In this document: positions 1 to 16,794 of the stretch, one piece after another
How the letters are laid out: each line of letters opens with the position of its first letter
How positions within the stretch are numbered: the stretch's first letter is position 1
DNA from: a virus
Taxonomy: Duplodnaviria; Heunggongvirae; Uroviricota; Caudoviricetes
Direction: 5' to 3' (one strand)
Virus record (IMG/VR): IMGVR_UViG_2547132127_000011
Length of the DNA stretch: 16,794 bases
Position numbers and translations under genes: made by a program
The notes under the pieces: model-generated
The model's input: the letters and a program-made list of their open reading frames with translations, nothing else
Database searches by the model: none
Told to the model about the DNA's origin: nothing

Positions 1-1230
1 ATGAGCAGAGCACTTAACAAACTGAGCGATACACAGCTGAGGAAAATCAACGGCACACCCGCCCAAAAAACAGCCTTTCTTAATGACGGTGGAAACCTGA
101 GCGTCAGGCATTCAACCAGTGGCCTTTTAACCTGGTATTTCACTTACAGGGCCGGAACGGGAAGGGGGGCACCACCGGAACGCATTAAGCTGGGAAATTA
201 TCCTGATCTGAGCCTGAAATCAGCCAGGGAAAAAGCCGCCCAGTGTCGCGCATGGCTGGCAGAGGGGAAAAATCCACGTCATGAGCTTAATTACACCGTA
301 CAGGAAGCGTTAAAGCCGGTAACGGTTGGCAATGCGCTCACCTACTGGCTTGAGTCGTACGCAAAGGAAAACCGCGTGGATTATGCCGCCCTGAAAAAGC
401 GCCTTAATAATCACGTAATACAGCACATTGGTGCTATGCCGCTGGATAAATGCGAGCTACGGCACTGGCTGGCCTGTTTTGACCAGGTGGCAAAGCGAAC
501 GCCTGTTACTGCCGGATTCTTGCTACAGACGTGCAAACAGGCGCTTAAGTTCTGCCGGAGGCGGCGCTATGCAATCAGCAACGTTCTTGATGATATGAGT
601 GTGGCGGACGTTGGGAAAAAACCGGATATAAGCGAGCGTGTCTTAAGCACCAAAGAACTGGGCGAATTATTGCAGGCACTGGACAAAAAAATATTCTCCC
701 CCTACTACATCGCGTTAATCCGCCTCCTGATTGTGTTCGGATGCCGGACGGTAGAACTGAGGTTATCGGAGATCAGCGAGTGGGATTTTACCGAAATGCT
801 CTGGACCGTGCCGAAAGAACACAGCAAAACGAAGGTGGCAATATTCCGGCCCATACCGGAAGCAATACTGCCGTTCGTCACGCAGCTGGTGGAGCAGAAC
901 AGGCACACGGGCTTATTGCTGGGGGAAGTGAAACAGGAAACAAGCGTGTCGCAGTACGGCAGATTAGCGCACAGGAGGCTAAATCACCCTCACTGGTCAC
1001 TACATGACATCCGGCGCACCTTTACAACGATGCTGAACGATTTAGGCGTGGATCCTCACGTCGTGGAGCAGCTTACAGGCCACCAGATGCCAGGAATGCA
1101 GCGAGTTTATAATCATTCCCGTTATCTGGATGCTAAACGCAATGCGCTGGATATGTGGACGGAGCGGTTAGGGATACTGGCGGGAACACATGAAAACGTA
1201 ACCACGCTACCAGTAGCCAGAAGAAAATAA
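1..1230 (+). CDS. int: Tyrosine recombinase / integrase, P4-like
   Basis: 409-aa ORF with C-terminal catalytic region (HDIRRTFTT...LTGHQ...VYNHSRY) typical of the phage integrase family; N-terminal region resembles P4-type integrases. ORF starts at window position 1, so the true start and the left attachment site lie at or beyond the window edge. Confidence 0.88.
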   Translation: MSRALNKLSDTQLRKINGTPAQKTAFLNDGGNLSVRHSTSGLLTWYFTYRAGTGRGAPPERIKLGNYPDLSLKSAREKAAQCRAWLAEGKNPRHELNYTVQEALKPVTVGNALTYWLESYAKENRVDYAALKKRLNNHVIQHIGAMPLDKCELRHWLACFDQVAKRTPVTAGFLLQTCKQALKFCRRRRYAISNVLDDMSVADVGKKPDISERVLSTKELGELLQALDKKIFSPYYIALIRLLIVFGCRTVELRLSEISEWDFTEMLWTVPKEHSKTKVAIFRPIPEAILPFVTQLVEQNRHTGLLLGEVKQETSVSQYGRLAHRRLNHPHWSLHDIRRTFTTMLNDLGVDPHVVEQLTGHQMPGMQRVYNHSRYLDAKRNALDMWTERLGILAGTHENVTTLPVARRK

Positions 1231-1285
1231 TTTTTTTCGTGTTTTTTCAGTATGCGCATACTGGATATGCGAACAGATACAACGT

Positions 1286-1325
1286 GCAACAATGAGCAAC
1301 AATGCGGAACAACTACGAACAAGAG
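1286..1325. promoter_or_regulatory. Four tandem 10-bp units each with AACAA core (GCAACAATGA GCAACAATGC GGAACAACTA CGAACAAGAG); candidate protein-binding array
   Basis: Read directly: AACAA at 1288, 1298, 1308 and 1318, exactly one helical turn apart. Its reverse complement (TTGTTCGTAG TTGTTCCGCA ...) closely matches the array at 6982..7010. Confidence 0.4.
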
Positions 1326-1419
1326 GTGAAAAAGTGTACAGATTTATAAGTAGCTGATTTTTAATGTGTTACTGATTTTTTATACACTAGCGAATCACTC
1401 TTTAAATAGCGAGAAAAAA

Positions 1420-1451
1420 GGCATGAAACAATATTTCATGCCTTTGTATTA
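1420..1451. terminator. Hairpin GGCATGAAA-caatat-TTTCATGCC flanked by A-run upstream and T-rich tract downstream; candidate bidirectional intrinsic terminator
   Basis: Perfect 9-bp inverted repeat with 6-nt loop followed by TTTGTATT; about 190 bp downstream of the int stop. Confidence 0.45.
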
Positions 1452-1604
1452 ACGTGAATTTAAAGGATTTTATCCTGATTATTCCTCTTTCTGTAAACCA
1501 TACGGCCTCAACATTTGCCAACTCTGAATCATCCTGACACAATCAGACACATCCCAACGCAATAGAACACGAAATAACTCTTTAAGAAACGAAAGGGGGC
1601 AATA

Positions 1605-1793
1605 GTGTTAAGCACTGATCGGTTTATACGTGAAAAAGAATGCGAAAAGCTAACAGGCCTTAGCCGCTCATGCCGCTACCGCCTGGAAAAGGCCGGACAA
1701 TTCCCATCACGTCGTAAACTTGGCGGTCGTTCCGTTGGCTGGTCTTTATCCGAGGTTCTGGCCTGGAAGGATAGCTGCAAGGCAGTTCATTAA
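1605..1793 (+). CDS. alpA: AlpA-family transcriptional regulator (prophage CP4-57 regulatory protein family)
   Basis: 62-aa ORF, GTG start preceded by AGGGGG; motif LTGLSRS..YRL...G.FP....LGGRSVGW..SEV..W is the AlpA helix-turn-helix signature; sits immediately downstream of int as in P4-like elements and PICIs. Confidence 0.8.
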   Translation: MLSTDRFIREKECEKLTGLSRSCRYRLEKAGQFPSRRKLGGRSVGWSLSEVLAWKDSCKAVH

Positions 1794-1937
1794 TCACGCT
1801 GGCGGCACGCAGCCGCCACACATCAATCATCTGAACACAGAGCTATAACCATGAAGATTGAATATACGCCAGAACGTGGGCGGGGATTCGTTCGCCCTGG
1901 TGAAACTGGAAAACCACAAAATTGGGGTTTTTCAGGC

Positions 1938-1965
1938 ATAAAAAAAGCGGCCCCGAAATGGAGCC
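1938..1965 (-). terminator. Candidate intrinsic terminator for leftward transcription
   Basis: On the minus strand: GCGGCTCC-ATTTC-GGGGCCGC stem-loop followed by TTTTTTT. On the plus strand the same hairpin is followed only by CTTTCT. Confidence 0.35.
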
Positions 1966-2296
1966 GCCTTTCTGAACAGATAACCCGCTGCGCCGTTTGT
2001 GTGTGTGATCCCAAACATAAGCACGGGGATGATAGCCGCTATCAGGCTGGTGGGCAATGCAATCAGTCTGGTTCAGTGCGTTGCCATAACTGCGAAGTTC
2101 TCTCCTTTGATGAGTATTCTTTAAGGTACTTCTCAAGGGCAAAAGAACACGGCGCGAATCGTTCTGATTCATGCTCTTTCTTTCTGCGTCGTCTTTTTCG
2201 TGCAGGTGATGTTTTTTCGGTTGATTCTTCGTTGGTCATTGTGTGCGCCTGTAAAGCAATGCGCCGTAGTACCTCACACCACGGCGCTGATAGTTT

Positions 2297-2476
2297 TTAT
2301 CCTTTGGGTTCTATGCCGCGTTGCTGTAATTCTTTGCGGATTATTCGCTTTATCCAGGCAGCAAGAGAATCATCGCCGTCCTGTTGTTGTGCCTTTTCCA
2401 TCTTTTCCCGTAAGTCAGGATCTAAACGGAACTGGAACGGAGGATTACCACGCCTTTCGTTTTTGTGTGTTGACAC
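2297..2476 (-). CDS. Putative ribbon-helix-helix (Arc/MetJ/CopG-like) DNA-binding protein, 59 aa, GTG start
   Basis: Not in the ORF track (below length cutoff). Translation VSTHKNERRGNPPFQFRLDPDLREKMEKAQQQDGDDSLAAWIKRIIRKELQQRGIEPKG shows a beta-strand (PFQFRL) then helix-turn-helix pattern like Arc repressor (PQFNLRWPREVLDLVRKVAEENGRSVNSEIYQRVM). GAGGTG lies 8 nt upstream of the GTG. Confidence 0.45.
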   Translation of the reverse strand: MSTHKNERRGNPPFQFRLDPDLREKMEKAQQQDGDDSLAAWIKRIIRKELQQRGIEPKG

Positions 2477-2499
2477 GTTAATTACACCTCAGGTAATGT
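2470..2499 (+). promoter_or_regulatory. Candidate sigma-70 promoter (TTGACA - 18 bp - TAATGT) for the rightward small-gene/primase operon, overlapping the start of the divergent RHH gene
   Basis: TTGACA at 2470..2475 and TAATGT at 2494..2499; flanked by TGTGT/ACACA dyads (e.g. GTAATGT...ACATTAC 2493..2523) that could be operator sites. Confidence 0.3.
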
Positions 2500-2605
2500 A
2501 TTTATGTGTAGTGACACATTACACACAATCAACACAAAAAGCAAAGCCCCGCACTGTAGGAGCAGTAACGGGGCTTCTAACCAACAACGTAAACTAGGAG
2601 CCGTT

Positions 2606-2806
2606 ATGGTTGCCGTAAATCATATACCACACCTTGTACACACACAAACGGCCTTTGTGTGGCGTTTTCTGGCACTGAGTGCCGGAGAATCCCAAATCAT
2701 CCACGTAACCGCTTGGACGGAACGCGAAGCGCGTAGCCGTTGCCCGTCCGGTTGTGTTGCTGTATTCGCCGCCCGTATTCGTCAGGGGGAAACCTATGCA
2801 CAATAA
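2606..2806 (+). CDS. Hypothetical small protein (66 aa)
   Basis: Internal ATG of track ORF 2504..2806 with AGGAG 5 nt upstream; first gene of a translationally coupled chain ending in the primase. Confidence 0.5.
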   Translation: MVAVNHIPHLVHTQTAFVWRFLALSAGESQIIHVTAWTEREARSRCPSGCVAVFAARIRQGETYAQ

Positions 2807-3017
2807 AACCACACCGAACGCAGCAGCCGCCGCACTCACTACGCTGATGCACGCGCTTATTGATATTGAATGCACGGCAGAGCTTGCGCAGGGAGAAGAA
2901 CAGAAAGACCGGACACAGTTCGCCCTGGAATGTATCCGATACATCGCAACGCGGTCACTGAATGACGCTAAAAATATTCTTGTTGCCGATTGTGAAAATG
3001 GGGGGGGTTATGCGTGA
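2796..3017 (+). CDS. Hypothetical small protein (73 aa)
   Basis: ATG at 2796 preceded by GGGGGA; overlaps the stop of the preceding gene by 11 nt (coupling). Confidence 0.45.
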   Translation: MHNKTTPNAAAAALTTLMHALIDIECTAELAQGEEQKDRTQFALECIRYIATRSLNDAKNILVADCENGGGYA

Positions 3018-3162
3018 TGATCGTTTTAATTCCCTGAAACAGGAATTTTCCGGCGTTCCTGATGATGCGGCTGATGCGCTTTCGTCAATGCCAGAACTTA
3101 TTAGAGCGGCTTTTTTCTTACTTTCCACGAGAGAATATAAATCAACGGGCTTGATGTACTGA
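3010..3162 (+). CDS. Hypothetical small protein (50 aa)
   Basis: ATG at 3010 overlapping the upstream stop (ATGCGTGA), G-rich tract upstream; internal start of track ORF 2962..3162. Confidence 0.4.
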   Translation: MRDDRFNSLKQEFSGVPDDAADALSSMPELIRAAFFLLSTREYKSTGLMY

Positions 3163-3231
3163 ATATCGCCGCCGATTATGCTGATTTCGTGACAGAGGTT
3201 ATTTTAAGAAAAACGACGGACGGGGATTAAT

Positions 3232-3465
3232 ATGCGTGATATTTACCACGAAACAATAGACCGCGCATTTCTTGCACTTTCTCACAGTGAAAACATGCTG
3301 GAAATATTGCGCATATGGCTTGAAACACTTGGCGACAATGAACGCGACAAACAAAAATCAAGAATTGCCACGGCATTAATAACGCTTCTTGAGCCTGTAA
3401 TAATGGAACTGCAAGAAATAGATCTATTGCACGACAGATATAAAGAACAGCACACCGGAGAATAA
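3232..3465 (+). CDS. Hypothetical protein (77 aa)
   Basis: ORF track; same orientation and operon context; acidic/helical composition. Confidence 0.5.
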   Translation: MRDIYHETIDRAFLALSHSENMLEILRIWLETLGDNERDKQKSRIATALITLLEPVIMELQEIDLLHDRYKEQHTGE

Positions 3466-3470
3466 AAATA

Positions 3471-3770
3471 ATGAAACTTAAATATTCTGGCTTAACTGCC
3501 AGTGGCAACACTCACCCTAAATTTACGCGCGGTGATATTTACCGCGACCAGTACGGCGGCATGGTAACGATTAAAGGCGTGGCAGAACGGCGCATCACCT
3601 ACCGCCGTGAAGGTTACGAATATGATTGCGTGATGCCTGTTTATCAATTCCGGCGTGATTTCACGCTGGTACAGGCAGCGCCCCGCAGTAAACCAACCAG
3701 CAGGGAGAAAGCACGCGCCAATATTCAGGAAATAAAAAAGATGCTTAACGTATTCAGGGGTAAAAAATGA
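3471..3770 (+). CDS. Hypothetical protein (99 aa)
   Basis: ORF track; GGAG about 11 nt upstream; stop overlaps the primase start (ATGA). Confidence 0.55.
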   Translation: MKLKYSGLTASGNTHPKFTRGDIYRDQYGGMVTIKGVAERRITYRREGYEYDCVMPVYQFRRDFTLVQAAPRSKPTSREKARANIQEIKKMLNVFRGKK

Positions 3771-5515
3771 AACTGGCACCGAACGTAAAAAAACAGCCAC
3801 GCGGAATAAAACACAAAGACACAGAGGTAATTATCTTTGCGGGTAGTGATGCCTGGTCGCACGCGAAACAATGGCAGGAGCAGGATGGCCCCGCATCCGG
3901 CGATAATGTGCCGCCTGTGTGGTTTGGGCCAAATCAGCTTGCCGAACTTGATGCACTGAAGATTGTTCCGGATGGAAAAAAACGCGTAAGGCTGTACCAG
4001 GCCGGAGAACTGGATTTGGTGGAGACCAAAAAGATTGGTCAGAAGCTGGCGGCGGCAGATATTCAGGACGCAAATTTTTACCCCGAAGGAATGCACGTCC
4101 AGAAGTGTGAAAACTGGCGGCGCTATCTGAATGCTGAGCGTGAAAATATTGCCGCAGGGCTTACCATGCCGGAGCAGAAAAATACGCAACTGGCACAAAT
4201 GGCAGACAGTGAGCGCGCGCAGCTGCTTGCCGAGCGCTTTGATGGCGTTTGTGTGCATCAGGAAAGTGAAATCGTTCACGTATGGCGCGGCGGGGTATGG
4301 TGTCCGGTCAGCACAATGGAACTTAGCCGCGAAATGGTGGCGATCTATTCAGAGCACAGGGCCACTTTCAGCAAGCGCGTAATCAATAACGCCGTGGAAG
4401 CGTTAAAAGTTATTGCCGAACCAATGGGCGAGCCGTCCGGCGATTTGCTGCCGTTCGCCAATGGTGCGCTTGACCTGAAAACGGGGGAATTTTCCCCGCA
4501 CACGCCGGAGAACTGGATCACCACGCACAACGGCATTGAGTACACGCCACCAGCACCAGGGGAGAACATCCGCGATAACGCGCTAAACTTTCATAAATGG
4601 CTTGAGCACGCAGCCGGAAAAGACCAGCGCAAGATGATGCGTATATGTGCCGCGCTGTACATGATTATGGTGAACCGGTACGACTGGCAGATGTTTATTG
4701 AGGCCACCGGAGACGGCGGGAGCGGTAAAAGTACATTCACACACATAGCCAGCCTTCTGGCAGGGAAACAGAACACGGTAAGCGCTGAAATGACATCGCT
4801 TGATGATGCTGGTGGACGTGCGCAGGTTGTCGGGAGTCGTCTTATCGTCCTGGCTGACCAGCCGAAATATACAGGCGAAGGAACGGGCATCAAGAAAATC
4901 ACGGGCGGTGACCCCGTGGAAATTAACCCGAAATACGAAAAGCGTTTCACGGCTGTAATCAGGGCGGTGGTGCTGGCGACCAACAATAACCCGATGATAT
5001 TCACCGAACGGGCCGGAGGTGTGGCACGTCGTCGCGTGATTTTCCGTTTCGACAATATCGTTAGTGAGGCCGAAAAAGACAGGGAGCTACCGGAAAAGAT
5101 TGCGGCTGAAATCCCTGTCATTATCCGCCGATTGCTGGCGAACTTTACCGACTCTGAGAAAGCACGGGCTTTACTACTGGAACAGCGTGACGGTGATGAA
5201 GCTCTGGCAATAAAGCAACAGACGGATCCGGTTATTGAGTTTTGCCAGTTCCTGAATTTTCTGGAGGAAGCACGCGGCCTGATGATGGGCGGCGGTGGCG
5301 ATTCAGTGAAGTACACGACCAGAAACAGCCTTTACCGCGTCTATCTGGCGTTTATGGCGTACGCAGGCAGGAGCAAACCGCTAAACGTAAATGACTTTGG
5401 CAAGGCTATGAAGCCAGCCGCGAAAGTTTACGGACATGAATATATTACGCGGAAAGTTAAGGGAGTAACGCAGACTAACGCAATAACAACAGACGAGTGC
5501 GACGCGTTTTTATAA
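3767..5515 (+). CDS. Replication protein: P4-family primase C-terminal / D5-N / SF3 helicase-type P-loop NTPase (PICI pri-rep-like)
   Basis: 582-aa ORF with Walker A TGDGGSGKST, a Walker B-like hydrophobic run (RLIVLADQP), and downstream KKITGGDPVEINPKYEKRF...RRRVIFRF block characteristic of the phage/plasmid primase P4-family C-terminal domain. Confidence 0.85.
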   Translation: MKLAPNVKKQPRGIKHKDTEVIIFAGSDAWSHAKQWQEQDGPASGDNVPPVWFGPNQLAELDALKIVPDGKKRVRLYQAGELDLVETKKIGQKLAAADIQDANFYPEGMHVQKCENWRRYLNAERENIAAGLTMPEQKNTQLAQMADSERAQLLAERFDGVCVHQESEIVHVWRGGVWCPVSTMELSREMVAIYSEHRATFSKRVINNAVEALKVIAEPMGEPSGDLLPFANGALDLKTGEFSPHTPENWITTHNGIEYTPPAPGENIRDNALNFHKWLEHAAGKDQRKMMRICAALYMIMVNRYDWQMFIEATGDGGSGKSTFTHIASLLAGKQNTVSAEMTSLDDAGGRAQVVGSRLIVLADQPKYTGEGTGIKKITGGDPVEINPKYEKRFTAVIRAVVLATNNNPMIFTERAGGVARRRVIFRFDNIVSEAEKDRELPEKIAAEIPVIIRRLLANFTDSEKARALLLEQRDGDEALAIKQQTDPVIEFCQFLNFLEEARGLMMGGGGDSVKYTTRNSLYRVYLAFMAYAGRSKPLNVNDFGKAMKPAAKVYGHEYITRKVKGVTQTNAITTDECDAFL

Positions 5516-5530
5516 TTTTTTGTAATTGCT

Positions 5531-5756
5531 GTCTACCCTGTCTACCTGAGTAAAGAAAAATACATTTAATTCAGTGCATTAAGTTAGGTAGATAGCCTTT
5601 TTTTACTGTCTACCCACTATCTACCCTCTCTACCTGATTTTACCTGAATCAGACAGGGAGGTAGACACGGGGTAGATAGTGGATAAAAGCACTCTACCCC
5701 GCTGAAAGCAGCGCCATTACTGGCATGAGGGCCACTAAGGTAGATAAGGTAGACAA
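5531..5756. repeat. Iteron cluster: at least 11 copies of GGTAGAYA / TRTCTACC in both orientations; candidate replication origin
   Basis: Read directly: GTCTACC at 5531, 5608; TCTACC at 5541, 5620, 5629, 5693; GGTAGA at 5587, 5660, 5671, 5739, 5748. Lies immediately downstream of the primase/helicase gene, analogous to P4 ori/crr iterons bound by alpha protein. Confidence 0.6.
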
Positions 5757-5803
5757 GGGGAGGCACAACTCAAAACTTTTTAAACGAGGGGGTAAAAATA
5801 AAT

Positions 5804-6082
5804 ATGCACACTTCAGGGAAATTTAATAAATCATTCAAAAAACGCAGAGACAGAACAGAACCGAAATATCGCGCGTTAGACATGACAGAGCACGCTTTAA
5901 AGGTGGCAATCAGAACGATAGACCGCCACGCGGGGGAAGGATACGCGAAAGCACATCCCGAACTGATAAGCGCATTCATGACCACGACGGCGGCAAATTT
6001 TGCCACGCTGACAGAGCGGGAGATTGCCGAAGCGGAACAGGTAACAACAATCAACGTTAAAACCGGAGAGGTGGAATCATGA
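5804..6082 (+). CDS. Hypothetical protein (92 aa)
   Basis: ORF track; GAGGGGG upstream; first gene after the iteron region. Confidence 0.5.
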   Translation: MHTSGKFNKSFKKRRDRTEPKYRALDMTEHALKVAIRTIDRHAGEGYAKAHPELISAFMTTTAANFATLTEREIAEAEQVTTINVKTGEVES

Positions 6083-6384
6083 GCGAACCAAAATTTGGTG
6101 AAAAATTTTACAAGCACAACGGACGGATCACGATTCTGCAAATAAGCGCAGCTACACCAGGCTGGTGGGTTGAAACAGACGAAGGATCCTCACCCGTGGC
6201 ATCATGGGCGCTTTGTGTGCTTAGTTACCCTGACCGCGATGTGTATCAGGATATTCTGCCTGTGATATCCACTGACAAAGGCATGAAACCCGTAGACATC
6301 AAAAAAATGGGGTTTCAGTGCGTAATGCTCACTGAAAAAATGATGGAAGAGATGAAAAAGAACAATGCCGGATCGCTTCACTGA
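6079..6384 (+). CDS. Hypothetical protein (101 aa)
   Basis: ORF track; start overlaps the upstream stop (ATGA coupling). Confidence 0.55.
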   Translation: MSEPKFGEKFYKHNGRITILQISAATPGWWVETDEGSSPVASWALCVLSYPDRDVYQDILPVISTDKGMKPVDIKKMGFQCVMLTEKMMEEMKKNNAGSLH

Positions 6385-6393
6385 GGTGGCAAT

Positions 6394-6555
6394 ATGACAG
6401 CACAAATTGCAGCTTACGGGCGGCTGGTGGGCGACCCGCTGGTAAAACAGAGCAGCAAGGGCACACCGGAGCCGCCAACGGAGAACTACGCAGACCTGAG
6501 AAATGCAGTAAATCGCACTTACGCAGACATGGGGCTGAGCAAATTAGCAGAGTAG
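6394..6555 (+). CDS. Hypothetical small protein (53 aa)
   Basis: Not in ORF track (short). ATG at 6394 with GAGGTG 5 nt upstream; translation MTAQIAAYGRLVGDPLVKQSSKGTPEPPTENYADLRNAVNRTYADMGLSKLAE; followed by the terminator at 6579. Confidence 0.4.
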   Translation: MTAQIAAYGRLVGDPLVKQSSKGTPEPPTENYADLRNAVNRTYADMGLSKLAE

Positions 6556-6578
6556 GAATATCAGAACCACACCACGCA

Positions 6579-6601
6579 GCCGGAGCAATCCGGCTTTTTT
6601 T
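6579..6601 (+). terminator. Intrinsic terminator GCCGGA-GCAA-TCCGGC + T7 (copy 1)
   Basis: Perfect 6-bp stem, tetraloop, run of 7 T; read directly. Confidence 0.65.
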
Positions 6602-6696
6602 GCGTCATTTGAAACGGTATGGAGCACTACTGGCTTTTCGTCACGGCCCGGCATAGTTACTATCTGAAACAAACAGACACAACAGAGGAAAACGCA

Positions 6697-6921
6697 ATGC
6701 CGATGAAATTTGATGAGATACTTAAACAGCGTGATAAATACCATGCTGACAACATGGAGACGATGAATATCACTGATTACCGCGCATTTCTGGAAACGGG
6801 GGCGCTGATTGAAAAGGATCATCATGGTTTTGTTCGTTGCGCGCTATCCGGTGAAATGCTGGCAGTAAATCCTGAACAGACAGATGCATTGATAGAATTT
6901 CTGAAAGGGATCAGAGACTGA
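6697..6921 (+). CDS. Hypothetical protein (74 aa)
   Basis: Internal ATG of track ORF 6619..6921 with GAGGA 7 nt upstream; sits between two copies of the same terminator hairpin. Confidence 0.5.
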   Translation: MPMKFDEILKQRDKYHADNMETMNITDYRAFLETGALIEKDHHGFVRCALSGEMLAVNPEQTDALIEFLKGIRD

Positions 6922-6941
6922 GCACCCATACAGCACATACA

Positions 6942-6962
6942 GCCGGAGCAATCCGGCTTTTT
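6942..6962 (+). terminator. Intrinsic terminator GCCGGA-GCAA-TCCGGC + T5 (copy 2, same 23-bp unit as 6579..6601)
   Basis: Identical stem-loop to copy 1 followed by TTTTTGTTATTTTTT. Confidence 0.65.
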
Positions 6963-6981
6963 GTTATTTTTTGTAAATTAT

Positions 6982-7010
6982 TTGTTCGTGGTTGTTCCAC
7001 GTTGTTCACT
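6982..7010. promoter_or_regulatory. Three 10-bp-phased TTGTTC units (TTGTTCGTGG TTGTTCCACG TTGTTCACTG) about 215 bp upstream of the capsid start
   Basis: Read directly; 15-mer TTGTTCCACGTTGTT (6992..7006) is repeated exactly at 15201..15215; array is the reverse complement of the AACAA array at 1286..1325. Confidence 0.4.
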
Positions 7011-7224
7011 GAGCGGATCGGCATATTTTACCCGAACTGAATCATGATTATTCTCGCCCGTGGTGCCAGGACGCTGGGGCCACTTTCCCGCCTGTTAATG
7101 TGCTCGCCAATATTCATTACCAGGCGGGAAAACGATCGGTGCGATTACTGATTTCCTTATGAAAAACGGTTGAGTGTTTGCCGCGTCCTGGAGTTCCTTA
7201 CTTAACCCCAGGACTTTTTTTATG

Positions 7225-7233
7225 CAGAGAATA
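7225..7233. repeat. IS1 target-site duplication, left copy (CAGAGAATA)
   Basis: Identical 9-mer at 8002..8010 immediately flanking the other IS1 end. Confidence 0.9.
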
Positions 7234-7248
7234 GGTAATGACTCCAAC

Positions 7249-15333: not shown

Positions 15334-16794
15334 TTATTCATCTTTCGGCGCAGAATGCTGGCGACCAAAAATCACCTCCATCCGCGCACCGCCCAGCATG
15401 CTCTCTCCGGCGACGATTTTACCCTCATATTGCTCGGTGATTTCGCGGGCTACCGCCAACCCTACACCTTGCCCAGGGCGTAAAGTATCAACCCGTTGAC
15501 CACGGTCGAAAATGACCTCTCGCTTGCTTAATGGAATACCGGGGCCATCATCCTCGACCACAATATAGAGATGCTCGTCGGTTTGCCTTGCAGAAATTTC
15601 GACAAACTCGAGGCAATATTTACAGGCATTATCCAGCACGTTGCCCATCACCTCGACAAAATCGTTCTGCTCACCGACAAAGCTGATCTCTGGCGAAATA
15701 TCGAGAGAGATATTGACCCCTTTGCGTTGATACACTTTGTTCAGCGCTGAGGTGAGATTGTCCAGCAGTGGGGCGACCGGATGCAGCTCGCGGCTGAGCA
15801 ATGTCCCGCCGCGCATACTGGCACGATGCAGGTAGTAGCCAATTTGCTGTGAAATGCGGCTGATTTGCTCCAGCATTACCGGCTCAGCATCACTGACGCT
15901 CATCTTTTCACTACGCAGAGAACGCAGCGTACTTTGCAGCACCGCCAGTGGCGTTTTCAGACTATGGGTCAGGTCGGTGAGCGTCGTACGGTATTTGTCG
16001 TAACGTTCGCGTTCACTTTTTAACAATCGGTTCAGGTTTCGTACCAGACTGGTCAGTTCTCGCGTTGTGGCTGGATTGAGCAATTCGCGGTTATGTTCTT
16101 CCAGTTCGCGGACTTCTTTTGCCAGGGCTTCGATGGGGCGTAAACTCCACCAGGCGGCGACCCACAGCAGCGGGATCACTAACAGCAGATTGGCTGAGAG
16201 CACATAGATAAACCAGCTCCAGACCATATAGGAACTTTTTAGCTCCACCGGAATGGTATCCACCACCACAATGGTTAATTTTGGCATCCGCGATGTTGCC
16301 GGGTAGACGTTTACCGCCACCGAGTGGGTCATCTCCGCGTCGTCATCATCTTCCCGCACTTCCTGCAACTGTTGCTGTATCGAATGATCTCCACTCAGCA
16401 AGAGGCTGGTATCGTTAACATCCGCTTCAATTTCATGAAAACCATTCGATTTCAGCCAGTCAGGCTGGATCATTTTCATCAGCCAGGGCACGTCACGTTG
16501 CGCCCATAAAAGCTGCCCGTTCTCATCATAAATTAGCGTCATGGTGGGGCTTTGCTTGTCGATATTTTCGGGTAACTCGACATGCAACTTATTGTTTTCC
16601 CACTGCGCAAGGGTATAGAACAGATTGCTCTCGCCACGTAACAGCCGAAACGTAGTTTTATCGAAACTGACGCTATAACCGATCAGCGCGACCATTCCGT
16701 AGGCAAGCGAAAGCACCAGTACTACCGCTGCCGTTGCCAACAGAAAACGTACCCGCAGCGAGAGCGGGAAAAAAAGACGCAGTAATTTTTTCAT
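15334..16794 (-). CDS. phoQ: Sensor histidine kinase PhoQ (PhoP/PhoQ two-component system)
   Basis: 486-aa ORF whose translation ([63 protein letters not shown]...EDDDDAE...[17 protein letters not shown]...) I recognise as E. coli PhoQ, with periplasmic acidic patch, H-box and ATP-binding motifs; complete gene, start codon at the window end. Confidence 0.97.

What the first reader, a model, noticed from the sequence alone, without database searches (positions are those of the whole stretch)
1286..1325. The same 10-bp-phased TTGTT/AACAA array occurs at three island loci in different orientations
1286..1325 reads GCAACAATGA GCAACAATGC GGAACAACTA CGAACAAGAG. Its reverse complement (TTGTTCGTAG TTGTTCCGCA TTGTTGCTCA TTGTTGC) nearly matches 6982..7010 (TTGTTCGTGG TTGTTCCACG TTGTTCACTG) and 15191..15220. 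One-helical-turn phasing implies a protein bound cooperatively on one DNA face. Candidates are AlpA, the RHH protein or the integrase arm-binding domain, which would link control of int/alpA, the head operon and the right end.
Basis: seen in the sequence. Interest (0 to 1): 0.65.

Follow-up and report, generated by a model that had tools for sequence, protein, structure and literature searches.

The report
AlpA excisionase binding-site arrays in a PICI
The phased TTGTT repeats are real and conserved; they are most likely the docking sites of the island's small AlpA protein, which would link cutting the island out of the chromosome to switching on its own gene and the capsid genes.

Summary
TTGTT(C) units at exact 10-bp spacing occur at 1279-1322 (minus strand, 5 units), 6982-7011 and 15191-15220. 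Chance expects 0.01 such hits; 5 overlapping hits were found.

The window is a capsid-forming PICI satellite inserted at the 3' end of phoQ. A fourth array lies just upstream of int, outside the window.

The arrays are conserved in about 70 related islands at five chromosomal sites. The motif is kept while the spacers drift.

They track an AlpA-type protein, not the integrase:
- They persist when the integrase N-domain changes, or when the integrase is swapped.
- They are absent from a sister PICI that lacks alpA.
- Islands that keep only the capsid-promoter array carry a second alpA paralog.

The adjacent doubled 12-mer (GGTGTAGTTAAT x2) tracks the integrase instead.

The experimentally mapped sites of the related excisionase TorI (prophage KplE1) have the same core (GTTCG) and the same 10-bp phasing.

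Best reading (0.7): these are cooperative AlpA binding arrays. They would serve excision at both att arms, alpA autoregulation, and activation of a weak capsid-operon promoter. No binding experiment exists.

This is a new member of a known kind (dual-function excisionase sites such as those of TorI, Cox and Apl). Interest is moderate.

The parts
1..1230 (+). Integrase gene: tyrosine recombinase with an N-terminal Arm-DNA-bind_3 domain.
   Evidence: Pfam PF13356, PF00589 and PF22022. Annotated as an integrase in homologues.
1276..1325 (-). Array 1: five TTGTT(C) units at 10-bp spacing, inverted relative to the other arrays. It lies 46 bp 3' of the int stop and about 280 bp upstream of the alpA start.
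   Evidence: Conserved with 3-7 units and drifting spacers in about 70 loci.
1417..1445 (+). Stable hairpin between array 1 and alpA (A-run, stem, then TTTG). It could be the int terminator or an alpA leader element.
   Evidence: Fold -15.1 kcal/mol, z = -5.1. Conserved in L007-L009, with changes on both arms.
1515..1543 (+). Best sigma-70-like match upstream of alpA: TTGCCA-17-CACAAT, with a TG before the -10.
   Evidence: Consensus scan. The sequence block is conserved in L007-L009. Not shown to be functional.
1605..1793 (+). alpA: 62-aa winged-helix protein, the proposed binder of the arrays.
   Evidence: Pfam PF05930, E = 5e-18. AF2 model pLDDT 87. Best folds are GIsul2 excisionase, RdfS, Pukovnik Xis and TorI. 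The TorI DNA-binding residues Y28 and R45 align with AlpA Y25 and R42 (PMC3509656).
6968..7011 (+). Array 2: conserved TTTTGTAAATTAT followed by three units, TTGTTCGTGG TTGTTCCACG TTGTTCACTG. The units are centred about -76, -66 and -56 from the inferred late transcription start.
   Evidence: Conserved 212-257 bp upstream of the HK97-type capsid gene in more than 100 cf-PICI contigs, with the 10-bp phase kept in degenerate units.
7027..7054 (+). Inferred capsid-operon (late) promoter: TTTACC-16 nt-TATTCT.
   Evidence: Conserved as TTTAC[ACT]-16-TATnnT in an alignment of 19 diverse cf-PICIs. The strict consensus scan did not call it. Inference only.
7060..7083 (+). Conserved hairpin at the predicted 5' end of the late transcript.
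   Evidence: Fold -17 kcal/mol. The stem is kept through compensatory changes: CCAG/CTGG here against CTCA/TGAG in other cf-PICIs.
7185..7221 (+). Hairpin plus a run of 7 T that abuts the capsid ATG (7222). It looks like a terminator.
   Evidence: Fold -14.1 kcal/mol, z = -4.5.
15191..15230 (+). Array 3 (attR arm): TTGTGTCTAT TTGTTCCACG TTGTTTCATA plus a degenerate fourth unit, about 96-141 bp from the att core.
   Evidence: The same module sits upstream of int in the attL arm. Conserved at five different integration sites.
15234..15257 (+). Doubled 12-mer GGTGTAGTTAAT GGTGTAGTCAAT: the probable integrase arm-type sites.
   Evidence: Occurs only in the two att arms. It changes as the Int N-domain changes. 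Its architecture matches the HE-PICI doublet at -81/+132 (PMC10111431).
15326..15335 (.). att core GGACATATTT, which overlaps the phoQ stop codon.
   Evidence: Comparison of the empty K-12 site with both junctions.

Best explanation
The TTGTT(C) arrays are cooperative, head-to-tail binding sites for the island's AlpA protein. AlpA is a 62-aa winged-helix excisionase (recombination directionality factor) that also acts as a transcription factor.

**Proposed mechanism (inferred).** When a helper phage induces alpA, AlpA would do three things.
1. It fills the arrays in both att arms, next to the doubled 12-mers that the integrase N-domain binds. This bends the DNA and drives excision.
2. It fills the inverted five-unit array between int and alpA. 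This would contribute to the published positive autoregulation of alpA.
3. It fills the three units centred about -56, -66 and -76 of a weak promoter (TTTACC-16-TATTCT). This would switch on the capsid and packaging operon.

**What is shown.** The arrays, their phasing, their positions, their conservation and their co-occurrence with alpA.

**What is inferred.** AlpA binding, the promoter assignment, and the direction of regulation.

In this copy the capsid gene is dead (an IS1 insertion plus a stop codon). Here the late array controls a defective operon.
For: **1. Real and selected.** 5 hits against 0.01 expected. The same four positions recur in about 70 loci. Motif positions are 90% identical and spacers 57% across diverged array types. 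Unit number varies from 3 to 7 with the phase kept.

**2. Experimental precedent.** The RDF TorI of prophage KplE1 has five cooperative sites in attL. Three of them are 2 nt apart, giving a 10-bp period, and they abut the -35 of PintS. Their cores are GTTCG/GATCG/GTCCG (PMC2951348). The sequence read here is caGTTCGtcatgGTTCGcttcaGATCG. Core, phasing and place are the same as in this island.

**3. AlpA is of that protein kind.**
- Pfam Phage_AlpA.
- 26% identity to TorI, with the TorI DNA-binding residues Y28 and R45 conserved (PMC3509656).
- The AF2 model best matches excisionases: 8c3t (TM 0.83), RdfS, Pukovnik Xis and TorI.

**4. Natural experiments.**
- In the L089 group the Int N-domain is only 60% identical and the doubled 12-mer changes to TGTGTGGTCAGT. 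The TTGTTCG arrays and the AlpA helix and wing stay.
- L090 has an integrase only 22% identical and keeps array 2, with an AlpA 70% identical.
- L212 has no alpA, but has the same Icd, YlcI, DUF4222, primase, SSB and late genes. It has no arrays.
- cf-PICIs with a foreign int module and no arm arrays keep array 2 and carry a second alpA paralog.

**5. [quoted passage not shown] That island has the same int-alpA module (PMC6092414; L007).
Against: - There is no binding data for any PICI AlpA.
- In EcCICFT073 AlpA did not change Pint-lacZ expression, although the attL array overlaps the int upstream region.
- Array 1 lies 190-270 bp upstream of the best promoter match for alpA and is inverted, so its mode of action is unclear.
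- Non-capsid PICIs with the same AlpA have no array before their late genes.
- HE-PICIs, whose AlpA is 56% identical, have no arrays. So the motif is not universal to the family.
- CP4-57, the founding AlpA element, shows no such array.
- The related loci share ancestry, so they are not independent.
- The scan that collected array-2 relatives required the first unit exactly.
Confidence: 0.7

Rival explanations
1. The arrays are arm-type sites for the integrase N-terminal domain, like the tandem P'1-P'3 sites of lambda. Under this reading the internal copies are decoys or autoregulatory sites.
For: - The integrase has an Arm-DNA-bind_3 domain.
- Arrays lie in both att arms within about 150 bp of the core, in direct orientation.
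- Tandem arm sites at about 10-bp spacing are known for lambda (general knowledge).
Against: - A better arm-site candidate sits next to each arm array. This doubled 12-mer occurs only in the arms. It diverges in step with the Int N-domain: the same motif at 81% identity, TGTGTAGTCAGT/GGTGTAGTCAGT at 64%, TGTGTGGTCAGT at 60%, TGTATTGC at 46%. The published HE-PICI doublet has the same architecture.
- The arrays do not change with the Int N-domain.
- Array 2 persists with integrases of 22-42% identity.
- Arrays 1 and 2 are 1.3 kb and 7 kb from the core.
Confidence: 0.12
2. A host protein binds the arrays, for example an OmpR-family response regulator that recognises decamer direct repeats. TorR boxes (CTGTTCATAT) look similar.
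For: - The units resemble tor boxes. This rests on my recollection of the TorR literature and was not tested.
- Degenerate units in distant cf-PICIs read nTGTTCAnnn or nnnTTCAnnn.
- Array 2 occurs with several different AlpA types.
Against: - The arrays are absent from an alpA-less PICI in the same host species with otherwise similar modules.
- The arm arrays travel with the int-alpA module across five integration sites.
- Their position in att arms next to integrase sites is that of RDF sites.
Confidence: 0.07
3. The arrays are iterons, or sites for another island protein such as the primase/Rep, the PerC-like protein or the YlcI/YnfO-like protein.
For: - Phased direct repeats are typical of iterons.
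- A PerC-like gene lies just upstream of array 2.
Against: - The replication genes differ among islands with identical arrays: primase, RepA helicase, DUF927.
- No PerC gene is annotated in L008, L010 or L011, which have the arm arrays.
- L212 keeps YlcI, Icd, DUF4222, primase and SSB but has no arrays.
Confidence: 0.05

Closest known systems
TorI binding sites in attL of prophage KplE1/CPS-53 (Panis et al. 2010, PMC2951348)
   Same: - Small winged-helix RDF.
- Several cooperative sites, with a three-site block at a 10-bp period and core GTTCG.
- The block lies just upstream of the integrase promoter in the att arm that carries int.
- Integrase arm sites lie next to it.
   Different: - TorI sites are described on attL only. 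Here arrays are on both arms and at two internal places.
- TorI represses intS, whereas AlpA was reported not to affect Pint in EcCICFT073.
- TorI and AlpA are only 26% identical. TorI does not reach the Pfam AlpA model.
Dual-function excisionases: P2 Cox, 186 Apl, P4 Vis, Pf4 XisF4
   Same: One small RDF binds phased direct repeats both at att and at promoters, so excision is coupled to a transcriptional switch. For XisF4 this comes from PMC7379572. For Cox, Apl and Vis it rests on general knowledge.
   Different: Those proteins act at early or immunity promoters. Here the extra target is a structural (capsid and packaging) operon of a satellite, plus the RDF's own gene. Cox and Apl belong to different sequence families.
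Lambda Xis X1-X1.5-X2 micro-filament
   Same: Three head-to-tail winged-helix monomers at about 10-bp spacing next to an integrase arm site, bending the arm (general knowledge).
   Different: Lambda has a single array in one arm and no promoter-activation role.
HE-PICI doubled attP motif TGTATTGC x2 (Williams lab, PMC10111431)
   Same: The neighbouring doubled 12-mer here has the same design. One co-oriented copy lies about 86 bp upstream of the core centre and another about 141 bp downstream. The published distances are 81 and 132 bp.
   Different: This match concerns the 12-mer, not the TTGTT arrays. HE-PICIs lack the arrays.
Pseudomonas aeruginosa AlpA antiterminator (PMC7969949)
   Same: A small winged-helix regulator whose target operons have an intrinsic terminator just upstream of the first gene. 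Here a hairpin plus T7 abuts the capsid ATG.
   Different: Its single binding element lies between the -35 and the -10, not in phased arrays upstream of the -35. No sequence relation to this AlpA was detected.

Membership tests
RDF (Xis/TorI/AlpA-type) binding-site arrays | Three or more short direct repeats, head to tail, at about one helical turn. | tested here: met
   3-5 units at exactly 10 bp at each place.
RDF (Xis/TorI/AlpA-type) binding-site arrays | Located in an att arm within about 150 bp of the core, next to integrase arm-type sites. | tested here: met
   Array 3 lies 96-141 bp from the core and abuts the doubled 12-mer. The same module is in the attL arm. Arrays 1 and 2 are extra, internal copies.
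RDF (Xis/TorI/AlpA-type) binding-site arrays | A cognate small winged-helix RDF is encoded by the element. | tested here: met
   AlpA matches PF05930. Its predicted fold matches excisionases.
RDF (Xis/TorI/AlpA-type) binding-site arrays | The sites co-occur and co-vary with the RDF rather than with other element proteins. | tested here: met
   Caveat: the loci are related by descent.
RDF (Xis/TorI/AlpA-type) binding-site arrays | Direct, cooperative binding of the RDF to the repeats. | not testable with these tools
   This needs EMSA, footprinting or ChIP. The only support is by analogy with TorI.
Integrase arm-type sites | Confined to the att arms. | tested here: not met
   Arrays also occur at 1276-1325 and 6982-7011, which are 1.3 kb and 7 kb from the core.
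Integrase arm-type sites | The sequence changes with the integrase N-terminal domain. | tested here: not met
   The arrays are unchanged at 60% Int N-domain identity, and array 2 is kept at 22% Int identity. The doubled 12-mer does change.
Replication-origin iterons | Specific to, and co-varying with, the initiator protein; next to an AT-rich unwinding region near rep. | tested here: not met
   Identical arrays occur with primase, RepA-helicase and DUF927 replication genes. They are absent from L212, which has a primase.
Capsid-forming PICI (cf-PICI) | int, alpA and primase plus own HK97 capsid, protease, portal, connectors, HNH, TerS and TerL; no tail or lysis genes; about 15 kb. | tested here: met
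   Gene content by homologue annotation and Pfam. The island spans from upstream of int to 15335. In this copy the capsid gene is broken by IS1 and a stop codon.
P. aeruginosa AlpA-type antitermination | The binding element lies between the -35 and the -10 of the target promoter. | tested here: not met
   The units lie upstream of the inferred -35.
P. aeruginosa AlpA-type antitermination | An intrinsic terminator between the promoter and the first gene, which the regulator overrides. | tested here: inconclusive
   A terminator-like hairpin plus T7 is present at 7185-7221. Readthrough cannot be tested here.

The most novel reading that the evidence does not exclude
AlpA bound at array 2 is more than a classical activator. 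From the array it would load onto RNA polymerase, which then reads through the structured leader and the hairpin-T7 terminator that abuts the capsid start codon. It might do the same at the hairpin upstream of alpA. The PICI excisionase would then be a DNA-loaded antiterminator as well, as was shown for the unrelated Pseudomonas AlpA.
Probability: 0.1. Interest if true: 0.75.

Novelty: new member of a known kind. Interest (0 to 1): 0.45.

Why it matters
AlpA is known to be the master switch of Gram-negative PICIs. In the papers I could search, neither its DNA targets nor the way capsid-forming PICIs turn on their own capsid genes is described.

These arrays give a concrete, testable AlpA regulon with four targets: both att arms, alpA itself and the late promoter. 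They also give a candidate late promoter that is conserved across more than 100 cf-PICI contigs.

The analysis separates the probable integrase arm sites (the doubled 12-mer) from the probable excisionase sites. That separation helps in annotating att sites, and in engineering PICI-based delivery vehicles.

Tried and rejected
- **AlpA scan of genome contigs.** It returned only 3 loci. This wasted the single scan of that collection.
- **Protein search with AlpA.** It returned 19 mostly near-identical proteins.
- **Rfam.** No hit in the window.
- **Strict promoter scans.** Nothing was found at array 2 or in the attL arm. The late promoter was inferred from a multi-island alignment instead. I could not place Pint or PalpA with confidence.
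- **CP4-57, the original AlpA element.** It has no comparable array, so the motif is not general to the family.
- **HE-PICIs.** They have no arrays next to their doubled motif.
- **att arms of the island with a foreign integrase plus AlpA (L090/L307).** They could not be read because the contig ends too soon.
- **Paper search for PDB code 8C3T.** It returned irrelevant papers.
- **Unit logo.** It is anchored on TTGT, so its first four columns are circular. Only positions 5-7 are informative.
- **Considered and rejected.** Iterons, PerC-like or YlcI-like binders, and chance.

Full report
**1. What the window is**

The window starts at the ATG of a tyrosine integrase gene (1-1230). The integrase has Arm-DNA-bind_3 and Phage_integrase domains. 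The genes that follow are:
- alpA (1605-1793, Pfam Phage_AlpA);
- a DUF4222 gene and a primase;
- an SSB-like gene and a PerC-like gene;
- an HK97-type capsid, protease and portal;
- connector genes, HNH, TerS and TerL.

It ends inside phoQ.

Homologous E. coli islands lie between roxA and phoQ. Comparison with the empty K-12 site gives the att core GGACATATTT. This core is at 15326-15335 and overlaps the phoQ stop codon.

The gene content is that of a capsid-forming PICI (cf-PICI; bioRxiv 10.1101/2022.09.08.507074).

This copy is decayed. An IS1 (7234-8001, with a 9-bp target duplication) splits the capsid gene after codon 4. The gene also has an in-frame stop codon. The nearest relative found is Shigella flexneri SFBU1023 (L003). 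It is 99.8% identical and lacks the IS1.

**2. The observation**

The three arrays exist as described.
- The three-unit pattern with at most one mismatch hits only these places: 5 overlapping hits against 0.01 expected, and 0 of 200 shuffles reach 5.
- Array 1 has five units on the minus strand (cores 1279-1322).
- Arrays 2 and 3 are on the plus strand.
- The unit is better written TTGTTC(C/G) (only positions 5-7 of that logo are free of anchoring).

A fourth array of 4 units lies about 50-90 bp upstream of the int ATG, just outside the window (L001 and L003).

Both att arms therefore carry the same module of about 67 bp. It consists of 3-4 TTGTT units followed by a doubled 12-mer (GGTGTAGTTAAT x2). 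The two modules are in direct orientation. Relative to the core centre, the arrays lie at about -141 to -112 and +87 to +126. The 12-mers lie at about -98 to -75 and +130 to +153.

**3. Conservation**

The arrays recur in E. coli islands at several integration sites:
- roxA/phoQ, including the prototype EcCICFT073 (L007) and an O157:H7 island (L006);
- abgR/smrA (L008);
- yifB (L009);
- cspD/clpS (L010, L011);
- a frmR-side site (L083-L089).

They also recur in about 70 IMG/VR contigs that encode a close AlpA.

Array 1 varies from 3 to 7 units, and its spacers differ between types. In register, motif positions are 90% identical and spacer positions 57% (p = 1e-10). This is the pattern expected when selection acts on a phased protein-binding motif.

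**4. Which protein: natural experiments**

(a) *L089 group.* The Int N-domain is 60% identical, with changes on its beta-sheet strands. The doubled 12-mer becomes TGTGTGGTCAGT. The TTGTTCG arrays stay, and so do the AlpA helix 3 (R..RY.lEK) and wing (LGGRSVGW).

(b) *The 12-mer follows the Int N-domain, not AlpA.*
- L010 and L011 have 78-81% Int-N identity and only 57-60% AlpA identity, yet their 12-mer is almost unchanged, at most T to C at position 9.
- L091 has 64% Int-N identity, and its doublet is TGTGTAGTCAGT GGTGTAGTCAGT.
- HE-PICIs have 46% Int-N identity, and their motif is TGTATTGC.
- The Williams lab described that HE-PICI doublet at -81/+132 and suggested it binds integrase arm domains (PMC10111431).

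(c) *L090/L307.* The integrase is only 22% identical and belongs to a different clade. The island also has an HTH_17 Xis-like gene and an AlpA 70% identical to this one. It keeps array 2 upstream of its capsid gene.

(d) *L212.* This PICI at tRNA-Ile has that foreign integrase and the Xis-like gene but no alpA. Its Icd, YlcI/YnfO, DUF4222, primase, SSB and late genes are like those of L011. It has no TTGTT array at all. Its arms carry a different doublet, GGTATCCTATAGGTATCCT. This excludes the backbone proteins, and an 'RHH-like' YlcI, as binders.

(e) *cf-PICIs with an HE-type int module.* L107, L256 and L270 have no arm arrays but keep array 2. They carry two tandem alpA paralogs. The second paralog is 60% identical to the AlpA of this window.

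(f) *Replication genes.* They differ among islands that have identical arrays, which argues against iterons.

**5. Experimental precedent**

TorI is the RDF of prophage KplE1. It binds five cooperative sites in attL. Three of these sites are separated by 2 nt and abut the -35 of PintS. Their cores are GTTCG, GATCG and GTCCG (PMC2951348; PMC3509656).

I read that sequence in K-12 as caGTTCGtcatgGTTCGcttcaGATCGTTGACA. Its core and its 10-bp period are the same as in the arrays of this island. Its position, in the att arm just upstream of the integrase gene, matches the attL-arm array.

AlpA and TorI align at 26% identity. The two TorI residues shown by mutagenesis to matter for attL binding, Y28 and R45, align with AlpA Y25 and R42.

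The AlpA model (pLDDT 87) best matches these structures:
- the GIsul2 excisionase 8c3t (TM 0.83);
- RdfS;
- Pukovnik Xis;
- TorI;
- BldC and MerR-type winged helices.

**6. Function at each place**

*Published data.* For EcCICFT073, which has the same int-alpA module and arrays, AlpA activates its own promoter. It does not change Pint-lacZ. When overexpressed it triggers int-dependent excision and replication (PMC6092414). In Vibrio PICMIs AlpA behaves as an excisionase (PMC10803314).

*Arm arrays.* I infer that they serve excision.

*Array 1.* I infer that it contributes to alpA autoregulation. The mechanism is unclear, for two reasons:
- the array is inverted;
- it lies 190-270 bp upstream of the best promoter match (1515-1543), with a stable hairpin in between.

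*Array 2.* Nineteen diverse cf-PICIs were aligned. The alignment shows these conserved elements, in order:
- TTTTGTAAATTAT;
- three phased units;
- TTTAC[ACT], then 16 nt, then TATnnT;
- a hairpin kept through compensatory changes;
- TGGTTTCACGTC;
- the capsid ATG, 212-257 bp downstream of the array.

In window coordinates the -35 is 7027-7032 and the -10 is 7049-7054. The units are then centred near -56, -66 and -76. That geometry is typical of an upstream activator at a weak promoter.

Non-capsid PICIs with the same AlpA lack array 2. Array 2 therefore belongs to the capsid-forming late module.

**7. Rivals and caveats**

- Integrase arm sites (0.12), a host response regulator such as TorR (0.07) and other island proteins or iterons (0.05) are each disfavoured by the natural experiments above. 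None is excluded without binding assays.
- The related loci are not independent samples.
- The array-2 collection required an exact first unit.
- The family-wide claim fails for HE-PICIs and for CP4-57.

**8. Novelty**

The kind is known: phased binding sites of a dual-function excisionase, as for TorI, Cox, Apl, Vis and XisF4. I found no description of these arrays for PICIs, nor of any link between AlpA and the cf-PICI capsid promoter.

I file the finding as a new member of a known kind, with moderate interest.

Noticed in passing
window 15234-15257; also L003 8351-8374 (upstream of int, outside the window): A doubled 12-mer, GGTGTAGTTAAT GGTGTAGTCAAT, occurs only in the two att arms, co-oriented, about 86 bp upstream and about 141 bp downstream of the core centre. 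It changes in step with the integrase N-domain. It matches the design of the published HE-PICI TGTATTGC doublet. These are probably the integrase arm-type sites.
   Followed up: yes
window 7234-8001 (IS1); 7225-7233 and 8002-8010 (target duplication); 8824-8826: An IS1 is inserted after codon 4 of the capsid gene, with the 9-bp duplication cagagaata. The capsid reading frame also has an in-frame stop codon. This cf-PICI copy can probably no longer make its own capsids. The 99.8%-identical S. flexneri locus L003 lacks the IS1.
   Followed up: yes
window 7027-7221: A conserved leader of the capsid operon. It comprises the inferred promoter TTTACC-16-TATTCT, a 5' hairpin (7060-7083) kept by compensatory changes across cf-PICIs, and a hairpin plus T7 (7185-7221) that abuts the capsid ATG and looks like a terminator. 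This hints at control after initiation.
   Followed up: partly
window 14785-14825: A second phased repeat: GTGAC four times at 10-11 bp spacing (cGTGACggagaGTGACaaccaGTGACacaccGTGACaaaaag), downstream of TerL and the last small ORF. It is also present in L001 and in the unrelated-site island L010. It could be a packaging (cos or terminase) site or another protein site. This was not investigated.
   Followed up: no
window 1417-1445: A strong hairpin (z = -5.1) flanked by an A-run and by TTTG, between array 1 and alpA. It is conserved in L007-L009, with changes on both arms. It could be a bidirectional terminator for int or an alpA leader element.
   Followed up: partly
window 1248-1263: A perfect 16-bp palindrome, CAGTATGCGCATACTG, lies between the int stop codon and array 1. 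It is present in the window-type islands but not in the CFT073-type intergenic region.
   Followed up: no
window 14570-14745: A segment of about 175 bp is absent from the homologous island L001. It is bounded by similar short sequences (gcgcaaaattgcgc and gcgcaaaaatgcgcgg).
   Followed up: no
L107, L256, L270, L291, L207, L117 (IMG/VR cf-PICI contigs): cf-PICIs with a heterologous int module carry two tandem alpA paralogs. This suggests a split between an excision-specific AlpA and a late-promoter AlpA. In the window's island a single AlpA would combine both roles.
   Followed up: partly
L321 2455-2485 (K-12 KplE1 attL), compared with the window arrays: The published TorI sites (GTTCG at a 10-bp period), the arrays here and, from memory, the TorR 'tor boxes' (CTGTTCATAT decamers) all share a TGTTC-like core. 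TorI is also a TorR inhibitor. I did not examine whether this resemblance means anything.
   Followed up: no

What the first reader, a model, noticed from the sequence alone, without database searches (positions are those of the whole stretch)
2063..2605. Leftward RHH-type regulator gene missed by the ORF track, with an in-frame downstream ORF and a divergent control region
Minus-strand 2476..2297 encodes a 59-aa protein with an Arc/MetJ-type strand-helix-helix pattern. After one TAA the same frame stays open to 2063, including a 58-aa Arg-rich ORF (2239..2063), then a minus-strand terminator at 1965..1938. The long plus-strand ORF 1851..2597 overlapping this region is probably an antisense artefact. 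The 2477..2605 spacer carries a TTGACA/TAATGT promoter candidate, dyads and a GCCCCG...CGGGGC hairpin, consistent with a repressor/early-operon switch.
Basis: partly seen in the sequence, partly recalled or inferred. Interest (0 to 1): 0.5.

Follow-up and report, generated by a model that had tools for sequence, protein, structure and literature searches.

The report
Satellite immunity switch: repressor, antisense RNA
The leftward 59-residue gene is a real, widely conserved Arc/Mnt-type repressor at the control region of a phage-satellite island, and it appears to work with a previously undescribed small antisense RNA and with a long opposite-strand reading frame that is not an artefact but seems to be kept open on purpose.

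Summary

The window is a capsid-forming, P4-like satellite island between roxA and phoQ. Minus-strand 2476..2297 encodes a real ribbon-helix-helix (RHH) protein:
- 117 homologue clusters, nearly all 59 aa.
- dN/dS 0.03.
- An Arc-like profile hit, and fold matches that are almost all RHH proteins.

Its DNA-reading beta-strand comes in classes, and each class has its own palindromic operators. In the window these are 2464-2477 and 2504-2519, over the rightward promoter.

Two parts of the interpretation change.

1. The GCCCCG/CGGGGC hairpin is a minus-strand terminator. Together with a conserved leftward -10 inside the first rightward gene (72 of 73 loci), it defines a roughly 75-nt antisense RNA (about 2612..2538) over that gene's ribosome site. 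No Rfam family matches it.

2. The plus ORF 1851..2597 is not a chance artefact. It corresponds to P4 eta, runs from alpA to 9 nt before the Icd-like start, and is fused in frame to Icd-like in sister islands. Its frame is stop-free across unrelated leftward modules in 15 of 29 loci, against 0 of 29 for each other frame.

The 58-aa ORF is confined to Escherichia/Shigella and its coding status is unresolved. All function is inferred.

The parts
1605..1793 (+). alpA (AlpA/Vis-family regulator). It is the gene before the switch, and its frame is the same as that of the bridge ORF.
   Evidence: Pfam Phage_AlpA E 5e-18. Only its TAA at 1791-1793 separates it from the stop-free frame that starts at 1794.
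1851..2597 (+). Eta-like 'bridge' ORF (248 aa; frame stop-free from 1794). It runs antisense through the whole leftward module and the promoter region and stops 9 nt before the Icd-like ATG.
   Evidence: There are 993 homologue clusters. Sister loci fuse it in frame to Icd-like. No Pfam domain was found.
1940..1973 (-). Intrinsic terminator of the leftward operon: core stem 1947-1968, then T7 at 1946..1940.
   Evidence: -21.7 kcal/mol, z -5.5 on the minus strand, -12.3 on the plus strand. It is conserved in E. coli loci and an equivalent terminator occurs in other genera.
2063..2239 (-). 58-aa Arg-rich ORF downstream of the repressor gene. It is a candidate second gene of the leftward operon and its coding status is unresolved.
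   Evidence: phrog_21027 E 3e-12. 24 clusters, all Escherichia/Shigella. The N-terminal 40 residues are conserved and the C-terminus varies by frameshift. dN/dS is 0.30-0.48, against 0.41-0.58 for the opposite frame.
2261..2287 (-). Hairpin between the two leftward ORFs.
   Evidence: -19.3 kcal/mol, z -3.1. It is conserved in E. coli loci. The T tail is weak, so its role is unknown.
2297..2476 (-). Ribbon-helix-helix repressor gene (59 aa, GTG start).
2464..2477 (.). Operator O1 (TGTGTGTTGACACG). It overlaps the -35 of the rightward promoter and the repressor's start codon.
2470..2499 (+). Rightward promoter P_R: -35 TTGACA 2470-2475, -10 TAATGT 2494-2499.
   Evidence: A TAnnnT lies 17-18 nt after the -35 in 69 of 73 loci.
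2504..2519 (.). Operator O2 (ATGTGTAGTGACACAT). It lies over the predicted start sites of P_R and P_L, with its centre 41 bp from that of O1.
2516..2521 (-). Candidate -10 (TAATGT) of the leftward promoter P_L for the repressor gene.
   Evidence: A minus-strand TAnnnT lies 42-48 nt from the -35 start of P_R in about 70 of 73 loci.
2538..2612 (-). Predicted cis-antisense RNA of about 75 nt. Stem-loop 1 (2611..2579) carries an anti-Shine-Dalgarno loop. The terminator stem-loop is 2577..2543 and is followed by a U tail.
   Evidence: The ends are inferred from the conserved -10 and from the terminator.
2619..2647 (-). Promoter P_as of the antisense RNA: -10 TATGAT 2624..2619, weak -35 TTGTGT 2647..2642.
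   Evidence: a TAnnnT sits at this position in 72 of 73 loci, while the overlapping codons of the rightward gene vary.
2606..2806 (+). Icd-like / Kil-like first gene of the rightward operon. Its SD (AGGAG 2596-2600) sits in a hairpin loop.
   Evidence: NF033153 E 6e-18. phrog_1743 E 2e-22. The SD hairpin covaries.

Best explanation
The region is the immunity and regulatory switch of a P4-like, capsid-forming phage satellite. I propose four parts.

(1) Leftward operon. It runs from P_L through the 59-aa RHH repressor and possibly the 58-aa ORF, and ends at the terminator at 1940-1973.

(2) Repression. RHH dimers bind two palindromic operators, O1 over the -35 and O2 over the start sites. This shuts the rightward promoter P_R, which drives the Icd/Kil-like gene, the primase and the packaging genes. 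It probably also autoregulates P_L.

(3) Antisense RNA. A roughly 75-nt RNA is made leftward from a promoter inside the first codons of the Icd-like gene. It ends at the GCCCCG/CGGGGC terminator. It would pair with the Shine-Dalgarno hairpin and start codon of the Icd-like mRNA, giving a second, post-transcriptional lock.

(4) Bridge ORF. When upstream transcription is switched on through alpA, RNA polymerase must cross about 750 nt of antisense repressor operon. The long plus-strand ORF 1851..2597 is translated on that transcript, as P4 eta is. This would keep the transcript from terminating and deliver ribosomes to the Icd-like start 9 nt past its stop, bypassing both locks.

Shown by computation: the gene is under strong purifying selection, operators covary with the beta-strand, the terminator acts on the minus strand, the three -10 elements are conserved, and the bridge frame lacks stops.

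Inferred: DNA binding, repression, existence and action of the antisense RNA, translation of the bridge ORF, and its anti-termination role.
For: RHH gene:
- phrog_228 'Arc-like repressor' E 2e-6.
- 117 homologue clusters, nearly all 59 aa, across Enterobacterales, Pasteurellaceae and Orbaceae.
- 12 synonymous against 2 non-synonymous changes, omega 0.03.
- AF2 predicts two helices (residues 20-33 and 38-52). Foldseek hits are nearly all RHH proteins: NikR, Arc 1par (TM 0.68), CopG, AmrZ.
- hhalign places PPFQFRL on the Arc and Mnt DNA-reading strands.

Operators: five or more beta-strand classes each have their own palindromes at the same two places. The pattern has only two matches in the window.

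Promoters: -10 elements lie at fixed positions in 69, about 70 and 72 of 73 loci.

Antisense RNA:
- G-U pairs: 25 on the minus strand, 4 on the plus strand.
- The minus-strand fold is more stable in 46 of 48 loci.
- Only the minus strand has a T-rich tail.
- 95.7% of cells are paired, 12 of 17 pairs show compensatory change, and 0 of 500 shuffles reach this.
- Window fold -30.5 kcal/mol, z -4.5.

Bridge ORF:
- No stops between the RHH stop codon and the leftward terminator in 38 of 54 loci.
- In segments of 200 nt or more, 15 of 29 loci have no stops, against 0 of 29 in each other frame.
- The open frame begins -119..+77 nt from the alpA stop in 25 loci.
- NNT|CAN contexts inside RHH genes are 7%, against 39% NNT elsewhere.
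- L002 has a second bridge ORF over a second module.
- Sister islands have in-frame fusions with Icd-like/Ash.

P4 precedent: PMC10111431, section 20, summarising Forti et al. 1999.
Against: - There are no transcript, binding or translation data.
- The window's protein scores below the curated cut-off of NF041551 (20 against 30 bits), and no Pfam RHH family hits it.
- P_L and P_as have weak -35 elements, and the simple promoter scan found neither.
- The bridge frame carries stops in roughly a third of loci, so it is not universal.
- Its product shows little amino-acid constraint (omega about 0.5). That fits 'translated but unconstrained', but it also fits weaker explanations.
- The loci are phylogenetically related, so counts overstate independence.
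- AlpA-family proteins can act as antiterminators (abstract of PMC9998450, listed). That would make translation of the bridge ORF unnecessary.
Confidence: 0.6

Rival explanations
1. An RHH repressor and early-operon switch in which the plus ORF is a meaningless antisense artefact and the hairpin belongs to the rightward leader.
For: The RHH and operator evidence is as above. The plus product has no Pfam domain and is Cys/Ser/Arg-rich. Its frame shares wobble positions with the RHH frame, which lowers antisense stop frequency somewhat (my calculation).
Against: Wobble sharing cannot account for 200-650 nt of stop-free frame across unrelated sequence in 15 of 29 loci against 0 of 29 in the other frames. 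It also does not account for the start of the frame at the alpA stop, or for in-frame fusion with Icd-like in sister loci. The G-U asymmetry and the T tail put the hairpin on the minus strand.
Confidence: 0.17
2. The plus ORF frame is open because it encodes a protein with its own function (an Eta/Ash-type regulator), or because AlpA is a processive antiterminator and the open frame is a relic. On this view translation as such has no anti-termination role.
For: Sister ORFs carry a Phage_ASH domain and an Icd-like C-terminus. The N-terminal 150 residues are conserved at 83-99% among E. coli islands. AlpA is described as an antiterminator in Pseudomonas (abstract of PMC9998450, listed).
Against: Across genera the bridge sequences are unrelated except where they are antisense to RHH and the spacer. 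In the window the ORF lacks both the Ash domain and the Icd part. Omega is about 0.5.
Confidence: 0.15
3. The hairpin and flanks act in the plus-strand leader as a P4 CI / P1 c4-type immunity RNA or as an attenuator.
For: The gene behind it is Icd/Kil-like, as in P1 and P4. CI/c4 relatives occur in other Gram-negative PICIs (PMC10111431). The plus strand also folds (-25.5 kcal/mol, z -2.5).
Against: No C4 or isrK match was found even at E 10. There are 25 G-U pairs on the minus strand against 4 on the plus strand. No T run follows on the plus strand. Consensus energy is -21.1 on the minus strand against -11.1 on the plus strand.
Confidence: 0.05
4. RHH plus the 58-aa ORF form a toxin-antitoxin or defence pair.
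For: RHH antitoxins are common. Weak hits to VapB (E 0.012) and HicB-like (E 0.2). Some sources name homologues 'HicB family'.
Against: The downstream ORF is confined to Escherichia/Shigella. In other genera it is replaced by unrelated ORFs or by nothing: in Xenorhabdus the terminator lies 46-54 nt after the stop. The RHH protein has only a 7-residue tail beyond the fold. There is no PADLOC hit.
Confidence: 0.03

Closest known systems
Phage P22 immI region (mnt, arc, sar RNA, ant)
   Same: Both combine small RHH repressors acting on a strong promoter with a short antisense RNA, made from a promoter inside the controlled transcript, that covers a ribosome site (P22 description in PMC2629481). 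The divergently transcribed repressor resembles Mnt. The beta-strand aligns with those of Arc and Mnt.
   Different: There is no detectable sequence-family membership: no Pfam Arc hit and no Rfam match. The controlled gene is Icd/Kil-like followed by replication genes, not an antirepressor. Here there is one repressor and two operators 41 bp apart. The element is a satellite, and it adds an upstream read-through ORF.
Satellite P4 immunity region (vis/alpA, eta-kil nested genes, PLE, CI RNA)
   Same: Same gene order: int, alpA/vis, a long ORF that begins upstream of the internal promoter, a Kil/Icd-like first gene, then primase. As summarised in PMC10111431, eta is coupled to the alpA homologue and its translation prevents termination. 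Sister islands nest the long ORF in frame with Icd-like.
   Different: P4 has no annotated gene on the strand opposite eta, and its immunity factor is the same-strand CI RNA. Here CI/C4 is absent. Its place is taken by an RHH repressor operon lying antisense inside the long ORF plus a cis-antisense RNA. In the window the long ORF stops 9 nt before the Icd-like ATG instead of being in frame.
Phage P1/P7 immI (c4 RNA, icd, ant)
   Same: The first gene is Icd-like, and an RNA is aimed at its ribosome site (own knowledge of P1).
   Different: c4 is encoded on the same strand and acts through loop complementarity. No C4 match was found here.
Stl/Rpr master repressors of Gram-positive PICIs
   Same: A repressor transcribed divergently from the replication and packaging operon. 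The 2018 survey said it was unclear whether Gram-negative PICIs have one (PMC6092414).
   Different: The fold and size differ: 59-aa RHH against large HTH proteins. int and alpA lie on the other strand from the repressor. There is no evidence of derepression by a helper-phage protein.
YlcI/YnfO family (NF041551, prophage proteins of E. coli K-12)
   Same: RefSeq gives this name to sister repressors at the same position. The window's protein matches the N-terminal model weakly (E 5e-4).
   Different: The score is below the curated cut-off (20 against 30 bits). The family has no described function (PMC13612085 lists it only as 'prophage-associated protein').

Membership tests
Ribbon-helix-helix (Arc/MetJ/CopG) superfamily | N-terminal beta-strand followed by two helices within about 45 residues | tested here: met
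   The AF2 model has helices at 20-33 and 38-52 after an extended N-terminus, with pLDDT above 90 for residues 21-50. Nearly all Foldseek PDB hits are RHH proteins, including Arc 1par (TMq 0.68, TMt 0.77). E-values are weak (1.7 or higher) because the protein is small.
Ribbon-helix-helix (Arc/MetJ/CopG) superfamily | Sequence-profile match to an RHH family | tested here: inconclusive
   phrog_228 Arc-like repressor E 2.1e-6. No Pfam RHH family at E up to 1. hhalign to Arc and Mnt gives E 0.007 and 0.003 with low probability. No PDB sequence match.
Ribbon-helix-helix (Arc/MetJ/CopG) superfamily | Binds palindromic or repeated operators through the beta-strand | tested here: inconclusive
   Binding itself was not tested. 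Each beta-strand class has its own palindromes at the same two positions. This is the pattern expected if the beta-strand reads them.
YlcI/YnfO family (NF041551) | Score at or above the curated cut-off of 30 bits | tested here: not met
   20 bits, E 5.1e-4.
P4 Eta/Kil arrangement | Long ORF that starts after the alpA/vis homologue, upstream of the internal promoter | tested here: met
   The frame is open from 1794, directly after the alpA stop, with ATG at 1851, and it crosses P_R at 2470-2499.
P4 Eta/Kil arrangement | Long ORF in frame with the Kil/Icd-like gene (nested genes) | tested here: not met
   In the window the ORF ends at 2597 in a different frame from ATG 2606. The feature is met in sister loci, for example the 380-aa ORF of L091.
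P4 Eta/Kil arrangement | Phage_ASH domain in the long ORF | tested here: not met
   No Pfam hit for the 248-aa product. The domain is present in the sister ORF P0165.
P4 CI / P1 c4 immunity RNA (Rfam C4, isrK) | Match to the covariance model | tested here: not met
   No match at the gathering score in the window. No match at E up to 10 in 1780-2900.
Cis-antisense regulatory RNA of the P22 sar type | Own promoter inside the target, opposite orientation, with an intrinsic terminator and complementarity to the ribosome site | tested here: inconclusive
   A conserved -10 is present in 72 of 73 loci. The terminator has minus-strand polarity. Overlap with the SD and ATG follows from position. The transcript itself has not been observed, and no Rfam family matches.
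Type II toxin-antitoxin module | Conserved partner gene next to the RHH gene | tested here: not met
   The downstream ORF is not conserved outside Escherichia/Shigella and is absent in Xenorhabdus. No PADLOC hit.

The most novel reading that the evidence does not exclude
A repressor operon and a long opposite-strand ORF form an obligate sense/antisense overlap. The long ORF is selected only to stay open, not for its protein. Synonymous codon choice inside the repressor gene is shaped to avoid stops on the other strand. Translating this 'spacer' ORF would be the device by which upstream, AlpA-driven transcription overrides both the protein and the RNA immunity of the satellite. Together with the RHH repressor, whose specificity classes are swappable, and the new antisense RNA, this would be the long-sought immunity system of Gram-negative PICIs.
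Probability: 0.4. Interest if true: 0.78.

Novelty: new variant of a known kind. Interest (0 to 1): 0.62.

Why it matters
[quoted passage not shown] A 2025 study of capsid-forming islands describes the variable spot after alpA only as a gene 'of unknown function' (10.1101/2025.02.11.637232).

This analysis gives that spot a concrete, testable content:
- a small repressor with exchangeable specificity and matching operators;
- an antisense RNA that matches no Rfam family;
- a read-through ORF.

Part or all of the 1.1-kb region 1800-2900 is matched in 1392 of 5426 complete E. coli genomes, and 87 of them cover at least 80% of it. Relatives of the repressor gene occur in many genera.

The analysis also explains an annotation conflict: RefSeq calls either the minus-strand genes or a plus-strand 'Icd-like pseudogene'. 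It also offers a clean natural case for studying selection on overlapping opposite-strand frames.

Tried and rejected
- Rfam at the gathering score on the whole window and at E up to 10 on 1780-2900 gave nothing relevant. The best hit was a terminator-like resemblance to the rnk leader.
- blastn of the region against 50,697 phage records found no match. tblastn of the Icd-like protein found one induced-prophage record.
- BLASTP of the window's Icd-like ORF against P4 ORF137 gave no alignment. The relationship rests on NF033153 and phrog_1743 only.
- A profile search of PDB sequences with the RHH alignment gave only chance hits.
- Pfam found nothing for the RHH protein, the 58-aa ORF or the plus ORF. 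PADLOC found nothing.
- I first thought the plus ORF was in frame with the Icd-like gene. I had misread the ATG as 2607. It is 2606, in another frame.
- I first considered the hairpin a CI/c4-like plus-strand RNA. I rejected this on the G-U asymmetry and the tail composition.
- The repeat TAGGAGCAGTAACGG / TAGGAGCCGTTATGG looked like a decoy ribosome site. Among the loci examined it occurs only in the window and the identical Shigella locus L004, so I did not use it.
- dN/dS could not decide between the 58-aa ORF and the plus frame, because the two share wobble positions.
- Forti et al. 1999 (PMC94026) is not held. I cite it through PMC10111431 and from memory.
- I found no paper that describes this repressor or this RNA.
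Full report
**Context.**
The window is an island inserted between roxA and phoQ of Escherichia/Shigella.
- Gene order is int (1..1230), alpA (1605..1793), the region in question, an Icd-like gene (2606..2806), small ORFs, a primase (3767..5515), capsid, protease, portal, HNH, terS and terL, then phoQ.
- This is the gene content of a capsid-forming phage-inducible chromosomal island, and its left half is arranged as in satellite P4.
- Part or all of 1800-2900 is matched in 1392 of 5426 complete E. coli genomes; 87 genomes cover at least 80% of it.

**Check of the observation.**
- The leftward terminator is real and strong. Its core stem is 1947-1968, followed by T7. Its energy is -21.7 kcal/mol (z -5.5) on the minus strand and -12.3 on the plus strand.

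**The 59-aa gene is real and is an RHH protein.**
- It matches PHROG 228 'Arc-like repressor' (E 2e-6) and, below the cut-off, the YlcI/YnfO N-terminal model.
- A search of 5.8 billion proteins gave 117 clusters, nearly all exactly 59 aa. They come from Escherichia, Serratia, Pectobacterium, Pantoea, Yersinia, Proteus, Xenorhabdus, Edwardsiella, Mannheimia and Frischella.
- Against a 92%-identical E. coli copy the gene has 12 synonymous and 2 non-synonymous changes (omega 0.03). The opposite wobble-sharing frame scores 0.15 and the other frames score above 1.
- AlphaFold gives two helices (20-33 and 38-52). Foldseek returns almost only RHH proteins: NikR, Arc, CopG, AmrZ, PutA and antitoxin DNA-binding domains.
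- hhalign puts PPFQFRL on the DNA-reading strands of Arc (PQFNLRW) and Mnt (PHFNFRM).
- No homologue is a fusion with the downstream ORF. The stop codon keeps its position but varies in identity. The frame closes quickly after the stop in most loci. The in-frame relation therefore does not indicate read-through.

**Operators follow the beta-strand.**
I fetched 80 loci from one genome per species. The C-terminal half of the protein is nearly constant, while the beta-strand falls into classes. Each class has its own palindromes at the same two places in the spacer:

| Beta-strand | Palindrome |
|---|---|
| GNPPFQFRL | TGTGTnnnnACACA |
| RSPQYQMRL | ACATGGTAATTACCAT |
| KTDQYQIRL | TTGTAATTACAA |
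| RSPQFPMRL | GGTATATACC |
| GNKQIALRV | CAAGTGTATGACA |

- In the window the two sites are 2464-2477 (over the -35 and the repressor's own start codon) and 2504-2519. Their centres are 41 bp apart.
- They are the only matches to the pattern in 16.8 kb.
- E. coli islands with the same flanks carry a swapped N-terminal half of the gene together with swapped operators. The breakpoint lies inside the gene near 2340. This is the mosaic expected of an immunity determinant.

**Three promoters at fixed positions (73 loci).**
- P_R: TAnnnT lies 17-18 nt after the -35 in 69 loci (window 2494-2499).
- P_L: a minus-strand TAnnnT lies 42-48 nt from the -35 in about 70 loci (window 2521..2516). This is a candidate promoter for the repressor. 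It faces P_R, with operator O2 between the two.
- P_as: a minus-strand TAnnnT lies 35-40 nt to the right of the invariant TCTAACC in 72 loci (window TATGAT 2624..2619).
- The P_as element sits in codons 5-7 of the first rightward gene. The amino acids there vary (His, Ser, Cys, Asp, Tyr, Phe, Gly) while T, A and T stay fixed.
- The same 5' sequence heads either an Icd-like gene or a primase. The constraint is therefore on the DNA, not on the protein.

**The hairpin is a minus-strand terminator of a small antisense RNA.**
- Read on the plus strand, the hairpin has many C-A and A-C mismatches. These are G-U pairs on the minus strand: 25 against 4.
- The minus-strand fold is the more stable in 46 of 48 loci.
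- Only the minus strand has a T-rich tail, about 7 of 12 positions against 1-2.
- RNAalifold gives -21.1 kcal/mol for the minus orientation and -11.1 for the plus orientation.
- On the minus-strand alignment, 95.7% of cells pair and 12 of 17 pairs show compensatory change. None of 500 shuffles reaches this, and slid controls pair at 36-53%.
- Upstream of the terminator a second small hairpin covaries (GC/AU at one pair). On the mRNA strand it holds the Shine-Dalgarno sequence in its loop in 37 of 44 loci, so the antisense strand holds the anti-SD. It also shows more G-U pairs on the minus strand, 12 against 3.
- With P_as this defines an RNA of about 75 nt (about 2612..2538) that covers the SD and ATG of the Icd-like gene. 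In the window it folds at -30.5 kcal/mol, z -4.5.
- No Rfam family matches it, and the C4/isrK models that detect P4 CI relatives in other islands do not match either (PMC10111431).

**The plus ORF is not a chance artefact.**
- Its frame shares wobble positions with the repressor frame, which lowers antisense stops only modestly.
- The stop-free frame begins at 1794, the base after alpA's stop codon and in alpA's frame. It ends at 2597, 9 nt before the Icd-like ATG.
- In 25 loci where alpA is adjacent, the open frame starts -119..+77 nt from the alpA stop. It ends either at the stop of the Icd-like gene (in frame) or in the SD hairpin just before the ATG, as in the window.
- Between the repressor's stop and the first leftward terminator, this frame has no stop in 38 of 54 loci. 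Where the segment is 200 nt or more, it has no stop in 15 of 29 loci, against 0 of 29 for each of the five other frames. The sequences there are not homologous between genera.
- Inside repressor genes, codons followed by CAN end in T in 7% of cases, against 39% elsewhere. NNT|CAN is the context that makes TGA on the other strand. Phe14, which precedes Gln, is TTC 33 times and TTT 8 times. Phe16 is TTC 23 and TTT 18.
- L002 has two leftward modules in tandem and a second open frame of 314 codons across the second one.
- The ORF has 993 homologue clusters. Many are 310-434 aa and named 'Icd-like' or 'ash family', some with Phage_ASH.
- L091 has a 380-aa ORF that is the window's ORF fused in frame to an Icd-like sequence identical at its N-terminus (MVAVNHIPHL...). 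It spans a 101-aa YlcI/YnfO repressor and a homologue of the 58-aa ORF on the other strand.
- This matches P4 eta/kil as summarised in PMC10111431: eta starts upstream of the internal promoter, is coupled to the alpA homologue, and its translation prevents termination.
- It also explains why RefSeq annotates an 'Icd-like pseudogene, missing C-terminus' on this strand in some genomes and the minus-strand genes in others.

**The 58-aa ORF.**
- It has 24 homologue clusters, all Escherichia/Shigella, and matches a PHROG of unknown function. Its first 40 residues are conserved and its tail changes by frameshift.
- Omega is 0.30-0.48, against 0.41-0.58 for the plus frame.
- A short FALExF/YxxxY motif recurs in the second gene of a different module. 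The wobble-sharing plus frame is similar there too, so this does not separate the frames.
- In other genera the slot holds unrelated ORFs or nothing.
- I put the chance that it is a real protein gene at about one half.

**Mechanism and its status.**
- I take the repressor to shut P_R and regulate P_L through O1 and O2 (probability about 0.85).
- I take the antisense RNA to block translation of the Icd-like gene (about 0.7 that the RNA exists; lower for the mode of action).
- I take the plus ORF to be translated on alpA-driven transcripts so that transcription and ribosomes reach the rightward operon despite both locks. I put about 0.7 on the frame being under selection and about 0.4 on translation-dependent anti-termination.
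- None of this has been observed directly.

**Comparison and novelty.**
- The switch works most like P22 immI (RHH repressors plus sar antisense RNA; PMC2629481) joined to the P4 eta/kil read-through device. It is a sequence-level member of neither.
- The repressor family is annotated in databases but undescribed. Papers list it as 'prophage-associated protein' or 'gene of unknown function'.
- The 2018 survey left open whether Gram-negative islands have a repressor.
- I rate the whole as a new variant of a known kind, of moderate to high interest.

Noticed in passing
window 1605-2597: alpA and the 248-aa plus ORF are in the same reading frame. Only alpA's TAA (1791-1793) separates them. The same holds in the Shigella locus L004 and in E. 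coli L001.
   Followed up: partly
window 1800-1817: A GC-rich hairpin (GGCGGCACGCAGCCGCC) lies directly after the alpA stop. It sits inside a stretch (1794-2058) that is 92-97% conserved among E. coli islands, more than its surroundings. It could be an attenuator or a protein-binding site.
   Followed up: no
window ~2340; L001, L085, L086: There is a mosaic breakpoint inside the repressor gene. Islands share the C-terminal half and everything to its left with the window, but carry a different N-terminal half, beta-strand and operators.
   Followed up: partly
L002 3000-4900; L087 1500-3620: Some E. coli islands carry two leftward repressor modules in tandem: a 59-aa RHH, then a 101-aa YlcI/YnfO-type RHH or a second 59-aa one. 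In L002 each module is crossed by its own long rightward open frame.
   Followed up: partly
L022 2880-2930 (Xenorhabdus) and others: The first roughly 13 codons after the SD hairpin (MADTQHNQTRPKF) are the same whether the gene is a 60-aa Icd-like protein or a 900-aa primase. This fits a regulatory DNA element, the antisense promoter, embedded in them.
   Followed up: partly
window 2557-2571 and 2595-2609: The loop of the terminator hairpin repeats the SD-ATG region (TAGGAGCAGTAACGG against TAGGAGCCGTTATGG). The antisense RNA of this island would therefore carry a second anti-SD. Among the loci examined this occurs only in the window and the identical Shigella locus.
   Followed up: partly
RefSeq records NZ_LR134079, NZ_CP074742, NZ_CP027579 and others: Annotation of this region is inconsistent. 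Either the plus strand is called an 'Icd-like pseudogene' or the minus-strand small genes are called. In RM6927 the Icd-like CDS is extended upstream to abut the repressor's start.
   Followed up: yes
L046 3184-3336: In a Rahnella island the slot after the repressor gene holds a 50-aa ORF with a lipoprotein-like signal sequence (MKKIVLGLAVIIIALIIFKSC). The leftward operon may carry varied small cargo genes.
   Followed up: no

What the first reader, a model, noticed from the sequence alone, without database searches (positions are those of the whole stretch)
2606..3770. Five translationally coupled small genes (50-99 aa) upstream of the primase
Start and stop codons overlap serially (2796/2806, 3010/3017, 3767/3770), so these are made stoichiometrically with the replication protein. 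None carries a signature I recognise. In PICIs and P4-like satellites this position holds regulators, helper-interference factors and anti-phage cargo.
Basis: partly seen in the sequence, partly recalled or inferred. Interest (0 to 1): 0.45.

Follow-up and report, generated by a model that had tools for sequence, protein, structure and literature searches.

The report
Early operon of a decayed satellite
The five small reading frames are the conserved early operon of a decaying phage satellite in a Shigella-type chromosome: two belong to known families, two are halves of one gene joined or split by a variable run of G's, so most of it is ordinary.

Summary
The reading frames and overlaps at 2796/2806, 3010/3017 and 3767/3770 are real, but "five unrecognisable genes" is not accurate. 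The window is a Shigella flexneri-type copy of the OI-51/CP-933C (capsid-forming PICI) island beside phoQ. It is decayed: an IS1 removes the capsid start codon and the capsid gene carries a nonsense codon.

- **Gene 1** is an Icd-like protein, related to the P1 Icd FtsZ inhibitor and to the C-terminal domain of the P4 Eta/Kil frame.
- **Gene 5** is an orthologue of RgdR (DUF4222), the characterised EHEC OI-51 regulator.
- **Genes 2 and 3** are the N and C modules of one protein family. The modules meet at a G tract, G8 here.
  - G7 or G10 gives one 144-154 aa protein, as in O157:H7.
  - G8 or G9 gives two overlapping genes, as in EcCICFT073 and Nissle.
  - Tract length is already randomised between elements that differ at 1-4 of 800 flanking bases.
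  - Both modules stay intact, and the C module keeps its own start codon.
- **Gene 3 in this window** is also truncated by a 1-base deletion at 3147-3149, which leaves a 69-base out-of-frame remnant.
- **Gene 4** remains uncharacterised.

I found no defence-system matches. The operon is ordinary for this satellite family; the G-tract fission/fusion is the only fresh point.

The parts
2546..2579 (-). Conserved hairpin in the leader of the operon. With its A-rich 5' flank on the + strand it reads as an intrinsic terminator on the minus strand. It may end a short RNA antisense to the ribosome-binding site of gene 1.
   Evidence: Terminator-like site on the minus strand. Fold z-score -3.45 for 2500-2625. 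The stem is kept with changed loops and compensatory changes in 22 sequence variants. Homology between islands begins just upstream of it. No transcript evidence.
2606..2806 (+). Gene 1: Icd-like small protein (66 aa), first gene of the operon. Its stop overlaps the start of gene 2 by 11 nt.
   Evidence: NF033153 phage_ICD_like, 64.6 bits against a cut-off of 25. 41% identity over 46 aa to P1 Icd residues 8-50, E 1e-7. The same domain lies at residues 85-132 of the P4 'cI 137 aa'/Eta-Kil frame. SD TAGGAG plus ATG are conserved across variants.
2796..3017 (+). Gene 2: N module (73 aa) of the N/C protein. It ends ...ENGGGYA* just after the G tract.
   Evidence: phrog_2512 positions 1-76 and phrog_5146. 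Two residues different from the EcCICFT073 N gene. The exact sequence is on at least 1000 contigs. pN/pS 0.31-0.38 in split alleles.
3000..3007 (+). G8 homopolymer. It is the junction of the N and C modules and the likely Shine-Dalgarno for the C module. Its length decides between one fused protein (G7, G10) and two overlapping ORFs (G8, G9).
3010..3162 (+). Gene 3: C module, truncated here to 50 aa (73-79 aa in relatives).
   Evidence: phrog_2512 positions 78-126 and phrog_24341. Identical to the EcCICFT073 C gene up to ...KSTGL, then MY*. Among the loci surveyed, the 50-aa form occurs only in the window and one IMG/VR contig. S. flexneri SFBU1023 matches the window across this stretch without gaps.
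3147..3149 (+). GGG where relatives have GGGG. This 1-base deletion shifts the frame of the C module.
3159..3230 (+). Out-of-frame remnant of the 3' end of the C module (reads LDVLNIAADYADFVTEVILRKTTDGD*). Its stop lies 1 nt before the gene 4 start, as in intact relatives.
   Evidence: Three-frame translation. Comparison with EcCICFT073.
3232..3465 (+). Gene 4: 77-aa protein of unknown function.
   Evidence: phrog_2196, E 8e-42, 'unknown function'. No significant Pfam, NCBIfam, PADLOC or PDB match. Detected in 65 of the 80 related loci surveyed.
3471..3770 (+). Gene 5: RgdR orthologue (DUF4222, 99 aa, RGD at 20-22). Its stop overlaps the primase start (ATGA).
3767..5515 (+). P4-family primase/helicase, the replication gene that closes the operon.
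   Evidence: D5_N, DUF5906, Pox_D5 and TIGR01613. 39.5% identity over 438 aa to P4 alpha.

Best explanation
**What it is.** The interval is the promoter-proximal half of the early operon of a capsid-forming phage-inducible chromosomal island of the OI-51/CP-933C/EcCIEDL933 kind. Its left half is shared with EcCICFT073. The copy sits beside phoQ in a Shigella flexneri-type chromosome and is decaying.

**What it encodes (shown by sequence comparison).**
- An Icd-like protein.
- A two-module helical protein whose modules meet at a G tract.
- A 77-aa protein of unknown function.
- RgdR.
- A P4-type primase.

**How it most likely works (inferred).**
1. When the island is induced, the operon is transcribed as one message. 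In this family the trigger is helper-dependent expression of AlpA.
2. The Icd-like protein transiently blocks host division through FtsZ, as P1 Icd does. Its translation helps expression of what follows, as in P1 icd-ant.
3. RgdR is a small beta-barrel with a basic helix. It acts as a non-sequence-specific transcription cofactor.
4. The primase replicates the island.

**The G tract.**
- It is a mutational hot spot lying in a flexible linker.
- It also serves as the ribosome-binding site of the C module. The N and C modules are therefore made either as one chain (G7, G10) or as two coupled chains (G8, G9).
- Both arrangements occur in satellites shown experimentally to be mobile.

**This window.** The arrangement is the split one (G8). 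The C module has additionally lost its conserved last helix to a frameshift, in keeping with the decay of the rest of the island.
For: **Identity of the island.**
- It carries integrase, AlpA, primase, capsid, protease, portal, HNH and TerL, with phoQ alongside.
- It is 99.84% identical to S. flexneri SFBU1023.
- OI-51 lies between ycdF and phoQ (PMC3378721).
- The module list matches the cf-PICI criteria (10.1101/2025.02.11.637232).

**Decay.**
- IS1 at 7234-8001 sits on the capsid start codon.
- TGG has become TGA at 8824-8826.

**Gene 1.** P1 Icd binds FtsZ and its core is residues 12-51 (PMC11897509). P1 icd overlaps ant1 and is annotated as needed for ant expression.

**Gene 5.** See, plus PMC3378721 (99 aa, RGD 20-22, non-specific DNA binding, LEE1 activation).

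**N/C gene.**
- Both halves hit phrog_2512.
- Fused 144/145-aa proteins carry GG or GGG at the junction (62 and 45 of 120 clusters).
- IMG/VR scan anchored on the tract: G7 23, G8 34, G9 19, G10 4.
- Scan anchored away from the tract: G7 23, G8 22, G9 14, G10 4, G11 1. It also found 5 interrupted 8-nt tracts locked in the split frame, and 8 loci where the C gene stands alone behind a G6 Shine-Dalgarno.
- The C frame from its own ATG is intact (73-79 aa) in almost all loci, whatever the tract length.
- pN/pS is 0.3-0.4 for most N and C classes, split or fused (one small fused-N class of 4 loci gives 0.55).
- Loci with identical flanks share the tract length (11/11 pairs). Loci differing at 1-4 of 800 flanking bases share it in only 2/16 pairs, against a random expectation of 0.32.
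- O157:H7 has G7 and a 154-aa gene. CFT073 and Nissle have G8 and two 73-aa genes.
- AF2 places a low-confidence linker at residues 65-96 between two helical modules.

**Operon.** Gene order is conserved in about 80 loci.
Against: - No expression data for any of these genes was available in this element.
- The functions of the N, C and gene 4 products are unknown.
- Icd-like activity on FtsZ is extrapolated from 41% identity over 46 residues.
- RgdR's regulatory targets known from EHEC (LEE) are absent from Shigella.
- The fused-protein model is poor (pLDDT 52), so the 'flexible linker' is only weakly supported.
- In complete E. coli genomes the in-frame G7 state predominates: about 342 genomes against about 123 for G8 and 18 for G9, after subtracting the control. 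That could mean the fused form is preferred, although O157:H7 clones probably inflate the count.
- Tract length is uniform across at least 1000 S. flexneri contigs, so switching is not fast.
Confidence: 0.75

Rival explanations
1. Genes 2 and 3 are simply a pseudogene. On this view one 144-aa gene was broken by slippage in the G tract and then by a second frameshift, and the split ORFs make nothing useful.
For: RefSeq annotates the G9 copy in one E. coli as 'hypothetical protein, frameshifted'. Fused forms are common and are the most frequent state in complete E. coli genomes. The window's island is visibly decaying, and its C module does carry a second, rare frameshift.
Against: - Split states are as frequent as fused ones in the unbiased IMG/VR sample.
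- Five alleles are locked in the split frame by a G-to-T change.
- The C gene also exists alone behind a G6 Shine-Dalgarno.
- N and C frames remain intact, with pN/pS about 0.3-0.4, in split alleles.
- The experimentally mobile EcCICFT073 carries the G8 split state (PMC6092414).
Confidence: 0.12
2. The G tract is a true contingency locus. On this view reversible slippage toggles the satellite between a fused and a split (or off) state with different phenotypes, for example different helper specificity or interference.
For: A pure G7-G12 tract is maintained across alleles whose N modules are only about 45-50% identical. Length is randomised at 0.1-0.5% flank divergence. All four N-type by C-type combinations exist.
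Against: - The state is uniform within identical-flank groups and across at least 1000 S. flexneri contigs, so switching is much slower than in classical contingency loci.
- In-frame alleles are 27 of 69 (39%) in the sample (G7 23 + G10 4; out of frame: G8 22, G9 14, G11 1, plus 5 interrupted 8-nt tracts). That is close to the one-third expected without selection.
- The C module keeps its own start codon, so there is no clean off state.
- No phenotype is known.
Confidence: 0.12
3. Fused protein is produced from G8 or G9 alleles by programmed ribosomal frameshifting or transcriptional slippage on the G run.
For: A run of 8-9 identical bases at the junction of two frames is the kind of site where slippage occurs. 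G9 would need a -1 shift on G GGG GGG.
Against: No stimulatory structure lies downstream: the fold of 2990-3090 has z-score -0.09. G8 would need a +1 shift. All tract lengths coexist, which is not expected for a tuned recoding site. The C module has its own ATG.
Confidence: 0.04
4. One reading: five independent, unrecognised small genes, made in fixed ratio with the primase, that are candidate helper-interference or anti-phage cargo.
For: The frames are compact and overlapping. Three products (N, C, gene 4) have no known function.
Against: Two products belong to named families. Two are halves of one gene family. There are no PADLOC hits. The cassette is core and syntenic, not variable cargo. 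The replicase partner is interchangeable.
Confidence: 0.05

Closest known systems
EcCICFT073 / EcCIEDL933 (Gram-negative PICI and capsid-forming PICI; OI-51 = CP-933C of EHEC O157:H7)
   Same: - Same insertion site beside phoQ.
- Same order: int, alpA, divergent small RHH-like gene, Icd-like, N, C, gene 4, DUF4222, replicase.
- In the cf-PICI form, this is followed by capsid, protease, portal, connectors, HNH, TerS and TerL.
- N, C (up to the frameshift), gene 4 and RgdR are near-identical to the CFT073 proteins.
   Different: - The window lacks the 76-aa gene found between Icd-like and N in CFT073, Nissle and O157.
- Its C gene is frameshifted.
- Its capsid gene is inactivated by IS1 and by a nonsense codon.
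- O157:H7 has the fused G7 form and a RepA helicase instead of a primase.
RgdR (ECs1581) of EHEC OI-51, DUF4222
   Same: 99 aa, with RGD at 20-22, K35 and the conserved core 20-68. It occupies the same position, immediately upstream of and overlapping the replication gene of the same island family (PMC3378721).
   Different: The host here has no LEE, so the described phenotype (LEE1 activation) cannot apply. Its role for the satellite itself has not been described.
P1 Icd and the icd-ant operon; the P4 Eta/Kil frame
   Same: - The Icd-like domain is shared.
- It is the first gene of an early operon and overlaps the next gene.
- P4 has the same overall order: vis/alpA, Icd-like domain, small genes, alpha primase.
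   Different: - No C4/CI-type antisense RNA or a1b1 target is detectable in the window, whereas P4 scores 75 bits for C4.
- The P4 epsilon (PF25738) and cnr (DUF5375) families are absent.
- P4's Icd-like domain is fused to an Ash domain.
Homopolymeric-tract (simple sequence repeat) phase variation in bacteria
   Same: A pure G7-G12 run inside coding sequence, whose length differs between very close relatives and changes the reading frame.
   Different: The downstream module keeps its own start codon, so the change is fusion versus fission, not on versus off. Switching appears slow, because the state is fixed within lineages. No phenotype is known. The full-text search that was run found no report of this.

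Membership tests
Icd-like proteins (NCBIfam NF033153; P1 Icd) | Match to the family model above its curated cut-off | tested here: met
   64.6 bits against a cut-off of 25, E 6e-18, residues 17-60
Icd-like proteins (NCBIfam NF033153; P1 Icd) | Similarity to P1 Icd across the FtsZ-inhibiting core (residues 12-51) | tested here: met
   41% identity over 46 aa, P1 residues 8-50, E 1e-7. Core defined in PMC11897509.
Icd-like proteins (NCBIfam NF033153; P1 Icd) | Inhibits cell division by binding FtsZ | not testable with these tools
   Needs expression and two-hybrid or pull-down assays
Icd-like proteins (NCBIfam NF033153; P1 Icd) | Controlled by an upstream C4/CI-type antisense RNA, as in P1 and P4 | tested here: not met
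   No C4, c4-a1b1 or isrK match in the window even at E up to 5. P4 as positive control gives C4 at 74.9 bits.
RgdR / DUF4222 | Pfam DUF4222 domain | tested here: met
   85.2 bits against a cut-off of 27, full-length domain 1-53
RgdR / DUF4222 | 99 aa with an RGD motif at residues 20-22 and K35 | tested here: met
   Read from the translation. Criteria from PMC3378721 and PMC10877973.
RgdR / DUF4222 | Encoded on an OI-51/CP-933C-like island at the phoQ site | tested here: met
   phoQ at 15334-16794. Related islands at the same site. Site given in PMC3378721.
RgdR / DUF4222 | Activates LEE1/type III secretion and represses motility | not testable with these tools
   Experimental phenotype. The LEE is not a feature of Shigella (own knowledge).
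Capsid-forming PICI | [quoted passage not shown] | tested here: met
   Criteria from 10.1101/2025.02.11.637232. TerS and the connectors are inferred from the RM6927 annotation.
Capsid-forming PICI | Intact capsid gene, that is, able to form its own capsids | tested here: not met
   IS1 replaces the start codon, and TGG has become TGA at 8824-8826
P4 left (alpha) operon | Vis/AlpA, an Icd-like domain and an alpha-type primase, in this order | tested here: met
   AlpA 47% identity to P4 ORF88. Primase 39.5% identity over 438 aa. Icd-like domain present in P4.
P4 left (alpha) operon | epsilon (Derepression, PF25738) and cnr (DUF5375) | tested here: not met
   Neither family matches any window product. 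Both match the P4 proteins. RgdR against P4 ORF151 gives only 12.5% hhalign probability.
Simple-sequence-repeat phase-variable (contingency) locus | Homopolymer inside coding sequence whose length varies between close relatives and shifts the frame | tested here: met
Simple-sequence-repeat phase-variable (contingency) locus | High-frequency reversible switching within a clone, with an on/off phenotype | tested here: inconclusive
   The state is uniform in identical-flank groups and in at least 1000 S. flexneri contigs. This argues against very fast switching. No population sequencing or phenotype was available.

The most novel reading that the evidence does not exclude
The G tract is a selected switch. 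By slippage the satellite population keeps both a fused N-C protein and separate N and C proteins. These would have different activities towards helper phages or the host. That would make this an E. coli/Shigella mobile-element gene governed by a homopolymer fission/fusion switch and not by a plain on/off switch.
Probability: 0.12. Interest if true: 0.6.

Novelty: new member of a known kind. Interest (0 to 1): 0.32.

Why it matters
The result mainly tidies annotation.
- A stretch that looks like five anonymous genes is the core early operon shared by EcCICFT073-type and EcCIEDL933-type satellites.
- One of its products is a probable FtsZ inhibitor. Another is the RgdR regulator already tied to EHEC virulence.
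- In this Shigella copy the island is decaying.

The one observation that may be new is that a gene in this operon is repeatedly fused and split at a G tract. Both states occur in satellites known to be mobile. If the two states differ in function, that would be a simple and testable source of heterogeneity in satellite-helper interactions. If they do not, it is a clear natural example that the two modules work equally well as one chain or two. It would also explain why annotation pipelines call this locus one gene, two genes or a pseudogene.

Tried and rejected
- **Rfam, gathering and permissive thresholds:** nothing credible in 1200-3900. The best hits were terminator-like matches at E 0.4-0.8.
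- **tRNA scan:** none.
- **PADLOC:** no hits for any small product.
- **PDB sequence searches** with the N/C profile, the RgdR profile, gene 1 and gene 4: nothing significant.
- **AlphaFold model of the fused N/C protein:** too poor (pLDDT 52) to justify a fold search.
- **RgdR model against viral predicted structures:** only generic small beta-barrels such as DUF1653.
- **N module as a relative of P4 epsilon:** rejected (no PF25738 match; BLAST E 0.3).
- **RgdR as a relative of P4 Cnr:** rejected (different family, DUF5375).
- **RgdR against the P4 ORF151 N-terminus:** suggestive but inconclusive.
- **tblastn of gene 1 against the phage collection:** a single 16.5-kb 'induced prophage' record.
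- **Sequencing error as the cause of the G8 state:** rejected, because the exact N protein recurs on at least 1000 contigs and identical-flank loci agree.
- **The long + strand ORF 1851-2597 (248 aa):** considered and set aside as probably not a gene. It overlaps the minus-strand RHH-like gene, and relatives annotate the region only as a partial Icd-like pseudogene.
- **The first conservation profile around the tract:** discounted, because the loci had been collected with a pattern that included the tract. It was repeated with loci found through patterns elsewhere in the protein.
Full report
**Observation**

The + strand carries five compact reading frames: 2606-2806, 2796-3017, 3010-3162, 3232-3465 and 3471-3770. 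A 582-aa reading frame follows at 3767-5515. G-rich Shine-Dalgarno-like motifs precede four of the five small-gene starts and the primase start. Gene 5 has only a distant GGAG (read). The last frame is a P4-family primase/helicase: D5_N, DUF5906, Pox_D5 and TIGR01613, with 39.5% identity over 438 aa to P4 alpha.

**Context**

The window carries the following, in order:
- a tyrosine integrase (1-1230) and AlpA (1605-1793);
- a divergent RHH-like gene (2297-2476, minus strand);
- the small-gene operon and the primase;
- an IS1 (transposase ORF 7249-7752, minus strand);
- a major capsid gene in two pieces, prohead protease, portal, HNH and large terminase;
- phoQ.

This is the layout of the capsid-forming PICIs (criteria in 10.1101/2025.02.11.637232). 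It is also the layout of O-island 51 / CP-933C of EHEC O157:H7, which lies between ycdF and phoQ (PMC3378721).

The window is 99.84% identical over 6.9 kb to Shigella flexneri SFBU1023. That strain lacks only the 768-bp IS1. All five small proteins are on record from S. flexneri.

The island is decaying. The IS1 (7234-8001, flanked by a 9-bp duplication) sits on the capsid start codon. A TGG-to-TGA change at 8824-8826 truncates the capsid, and the same change is present in SFBU1023.

**Gene 1**

- It matches NCBIfam NF033153 (Icd-like) at 64.6 bits against a cut-off of 25.
- It aligns with P1 Icd at 41% identity over 46 residues, E 1e-7. The aligned region covers the part of P1 Icd (residues 12-51) that is sufficient to inhibit division and bind FtsZ (PMC11897509).
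- The same domain occupies residues 85-132 of the P4 frame historically annotated 'cI, 137 aa'. That frame is the Eta/Kil region (PMC10111431 describes its regulatory role).
- In P1, icd overlaps ant1 and is annotated as required for ant expression. A first-gene Icd-like frame coupled to what follows therefore has a known precedent.
- Unlike P1 and P4, the window has no C4/CI-type RNA (P4 positive control).

**Gene 5**

- It is a full-length DUF4222 protein.
- By length (99 aa), RGD motif at 20-22, K35 and genomic position it is an orthologue of RgdR (ECs1581). RgdR is the OI-51 regulator that activates LEE1 and type III secretion, represses motility and binds DNA without specificity (PMC3378721, PMC10877973).
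- An AlphaFold model gives a confident core (residues 20-68, pLDDT 83-89) forming a small beta-barrel, followed by a C-terminal helix.
- DUF4222 directly precedes and overlaps the replication gene whether that gene is a primase or a RepA-type helicase.

**Genes 2 and 3**

Both match one PHROG family, phrog_2512, at profile positions 1-76 and 78-126. Translating all frames shows three things:
- The N frame stops just after a G8 run (3000-3007).
- The C frame starts at the ATG two bases after the run.
- The last 24 codons of the C frame lie in a third frame at 3159-3230, because GGGG has become GGG at 3147-3149.

*Fused and split forms in relatives*
- A reconstructed fused protein finds 389 relatives. 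Many are 144 or 145 aa and differ by GG versus GGG at the junction (62 and 45 of the 120 clusters listed). These correspond to G7 and G10.
- A pattern scan of IMG/VR gave G7 23, G8 34, G9 19 and G10 4.
- That scan required the tract, so I repeated it with loci found through peptide patterns elsewhere in the protein. The result was G7 23, G8 22, G9 14, G10 4 and G11 1. There were also five alleles with an interrupted 8-nt tract (GGGGTGGG, GGGGGTGG), which are locked in the split frame. In eight loci the C gene stands alone behind a G6 Shine-Dalgarno.

*Counts in complete E. coli genomes*

I searched exact 62-65-mers carrying each tract length, plus a G13 control to measure the background of partial matches.

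| Tract in query | Genomes in the >=99% identity band | After subtracting the control (128) |
|---|---|---|
| G7 | 470 | about 342 |
| G8 | 251 | about 123 |
| G9 | 146 | about 18 |
| G10 | 129 | about 1 (at least 3 are listed individually) |
| G13 (control) | 128 | background |

G11 and G12 alleles also exist. The G7 excess is probably inflated by the many O157:H7 genomes (inference).

*Evidence that both modules are kept*
- The C frame read from its own ATG is intact (73-79 aa) in nearly all loci, whatever the tract length.
- The N frame is intact up to the tract.
- pN/pS is 0.3-0.4 for most N and C classes, in split and in fused alleles (one small fused-N class of 4 loci gives 0.55).
- All four combinations of N type and C type occur.

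*Rate of change*
- Loci with identical 800-nt flanks always share the tract length (11/11 pairs).
- Loci differing at 1-4 flanking bases share it in only 2/16 pairs, against a random expectation of 0.32.
- The tract therefore changes much faster than point substitutions accumulate. It does not change so fast that lineages are heterogeneous: the exact G8-specific N protein is on at least 1000 contigs.

*States in characterised satellites*
- O157:H7, the lineage of the experimentally active EcCIEDL933, has G7 and one 154-aa gene.
- CFT073, host of the transferable EcCICFT073 (PMC6092414), and Nissle 1917 have G8 and two 73-aa genes with the same 8-nt overlap as the window.

*Structure and recoding*
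- The structure model of the fused protein is poor (pLDDT 52). It is all-helical, with its least confident stretch at 65-96 around the junction.
- No frameshift-stimulating structure follows the tract.

*Reading*

I conclude that N and C are two modules that work either as one chain or as two coupled chains. The G run serves both as linker codons and as the ribosome-binding site of the C module. In the window the C module is additionally damaged. The 50-aa form lacks a stretch containing eight invariant residues. Among the loci surveyed it occurs only in the window and one IMG/VR contig. S. flexneri SFBU1023 is identical to the window across this stretch, with no gaps.

**Gene 4**

Gene 4 belongs to phrog_2196, a family of unknown function. 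It has no other significant matches. tblastn detected it in 65 of the 80 related loci surveyed.

**Operon as a whole**

The order Icd-like, N, C, (gene 4), DUF4222, replicase is conserved in about 80 loci, while the replicase itself varies from 35% to 99% identity. Some relatives carry one or more extra small genes. The architecture parallels the P4 left operon: vis, Icd-like domain, epsilon, ORF151, cnr, alpha. However, the epsilon and cnr families are absent here. In EcCICFT073, AlpA activates expression of the island genes and is itself induced by helper phages (PMC6092414). I infer the same trigger for this operon.

**Leader region**

A hairpin at 2546-2579 is conserved across 22 sequence variants, with different loops and compensatory changes. 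It is always preceded by an A-rich stretch on the + strand, so it reads as an intrinsic terminator for the minus strand. A leftward RNA ending there would be antisense to the ribosome-binding site of gene 1. I could not identify its promoter with any confidence.

**Verdict**

- It is unsupported on two others: stoichiometry with the primase, and anti-phage cargo.
- Most of the finding is already catalogued biology.
- The G-tract fission/fusion of the N/C gene is a modest observation that appears to be unreported. One full-text search found nothing on it.

Noticed in passing
window 7234-8001: A 768-bp IS1 insertion, absent from S. flexneri SFBU1023 and flanked by a 9-bp target duplication. It sits on the start codon of the island's major capsid gene.
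   Followed up: yes
window 8824-8826: An in-frame TGA where E. coli RM6927 has TGG splits the capsid gene into the 8050-8826 and 8827-9156 ORFs. The same stop is present in S. flexneri SFBU1023.
   Followed up: yes
window 2546-2579 (and about 2580-2626): Conserved leader hairpin with an A-rich 5' side, which reads as a minus-strand intrinsic terminator. A TATGAT-like hexamer on the minus strand at 2619-2624 could drive a roughly 70-nt RNA antisense to the gene 1 start. No promoter-scan support and no transcript data.
   Followed up: partly
window 1941-2476, minus strand: An RHH-like (YlcI/YnfO, Arc-like) 59-aa gene at 2297-2476 is divergent from the operon. A terminator-like hairpin follows at 2261-2287, then a basic 58-aa ORF at 2063-2239 and a strong bidirectional terminator-like hairpin near 1941-1975. 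CFT073 has the same pair of minus-strand genes. This is a possible repressor module of the island.
   Followed up: partly
window 1851-2597, + strand: A 248-aa ORF of odd composition overlaps the minus-strand genes. RefSeq annotates the matching region of relatives as a partial 'Icd-like' pseudogene, and some loci carry a second copy of the hairpin plus the Icd 5' segment. It is probably a remnant and not a gene.
   Followed up: partly
window 2990-3040 and related loci L002-L161: The roughly 48 nt around the G tract are the most conserved DNA of the N/C gene, and all four N-type by C-type combinations exist. This suggests the junction also acts as a recombination joint between allelic modules. 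Part of the apparent conservation comes from how the loci were collected.
   Followed up: partly
E. coli complete genomes (H41, H42): Alleles with G11 and G12 tracts exist, judging from the spans matched to a G13 control query.
   Followed up: no
window 3471-3770 versus P4 ORF151 (L162 7440-7895): The RgdR core (residues 19-67) aligns weakly with the N-terminus of P4 ORF151 (BLAST 29% identity over 48 aa; hhalign probability 12.5%). This is a possible distant relationship between DUF4222 and a P4 gene of unknown function.
   Followed up: partly
CFT073 L165 3286-3516; Nissle L083 2592-2822; O157 L082 2592-2804: Relatives carry an extra 70-76 aa gene between the Icd-like gene and the N module. 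It is missing from the window, where the Icd-like stop directly overlaps the N start by the same 11 nt.
   Followed up: partly
window 5804-6921: Three further small ORFs lie downstream of the primase (phrog_1231, phrog_27268, phrog_1957). Relatives annotate an SSB and a PerC-family regulator at this position. The window's versions were not compared in detail.
   Followed up: no

What the first reader, a model, noticed from the sequence alone, without database searches (positions are those of the whole stretch)
5531..5756. Dense bidirectional iteron cluster downstream of the primase/helicase gene
About 11 copies of GGTAGAYA or its complement within 230 bp, several in head-to-tail pairs, in an AT-rich non-coding stretch. 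This is the expected form of an origin bound by the adjacent initiator, as P4 alpha binds its ori/crr octamers, but the motif differs from the P4 TGTTCACC iteron and would define a distinct replicon specificity.
Basis: partly seen in the sequence, partly recalled or inferred. Interest (0 to 1): 0.6.

Follow-up and report, generated by a model that had tools for sequence, protein, structure and literature searches.

The report
Known replication origin of a phage-satellite island
The repeat cluster is real and is the replication origin of an E. coli phage-satellite island (PICI); it is 95% identical to the EcCICFT073 origin that was tested experimentally in 2018, so it is not new.

Summary
Observation confirmed. 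GGTAGAYA occurs 9 times, all within 5530-5755 (0.48 expected in the whole window). With two variants there are 11 GGTAGA cores in the 288-bp gap between the initiator gene stop (5515) and the next ATG (5804). Local shuffles give a mean of 0.21 and a maximum of 3.

Interpretation supported, but not novel. The window is a chromosomal island between roxA/int and phoQ. The gap is 95% identical, iteron for iteron, to the one after pri-rep in EcCICFT073. Fillol-Salom et al. 2018 tested that region: pri-ori supported plasmid maintenance, and deleting exactly this region reduced it. About 10% of complete E. coli genomes carry it.

Residues 486-577 of the adjacent protein match the solved P4 alpha origin-binding domain. 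GGTAGA cores stay fixed in diverged relatives while spacers drift. Across about 80 relatives, the octamer changes with the C-terminal domain.

Additions: the iteron differs from P4's only in the central dinucleotide. Each half of the origin copies the P4 ori layout (3 direct, 1 inverted, long spacer, 2 direct), joined head to head. The "primase" has no detectable primase domain.

Already known; low interest.

The parts
3767..5515 (+). pri-rep initiator gene (582 aa): D5_N plus an SF3 helicase (DUF5906) plus a Pox_D5-type C-terminal domain. No Zn-ribbon or Toprim primase domain.
   Evidence: Pfam. TIGR01613 'primase_Cterm'. 90% identical to EcCICFT073 Pri-Rep, about 99% from residue 150 on. 39% identical to P4 alpha residues 326-762. 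P4 alpha carries Zn_Ribbon_Prim and Toprim at residues 30-300; this protein does not.
5222..5497 (+). Segment encoding the presumed origin-binding winged-helix domain (Pri-Rep residues 486-577).
   Evidence: phmmer hit to PDB 1KA8, the P4 alpha origin-binding domain, E=7e-7. Sequence motifs in this domain covary with iteron class across relatives.
5530..5755 (.). Whole iteron array, i.e. the PICI replication origin. It consists of two inverted modules with a dyad axis near 5635-5659.
   Evidence: Orthologous to the EcCICFT073 ori that was deleted in pJP2028.
5530..5537 (-). Iteron 1, GGTAGACA.
   Evidence: Core invariant in 7 relatives.
5539..5546 (-). Iteron 2, GGTAGACA (9 bp from iteron 1).
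   Evidence: Core invariant in 7 relatives.
5547..5586 (.). 40-bp AT-rich spacer (23% GC); the likely DNA-unwinding region. It corresponds to the 35-bp, 17% GC spacer of P4 ori.
   Evidence: An AT-rich region flanked by iterons is described for Gram-negative PICI oris in PMC6092414. That it melts is an inference.
5587..5594 (+). Iteron 3, GGTAGATA (single inverted copy of the left module).
5607..5614 (-). Iteron 4, GGTAGACA.
5618..5625 (-). Iteron 5, GGTAGATA (11 bp from iteron 4).
5627..5634 (-). Iteron 6, GGTAGAGA (9 bp from iteron 5).
5660..5667 (+). Iteron 7, GGTAGACA.
5671..5678 (+). Iteron 8, GGTAGATA (11 bp from iteron 7).
5691..5698 (-). Iteron 9, GGTAGAGT (single inverted copy of the right module).
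   Evidence: Core TCTACC at 5693-5698. Conserved in all 7 relatives.
5703..5730 (.). Conserved non-iteron block (CTGAAAGCAGCGCCATTACTGGCATGAG) inside the right-hand long spacer. Function unknown.
   Evidence: Nearly invariant across E. coli relatives whose spacers otherwise diverge. Absent from the Klebsiella relative L008, where this spacer is AT-rich.
5739..5746 (+). Iteron 10, GGTAGATA.
5748..5755 (+). Iteron 11, GGTAGACA (9 bp from iteron 10).
5771..5803 (+). Conserved leader and ribosome-binding region (AAAACTTTTTAAACGAGGGGGTAAAAATAAAT) of the next gene (5804-6082). Probably not part of the origin.
   Evidence: Invariant block directly before the ATG in all relatives.
1..1230 (+). Island integrase (context: left end of the island).
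   Evidence: Pfam Arm-DNA-bind_3 and Phage_integrase. Same position next to roxA as in CFT073.

Best explanation
This is the vegetative replication origin of an EcCICFT073-type phage-inducible chromosomal island (PICI). Here the island is fused to a capsid-forming packaging module.

Proposed mechanism. After the helper phage induces the island and it excises, the Pri-Rep protein encoded just upstream acts as initiator. Pri-Rep is an SF3 hexameric helicase with a C-terminal winged-helix origin-binding domain homologous to that of P4 alpha. It binds the GGTAGAYA octamers through that domain.

The 11 octamers form two mirror-image modules. Each has 3 direct copies, about 20 bp, 1 inverted copy, about 48 bp, then 2 direct copies. 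This places initiator assemblies head to head. Binding melts DNA, most likely at the 23% GC spacer 5547-5586. The helicase then loads itself and the island replicates.

What is shown: the repeat array and its statistics; orthology to a functionally tested ori; homology of the C-terminal domain to a solved origin-binding domain; conservation of the cores; covariation of iteron and domain.

What is inferred: direct binding by this particular protein; the melting site; double-hexamer loading; and who makes the primers, since no primase domain is detectable.
For: (1) Enrichment. 9 exact GGTAGAYA and 11 GGTAGA cores lie within 226 bp, against 0.48 (whole window) and 0.21 (local) expected.

(2) Orthology. 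The 288-bp gap is 95.1% identical to CFT073 1392241-1392527 (H38). That stretch lies between the pri-rep stop and the next gene of EcCICFT073. All 11 cores are at identical positions. The Pri-Rep proteins are 90% identical.

(3) Experiment on the ortholog (PMC6092414). pK03Blue pri-ori was maintained at the restrictive temperature. Both pri-delta-ori and delta-pri-ori were significantly worse. The delta-ori reverse primer ends at L002 9004, 4 bp after the pri stop. The pri-ori reverse primer lies at about L002 9291-9311. The deleted 'ori' is therefore exactly the iteron gap.

(4) Pri-Rep residues 486-577 match PDB 1KA8, the P4 alpha origin-binding domain (E=7e-7). Residues 186-430 match the SaPI PriRep5 helicase 7OLA. 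In SaPI Reps the C-terminal winged helix binds iterons located just 3' of rep (PMC9371898).

(5) Footprint. In 7 E. coli relatives with gap identity down to about 72%, 56 of 66 core columns are invariant, against 43 of 170 non-core columns (Fisher p=4e-17).

(6) Family-wide pattern. In 80 loci from other species, the 420 bp after the gene usually holds 7-13 copies of a lineage-specific octamer, with about 16 classes, many fitting GGTnnnCA; in a sizeable minority, chiefly Xenorhabdus/Photorhabdus, the top motif has only 3-5 copies. The spacing layout is conserved in the better-populated classes. Iteron class tracks C-terminal-domain motifs.

(7) Minimal pair L013/L014. The proteins are 98% identical, with 5 differences in the last 105 aa. 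Yet nearly all the iterons switched in concert from GGTGTTCAT to GGTATACAC.
Against: No binding or replication experiment exists for this exact allele. 14 of 288 bases differ from CFT073, though none lies in a GGTAGA core.

In the published assay, deleting ori reduced colony numbers but did not abolish them.

The covariation of iterons and C-terminal domain is confounded by physical linkage: the two are adjacent and could simply be co-inherited or co-recombined.

No primase domain is detectable in Pri-Rep, so the priming step is unexplained.

The right-hand long spacer is GC-rich and conserved (5703-5730). The simple symmetric model does not explain this.

The capsid module of this particular island is damaged (IS1 insertion and a nonsense codon). 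The origin may therefore no longer be used for transfer in this strain.
Confidence: 0.9

Rival explanations
1. The array is mainly a cis-acting enhancer or copy-control site, like P4 crr, which also lies immediately 3' of alpha. On this reading it is not where replication starts. Alternatively only the left module, with its AT-rich spacer, is the origin and the right module plays the crr-like role.
For: P4 crr lies directly after the alpha gene and carries bidirectional octamers 9 bp apart. The two window modules are asymmetric: the left long spacer is 23% GC, while the right one is 56% GC and conserved.
Against: Only one GGTAGA cluster exists in the whole island; the other two cores in the window are isolated and lie in int and phoQ. 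There is therefore no separate ori for a crr to assist. The pri gene plus this single region sufficed for plasmid maintenance in the ortholog. Each half matches the layout of P4 ori, not that of a crr repeat.
Confidence: 0.07
2. The repeats are operator sites for a transcription factor controlling the downstream operon (5804 onward), with no direct role in replication. The factor could be Pri-Rep itself or another island regulator.
For: The array sits directly upstream of the next gene. A conserved non-iteron block and a conserved leader lie at its 3' end.
Against: The consensus scan found no sigma-70-like promoter on the + strand in 5400-5900. PICIs of Gram-negative bacteria are described as transcribed unidirectionally from the alpA promoter (PMC6092414). 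Deleting the orthologous region impaired replication-dependent plasmid maintenance. The octamer tracks the initiator's origin-binding domain.
Confidence: 0.02
3. The cluster is a packaging (cos/pac) recognition site for the island's terminase.
For: The island encodes HNH, TerS and TerL. Small-terminase binding sites are often repeated.
Against: The same array occurs in EcCICFT073, which per PMC6092414 encodes no TerS homolog and relies on two cosN sequences resembling those of its helper phage. It also occurs in relatives with quite different packaging modules. The motif covaries with Pri-Rep, not with the terminase.
Confidence: 0.01

Closest known systems
EcCICFT073 pri-rep/ori replicon (Gram-negative PICI; Fillol-Salom et al. 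2018, ISME J, PMC6092414)
   Same: Same chromosomal site (between roxA/int and phoQ). Same int, alpA and pri-rep order. Pri-Rep is 90% identical. The gap is 95% identical, with all 11 GGTAGA cores at the same positions and in the same orientations. [quoted passage not shown]
   Different: 14 point differences in the gap, including the Y position of three iterons. The N-terminal 150 aa of Pri-Rep are diverged. The right half of the island is a capsid-forming head and terminase module rather than the c1499/c1500 module, and it is damaged by IS1 and a nonsense codon.
Satellite phage P4 ori/crr and alpha protein
   Same: The initiator's helicase and origin-binding domains are homologous (39% identity to alpha 326-762; PDB 1KA8 hit). 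The octamer iteron differs only in its two central bases (TGTCTACC vs TGTTCACC). Each half of the window array reproduces the P4 ori layout. P4: GGTGAACA x3, 14 nt, one inverted copy, 35 nt at 17% GC, GGTGAACA x2. Window left half on the minus strand: x3, 12 nt, one inverted copy, 40 nt at 23% GC, x2. P4 crr, like this array, lies just 3' of the initiator gene.
   Different: P4 has two separate cis sites about 4.5 kb apart (ori and crr). The island has one composite site made of two inverted modules. No TGTTCACC occurs in the window and no GGTAGA in P4. Pri-Rep lacks alpha's Zn-ribbon and Toprim primase region.
SaPI Rep/ori replicons of Staphylococcus aureus (e.g. SaPI5 PriRep5, PDB 7OLA; PMC9371898)
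   Same: The ori lies immediately downstream of the initiator-helicase gene. It has 6-12 short iterons on both sides of an AT-rich region, in opposite orientations. A C-terminal winged helix recognises the iterons. The helicase is self-loading. The helicase core is detectably homologous (E=1e-15).
   Different: SaPI iterons are penta- or hexanucleotides of unrelated sequence. Only the helicase core (Pri-Rep residues 186-430) gave a detectable match to PriRep5. The host is Gram-positive.
Klebsiella satellite 'Escherichia phage vB_KppS-Ant' (LR881103) and its relatives
   Same: Pri-Rep is 40% identical over its full length. The array after the gene has the same 2-1-3 / 2-1-2 layout and spacing.
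   Different: It uses the P4-type octamer TGTTCACC and a P4-like origin-binding domain.

Membership tests
Gram-negative PICI replication origin (EcCICFT073 type) | Lies immediately 3' of the pri-rep initiator gene. | tested here: met
   The gene stops at 5515 and the first iteron starts at 5530.
Gram-negative PICI replication origin (EcCICFT073 type) | [quoted passage not shown] | tested here: met
   11 octamers. The 40-bp spacer 5547-5586 is 23% GC and lies between iterons 2 and 3. The overall arrangement is dyad-symmetric.
Gram-negative PICI replication origin (EcCICFT073 type) | Sequence orthology to the experimentally tested EcCICFT073 ori. | tested here: met
   95.1% identity over 287 of 288 bp to CFT073, with the same iteron positions. 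The paper's primers map the tested region to this gap.
Gram-negative PICI replication origin (EcCICFT073 type) | Island context: integrase, AlpA regulator and rightward unidirectional genes at a PICI-specific att site. | tested here: met
   int is at 1-1230. An AlpA-family gene is annotated in the orthologous islands at the same site. Flanks are roxA and phoQ.
Gram-negative PICI replication origin (EcCICFT073 type) | Supports replication together with the cognate Pri-Rep. | not testable with these tools
   Shown only for the CFT073 ortholog, using plasmids pJP2027-2029 (PMC6092414).
P4 ori/crr-alpha system | Initiator with an alpha-type SF3 helicase and a C-terminal origin-binding domain. | tested here: met
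   39% identity to alpha residues 326-762. 1KA8 hit at E=7e-7.
P4 ori/crr-alpha system | Type I iteron TGTTCACC. | tested here: not met
   0 copies in the window. The iteron here is TRTCTACC.
P4 ori/crr-alpha system | Bipartite cis requirement: ori plus a distant crr. | tested here: not met
   A single cluster. Only two isolated GGTAGA cores lie elsewhere in the window, which spans the island from the integrase gene to the flanking phoQ gene.
P4 ori/crr-alpha system | N-terminal Zn-ribbon and Toprim primase domain in the initiator. | tested here: not met
   Pfam finds these in alpha (residues 30-300) but nothing in Pri-Rep residues 1-150. The N-terminus matches only phrog_2850 (unknown function) and has no PDB hit.
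P4 ori/crr-alpha system | Module layout: 3 direct iterons, short spacer, 1 inverted, AT-rich spacer, 2 direct. | tested here: met
   Centre-to-centre spacings are 10-11-22-43-10 in P4 ori. They are 9-11-20-48-9 in the window's left half and 11-20-48-9 in its right half.
Iteron plasmids (RepA/pi/RepE type) | Rep_3-family initiator with 17-22-bp direct iterons. | tested here: not met
   The initiator is an SF3 helicase with D5_N, DUF5906 and Pox_D5 domains. The iterons are 8-bp and bidirectional.

The most novel reading that the evidence does not exclude
The array belongs to a family-wide origin 'code' that does not appear in the literature I could search. Initiators related to P4 alpha and PICI Pri-Rep across Enterobacterales and Aeromonas keep one fixed origin scaffold, but only the better-populated iteron classes show it clearly. 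The scaffold is two P4-ori-like modules head to head. They re-specify only the central bases of a GGTnnnCA octamer.

The re-specification appears to come from a few changes in the presumed wing and recognition helix of the C-terminal domain. Examples: KERK[T/N]RG[V/M]VTN accompanies GGTGTTCAT vs GGTATACAC in proteins that are 98% identical. A 5-residue wing insertion accompanies the iteron classes GGTAGACAGT, GGTGGACAGTT and GGCGGACAGTT.

This would let co-resident satellites replicate without cross-talk. It would also make P4's split ori/crr a derived form of the same unit.
Probability: 0.45. Interest if true: 0.35.

Novelty: already known. Interest (0 to 1): 0.15.

Why it matters
For the finding itself, little. 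It re-identifies a published, functionally tested satellite origin that sits in roughly one in ten complete E. coli genomes.

Its practical value is for annotation. The gap after 'P4-family primase' genes in such islands can be labelled as ori, and the GGTAGAYA class gives the replicon type.

The comparative by-products could be of modest use to people studying satellite incompatibility or engineering orthogonal replicons. These are the P4-ori-like half-modules, the lineage-specific octamers, and a natural specificity-swap pair with only five amino-acid changes.

Tried and rejected
(1) Chance or low complexity: rejected by whole-window and local dinucleotide shuffles.

(2) Promoter or terminator in the gap: the consensus scan found no + strand promoter and no terminator in 5400-5900, only one minus-strand match at chance level.

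(3) Structured RNA: no Rfam family reaches its gathering score anywhere in the window.

(4) DnaA box: TTATCCACT (8 of 9 to consensus, from memory) lies on the minus strand at 5678-5686. It is not conserved in relatives L003-L007, so I treated it as chance.

(5) Small palindrome CTGATT/AATCAG at the dyad centre (5634-5653): not conserved in relatives.

(6) Hairpin GCCA-TTAC-TGGC in the conserved block: broken without compensation in L005-L007.

(7) AlphaFold model of Pri-Rep residues 470-582 without an alignment: mean pLDDT 56, with the wing region below 50. It was too poor to assign wing and helix, so those assignments rest on winged-helix topology and the 1KA8 homology only.

(8) Literature searches for 'GGTAGA' with 'iteron', and for TGTTCACC, gave nothing relevant. 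The iteron sequences in Fig. 2a of PMC6092414 are in an image and could not be read. Two literature calls failed on a term-length rule.

(9) N-terminal 140 aa of Pri-Rep as a primase: no Pfam or PDB match, only phrog_2850 of unknown function. Unresolved.

Full report
**Observation**

The stretch 5516-5803 lies between the stop codon of a 582-aa gene (3767-5515) and the ATG of the next gene (5804). No ORF of 50 aa or more lies in 5516-5769.

GGTAGAYA occurs 9 times in the 16.8-kb window, all between 5530 and 5755. The expectation from dinucleotide shuffles is 0.48. Two variants share the GGTAGA core: GGTAGAGA at 5627-5634 and GGTAGAGT at 5691-5698. The only other GGTAGA cores in the window are isolated, at 750 and 16302.

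In 5000 dinucleotide-preserving shuffles of the 288-bp gap alone, GGTAGA averages 0.21 (maximum 3). No hexamer of any kind exceeds 5 copies.

'AT-rich' holds for the left half (35% GC), and above all for the 40-bp spacer 5547-5586 (23% GC). It does not hold for the right half (53% GC).

**Anatomy**

I write GGTAGA on the + strand as '>'. The array then reads: << (5530, 5539), a 40-bp AT-rich spacer, > (5587), T7, <<< (5607, 5618, 5627), the centre, >> (5660, 5671), < (5691), a 39-bp spacer, >> (5739, 5748).

Centre-to-centre spacings, read outward from the middle, are 9-11-20-48-9 on the left and 11-20-48-9 on the right. The array is therefore a large imperfect palindrome. Degenerate extra copies flank the centre: ATTTTACC at 5637-5644 and ATCAGACA at 5648-5655. 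In some relatives these positions hold full copies.

**Context**

The window is an E. coli chromosomal island. It begins with an integrase (1-1230). It then carries a DUF4222 gene, the 582-aa gene, a head, protease, portal, connector, HNH, TerS and TerL block, and finally phoQ.

A 501-bp query spanning the gap has near-identical copies in 602 of 5426 complete E. coli genomes; the 288-bp gap alone matches in 564. All copies are chromosomal. One of them is strain CFT073, at 95.1% identity over the whole gap. There it lies between the stop of the 'DNA primase family protein' and the next gene, in the island between roxA and phoQ. That island is EcCICFT073. A knockout-primer arm published for its pri gene (EcoCFT073-pri-4c) contains the first two iterons and maps to this spot.

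All 11 cores are at the same positions in CFT073. The two proteins are 90% identical, and essentially identical from residue 150 onward.

**What is already known**

Fillol-Salom et al. 2018 (PMC6092414) describe the region 3' of pri-rep in Gram-negative PICIs as the replication origin. [quoted passage not shown] They tested it for EcCICFT073. A temperature-sensitive vector carrying pri-ori formed colonies at 44 degrees C. The pri-delta-ori and delta-pri-ori versions did so significantly less well.

I mapped their primers. The delta-ori construct ends 4 bp after the pri stop codon. The pri-ori construct ends about 20 bp into the next gene. What they removed is therefore exactly the gap studied here.

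**Evidence that the adjacent protein is the binder**

The protein has D5_N, an SF3 helicase (DUF5906) and a Pox_D5-type C-terminal domain.

- Residues 486-577 match the solved P4 alpha origin-binding domain (PDB 1KA8, E=7e-7).
- Residues 186-430 match the SaPI5 PriRep5 helicase (7OLA).
- The protein aligns to P4 alpha residues 326-762 at 39% identity.

Comparative data agree.

- In seven E. coli relatives whose gaps are as little as about 72% identical, 56 of 66 core columns are invariant, against 43 of 170 other columns (p=4e-17).
- A scan of one genome per species returned 80 related loci. The 420 bp after the gene usually holds 7-13 copies of a lineage-specific octamer, although in a sizeable minority of loci, chiefly Xenorhabdus/Photorhabdus, the top motif has only 3-5 copies. 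Examples are GGTAGAYA, GGTGAACA, GGTGTTCAT, GGTATACAC, GGTGCACAG, GGCGGACAGTT and GGTCACTG.
- In the better-populated classes these octamers are laid out with the same spacing.
- The octamer class tracks sequence motifs in the C-terminal domain.

The cleanest case is Escherichia sp. ESNIH1 against Pseudocitrobacter faecalis. The proteins are 98% identical, with five differences in the last 105 residues. Nearly every iteron has changed in concert from GGTGTTCAT to GGTATACAC. Because the domain and the origin are adjacent, linkage confounds this covariation. It is supporting evidence, not proof.

**Relation to P4**

TGTTCACC is absent from the window and GGTAGA is absent from P4. But TGTCTACC and TGTTCACC differ only in the two central bases.

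The annotated P4 ori reads GGTGAACA x3, 14 nt, one inverted copy, 35 nt at 17% GC, GGTGAACA x2. That is the layout of each half of the window array. The island's origin therefore looks like two P4-ori-like modules joined head to head. P4 instead keeps an ori and a separate crr, which lies directly after alpha.

A Klebsiella satellite (LR881103) has a Pri-Rep 40% identical to this one. It has the full two-module layout built from the P4 octamer itself. This softens the statement in PMC6092414 that no other known replicon shares this organisation.

Two defining P4 features are not met here. There is no second cis site, and the protein lacks alpha's zinc ribbon and Toprim primase region. Its N-terminal 140 residues match only a PHROG of unknown function and have no PDB hit. 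'Primase' is therefore an inherited name, and the source of primers is open.

**Unexplained or rejected**

- A 28-bp block (5703-5730) in the right-hand long spacer is conserved among E. coli relatives. It has no iteron, no compensated hairpin and no convincing promoter.
- A DnaA-box-like 9-mer at 5678-5686 is not conserved.
- Rfam finds nothing in the window.
- A single-sequence structure model of the C-terminal domain was too poor to use.

**Verdict**

However, it is the known origin of the EcCICFT073-type PICI replicon. Novelty: already known. Interest: low.

The modest new points are the dinucleotide relationship to the P4 iteron, the P4-ori-like half-modules, the absence of a primase domain, and the iteron/domain covariation with a natural five-residue specificity-swap pair.

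Noticed in passing
window 7234-8003: An IS1 copy (InsB ORF at 7249-7752, minus strand) is inserted just upstream of the island's major capsid gene. It is absent from a 99%-identical module in strain STEC1587 (L090). No complete E. coli genome in the collection covers 80% or more of 6000-9300.
   Followed up: partly
window 8824-8826: The major capsid gene (8050-9156, one reading frame) has an in-frame TGA where the relative L090 has TGG (Trp). Together with the IS1 insertion, this suggests the capsid-forming module is inactivated in this strain.
   Followed up: partly
window 1-5800 vs 6000-14600; L002, L090: The island is a mosaic. Its left part (int, pri-rep, ori, at the roxA/phoQ site) is EcCICFT073-type. 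Its right part is a capsid-forming (cf-PICI-like) head, HNH and terminase module. In STEC1587 that module sits in an island at a different site (near mdtJ) with a different pri-rep/ori allele.
   Followed up: partly
window 3767-4186: The N-terminal 140 aa of the so-called primase have no Pfam or PDB match, only phrog_2850 (unknown function). They replace the Zn-ribbon and Toprim primase region of P4 alpha. It is unclear how replication is primed.
   Followed up: partly
window 5703-5730: A conserved non-iteron block (CTGAAAGCAGCGCCATTACTGGCATGAG) lies inside the origin. It is nearly invariant in E. coli relatives whose other spacers diverge, and it is absent from the Klebsiella relative. No function assigned.
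   Followed up: partly
L013 3265-3560 and L014 3265-3560: A natural specificity swap. The Pri-Rep proteins are 98% identical, with 5 changes in the last 105 aa. Nearly all the origin iterons changed together from GGTGTTCAT to GGTATACAC.
   Followed up: partly
L008 9753-10010 (LR881103, vB_KppS-Ant): A 16.5-kb Klebsiella satellite deposited as a phage has the same two-module origin layout after its Pri-Rep, but built from the P4 octamer TGTTCACC.
   Followed up: yes
loci L016-L069: Several Xenorhabdus genomes carry many paralogous pri-rep loci, for example at least 4 in X. yunnanensis and 6 in X. innexi. Some have only weak repeat signals downstream (3-5 copies of GATGTATAG-like motifs).
   Followed up: no
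window 5678-5686 (minus strand): A DnaA-box-like TTATCCACT lies between iterons 8 and 9. It is present in CFT073 but not conserved in more distant relatives.
   Followed up: yes

Follow-up and report, generated by a model that had tools for sequence, protein, structure and literature searches.

This locus raises the question of what a block of four small open reading frames between the replication origin and the head genes of a mobile element contributes, and why its last gene lies between two copies of one terminator-like sequence. The block occupies positions 5804-6921 of a 16,794-nt stretch of Caudoviricetes DNA (IMG/VR record IMGVR_UViG_2547132127_000011), the whole of which is called the window below. 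The first-pass annotation had taken the last gene for a self-contained expression cassette or moron, in a type of region known for defence and interference genes. The block is interpreted here, with moderate confidence, as the early-region end of an EcCIEDL933-type capsid-forming PICI (cf-PICI), in which the identical terminators would be transcriptional punctuation that doubles as recombination joints.

Island identity and the first three reading frames

By gene content and order, the window is identified as an EcCIEDL933-type cf-PICI, situated between roxA and phoQ and decaying. It is collinear over the roxA-phoQ interval with annotated relatives, which carry int, alpA, rep, the same block, and then genes for an HK97-type capsid, protease, portal, HNH protein, TerS, and TerL. 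The features that define cf-PICIs were found in the window: int (1-1230), a gene for an AlpA protein (1605-1793; PF05930, E = 5e-18), and a PICI-type replication gene, pri-rep (3767-5515), with an origin; its own HK97-type capsid, protease, portal, connectors, HNH, TerS, and TerL; a length of 10-15 kb with no tail or lysis genes; and a dedicated attachment site. Downstream of the pri-rep stop at 5515 and before ORF1, positions 5520-5790 are filled by about 12 iterons, (C/T)TGTCTACC, which flank an AT-rich core in both orientations (direct families D2, D4, and D5; inverted families I2, I4, and I5), and this segment is the putative replication origin. Its location agrees with the origin that had been proposed upstream of the block, and the head module expected downstream is likewise present, with the capsid ATG at 7222, although the gene is interrupted at once.

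The interrupting element (7234-8001, with insA/insB ORFs on the minus strand) splits the start of the capsid gene (7222..8010) and is recognised as IS1 by its end sequence. It is flanked by a 9-bp target duplication, CAGAGAATA, with copies at 7225-7233 and 8002-8010, and it occurs in about 10 places per genome, consistent with an insertion sequence. Further damage comprises a capsid nonsense codon, the loss of 92 bp at the start of terS, and a 496-bp ssb-perC deletion. Because of IS1, the capsid nonsense codon, and the terS-start deletion, this copy of the island is probably immobile.

All four small reading frames reported in the first pass (92, 101, 53, and 74 aa) were recovered on the plus strand, where they are taken to close the early (replication) region of the island. 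The gene order is origin, ORF1, ORF2, ssb'-'perC scar, terminator T1, ORF4, terminator T2, late control region, and capsid operon. ORF1 (5804..6082), the first gene past the origin, encodes a basic protein of 92 aa (pI 9.05) that belongs to phrog_1231 (E = 2.9e-51), a family annotated as of unknown function. No match to it was found in Pfam, NCBIfam, PADLOC, or PDB, and a homologue with 43.5% identity occupies the same position in Xenorhabdus cf-PICIs. ORF2 (6079..6384; 101 aa; phrog_27268, E = 5.4e-70) is variably present, being carried by relatives L001-L004 and absent from L005, L006, and EDL933; it had no match in Pfam, NCBIfam, or PDB, nor by tblastn in 50,697 phage genomes. The PHROGs matches of ORF1, ORF2, and ORF4 are to families of unknown function only, and with none of the four proteins of the block did PADLOC return a family at E <= 1.

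ORF3 (6394..6555; 53 aa) consists of ssb codons 1-24 fused in frame to perC codons 54-82. BLAST against L002 gave two pieces that overlap at 6455-6466 and join L002 position 7647 to 8143, and blastp matched SSB residues 1-24 at 79% and PerC residues 54-82 at 100%. Of SSB, those 24 residues are left and no OB-fold domain; PerC has lost its first 53 residues, and its match to the 90-position PerC profile (PF06069) is confined to positions 50-77 and scores 22.9 bits, where the cut-off is 22.6. These junctions identify ORF3 as the scar of an approximately 496-bp ssb-perC deletion rather than a gene in its own right. The window holds a decaying island in which one of four apparent genes is a deletion scar, and ORF2, ssb, and perC make up a variable insert that this deletion has crippled.

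The terminator repeat and the gene it encloses

The 23-nt unit CAGCCGGAGCAATCCGGCTTTTT is present in two exact copies, T1 at 6577-6599 and T2 at 6940-6962 on the plus strand, 363 nt apart. The duplicated terminator around 6697-6921 described in the first pass is thus an exact repeat, and the starts then given, 6579 and 6942, are 2 nt off. An exact 23-nt repeat within 2 kb would be expected by chance at an estimated frequency of about 1e-7. On the coding strand both copies fit the intrinsic-terminator pattern: a 7-bp stem, of which 5 pairs are G-C, encloses a GCAA loop and runs directly into a U tract (U7 in T1, U5GUUAU6 in T2). They are predicted to act as rho-independent terminators. T1 (stem 6578-6595; -15.7 kcal/mol, z = -4.0 against shuffles) closes the perC module; T2 (-14.1 kcal/mol, z = -4.5 against shuffles) stands at the end of the early region and at a mosaic junction. 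T1 is kept after perC in L001, L002, L005, and EDL933, with GAAA as a variant of the loop, and in the E. coli 042 island a third copy of the terminator lies 3' of another gene. In Klebsiella-type islands, L007 among them, no terminator comes after ORF4, and a T2-like insulator is therefore not universal. ORF4 homologues precede an unrelated terminator in many loci, which suggests that a unit ending after ORF4 is a common design.

ORF4 (6697..6921) encodes a 74-aa acidic alpha/beta protein (pI 5.0; family range 4.4-5.9) that matches phrog_1957 (E = 2.4e-40). It is preceded by a 97-nt spacer and 5' UTR (6600..6696), which is 86-87% identical to the L005 and EDL933 spacers and in which GAGGA, 7 nt upstream of the ATG, serves as a Shine-Dalgarno sequence. 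An in-frame version of 100 aa exists (6619-6921); the 74-aa start is supported as the likely one by the PHROG profile, the homologues, and the Shine-Dalgarno sequence. The gene is under purifying selection (dN/dS 0.09-0.20). Its AF2 model is confident (pLDDT 91.5) and matched no known fold when solved structures and predicted viral structures were searched. Nothing rose above threshold in Pfam, NCBIfam, or PADLOC; DUF1398 (PF07166) gave 13.2 bits with the 74-aa protein and 16 bits with the 100-aa version, below its gathering threshold of 22 bits. Sequence searches against PDB gave no significant match, the ORF4 profile matching N.BspD6I too weakly to be used as evidence (E = 0.004 over 39 residues), and the protein showed no helix-turn-helix or other DNA-binding match.

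Homologues with 32-49% identity were found across the Enterobacterales (Klebsiella, Enterobacter, Citrobacter, Salmonella, Kluyvera, Phytobacter, Leclercia, Erwinia, Proteus, Xenorhabdus, and Arsenophonus) and also in Gilliamella, and in at least 10 of 12 genome loci the gene follows the replication gene and lies upstream of the HK97-type capsid gene. It was absent from the 50,697 phage genomes by tblastn. Among 83 IMG/VR loci with the capsid leader described below, 59 have ORF4 within 3 kb upstream of the leader and 24 (about 29%) have neither ORF4 nor PerC; the proposition that every cf-PICI carries one or the other was rejected on this count. A census of 5426 E. coli genomes, partly clonal in sampling so that the counts are not independent events, found 539 with ORF4, 360 with the late leader, and 214 with the two contiguous, and about 115-146 E. 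coli genomes have a near-identical late leader without ORF4. The cassette is accordingly not uniformly conserved with a housekeeping role, which is the pattern that the first pass had named as refuting its reading.

Taken together, these patterns indicate that ORF4 is a real and widely conserved but dispensable satellite gene. Since its homologues share one position across many genera, ORF4 is read as a long-standing backbone gene and no recent add-on, and ORF1 and ORF4 alike are old satellite genes. The pattern of presence and absence would suit an accessory cargo gene equally well. A more far-reaching and tentative proposal, possible though not favoured, is that ORF4 founds a new family of small acidic proteins, restricted to phage satellites, whose fold is unlike any in the solved and predicted viral structures searched; a cassette bounded by terminators would carry the family from one PICI family to another.

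Module exchange and a putative late control region

Close relatives have either the order PerC-T1-ORF4-T2-leader or the order PerC-T-leader, with breakpoints exactly at the terminator, which bears out the earlier description of a discrete terminator-flanked cassette. In L003, PerC is identical to that of L002 (WP_000233314.1) and is followed by one terminator with a hybrid T1/T2 upstream flank, without ORF4; L004 and L006 likewise have no ORF4. The E. coli 042 and O157 TR01 islands, the latter in the same phoQ site, are shared up to the 3' end of T2 and then continue into a different capsid/decoration module, and identity between the window and EDL933 changes at T2 from about 86% to 96-100%. 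These breakpoints show precise loss of ORF4 between the repeats and exchange of whole morphogenesis modules at T2. The early/late boundary is thereby placed at a repeated terminator that is also a site of module swaps and gene loss. The variability previously noted between replication and packaging genes is thus confirmed, and in other genera a cargo hotspot lies between the terminator of ORF4 and the late promoter motif, a site that is empty in the window. A conserved backbone (ORF1 and ORF4) can in this way be separated from variable inserts (ORF2, ssb, and perC) and from the real cargo site.

The putative late control region (6970..7054, plus strand) begins with the motif TTTGTAAATTATTTGTTC at 6970-6987 and contains three copies of TTGTTC at 10-bp spacing (6982, 6992, and 7002), a -35-like TTTACC (7027-7032), and a -10-like TATTCT (7049-7054). 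The motif occurs once in the window and, in cf-PICIs of at least 8 genera, precedes the capsid ATG by about 205-253 nt; from this position, 6970-7054 is predicted to contain a late promoter. A TTTGTAAAT-like motif begins 3-48 nt past the ORF4 stop in the E. coli and Klebsiella-type islands that were sampled.

Downstream lies a structured capsid-operon leader (7060..7221, plus strand; folding z = -3.7), composed of P1 (7060-7083), P2 (7084-7131), and a P3 or terminator-like hairpin (7185-7213) followed by U7. In the alignment of the leader family, 94.5% of cells were paired and 13 pairs were changed on both sides, a result equalled by 0 of 500 shuffles; Rfam contained no family for this region of the window or for the related leaders. 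The P1-P2-P3 leader could be a new kind of cis-regulatory RNA, one that sets the timing of capsid synthesis in satellites whose only stolen phage part is the tail. No description of capsid-operon control in cf-PICIs was found in the accessible literature. A long-range pairing of CCAGGACGC with GCGTCCTGG as an antiterminator was considered and dropped, the local P1 hairpin keeping its GACG loop and showing compensatory changes; the two segments may form an alternative pairing in the lineage of the window. Together with ORF4 and the TTTGTAAAT motif, the structured leader is offered as a target in cf-PICIs, a recently described class of satellites.

Alternative explanations and known systems

If the block is the end of the early region, transcription entering from the left would mostly end at T1, and ORF4 expression would depend wholly on read-through, or else on a start within the 97-nt spacer that is weak or needs an activator. 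T2 would shield the late promoter, and the capsid operon would therefore be controlled on its own. ORF4 itself would be a non-essential, protein-binding modulator in the induced cycle of the island, its target possibly a host or helper-phage protein. We take it to be neither a defence effector nor a late activator, and this assignment is the weakest step. Should ORF4 disable a host or helper protein (e.g. a nuclease, terminase, or transcription factor), it would represent a new satellite-helper or satellite-host interaction module.

That ORF4 is instead moron-type, self-expressed cargo serving phage interference, anti-defence, or fitness is regarded as doubtful. In support of it, the gene is present in L002 and EDL933 and absent from L003, L004, and L006 between the same neighbours, has its own downstream terminator (T2), is insulated by the flanking terminators from neighbouring transcription, has a slightly lower GC content (about 0.44 vs about 0.50), and adjoins the site of variable cargo in other genera. 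Many anti-restriction and anti-nuclease proteins are small and acidic, as ORF4 is, and one version of this explanation makes it an acidic DNA mimic or nuclease inhibitor. Self-contained expression, however, finds no counterpart in the spacer, where the scan of 6600-6696 returned no sigma-70-like promoter of at least 9/12 (the best by eye was about 7/12), a scan that an activator-dependent promoter might escape. A position conserved across genera at 32-49% identity is unlike recent cargo, and a defence or interference role is disfavoured by the empty PADLOC, Pfam, and NCBIfam searches, by the absence of ORF4 from the phage genome collection, and by EcCIEDL933, which has the same cassette and is reported not to block its helper phages (10.1101/2022.09.08.507074). 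A role as regulator of the late (capsid) operon, like lambda Q or P4/P2 Delta/Ogr, is considered highly improbable. It would explain why ORF4 lies directly upstream of the late control region; the two abut in 26 of the 59 ORF4-carrying viral-contig loci, the TTTGTAAAT-like motif follows the stop closely in the sampled islands, and the pairing of gene and motif is kept across genera. Yet the other 33 of these 59 loci have 0.3-2 kb of cargo between them, the leader persists in the loci and E. coli genomes noted above that lack ORF4, the protein is acidic and without a DNA-binding match, and ORF4 is also found in islands whose unrelated capsid modules lack the motif there.

A different account would make T1, T2, and the pre-capsid hairpin serial antitermination checkpoints, read through by polymerase modified at an alpA-dependent early promoter to give one long post-induction transcript. 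Three terminator-like hairpins do stand in series on the coding strand from the early genes to the capsid gene, and the island encodes an AlpA-family protein; the AlpA of Pseudomonas aeruginosa is a processive antiterminator (PMC7969949, PMC9371919), and alpA is needed for induction and transfer of EcCIEDL933 (10.1101/2022.09.08.507074). The AlpA of the window, however, matched PDB 8c3t only ('AlpA family phage regulatory protein') and not P. aeruginosa AlpA, and no paper linking PICI AlpA to antitermination was found. The conserved motif and the -35/-10-like elements between T2 and the leader favour a separate late promoter, ORF4 follows the early genes without an intervening terminator in many cf-PICIs, and the account is judged improbable. 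Practically no weight is given to the view that the repeat is functionless, having arisen by chance or as an artefact of assembly or duplication, and that the small ORFs are non-coding: all that speaks for it is that short sequences often recur twice by chance, and it is opposed by the exact 23-nt identity, by the same two copies in independent complete genomes including EDL933, and by the purifying selection on ORF4 and its distant homologues.

The closest known system to an early-region end punctuated by exchangeable terminators is EcCIEDL933, the prototype cf-PICI (Alqurainy et al., bioRxiv 10.1101/2022.09.08.507074), in whose description a text search found no discussion of the small genes, terminators, or late promoter. 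The window resembles it in the order int-alpA-rep-ori, block, and then HK97-type capsid, protease, portal, connectors, HNH, TerS, and TerL, and in the same PerC-T1-ORF4-T2-leader layout, with ORF4 about 92% identical. It differs in having pri-rep where EcCIEDL933 has DUF927, in its extra ORF2, in the loss of most of ssb/perC, and in its inactivation by IS1, the capsid nonsense codon, and the terS-start deletion.

Accessory regions of PICIs and SaPIs carry interference or immunity genes. The block resembles them in its variable content between replication and packaging genes and in its PerC-family gene, PerC-type genes being typical PICI accessory genes (PMC11773190). It differs in that its genes match no defence model and that, in the related loci examined, the cargo site lies downstream of the terminator of ORF4 and is unoccupied in the window.

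Phage morons, in the concept of Juhala and Hendrix, are extra genes found in some genomes, bounded by a terminator and differing in base composition. ORF4 is similar in being present or absent between the same neighbours, terminator-bounded, and slightly different in base composition; it is unlike them in lacking a recognisable promoter, in having the same terminator on both sides, and in a position that is conserved across genera rather than sporadic. In lambdoid phages, 'linker' sequences at module boundaries guide homologous module exchange, as in the modular theory of Susskind and Botstein, and here too a short conserved sequence at module boundaries coincides with mosaic breakpoints. The boundary in the present case differs in being a functional-looking intrinsic terminator and a close direct repeat, and the T1/T2 direct repeat can also delete the gene that it encloses, as in L003.

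Island identity and the condition of this copy

Nucleotides 5500-7233 of the window were 95-99% identical to E. coli chromosomes, and its relatives in the matching E. coli genomes were islands bounded by roxA and phoQ. In these relatives, genes for a tyrosine integrase, for an AlpA-type regulator, and for a primase or helicase were followed by a small-gene block and then by genes for the HK97-type major capsid protein, prohead protease, portal, head closure/connector proteins, an HNH endonuclease, TerS, and TerL. This is the gene architecture of capsid-forming phage satellite islands (cf-PICIs), for which EcCIEDL933 of strain EDL933 is the prototype (bioRxiv 10.1101/2022.09.08.507074). The window contained int (1-1230), AlpA (1605-1793; PF05930), a DUF4222 gene listed between AlpA and pri-rep (3767-5515), iterons located by repeat search (5520-5790), the small-gene block followed by the genes for head and packaging, with phoQ lying at the right end; judged by this gene content, the island is a member of the known cf-PICI family. 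Between alpA and the DUF4222 gene (1851-3465), homology to the closest relatives, L001 and L002, was patchy, marking a further mosaic segment, and the ORFs of 248, 100, 66, and 77 aa within it had no Pfam match.

The major capsid gene (site 7222-8010) was interrupted in codons 2-4 by an IS1 element (7234-8001, 768 bp, minus orientation), with a 9-bp target duplication, CAGAGAATA. Relative to L001, the capsid gene also contained a premature stop, W276* (TGG to TGA at 8824-8826). Relative to both L001 and L002, a 92-bp deletion at approximately 12255-12270, between GACCCCGCC direct repeats, had removed the intergenic region upstream of terS, where cos was probably located, together with the terS start codon and first few codons; the longest terS ORF left had a GTG start and 103 aa versus 118 aa. 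The island is thus in decay, and given the IS1 insertion, W276*, and the terS deletion, this copy of it is probably immobile.

The small-gene block and its repeated terminator

All four small ORFs reported in the first-pass annotation were found, each on the plus strand: ORF1 (5804-6082), ORF2 (6079-6384), ORF3 (6394-6555, 53 aa), and ORF4 (6697-6921, 74 aa). The duplicated 23-nt terminator unit claimed around ORF4 was likewise present, as exact copies of CAGCCGGAGCAATCCGGCTTTTT at 6577-6599 (T1) and 6940-6962 (T2), 2 bases to the left of the positions first assigned. Both copies scored as terminator-like, with folding energies of -15.7 (T1) and -14.1 kcal/mol (T2) and z-scores against shuffles of -4.0 and -4.5, respectively. 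The pair recurred in independent complete genomes, including EDL933, which rules out both chance and artefact as the source of the repeat. The E. coli 042 island had a third hairpin copy, which closed another gene. A RefSeq 'trigger factor' ORF of about 37 aa has been called across T1 (L001 10045-10158 and L149 2465-2580, equivalent to window positions ~6543-6656); it was frameshifted in EDL933 and looks like a spurious annotation on terminator and spacer.

The alignment of the window with L002 stopped at 6455-6466 and picked up again some 496 bp downstream in L002. ORF3 consisted of SSB residues 1-24 fused in frame to PerC residues 54-82, Pfam recognized only the C-terminal third of PerC in it, and intact relatives carried ssb (136 aa) and perC (82-90 aa) in the same slot; on these alignments, ORF3 is a deletion scar. 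L001 and a Shigella flexneri island (L015) carried the same ssb-perC deletion. Genes of the PerC type are known from PICIs as accessory genes (PMC11773190). In a divergent E. coli cf-PICI (L027, 3179-3721), a ProQ/FinO-family gene occupied the perC slot directly upstream of the ORF4 homologue, and a ProQ-like match was obtained in 6 of 83 IMG/VR loci.

ORF4 matched phrog_1957 end to end, and its dN/dS among E. coli variants was 0.09-0.20. Exhaustive HMMER and profile searches recovered homologues of 75-103 aa (32-49% identity) from Klebsiella, Citrobacter, Enterobacter, Salmonella, Xenorhabdus, Arsenophonus, and others; from this conservation, ORF4 is taken to be a real gene. Its gene neighbourhood varied remarkably little. 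Among 12 loci drawn from a species-level genome collection, at least 10 had ORF4 downstream of the replication gene and origin and ahead of HK97-type capsid-protease-portal genes, the loci being from Shigella, Gilliamella, Enterobacter, Phytobacter, Kluyvera, Leclercia, Erwinia, Proteus, and Xenorhabdus. The homologue was the last gene ahead of the capsid gene in Klebsiella/Enterobacter and Xenorhabdus cf-PICIs. ORF4 also occurred in PICIs with unrelated morphogenesis modules, one type having a lambda-like capsid with a decoration protein, as in E. coli 042 and O157 TR01, and another a ClpP-capsid fusion, as in Klebsiella.

A census of 5426 complete E. coli genomes, using 6963-7232 as the late leader query, placed ORF4 in 539, the leader in 360, and both contiguously in 214; a near-identical leader without ORF4 occurred in roughly 115-146. 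In the island comparison for presence or absence of the cassette, as proposed in the first-pass annotation, L003, L004, and L006 were examples without ORF4, in which PerC was followed by a single terminator and the leader. Among 83 non-identical IMG/VR loci with a related leader and at least 3 kb upstream, 59 had an ORF4 homologue and 24 had neither ORF4 nor PerC. By these distributions ORF4 is dispensable, and the leader-bearing genomes and loci that lack it argue against a role as essential activator of the late operon. The proposal of a self-contained expression cassette, or moron, was not supported: the 97-nt T1-ORF4 spacer had a good Shine-Dalgarno sequence, the promoter scan of it returned no site at threshold (best candidate by eye, about 7/12), and the GC content of ORF4 was only slightly below that of its flanks. 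Nor was a defence or interference function borne out, in that EcCIEDL933 bears the same cassette and is reported not to block its helper phages. On these grounds ORF4 is read as closing the early region rather than as a moron with autonomous expression, and its production would depend on transcription that reads through T1 or on a start that is weak or activated.

The PerC protein of L003 was identical to that of L002, and L003 had one terminator with a T1/T2 hybrid upstream flank, which is the layout expected of T1 x T2 crossover or slippage. Homology to the 042/TR01-type islands ran from the left through T2 and ended at its last base, and identity between the window and EDL933 was about 86% over ORF4 and 96-100% from T2 on. 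From these breakpoints, T1 and T2 are recognized as recombination joints. The islands of O157:H7 TR01 (L150) and E. coli 042 (L005) represent a second PICI type, in which the whole early half to T2 is common with the cf-PICI, and past T2 a lambda-like major capsid, head decoration protein, and TerS replace the HK97-type module; the TR01 island uses the same phoQ-side attachment site as that of the window.

The late leader and the cargo site

Directly after T2, the window contained a single occurrence of the late motif TTTGTAAATTATTTGTTC (6970-6987). In cf-PICIs of at least eight genera this motif preceded the capsid ATG by about 205-253 nt, with or without cargo inserted upstream of it, and it was kept in E. 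coli islands with diverged ORF4, terminator, and leader. Downstream of it came elements resembling -35 and -10 boxes and then a leader about 130-160 nt long. This region was located at 6963-7221 of the window, L007 8246-8466, L014 8262-8490, L027 3997-4234, and in more than 120 IMG/VR loci (L029-L148), the contigs of which had the leader 5' block GGCACTCAGRCGTGANCCGCCA in common. Three helices (P1-P3) could be drawn on an alignment of 35 leaders, with 94.5% of cells pairing and 13 pairs changed on both sides; the observed values were reached by 0 of 500 shuffles, and sliding the 3' partners by 1-3 columns reduced pairing to 35-46%. P2 covaried strongly and accounted for most of the covariation. 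P1 hardly varied, except that in the window's lineage CCAG/CUGG had replaced CUCA/UGAG with the GACG loop unchanged, changes that are compensatory in the predicted helix; in this lineage the last leader hairpin was followed by U7 immediately ahead of the ATG. No Rfam family matched the leader, and the late control region and leader may constitute an undescribed cis-regulatory element.

In cf-PICIs of other genera, a variable cargo site separated the ORF4 homologue, which often had a terminator, from the TTTGTAAAT motif (for example, L017 5262-6652, L018 5241-6532, and L010 8262-9160; also L019, L020, and L023-L026). Of the 59 IMG/VR loci with ORF4, 33 had 0.3-2 kb between it and the late motif. 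In the genome loci the contents of this site were diverse, including predicted membrane proteins and opposite-strand genes such as a recurrent 170-aa reverse-strand protein; DUF3775 was the only domain above the Pfam gathering threshold, and PADLOC gave no match to the cargo-site genes. In the window, T2 and the motif are only 7 nt apart, and the site is therefore empty.

For experimental work, the leader RNA and ORF4 both offer reasonable leads. Morons and module-boundary sequences are concepts that phage genomics has already established, and the details that are new here, which overturn nothing in current understanding, are the repeated terminator as a module joint, the conserved leader with its putative late control region, the position of the cargo site, and a conserved yet dispensable satellite protein family (ORF4) with an unmatched fold.

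What the first reader, a model, noticed from the sequence alone, without database searches (positions are those of the whole stretch)
6992..7006. Exact 15-bp direct repeat at 6992..7006 and 15201..15215 bracketing the entire head-packaging module
TTGTTCCACGTTGTT occurs identically at both sites, far beyond chance in 16.8 kb. The copies lie upstream of the capsid gene and about 120 bp from phoQ, so they flank capsid through terL plus the 93-aa gene. Possible explanations: shared operator sites; a recombination scar where a head module joined a P4-like int-alpA-primase backbone; or a substrate for deletion that would leave a roughly 7 kb capsid-less satellite.
Basis: seen in the sequence. Interest (0 to 1): 0.65.

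Follow-up and report, generated by a model that had tools for sequence, protein, structure and literature searches.

The report
Phased TTGTT protein-binding arrays of a satellite
The repeated 15-mer is real, but it is two copies of a four-site family of helically phased TTGTT arrays, most likely the docking sites through which the island's small AlpA protein couples excision from the chromosome with switching on the capsid genes; it is not a recombination scar or a deletion substrate.

Summary
The exact 15-mer sits at both stated places. It is TTGTT-N5-TTGTT and forms part of three arrays of TTGTT pentamers at a strict 10-bp phase in the window: 1278-1322 (inverted), 6982-7006 and 15191-15215. 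A fourth lies just upstream of int, outside the window.

The element is a decayed EcCIEDL933/CP-933C-type capsid-forming PICI between roxA and phoQ. IS1 sits in capsid codons 2-4, and the capsid gene also has a nonsense codon.

All intact HK97-capsid-type relatives examined keep the same four arrays:
- Both att arms have one, next to P4-style 12-bp tandem Int arm repeats (GGTGTAGTnnnn x2).
- The int-alpA spacer has one.
- The capsid operon has one, about 20 nt upstream of a conserved sigma70-like promoter.

Pentamers and phase are conserved while the spacers drift.

Array C also exists in islands that lack the head module. The swapped head module ends about 1 kb before array C. No E. coli genome (0 of 5,426) carries the B x C deletion junction.

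The best explanation is head-to-tail binding sites for the 62-aa excisionase-like wHTH protein AlpA, acting as recombination directionality factor and activator. This is inferred; binding was not shown. It is a known kind of system (Cox, Vis, TorI, RdfS), with sites that I did not find described in the searched literature.

The parts
6982..7006 (+). Array B: three TTGTT pentamers (6982, 6992, 7002) at 10-bp phase. It contains the reported 15-mer 6992-7006. Extended similarity to array C covers 6972-7006.
   Evidence: A perfect or near-perfect array is present in 33 of 35 loci with an HK97-type capsid, 220-241 nt upstream of the capsid ATG, even where the capsid protein is only 63-74% identical. 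The flanks are fully diverged in the L006 family but the array is kept.
7027..7054 (+). Predicted capsid-operon promoter: -35 TTTACC (7027-7032), 16-nt spacer, -10 TATTCT (7049-7054), TSS near 7061. This places the pentamers near -57, -67 and -77.
   Evidence: The layout array, 18-20 nt, TTTAC[C/A/T], 16 nt, TAT..T recurs in three diverged families (window, L006 type, L089), read from the sequences. This is a prediction; the TSS is not mapped.
7061..7221 (+). Structured 5' leader of the capsid operon. It has a long hairpin at 7084-7131 and a terminator-like hairpin at 7185-7214 followed by U7 and then the ATG. The Shine-Dalgarno sequence lies in the 3' stem.
   Evidence: Fold: -64.6 kcal/mol, z = -4.9, 0 of 200 shuffles as stable. 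No Rfam family matches. A hairpin abutting the ATG is also seen in L089.
7222..9156 (+). Major capsid gene, inactivated. The ATG is at 7222. IS1 is inserted at 7234-8001 with target duplication 7225-7233 / 8002-8010. There is an in-frame TGA at 8824-8826.
   Evidence: Pfam Phage_capsid is split over two ORFs and DDE_Tnp_IS1 is present. Sequence comparison with the intact L001. Coordinates. S. flexneri L011 is 99.8% identical and lacks the IS1.
15191..15215 (+). Array C in the attR arm: TTGTG, TTGTT, TTGTT at 10-bp phase. It contains the second 15-mer, 15201-15215.
   Evidence: It is conserved in every related island, including those with no head module (L004, L007, L010) and those at other chromosomal sites (L006, L008, L009).
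15234..15257 (+). Tandem pair of 12-bp repeats, GGTGTAGTTAAT and GGTGTAGTCAAT. These are the probable Int arm-type sites of the attR arm, 18 nt downstream of array C.
   Evidence: The same pair follows the attL-arm array just upstream of int. The P4 record annotates 12-bp tandem 'attP arm sequence repeats' on both arms in the same layout.
15299..15335 (+). Core-proximal part of attR. It holds an IHF-consensus site (15299-15311), a fifth arm-like repeat GATGTAGT (15311-15318), the core-type site TGGTAAAA (15318-15325), and the overlap region GGACATA starting at 15326 and running into the phoQ stop.
   Evidence: Genomes without the island match only from window 15326 onward. Comparison of attL, attR and the empty site. 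attP reconstruction with the inverted core repeats TGRTAAAA / TTTTATCA.
1278..1322 (-). Array A: five pentamers (TTGTT x4 plus TTGTA) at 10-bp phase, inverted relative to B and C. It lies 48 nt after the int stop codon and about 190 nt upstream of the predicted alpA promoter.
   Evidence: It has 3-7 units (mostly 5-7) in relatives, and one variant has gained an extra 10-bp unit. In an unbiased alignment of six diverged spacers, 20 of 25 pentamer columns are invariant against 2 of 20 spacer columns.
1605..1793 (+). alpA: a 62-aa winged-helix protein and the proposed reader of the arrays.
   Evidence: Pfam PF05930, E = 5e-18. PHROG 'excisionase and transcriptional regulator'. Model pLDDT 86.8, with best PDB matches GIsul2 excisionase (TM 0.83-0.90), RdfS, Pukovnik Xis, TorI and BldC.
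1..1230 (+). int: a P4-type tyrosine integrase with an arm-DNA-binding domain.
   Evidence: Pfam Arm-DNA-bind_3 and Phage_integrase.
6940..6962 (+). Intrinsic terminator CAGCCGGAGCAATCCGGCTTTTT, 20 nt left of array B. It is the recurrent joint at which late modules are exchanged. A second exact copy lies at 6577-6599.

Best explanation
The 15-mer is the consensus two-unit core (TTGTT-CCACG-TTGTT) of a family of arrays of TTGTT pentamers spaced one helical turn apart. Each island of this family that carries an HK97-type capsid module has four such arrays; EcCICFT073-type islands with other late modules (L004, L007, L010) lack the capsid one.

I propose that they are cooperative head-to-tail binding sites for the island's own 62-aa winged-helix protein AlpA. 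AlpA would act both as recombination directionality factor and as transcription activator.

Proposed sequence of events:
1. A helper phage raises alpA expression. This is shown experimentally for the sister island EcCICFT073, which the cf-PICI authors describe as having an alpA identical to EcCIEDL933's.
2. AlpA fills the arrays in the attL arm (outside the window) and the attR arm (array C, 15191-15215). Each sits immediately upstream of a tandem pair of Int arm-type sites. Binding there would bend the DNA and help Int build the excisive complex (inferred).
3. AlpA fills array B (6982-7006), centred near -57 to -77 of a weak sigma70-type promoter, and turns on the capsid/packaging operon (inferred).
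4. AlpA binds the long inverted array A (1278-1322) behind int and upstream of alpA. This may relate to its reported positive autoregulation (weakest step).

In this particular window the circuit is a relic, because the capsid gene is broken by IS1 and by a stop codon.
For: Existence and non-randomness:
- The window has 3 arrays against 0.067 expected.

Conserved architecture:
- The same four positions recur in the intact HK97-capsid-type islands at three different chromosomal sites; EcCICFT073-type islands keep the two att-arm arrays and array A.
- Array B is present in 33 of 35 capsid-bearing loci at a fixed distance.

Purifying selection on pentamers and phase, not on spacers:
- 20 of 25 pentamer columns are invariant against 2 of 20 spacer columns in an unbiased alignment.
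- The flanks of array B are fully diverged in the L006 family.
- One variant has gained an extra 10-bp unit.

The att-arm context matches known RDF sites:
- The arrays abut 12-bp tandem repeats laid out like P4's annotated Int arm repeats.
- TorI binds 5-bp cores in blocks of three, about 10 bp apart, in an attL that overlaps Pint (PMC2951348).
- RdfS binds about 40 bp directly upstream of an Int arm site and also regulates promoters (PMC11963761).
- The three 10-bp repeats at P4's PLL region show an RDF-type array at a satellite promoter. Calling them Cox boxes rests on my own knowledge.

AlpA is the right kind of protein:
- It matches PF05930.
- Its predicted fold best matches excisionases and the filament-forming wHTH proteins BldC and RacA.

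Published genetics fit:
- AlpA activates its own promoter, and its overexpression causes Int-dependent excision and replication (PMC6092414).
- An alpA mutation abolishes EcCIEDL933 induction.

Weak covariation:
- Islands with a different AlpA recognition helix (L085, L089) have altered array units (TTRYTCG and YGTTYR).
- The arm repeat is unchanged in L085 but changed in L089, so array type does not track the arm repeat.
Against: - No binding data exist, so assigning AlpA rather than Int or another factor is inference.
- In EcCICFT073, AlpA did not change Pint activity, although an array lies upstream of int. This is compatible with a purely recombinational role there, but it is not predicted by a simple operator model.
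- Array A is about 190 nt upstream of the predicted alpA promoter. A bidirectional terminator (1420-1442) lies between them, and the array is in the opposite orientation. Its link to autoregulation is therefore unclear.
- EcCICFT073-type islands encode a nearly identical AlpA (at most one residue different in L004) but lack any array at their late operon. AlpA control of late genes is thus module-specific.
- RDF sites in both att arms are less usual than sites in one arm.
- The covariation sample is only three clades.
- Promoter positions are predictions.
Confidence: 0.6

Rival explanations
1. The TTGTT arrays are arm-type binding sites of the P4-type integrase (N-terminal arm-binding domain). 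The copies outside att let Int autoregulate or regulate island genes.
For: Two of the four arrays lie in the att arms. Int has an Arm-DNA-bind_3 domain. Integrases can autoregulate through arm sites (PMC2951348).
Against: - A better candidate for the arm sites exists. GGTGTAGTnnnn tandem pairs plus a fifth core-proximal copy are found only in the att arms and are laid out like P4's annotated 12-bp arm repeats.
- Arrays A and B lie 1.3 kb and 7 kb from att.
- Continuous 10-bp phasing of 3-7 units is typical of wHTH filaments, not of arm sites.
- In L085 the arm repeat is unchanged while the array unit differs.
Confidence: 0.12
2. The arrays are read by some other factor, or act mainly as phased intrinsically bent DNA that assists intasome assembly and promoter activity. 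Candidates are a helper-phage excisionase or activator (as P2 Cox acts on P4's PLL repeats) or a host nucleoid protein.
For: - alpA is induced by an unidentified helper-phage function.
- Excisionase cross-talk between a PICI and its helper has been shown (PMC11773190).
- P4 carries three 10-bp repeats at PLL.
- Phased T/A-rich pentamers can curve DNA (general knowledge).
Against: - The arrays are strictly associated with islands that encode this AlpA type.
- The invariant G within TTGTT argues for base-specific reading rather than curvature alone.
- The array unit shifts with the AlpA clade.
- The helpers reported for EcCICFT073 (lambda, phi80) and EcCIMP1 (Kapi1) are diverse phages, whereas the arrays are invariant.
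Confidence: 0.15
3. One reading: the two 15-mers are a scar of the recombination that joined a head module to a P4-like backbone, or a substrate for deletion that yields a capsid-less island of about 7 kb.
For: The copies are direct repeats that physically flank capsid-terL-93aa. Module exchange does occur next to array B.
Against: - Array C is present, in identical sequence context, in islands that never had the head module (L004, L007, L010).
- The exchanged module ends at the terL stop, about 1 kb left of array C.
- The left joint is the 23-nt terminator, not the 15-mer.
- 0 of 5,426 E. coli genomes have the predicted deletion junction.
- 15 bp is short for RecA-dependent recombination (general knowledge).
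Confidence: 0.03
4. A chance repeat with no function.
For: An exact 15-mer pair alone arises in about 13% of shuffled windows, and other exact 16-mers occur in the window.
Against: The internal 10-bp periodicity, the extra copies, the conservation across diverged islands and the fixed positions all argue against chance.
Confidence: 0.01

Closest known systems
TorI / IntS of prophage KplE1 (and HK620)
   Same: A small wHTH RDF binds 5-bp cores arranged in blocks with about 10-bp spacing inside attL. attL overlaps the promoter of an int gene transcribed away from the att site. The RDF doubles as a transcription regulator (PMC2951348).
   Different: The TorI cores are GTTCG-type, not TTGTT. TorI sites are described in attL only and repress int. 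Here arrays lie in both att arms and at two non-att sites, and the related AlpA did not affect Pint. TorI is only a distant structural match.
P2 Cox acting on P2 attP/Pe-Pc and on satellite P4's PLL; P4 Vis (ORF88)
   Same: These are multifunctional excisionase-regulators that read tandem direct repeats one helical turn apart, at an att site and at promoters of a satellite. P4 has 12-bp tandem Int arm repeats on both arms and three 10-bp repeats at PLL. Vis is the P4 homologue of AlpA (PMC6092414).
   Different: The repeat sequences differ (TTAAAG-type boxes; that these are Cox boxes is from my own knowledge). PICIs and P4 are otherwise unrelated in gene content.
RdfS of ICEMlSymR7A, lambda Xis, and BldC (filament-forming wHTH proteins)
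   Same: They oligomerise head-to-tail with one protomer per DNA turn. RdfS binds about 40 bp directly upstream of an Int arm-type site and also regulates promoters (PMC11963761). RdfS and BldC are among the structural matches of the AlpA model.
   Different: RdfS and BldC rely largely on indirect readout with weak consensus, whereas here a sharp TTGT(T) core is conserved. They belong to different element types (ICE, Streptomyces development).
EcCIEDL933 / CP-933C / OI-51 / Sp7 (prototype capsid-forming PICI) and EcCICFT073
   Same: They share the chromosomal site (roxA-phoQ), the gene order, and a near-identical int (99.8% protein identity) and alpA (one residue different) (PMC3378721; bioRxiv 10.1101/2022.09.08.507074). 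AlpA is the genetically defined master activator.
   Different: The window's copy is defective (IS1 plus a nonsense codon in the capsid gene). In the papers I could search, no AlpA binding sites or capsid-operon promoter are described.
Pseudomonas aeruginosa AlpA antiterminator and its ABE
   Same: It shares the name, a bipartite promoter-embedded element, and a terminator just upstream of the first target gene (PMC7969949). The capsid leader here also ends in a terminator-like hairpin.
   Different: It is not homologous. The Pseudomonas protein is a larger 21Q-like protein with DNA contacts at residues 128-142 (PMC9371919). This AlpA is a 62-aa wHTH. The analogy cannot be transferred.

Membership tests
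RDF (Xis/Vis/TorI/Cox/RdfS-type) binding-site arrays | Tandem direct repeats with about one helical turn between units | tested here: met
   3-7 TTGTT-type units at exactly 10-bp spacing in every array.
RDF (Xis/Vis/TorI/Cox/RdfS-type) binding-site arrays | Located in an att arm next to integrase arm-type sites | tested here: met
   Array C lies 18 nt upstream, and the attL array 8 nt upstream, of GGTGTAGTnnnn tandem pairs. The attP reconstruction shows core inverted repeats and an IHF consensus site. The layout matches P4's annotated arm repeats.
RDF (Xis/Vis/TorI/Cox/RdfS-type) binding-site arrays | A cognate small wHTH excisionase-type protein is encoded by the element | tested here: met
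   AlpA matches PF05930 and the PHROG 'excisionase and transcriptional regulator'. The model's best matches are excisionases 8C3T, RdfS, Pukovnik Xis and TorI.
RDF (Xis/Vis/TorI/Cox/RdfS-type) binding-site arrays | The RDF binds the repeats, and the repeats are required for excision | not testable with these tools
   Only genetics on relatives is available. AlpA overexpression gives Int-dependent excision (PMC6092414). There are no footprints.
Integrase arm-type sites (P4-type heterobivalent integrase) | Confined to the att arms, as short repeats in the P4 pattern (12-bp tandem pairs) | tested here: not met
   TTGTT arrays also occur 1.3 kb and 7 kb from att (arrays A and B). The P4 pattern is met instead by the GGTGTAGT pairs.
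Activator-dependent sigma70 promoter (class I-type) | Activator sites centred upstream of a weak -35/-10 at helical-face-compatible positions, with a mapped TSS | tested here: inconclusive
   A conserved -35/-10 lies 18-20 nt downstream of array B in three diverged families. The TSS and the dependence on AlpA are not testable here.
Capsid-forming PICI (EcCIEDL933 family) | int-alpA-replication module plus capsid, protease, portal, connector, HNH, terS and terL, with no tail genes, at a PICI-specific att site | tested here: met
   Pfam annotation. Same site and synteny as EDL933.
Capsid-forming PICI (EcCIEDL933 family) | Intact capsid gene (a functional satellite) | tested here: not met
   IS1 in codons 2-4 and an in-frame TGA at 8824-8826.
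Pseudomonas AlpA / phage Q-type antiterminator with promoter-embedded binding element | Homologous Q-like protein | tested here: not met
   This AlpA is a 62-aa wHTH. The Pseudomonas AlpA is 21Q-like, with an HTH at residues 128-142 (PMC9371919).
Direct repeats as module scar or deletion substrate | Structural variants with breakpoints at the repeats | tested here: not met
   0 of 5,426 genomes carry the B x C junction. The module boundaries lie at the terminator 6940-6962 and at the terL end, not at the 15-mers.
Replication-origin iterons | Same motif clustered at the ori next to the replication gene | tested here: not met
   The ori region 5523-5760 carries a different iteron, TGTCTACC/GGTAGACA, in at least 10 copies.

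The most novel reading that the evidence does not exclude
A single 62-aa protein reads one 10-bp-phased code (TTGTT) at four places. It thereby hard-wires excision (both att arms), its own expression and capsid production of a capsid-forming satellite into one switch.

The long inverted array A upstream of alpA might additionally be the entry point at which helper-phage excisionase-type proteins, which are structurally similar wHTH proteins, trigger the island. That would make the array the missing link for the still unidentified helper signal that induces Gram-negative PICIs.
Probability: 0.12. Interest if true: 0.7.

Novelty: new member of a known kind. Interest (0 to 1): 0.4.

Why it matters
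AlpA is the genetically defined master switch of Gram-negative PICIs, including the capsid-forming family. In the literature I could search, its DNA targets, and how it couples excision with expression of the satellite's own capsid genes, are not described.

A defined site gives directly testable predictions: EMSA or footprints, pentamer or phase mutants, and reporter fusions in EcCIEDL933. The site consists of TTGT(T) units every 10 bp at four fixed positions, with a predicted promoter about 20 nt downstream at the capsid operon.

It also offers a sequence signature for annotating att arms and AlpA-controlled promoters in these islands.

The comparison further shows that cf-type and EcCICFT073-type islands differ in how their late operons are wired. 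Only the HK97-type head module carries the array.

For this particular window the element is a decayed copy, so the sites are probably relics.

Tried and rejected
1. Antiterminator analogy with P. aeruginosa AlpA. Rejected, because that protein is a non-homologous 21Q-like protein.

2. Species-representative genome scan with AlpA. It gave only 5 loci: one Shigella, and four too distant to inform.

3. Scan of all viral contigs for a perfect 4-unit array, as a specificity test. It was uninformative. More than 120 hits were mostly simple tandem repeats in AT-rich or giant-virus contigs, or origin iterons inside replisome-organizer genes of unrelated phages. The scan was truncated and my chance estimate was too low.

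4. CP4-57 (K-12 AlpA/IntA) as a test of generality. Its AlpA is too distant and no comparable arrays were seen.

5. The per-position information content of the units is circular, because the units were selected by TTGTT score. I replaced it with the unbiased alignment.

6. Rfam scan of the window. No family was found.

7. The idea that ORF 6619-6921 is RgdR. It has no RGD motif at the expected place and was not pursued.

8. Promoters downstream of arrays A, C and the attL array by the same spacing rule as array B. None was found by eye.

9. The paper behind PDB 8C3T was not found in the library.

Full report
**Observation**

The 15-mer TTGTTCCACGTTGTT is present exactly at 6992-7006 and 15201-15215 on the + strand.

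On its own this is not remarkable. 12.7% of 300 Markov shuffles of the window contain an exact direct repeat of 15 nt or more, and the window holds unrelated exact 16-mers.

What is remarkable is its internal structure. It reads TTGTT-N5-TTGTT and sits inside arrays of TTGTT-like pentamers spaced exactly 10 bp apart. The window has three such arrays:
- Array A, 1278-1322, on the - strand: TTGTT x4 plus TTGTA.
- Array B, 6982-7006: three units.
- Array C, 15191-15215: TTGTG, TTGTT, TTGTT.

Random sequence of the same composition gives 0.067 such arrays on average. B and C are also 77% similar over 35 nt.

**What the element is**

- The window encodes a P4-type integrase (1-1230) and AlpA (1605-1793).
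- It then encodes a DUF4222 protein, a D5-type primase-helicase, and an HK97-type head/packaging module: capsid, protease, portal, connector, HNH, terS, terL.
- It abuts phoQ.
- The same island sits between roxA and phoQ in 406 of 5,426 complete E. coli genomes, counted by its right end. One of them is EDL933, where it is CP-933C/OI-51, the prototype capsid-forming PICI EcCIEDL933.
- The window is 99.8% identical to a Shigella flexneri locus, apart from an IS1.
- This copy is defective. IS1 (7234-8001, target duplication CAGAGAATA) is inserted in capsid codons 2-4, the true start being ATG 7222. There is also an in-frame TGA at 8824-8826.

**The fourth array and the att site**

Genomes without the island match only from window 15326 onward.

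Comparing attL, attR and an empty site gives this core: inverted core-type sites TGRTAAAA / TTTTATCA around a 7-bp overlap GGACATA that runs into the phoQ stop.

In relatives and in the Shigella locus, the roughly 100 nt upstream of int (outside the window) carry a fourth array of 4-5 units. After 8 nt comes GGTGTAGTTAAT-GGTGTAGTTAAT, and then the int ATG. The right end of the island has the same composite: array C, 18 nt, then GGTGTAGTTAAT-GGTGTAGTCAAT.

In the reconstructed attP everything is in one orientation:
- Array C lies at -135 to -111.
- Arm-type pairs lie at -92/-80 and +135/+147.
- A fifth arm-like copy abuts the core.
- An IHF consensus lies at -27.
- The attL array lies at +92 to +126.

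The P4 genome record annotates its Int arm repeats as 12-bp tandem pairs on both arms in int orientation. That is the layout of the GGTGTAGT pairs. I therefore read GGTGTAGT as the Int arm-type site and the TTGTT arrays as sites for a different protein.

**Comparative evidence**

Position and distribution:
- Every intact HK97-capsid-type island examined has the same four arrays. These sit at roxA/phoQ (L001, L003, L005), abgR/smrA (L006, L008) and yifB (L009).
- Islands with the same backbone but other late modules (EcCICFT073-like: L004, L007, L010) keep the two att-arm arrays and array A. They have a different late-operon upstream region with no array.
- Across 35 loci with an HK97-type capsid N-terminus, 33 have array B, 220-241 nt upstream of the ATG. 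This holds even where the capsid protein is only 63-74% identical.

Sequence constraint:
- In the L006 family the flanks of array B are unalignable but the array is kept.
- In an alignment of six diverged int-alpA spacers made without reference to the motif, 20 of 25 pentamer columns are invariant against 2 of 20 spacer columns.
- One variant has gained one extra 10-bp unit.

These are the signatures of a phased protein-binding array under selection.

**The capsid promoter**

Downstream of array B, three diverged families share the layout array, 18-20 nt, TTTAC[C/A/T], 16 nt, TAT..T. In the window this is -35 at 7027-7032 and -10 at 7049-7054, which puts the pentamers near -57, -67 and -77.

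The roughly 160-nt leader is strongly structured (z = -4.9). It ends in a terminator-like hairpin that contains the Shine-Dalgarno sequence, just before the ATG. It matches no Rfam family.

**Which protein reads the arrays**

AlpA is a 62-aa PF05930 protein. Its model (pLDDT 86.8) best matches excisionases: GIsul2 Xis at TM 0.83-0.90, then RdfS, Pukovnik Xis and TorI. It also matches the filament-forming wHTH proteins BldC and RacA.

Known relatives bind just this kind of site:
- TorI binds 5-bp cores in blocks of three, about 10 bp apart, in an attL that overlaps Pint (PMC2951348).
- RdfS binds 40 bp immediately upstream of an Int arm site and also regulates promoters (PMC11963761).

The genetics on sister islands fit. 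AlpA activates its own promoter, and its overexpression triggers Int-dependent excision and replication (PMC6092414). alpA is required for EcCIEDL933 induction.

A small covariation test points the same way. L085 and L089 have a different AlpA recognition helix (CRTTR[F/Y]LMEK instead of SRSCRYRLEK), and both have altered array units (TTRYTCG and YGTTYR). The arm repeat is identical to the window's in L085 but changed in L089. This covers only three clades, so it is suggestive and no more.

I found no paper describing binding sites for this AlpA.

**Rivals**

- Int arm sites. This is unlikely, for the reasons above and because arrays A and B lie far from att.
- Replication iterons. This is excluded. 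The ori at 5523-5760 uses TGTCTACC/GGTAGACA.
- Helper-phage or host factor, or curvature alone. This cannot be excluded. It is less consistent with the invariant G in the pentamer and with the association of the arrays with this AlpA type.
- P. aeruginosa AlpA antitermination. That model does not transfer, because the protein is a non-homologous Q-like protein.

Comparing EDL933 (cf type) with an EcCICFT073-type island at the same site, the exchanged late module runs from about 20 nt left of array B to the terL stop. The 93-aa gene and a 516-bp block containing array C and attR are shared, the latter at 100% identity.

So B is the module's own promoter element and C belongs to the backbone's attR arm. 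They do not bracket the module.

The recurrent left joint is the 23-nt terminator at 6940-6962. It is duplicated in the window at 6577-6599, flanking a single ORF.

The predicted B x C deletion junction occurs in none of 5,426 complete E. coli genomes.

**Verdict**

The repeat is real and functional-looking, but as part of a four-site regulon.

- Well supported: the arrays exist, are conserved and are under selection, and two of them are att-arm elements.

This is a known kind of system (a multifunctional RDF reading phased direct repeats) in an element where I did not find the sites described. Interest is moderate.

Noticed in passing
window 7234-8001 (target duplication 7225-7233 / 8002-8010); 8824-8826: IS1 is inserted in codons 2-4 of the major capsid gene, and an in-frame TGA lies further down. 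This copy of the cf-PICI cannot make its own capsid. The 99.8%-identical S. flexneri locus L011 lacks the IS1.
   Followed up: yes
window 6577-6599 and 6940-6962: An exact 23-nt intrinsic terminator (CAGCCGGAGCAATCCGGCTTTTT) is duplicated, flanking the single ORF 6619-6921 (phrog_1957). Most relatives have one copy, 41 nt left of array B. It coincides with the mosaic breakpoints where late modules and upstream genes are exchanged. This is the longest exact direct repeat in the window and the real module joint.
   Followed up: partly
window 5523-5760: The probable replication origin lies just downstream of the primase-helicase gene. It has at least 10 copies of the iteron TGTCTACC/GGTAGACA in both orientations, in a lower-GC stretch. 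A similar GGTAGACAC iteron is seen in the distant island L085 (13800-14100).
   Followed up: partly
window 7061-7221: The capsid-operon leader is strongly structured (z = -4.9). It has a 17-bp-arm hairpin (7084-7131) and a terminator-like hairpin plus U7 (7185-7214) that sequesters the Shine-Dalgarno sequence right before the ATG. No Rfam match. A hairpin abutting the ATG is also present in the diverged cf-PICI L089. This may be attenuation or translational control.
   Followed up: partly
window 14787-14821 (within the non-coding gap 14540-15190): A second kind of phased array: GTGAC x4 at a 10-bp period (TTGTC/GTGTC/TTGTC/CCGTC on the - strand). It lies in the gap between the 93-aa gene and array C. 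EDL933 annotates a leftward 82-aa hypothetical gene in this gap (L003 17537-17785), with no PHROG match. Function unknown; a packaging (cos/terS) site or another operator is possible.
   Followed up: no
window 1248-1263, 1420-1442, 1537-1576: The int-alpA spacer has three further features:
- A perfect 16-bp palindrome, CAGTATGCGCATACTG, lies next to array A. It is present in the L001/L003-type spacers but not in L006, L007 or L009.
- A bidirectional terminator hairpin lies between array A and the predicted alpA promoter (1515-1543).
- Four ACAC-type units at 10-bp phase lie between that promoter's -10 and the alpA start.
   Followed up: no
L004 10440-10520; L007 20800-20880; L010 21040-21100: EcCICFT073-type islands with other late modules share a different conserved late-operon upstream block (CATTTCATAATTTGCAA...ATTGCA...TGCAAT) and no TTGTT array. 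Their late genes therefore appear to be wired differently from those of cf-PICIs, although AlpA is nearly identical.
   Followed up: partly
L089 2380-2420: In the diverged cf-PICI L089 (AlpA 72% identical over the aligned 58 residues), an extra 302-aa ORF lies between int and alpA. The spacer before alpA carries two copies of the palindrome-containing repeat TAGTGATATCACT instead of a TTGTT array. This suggests a different control of alpA there.
   Followed up: no
L098, L102, L122, L130 (viral contigs): Look-alike TTTGTTCC-N3 arrays of 4-5 units occur inside replisome-organizer-like genes of unrelated phage contigs. They are probably origin iterons, so the bare pattern TTGTT-N5 x4 is not specific to AlpA islands.
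   Followed up: partly
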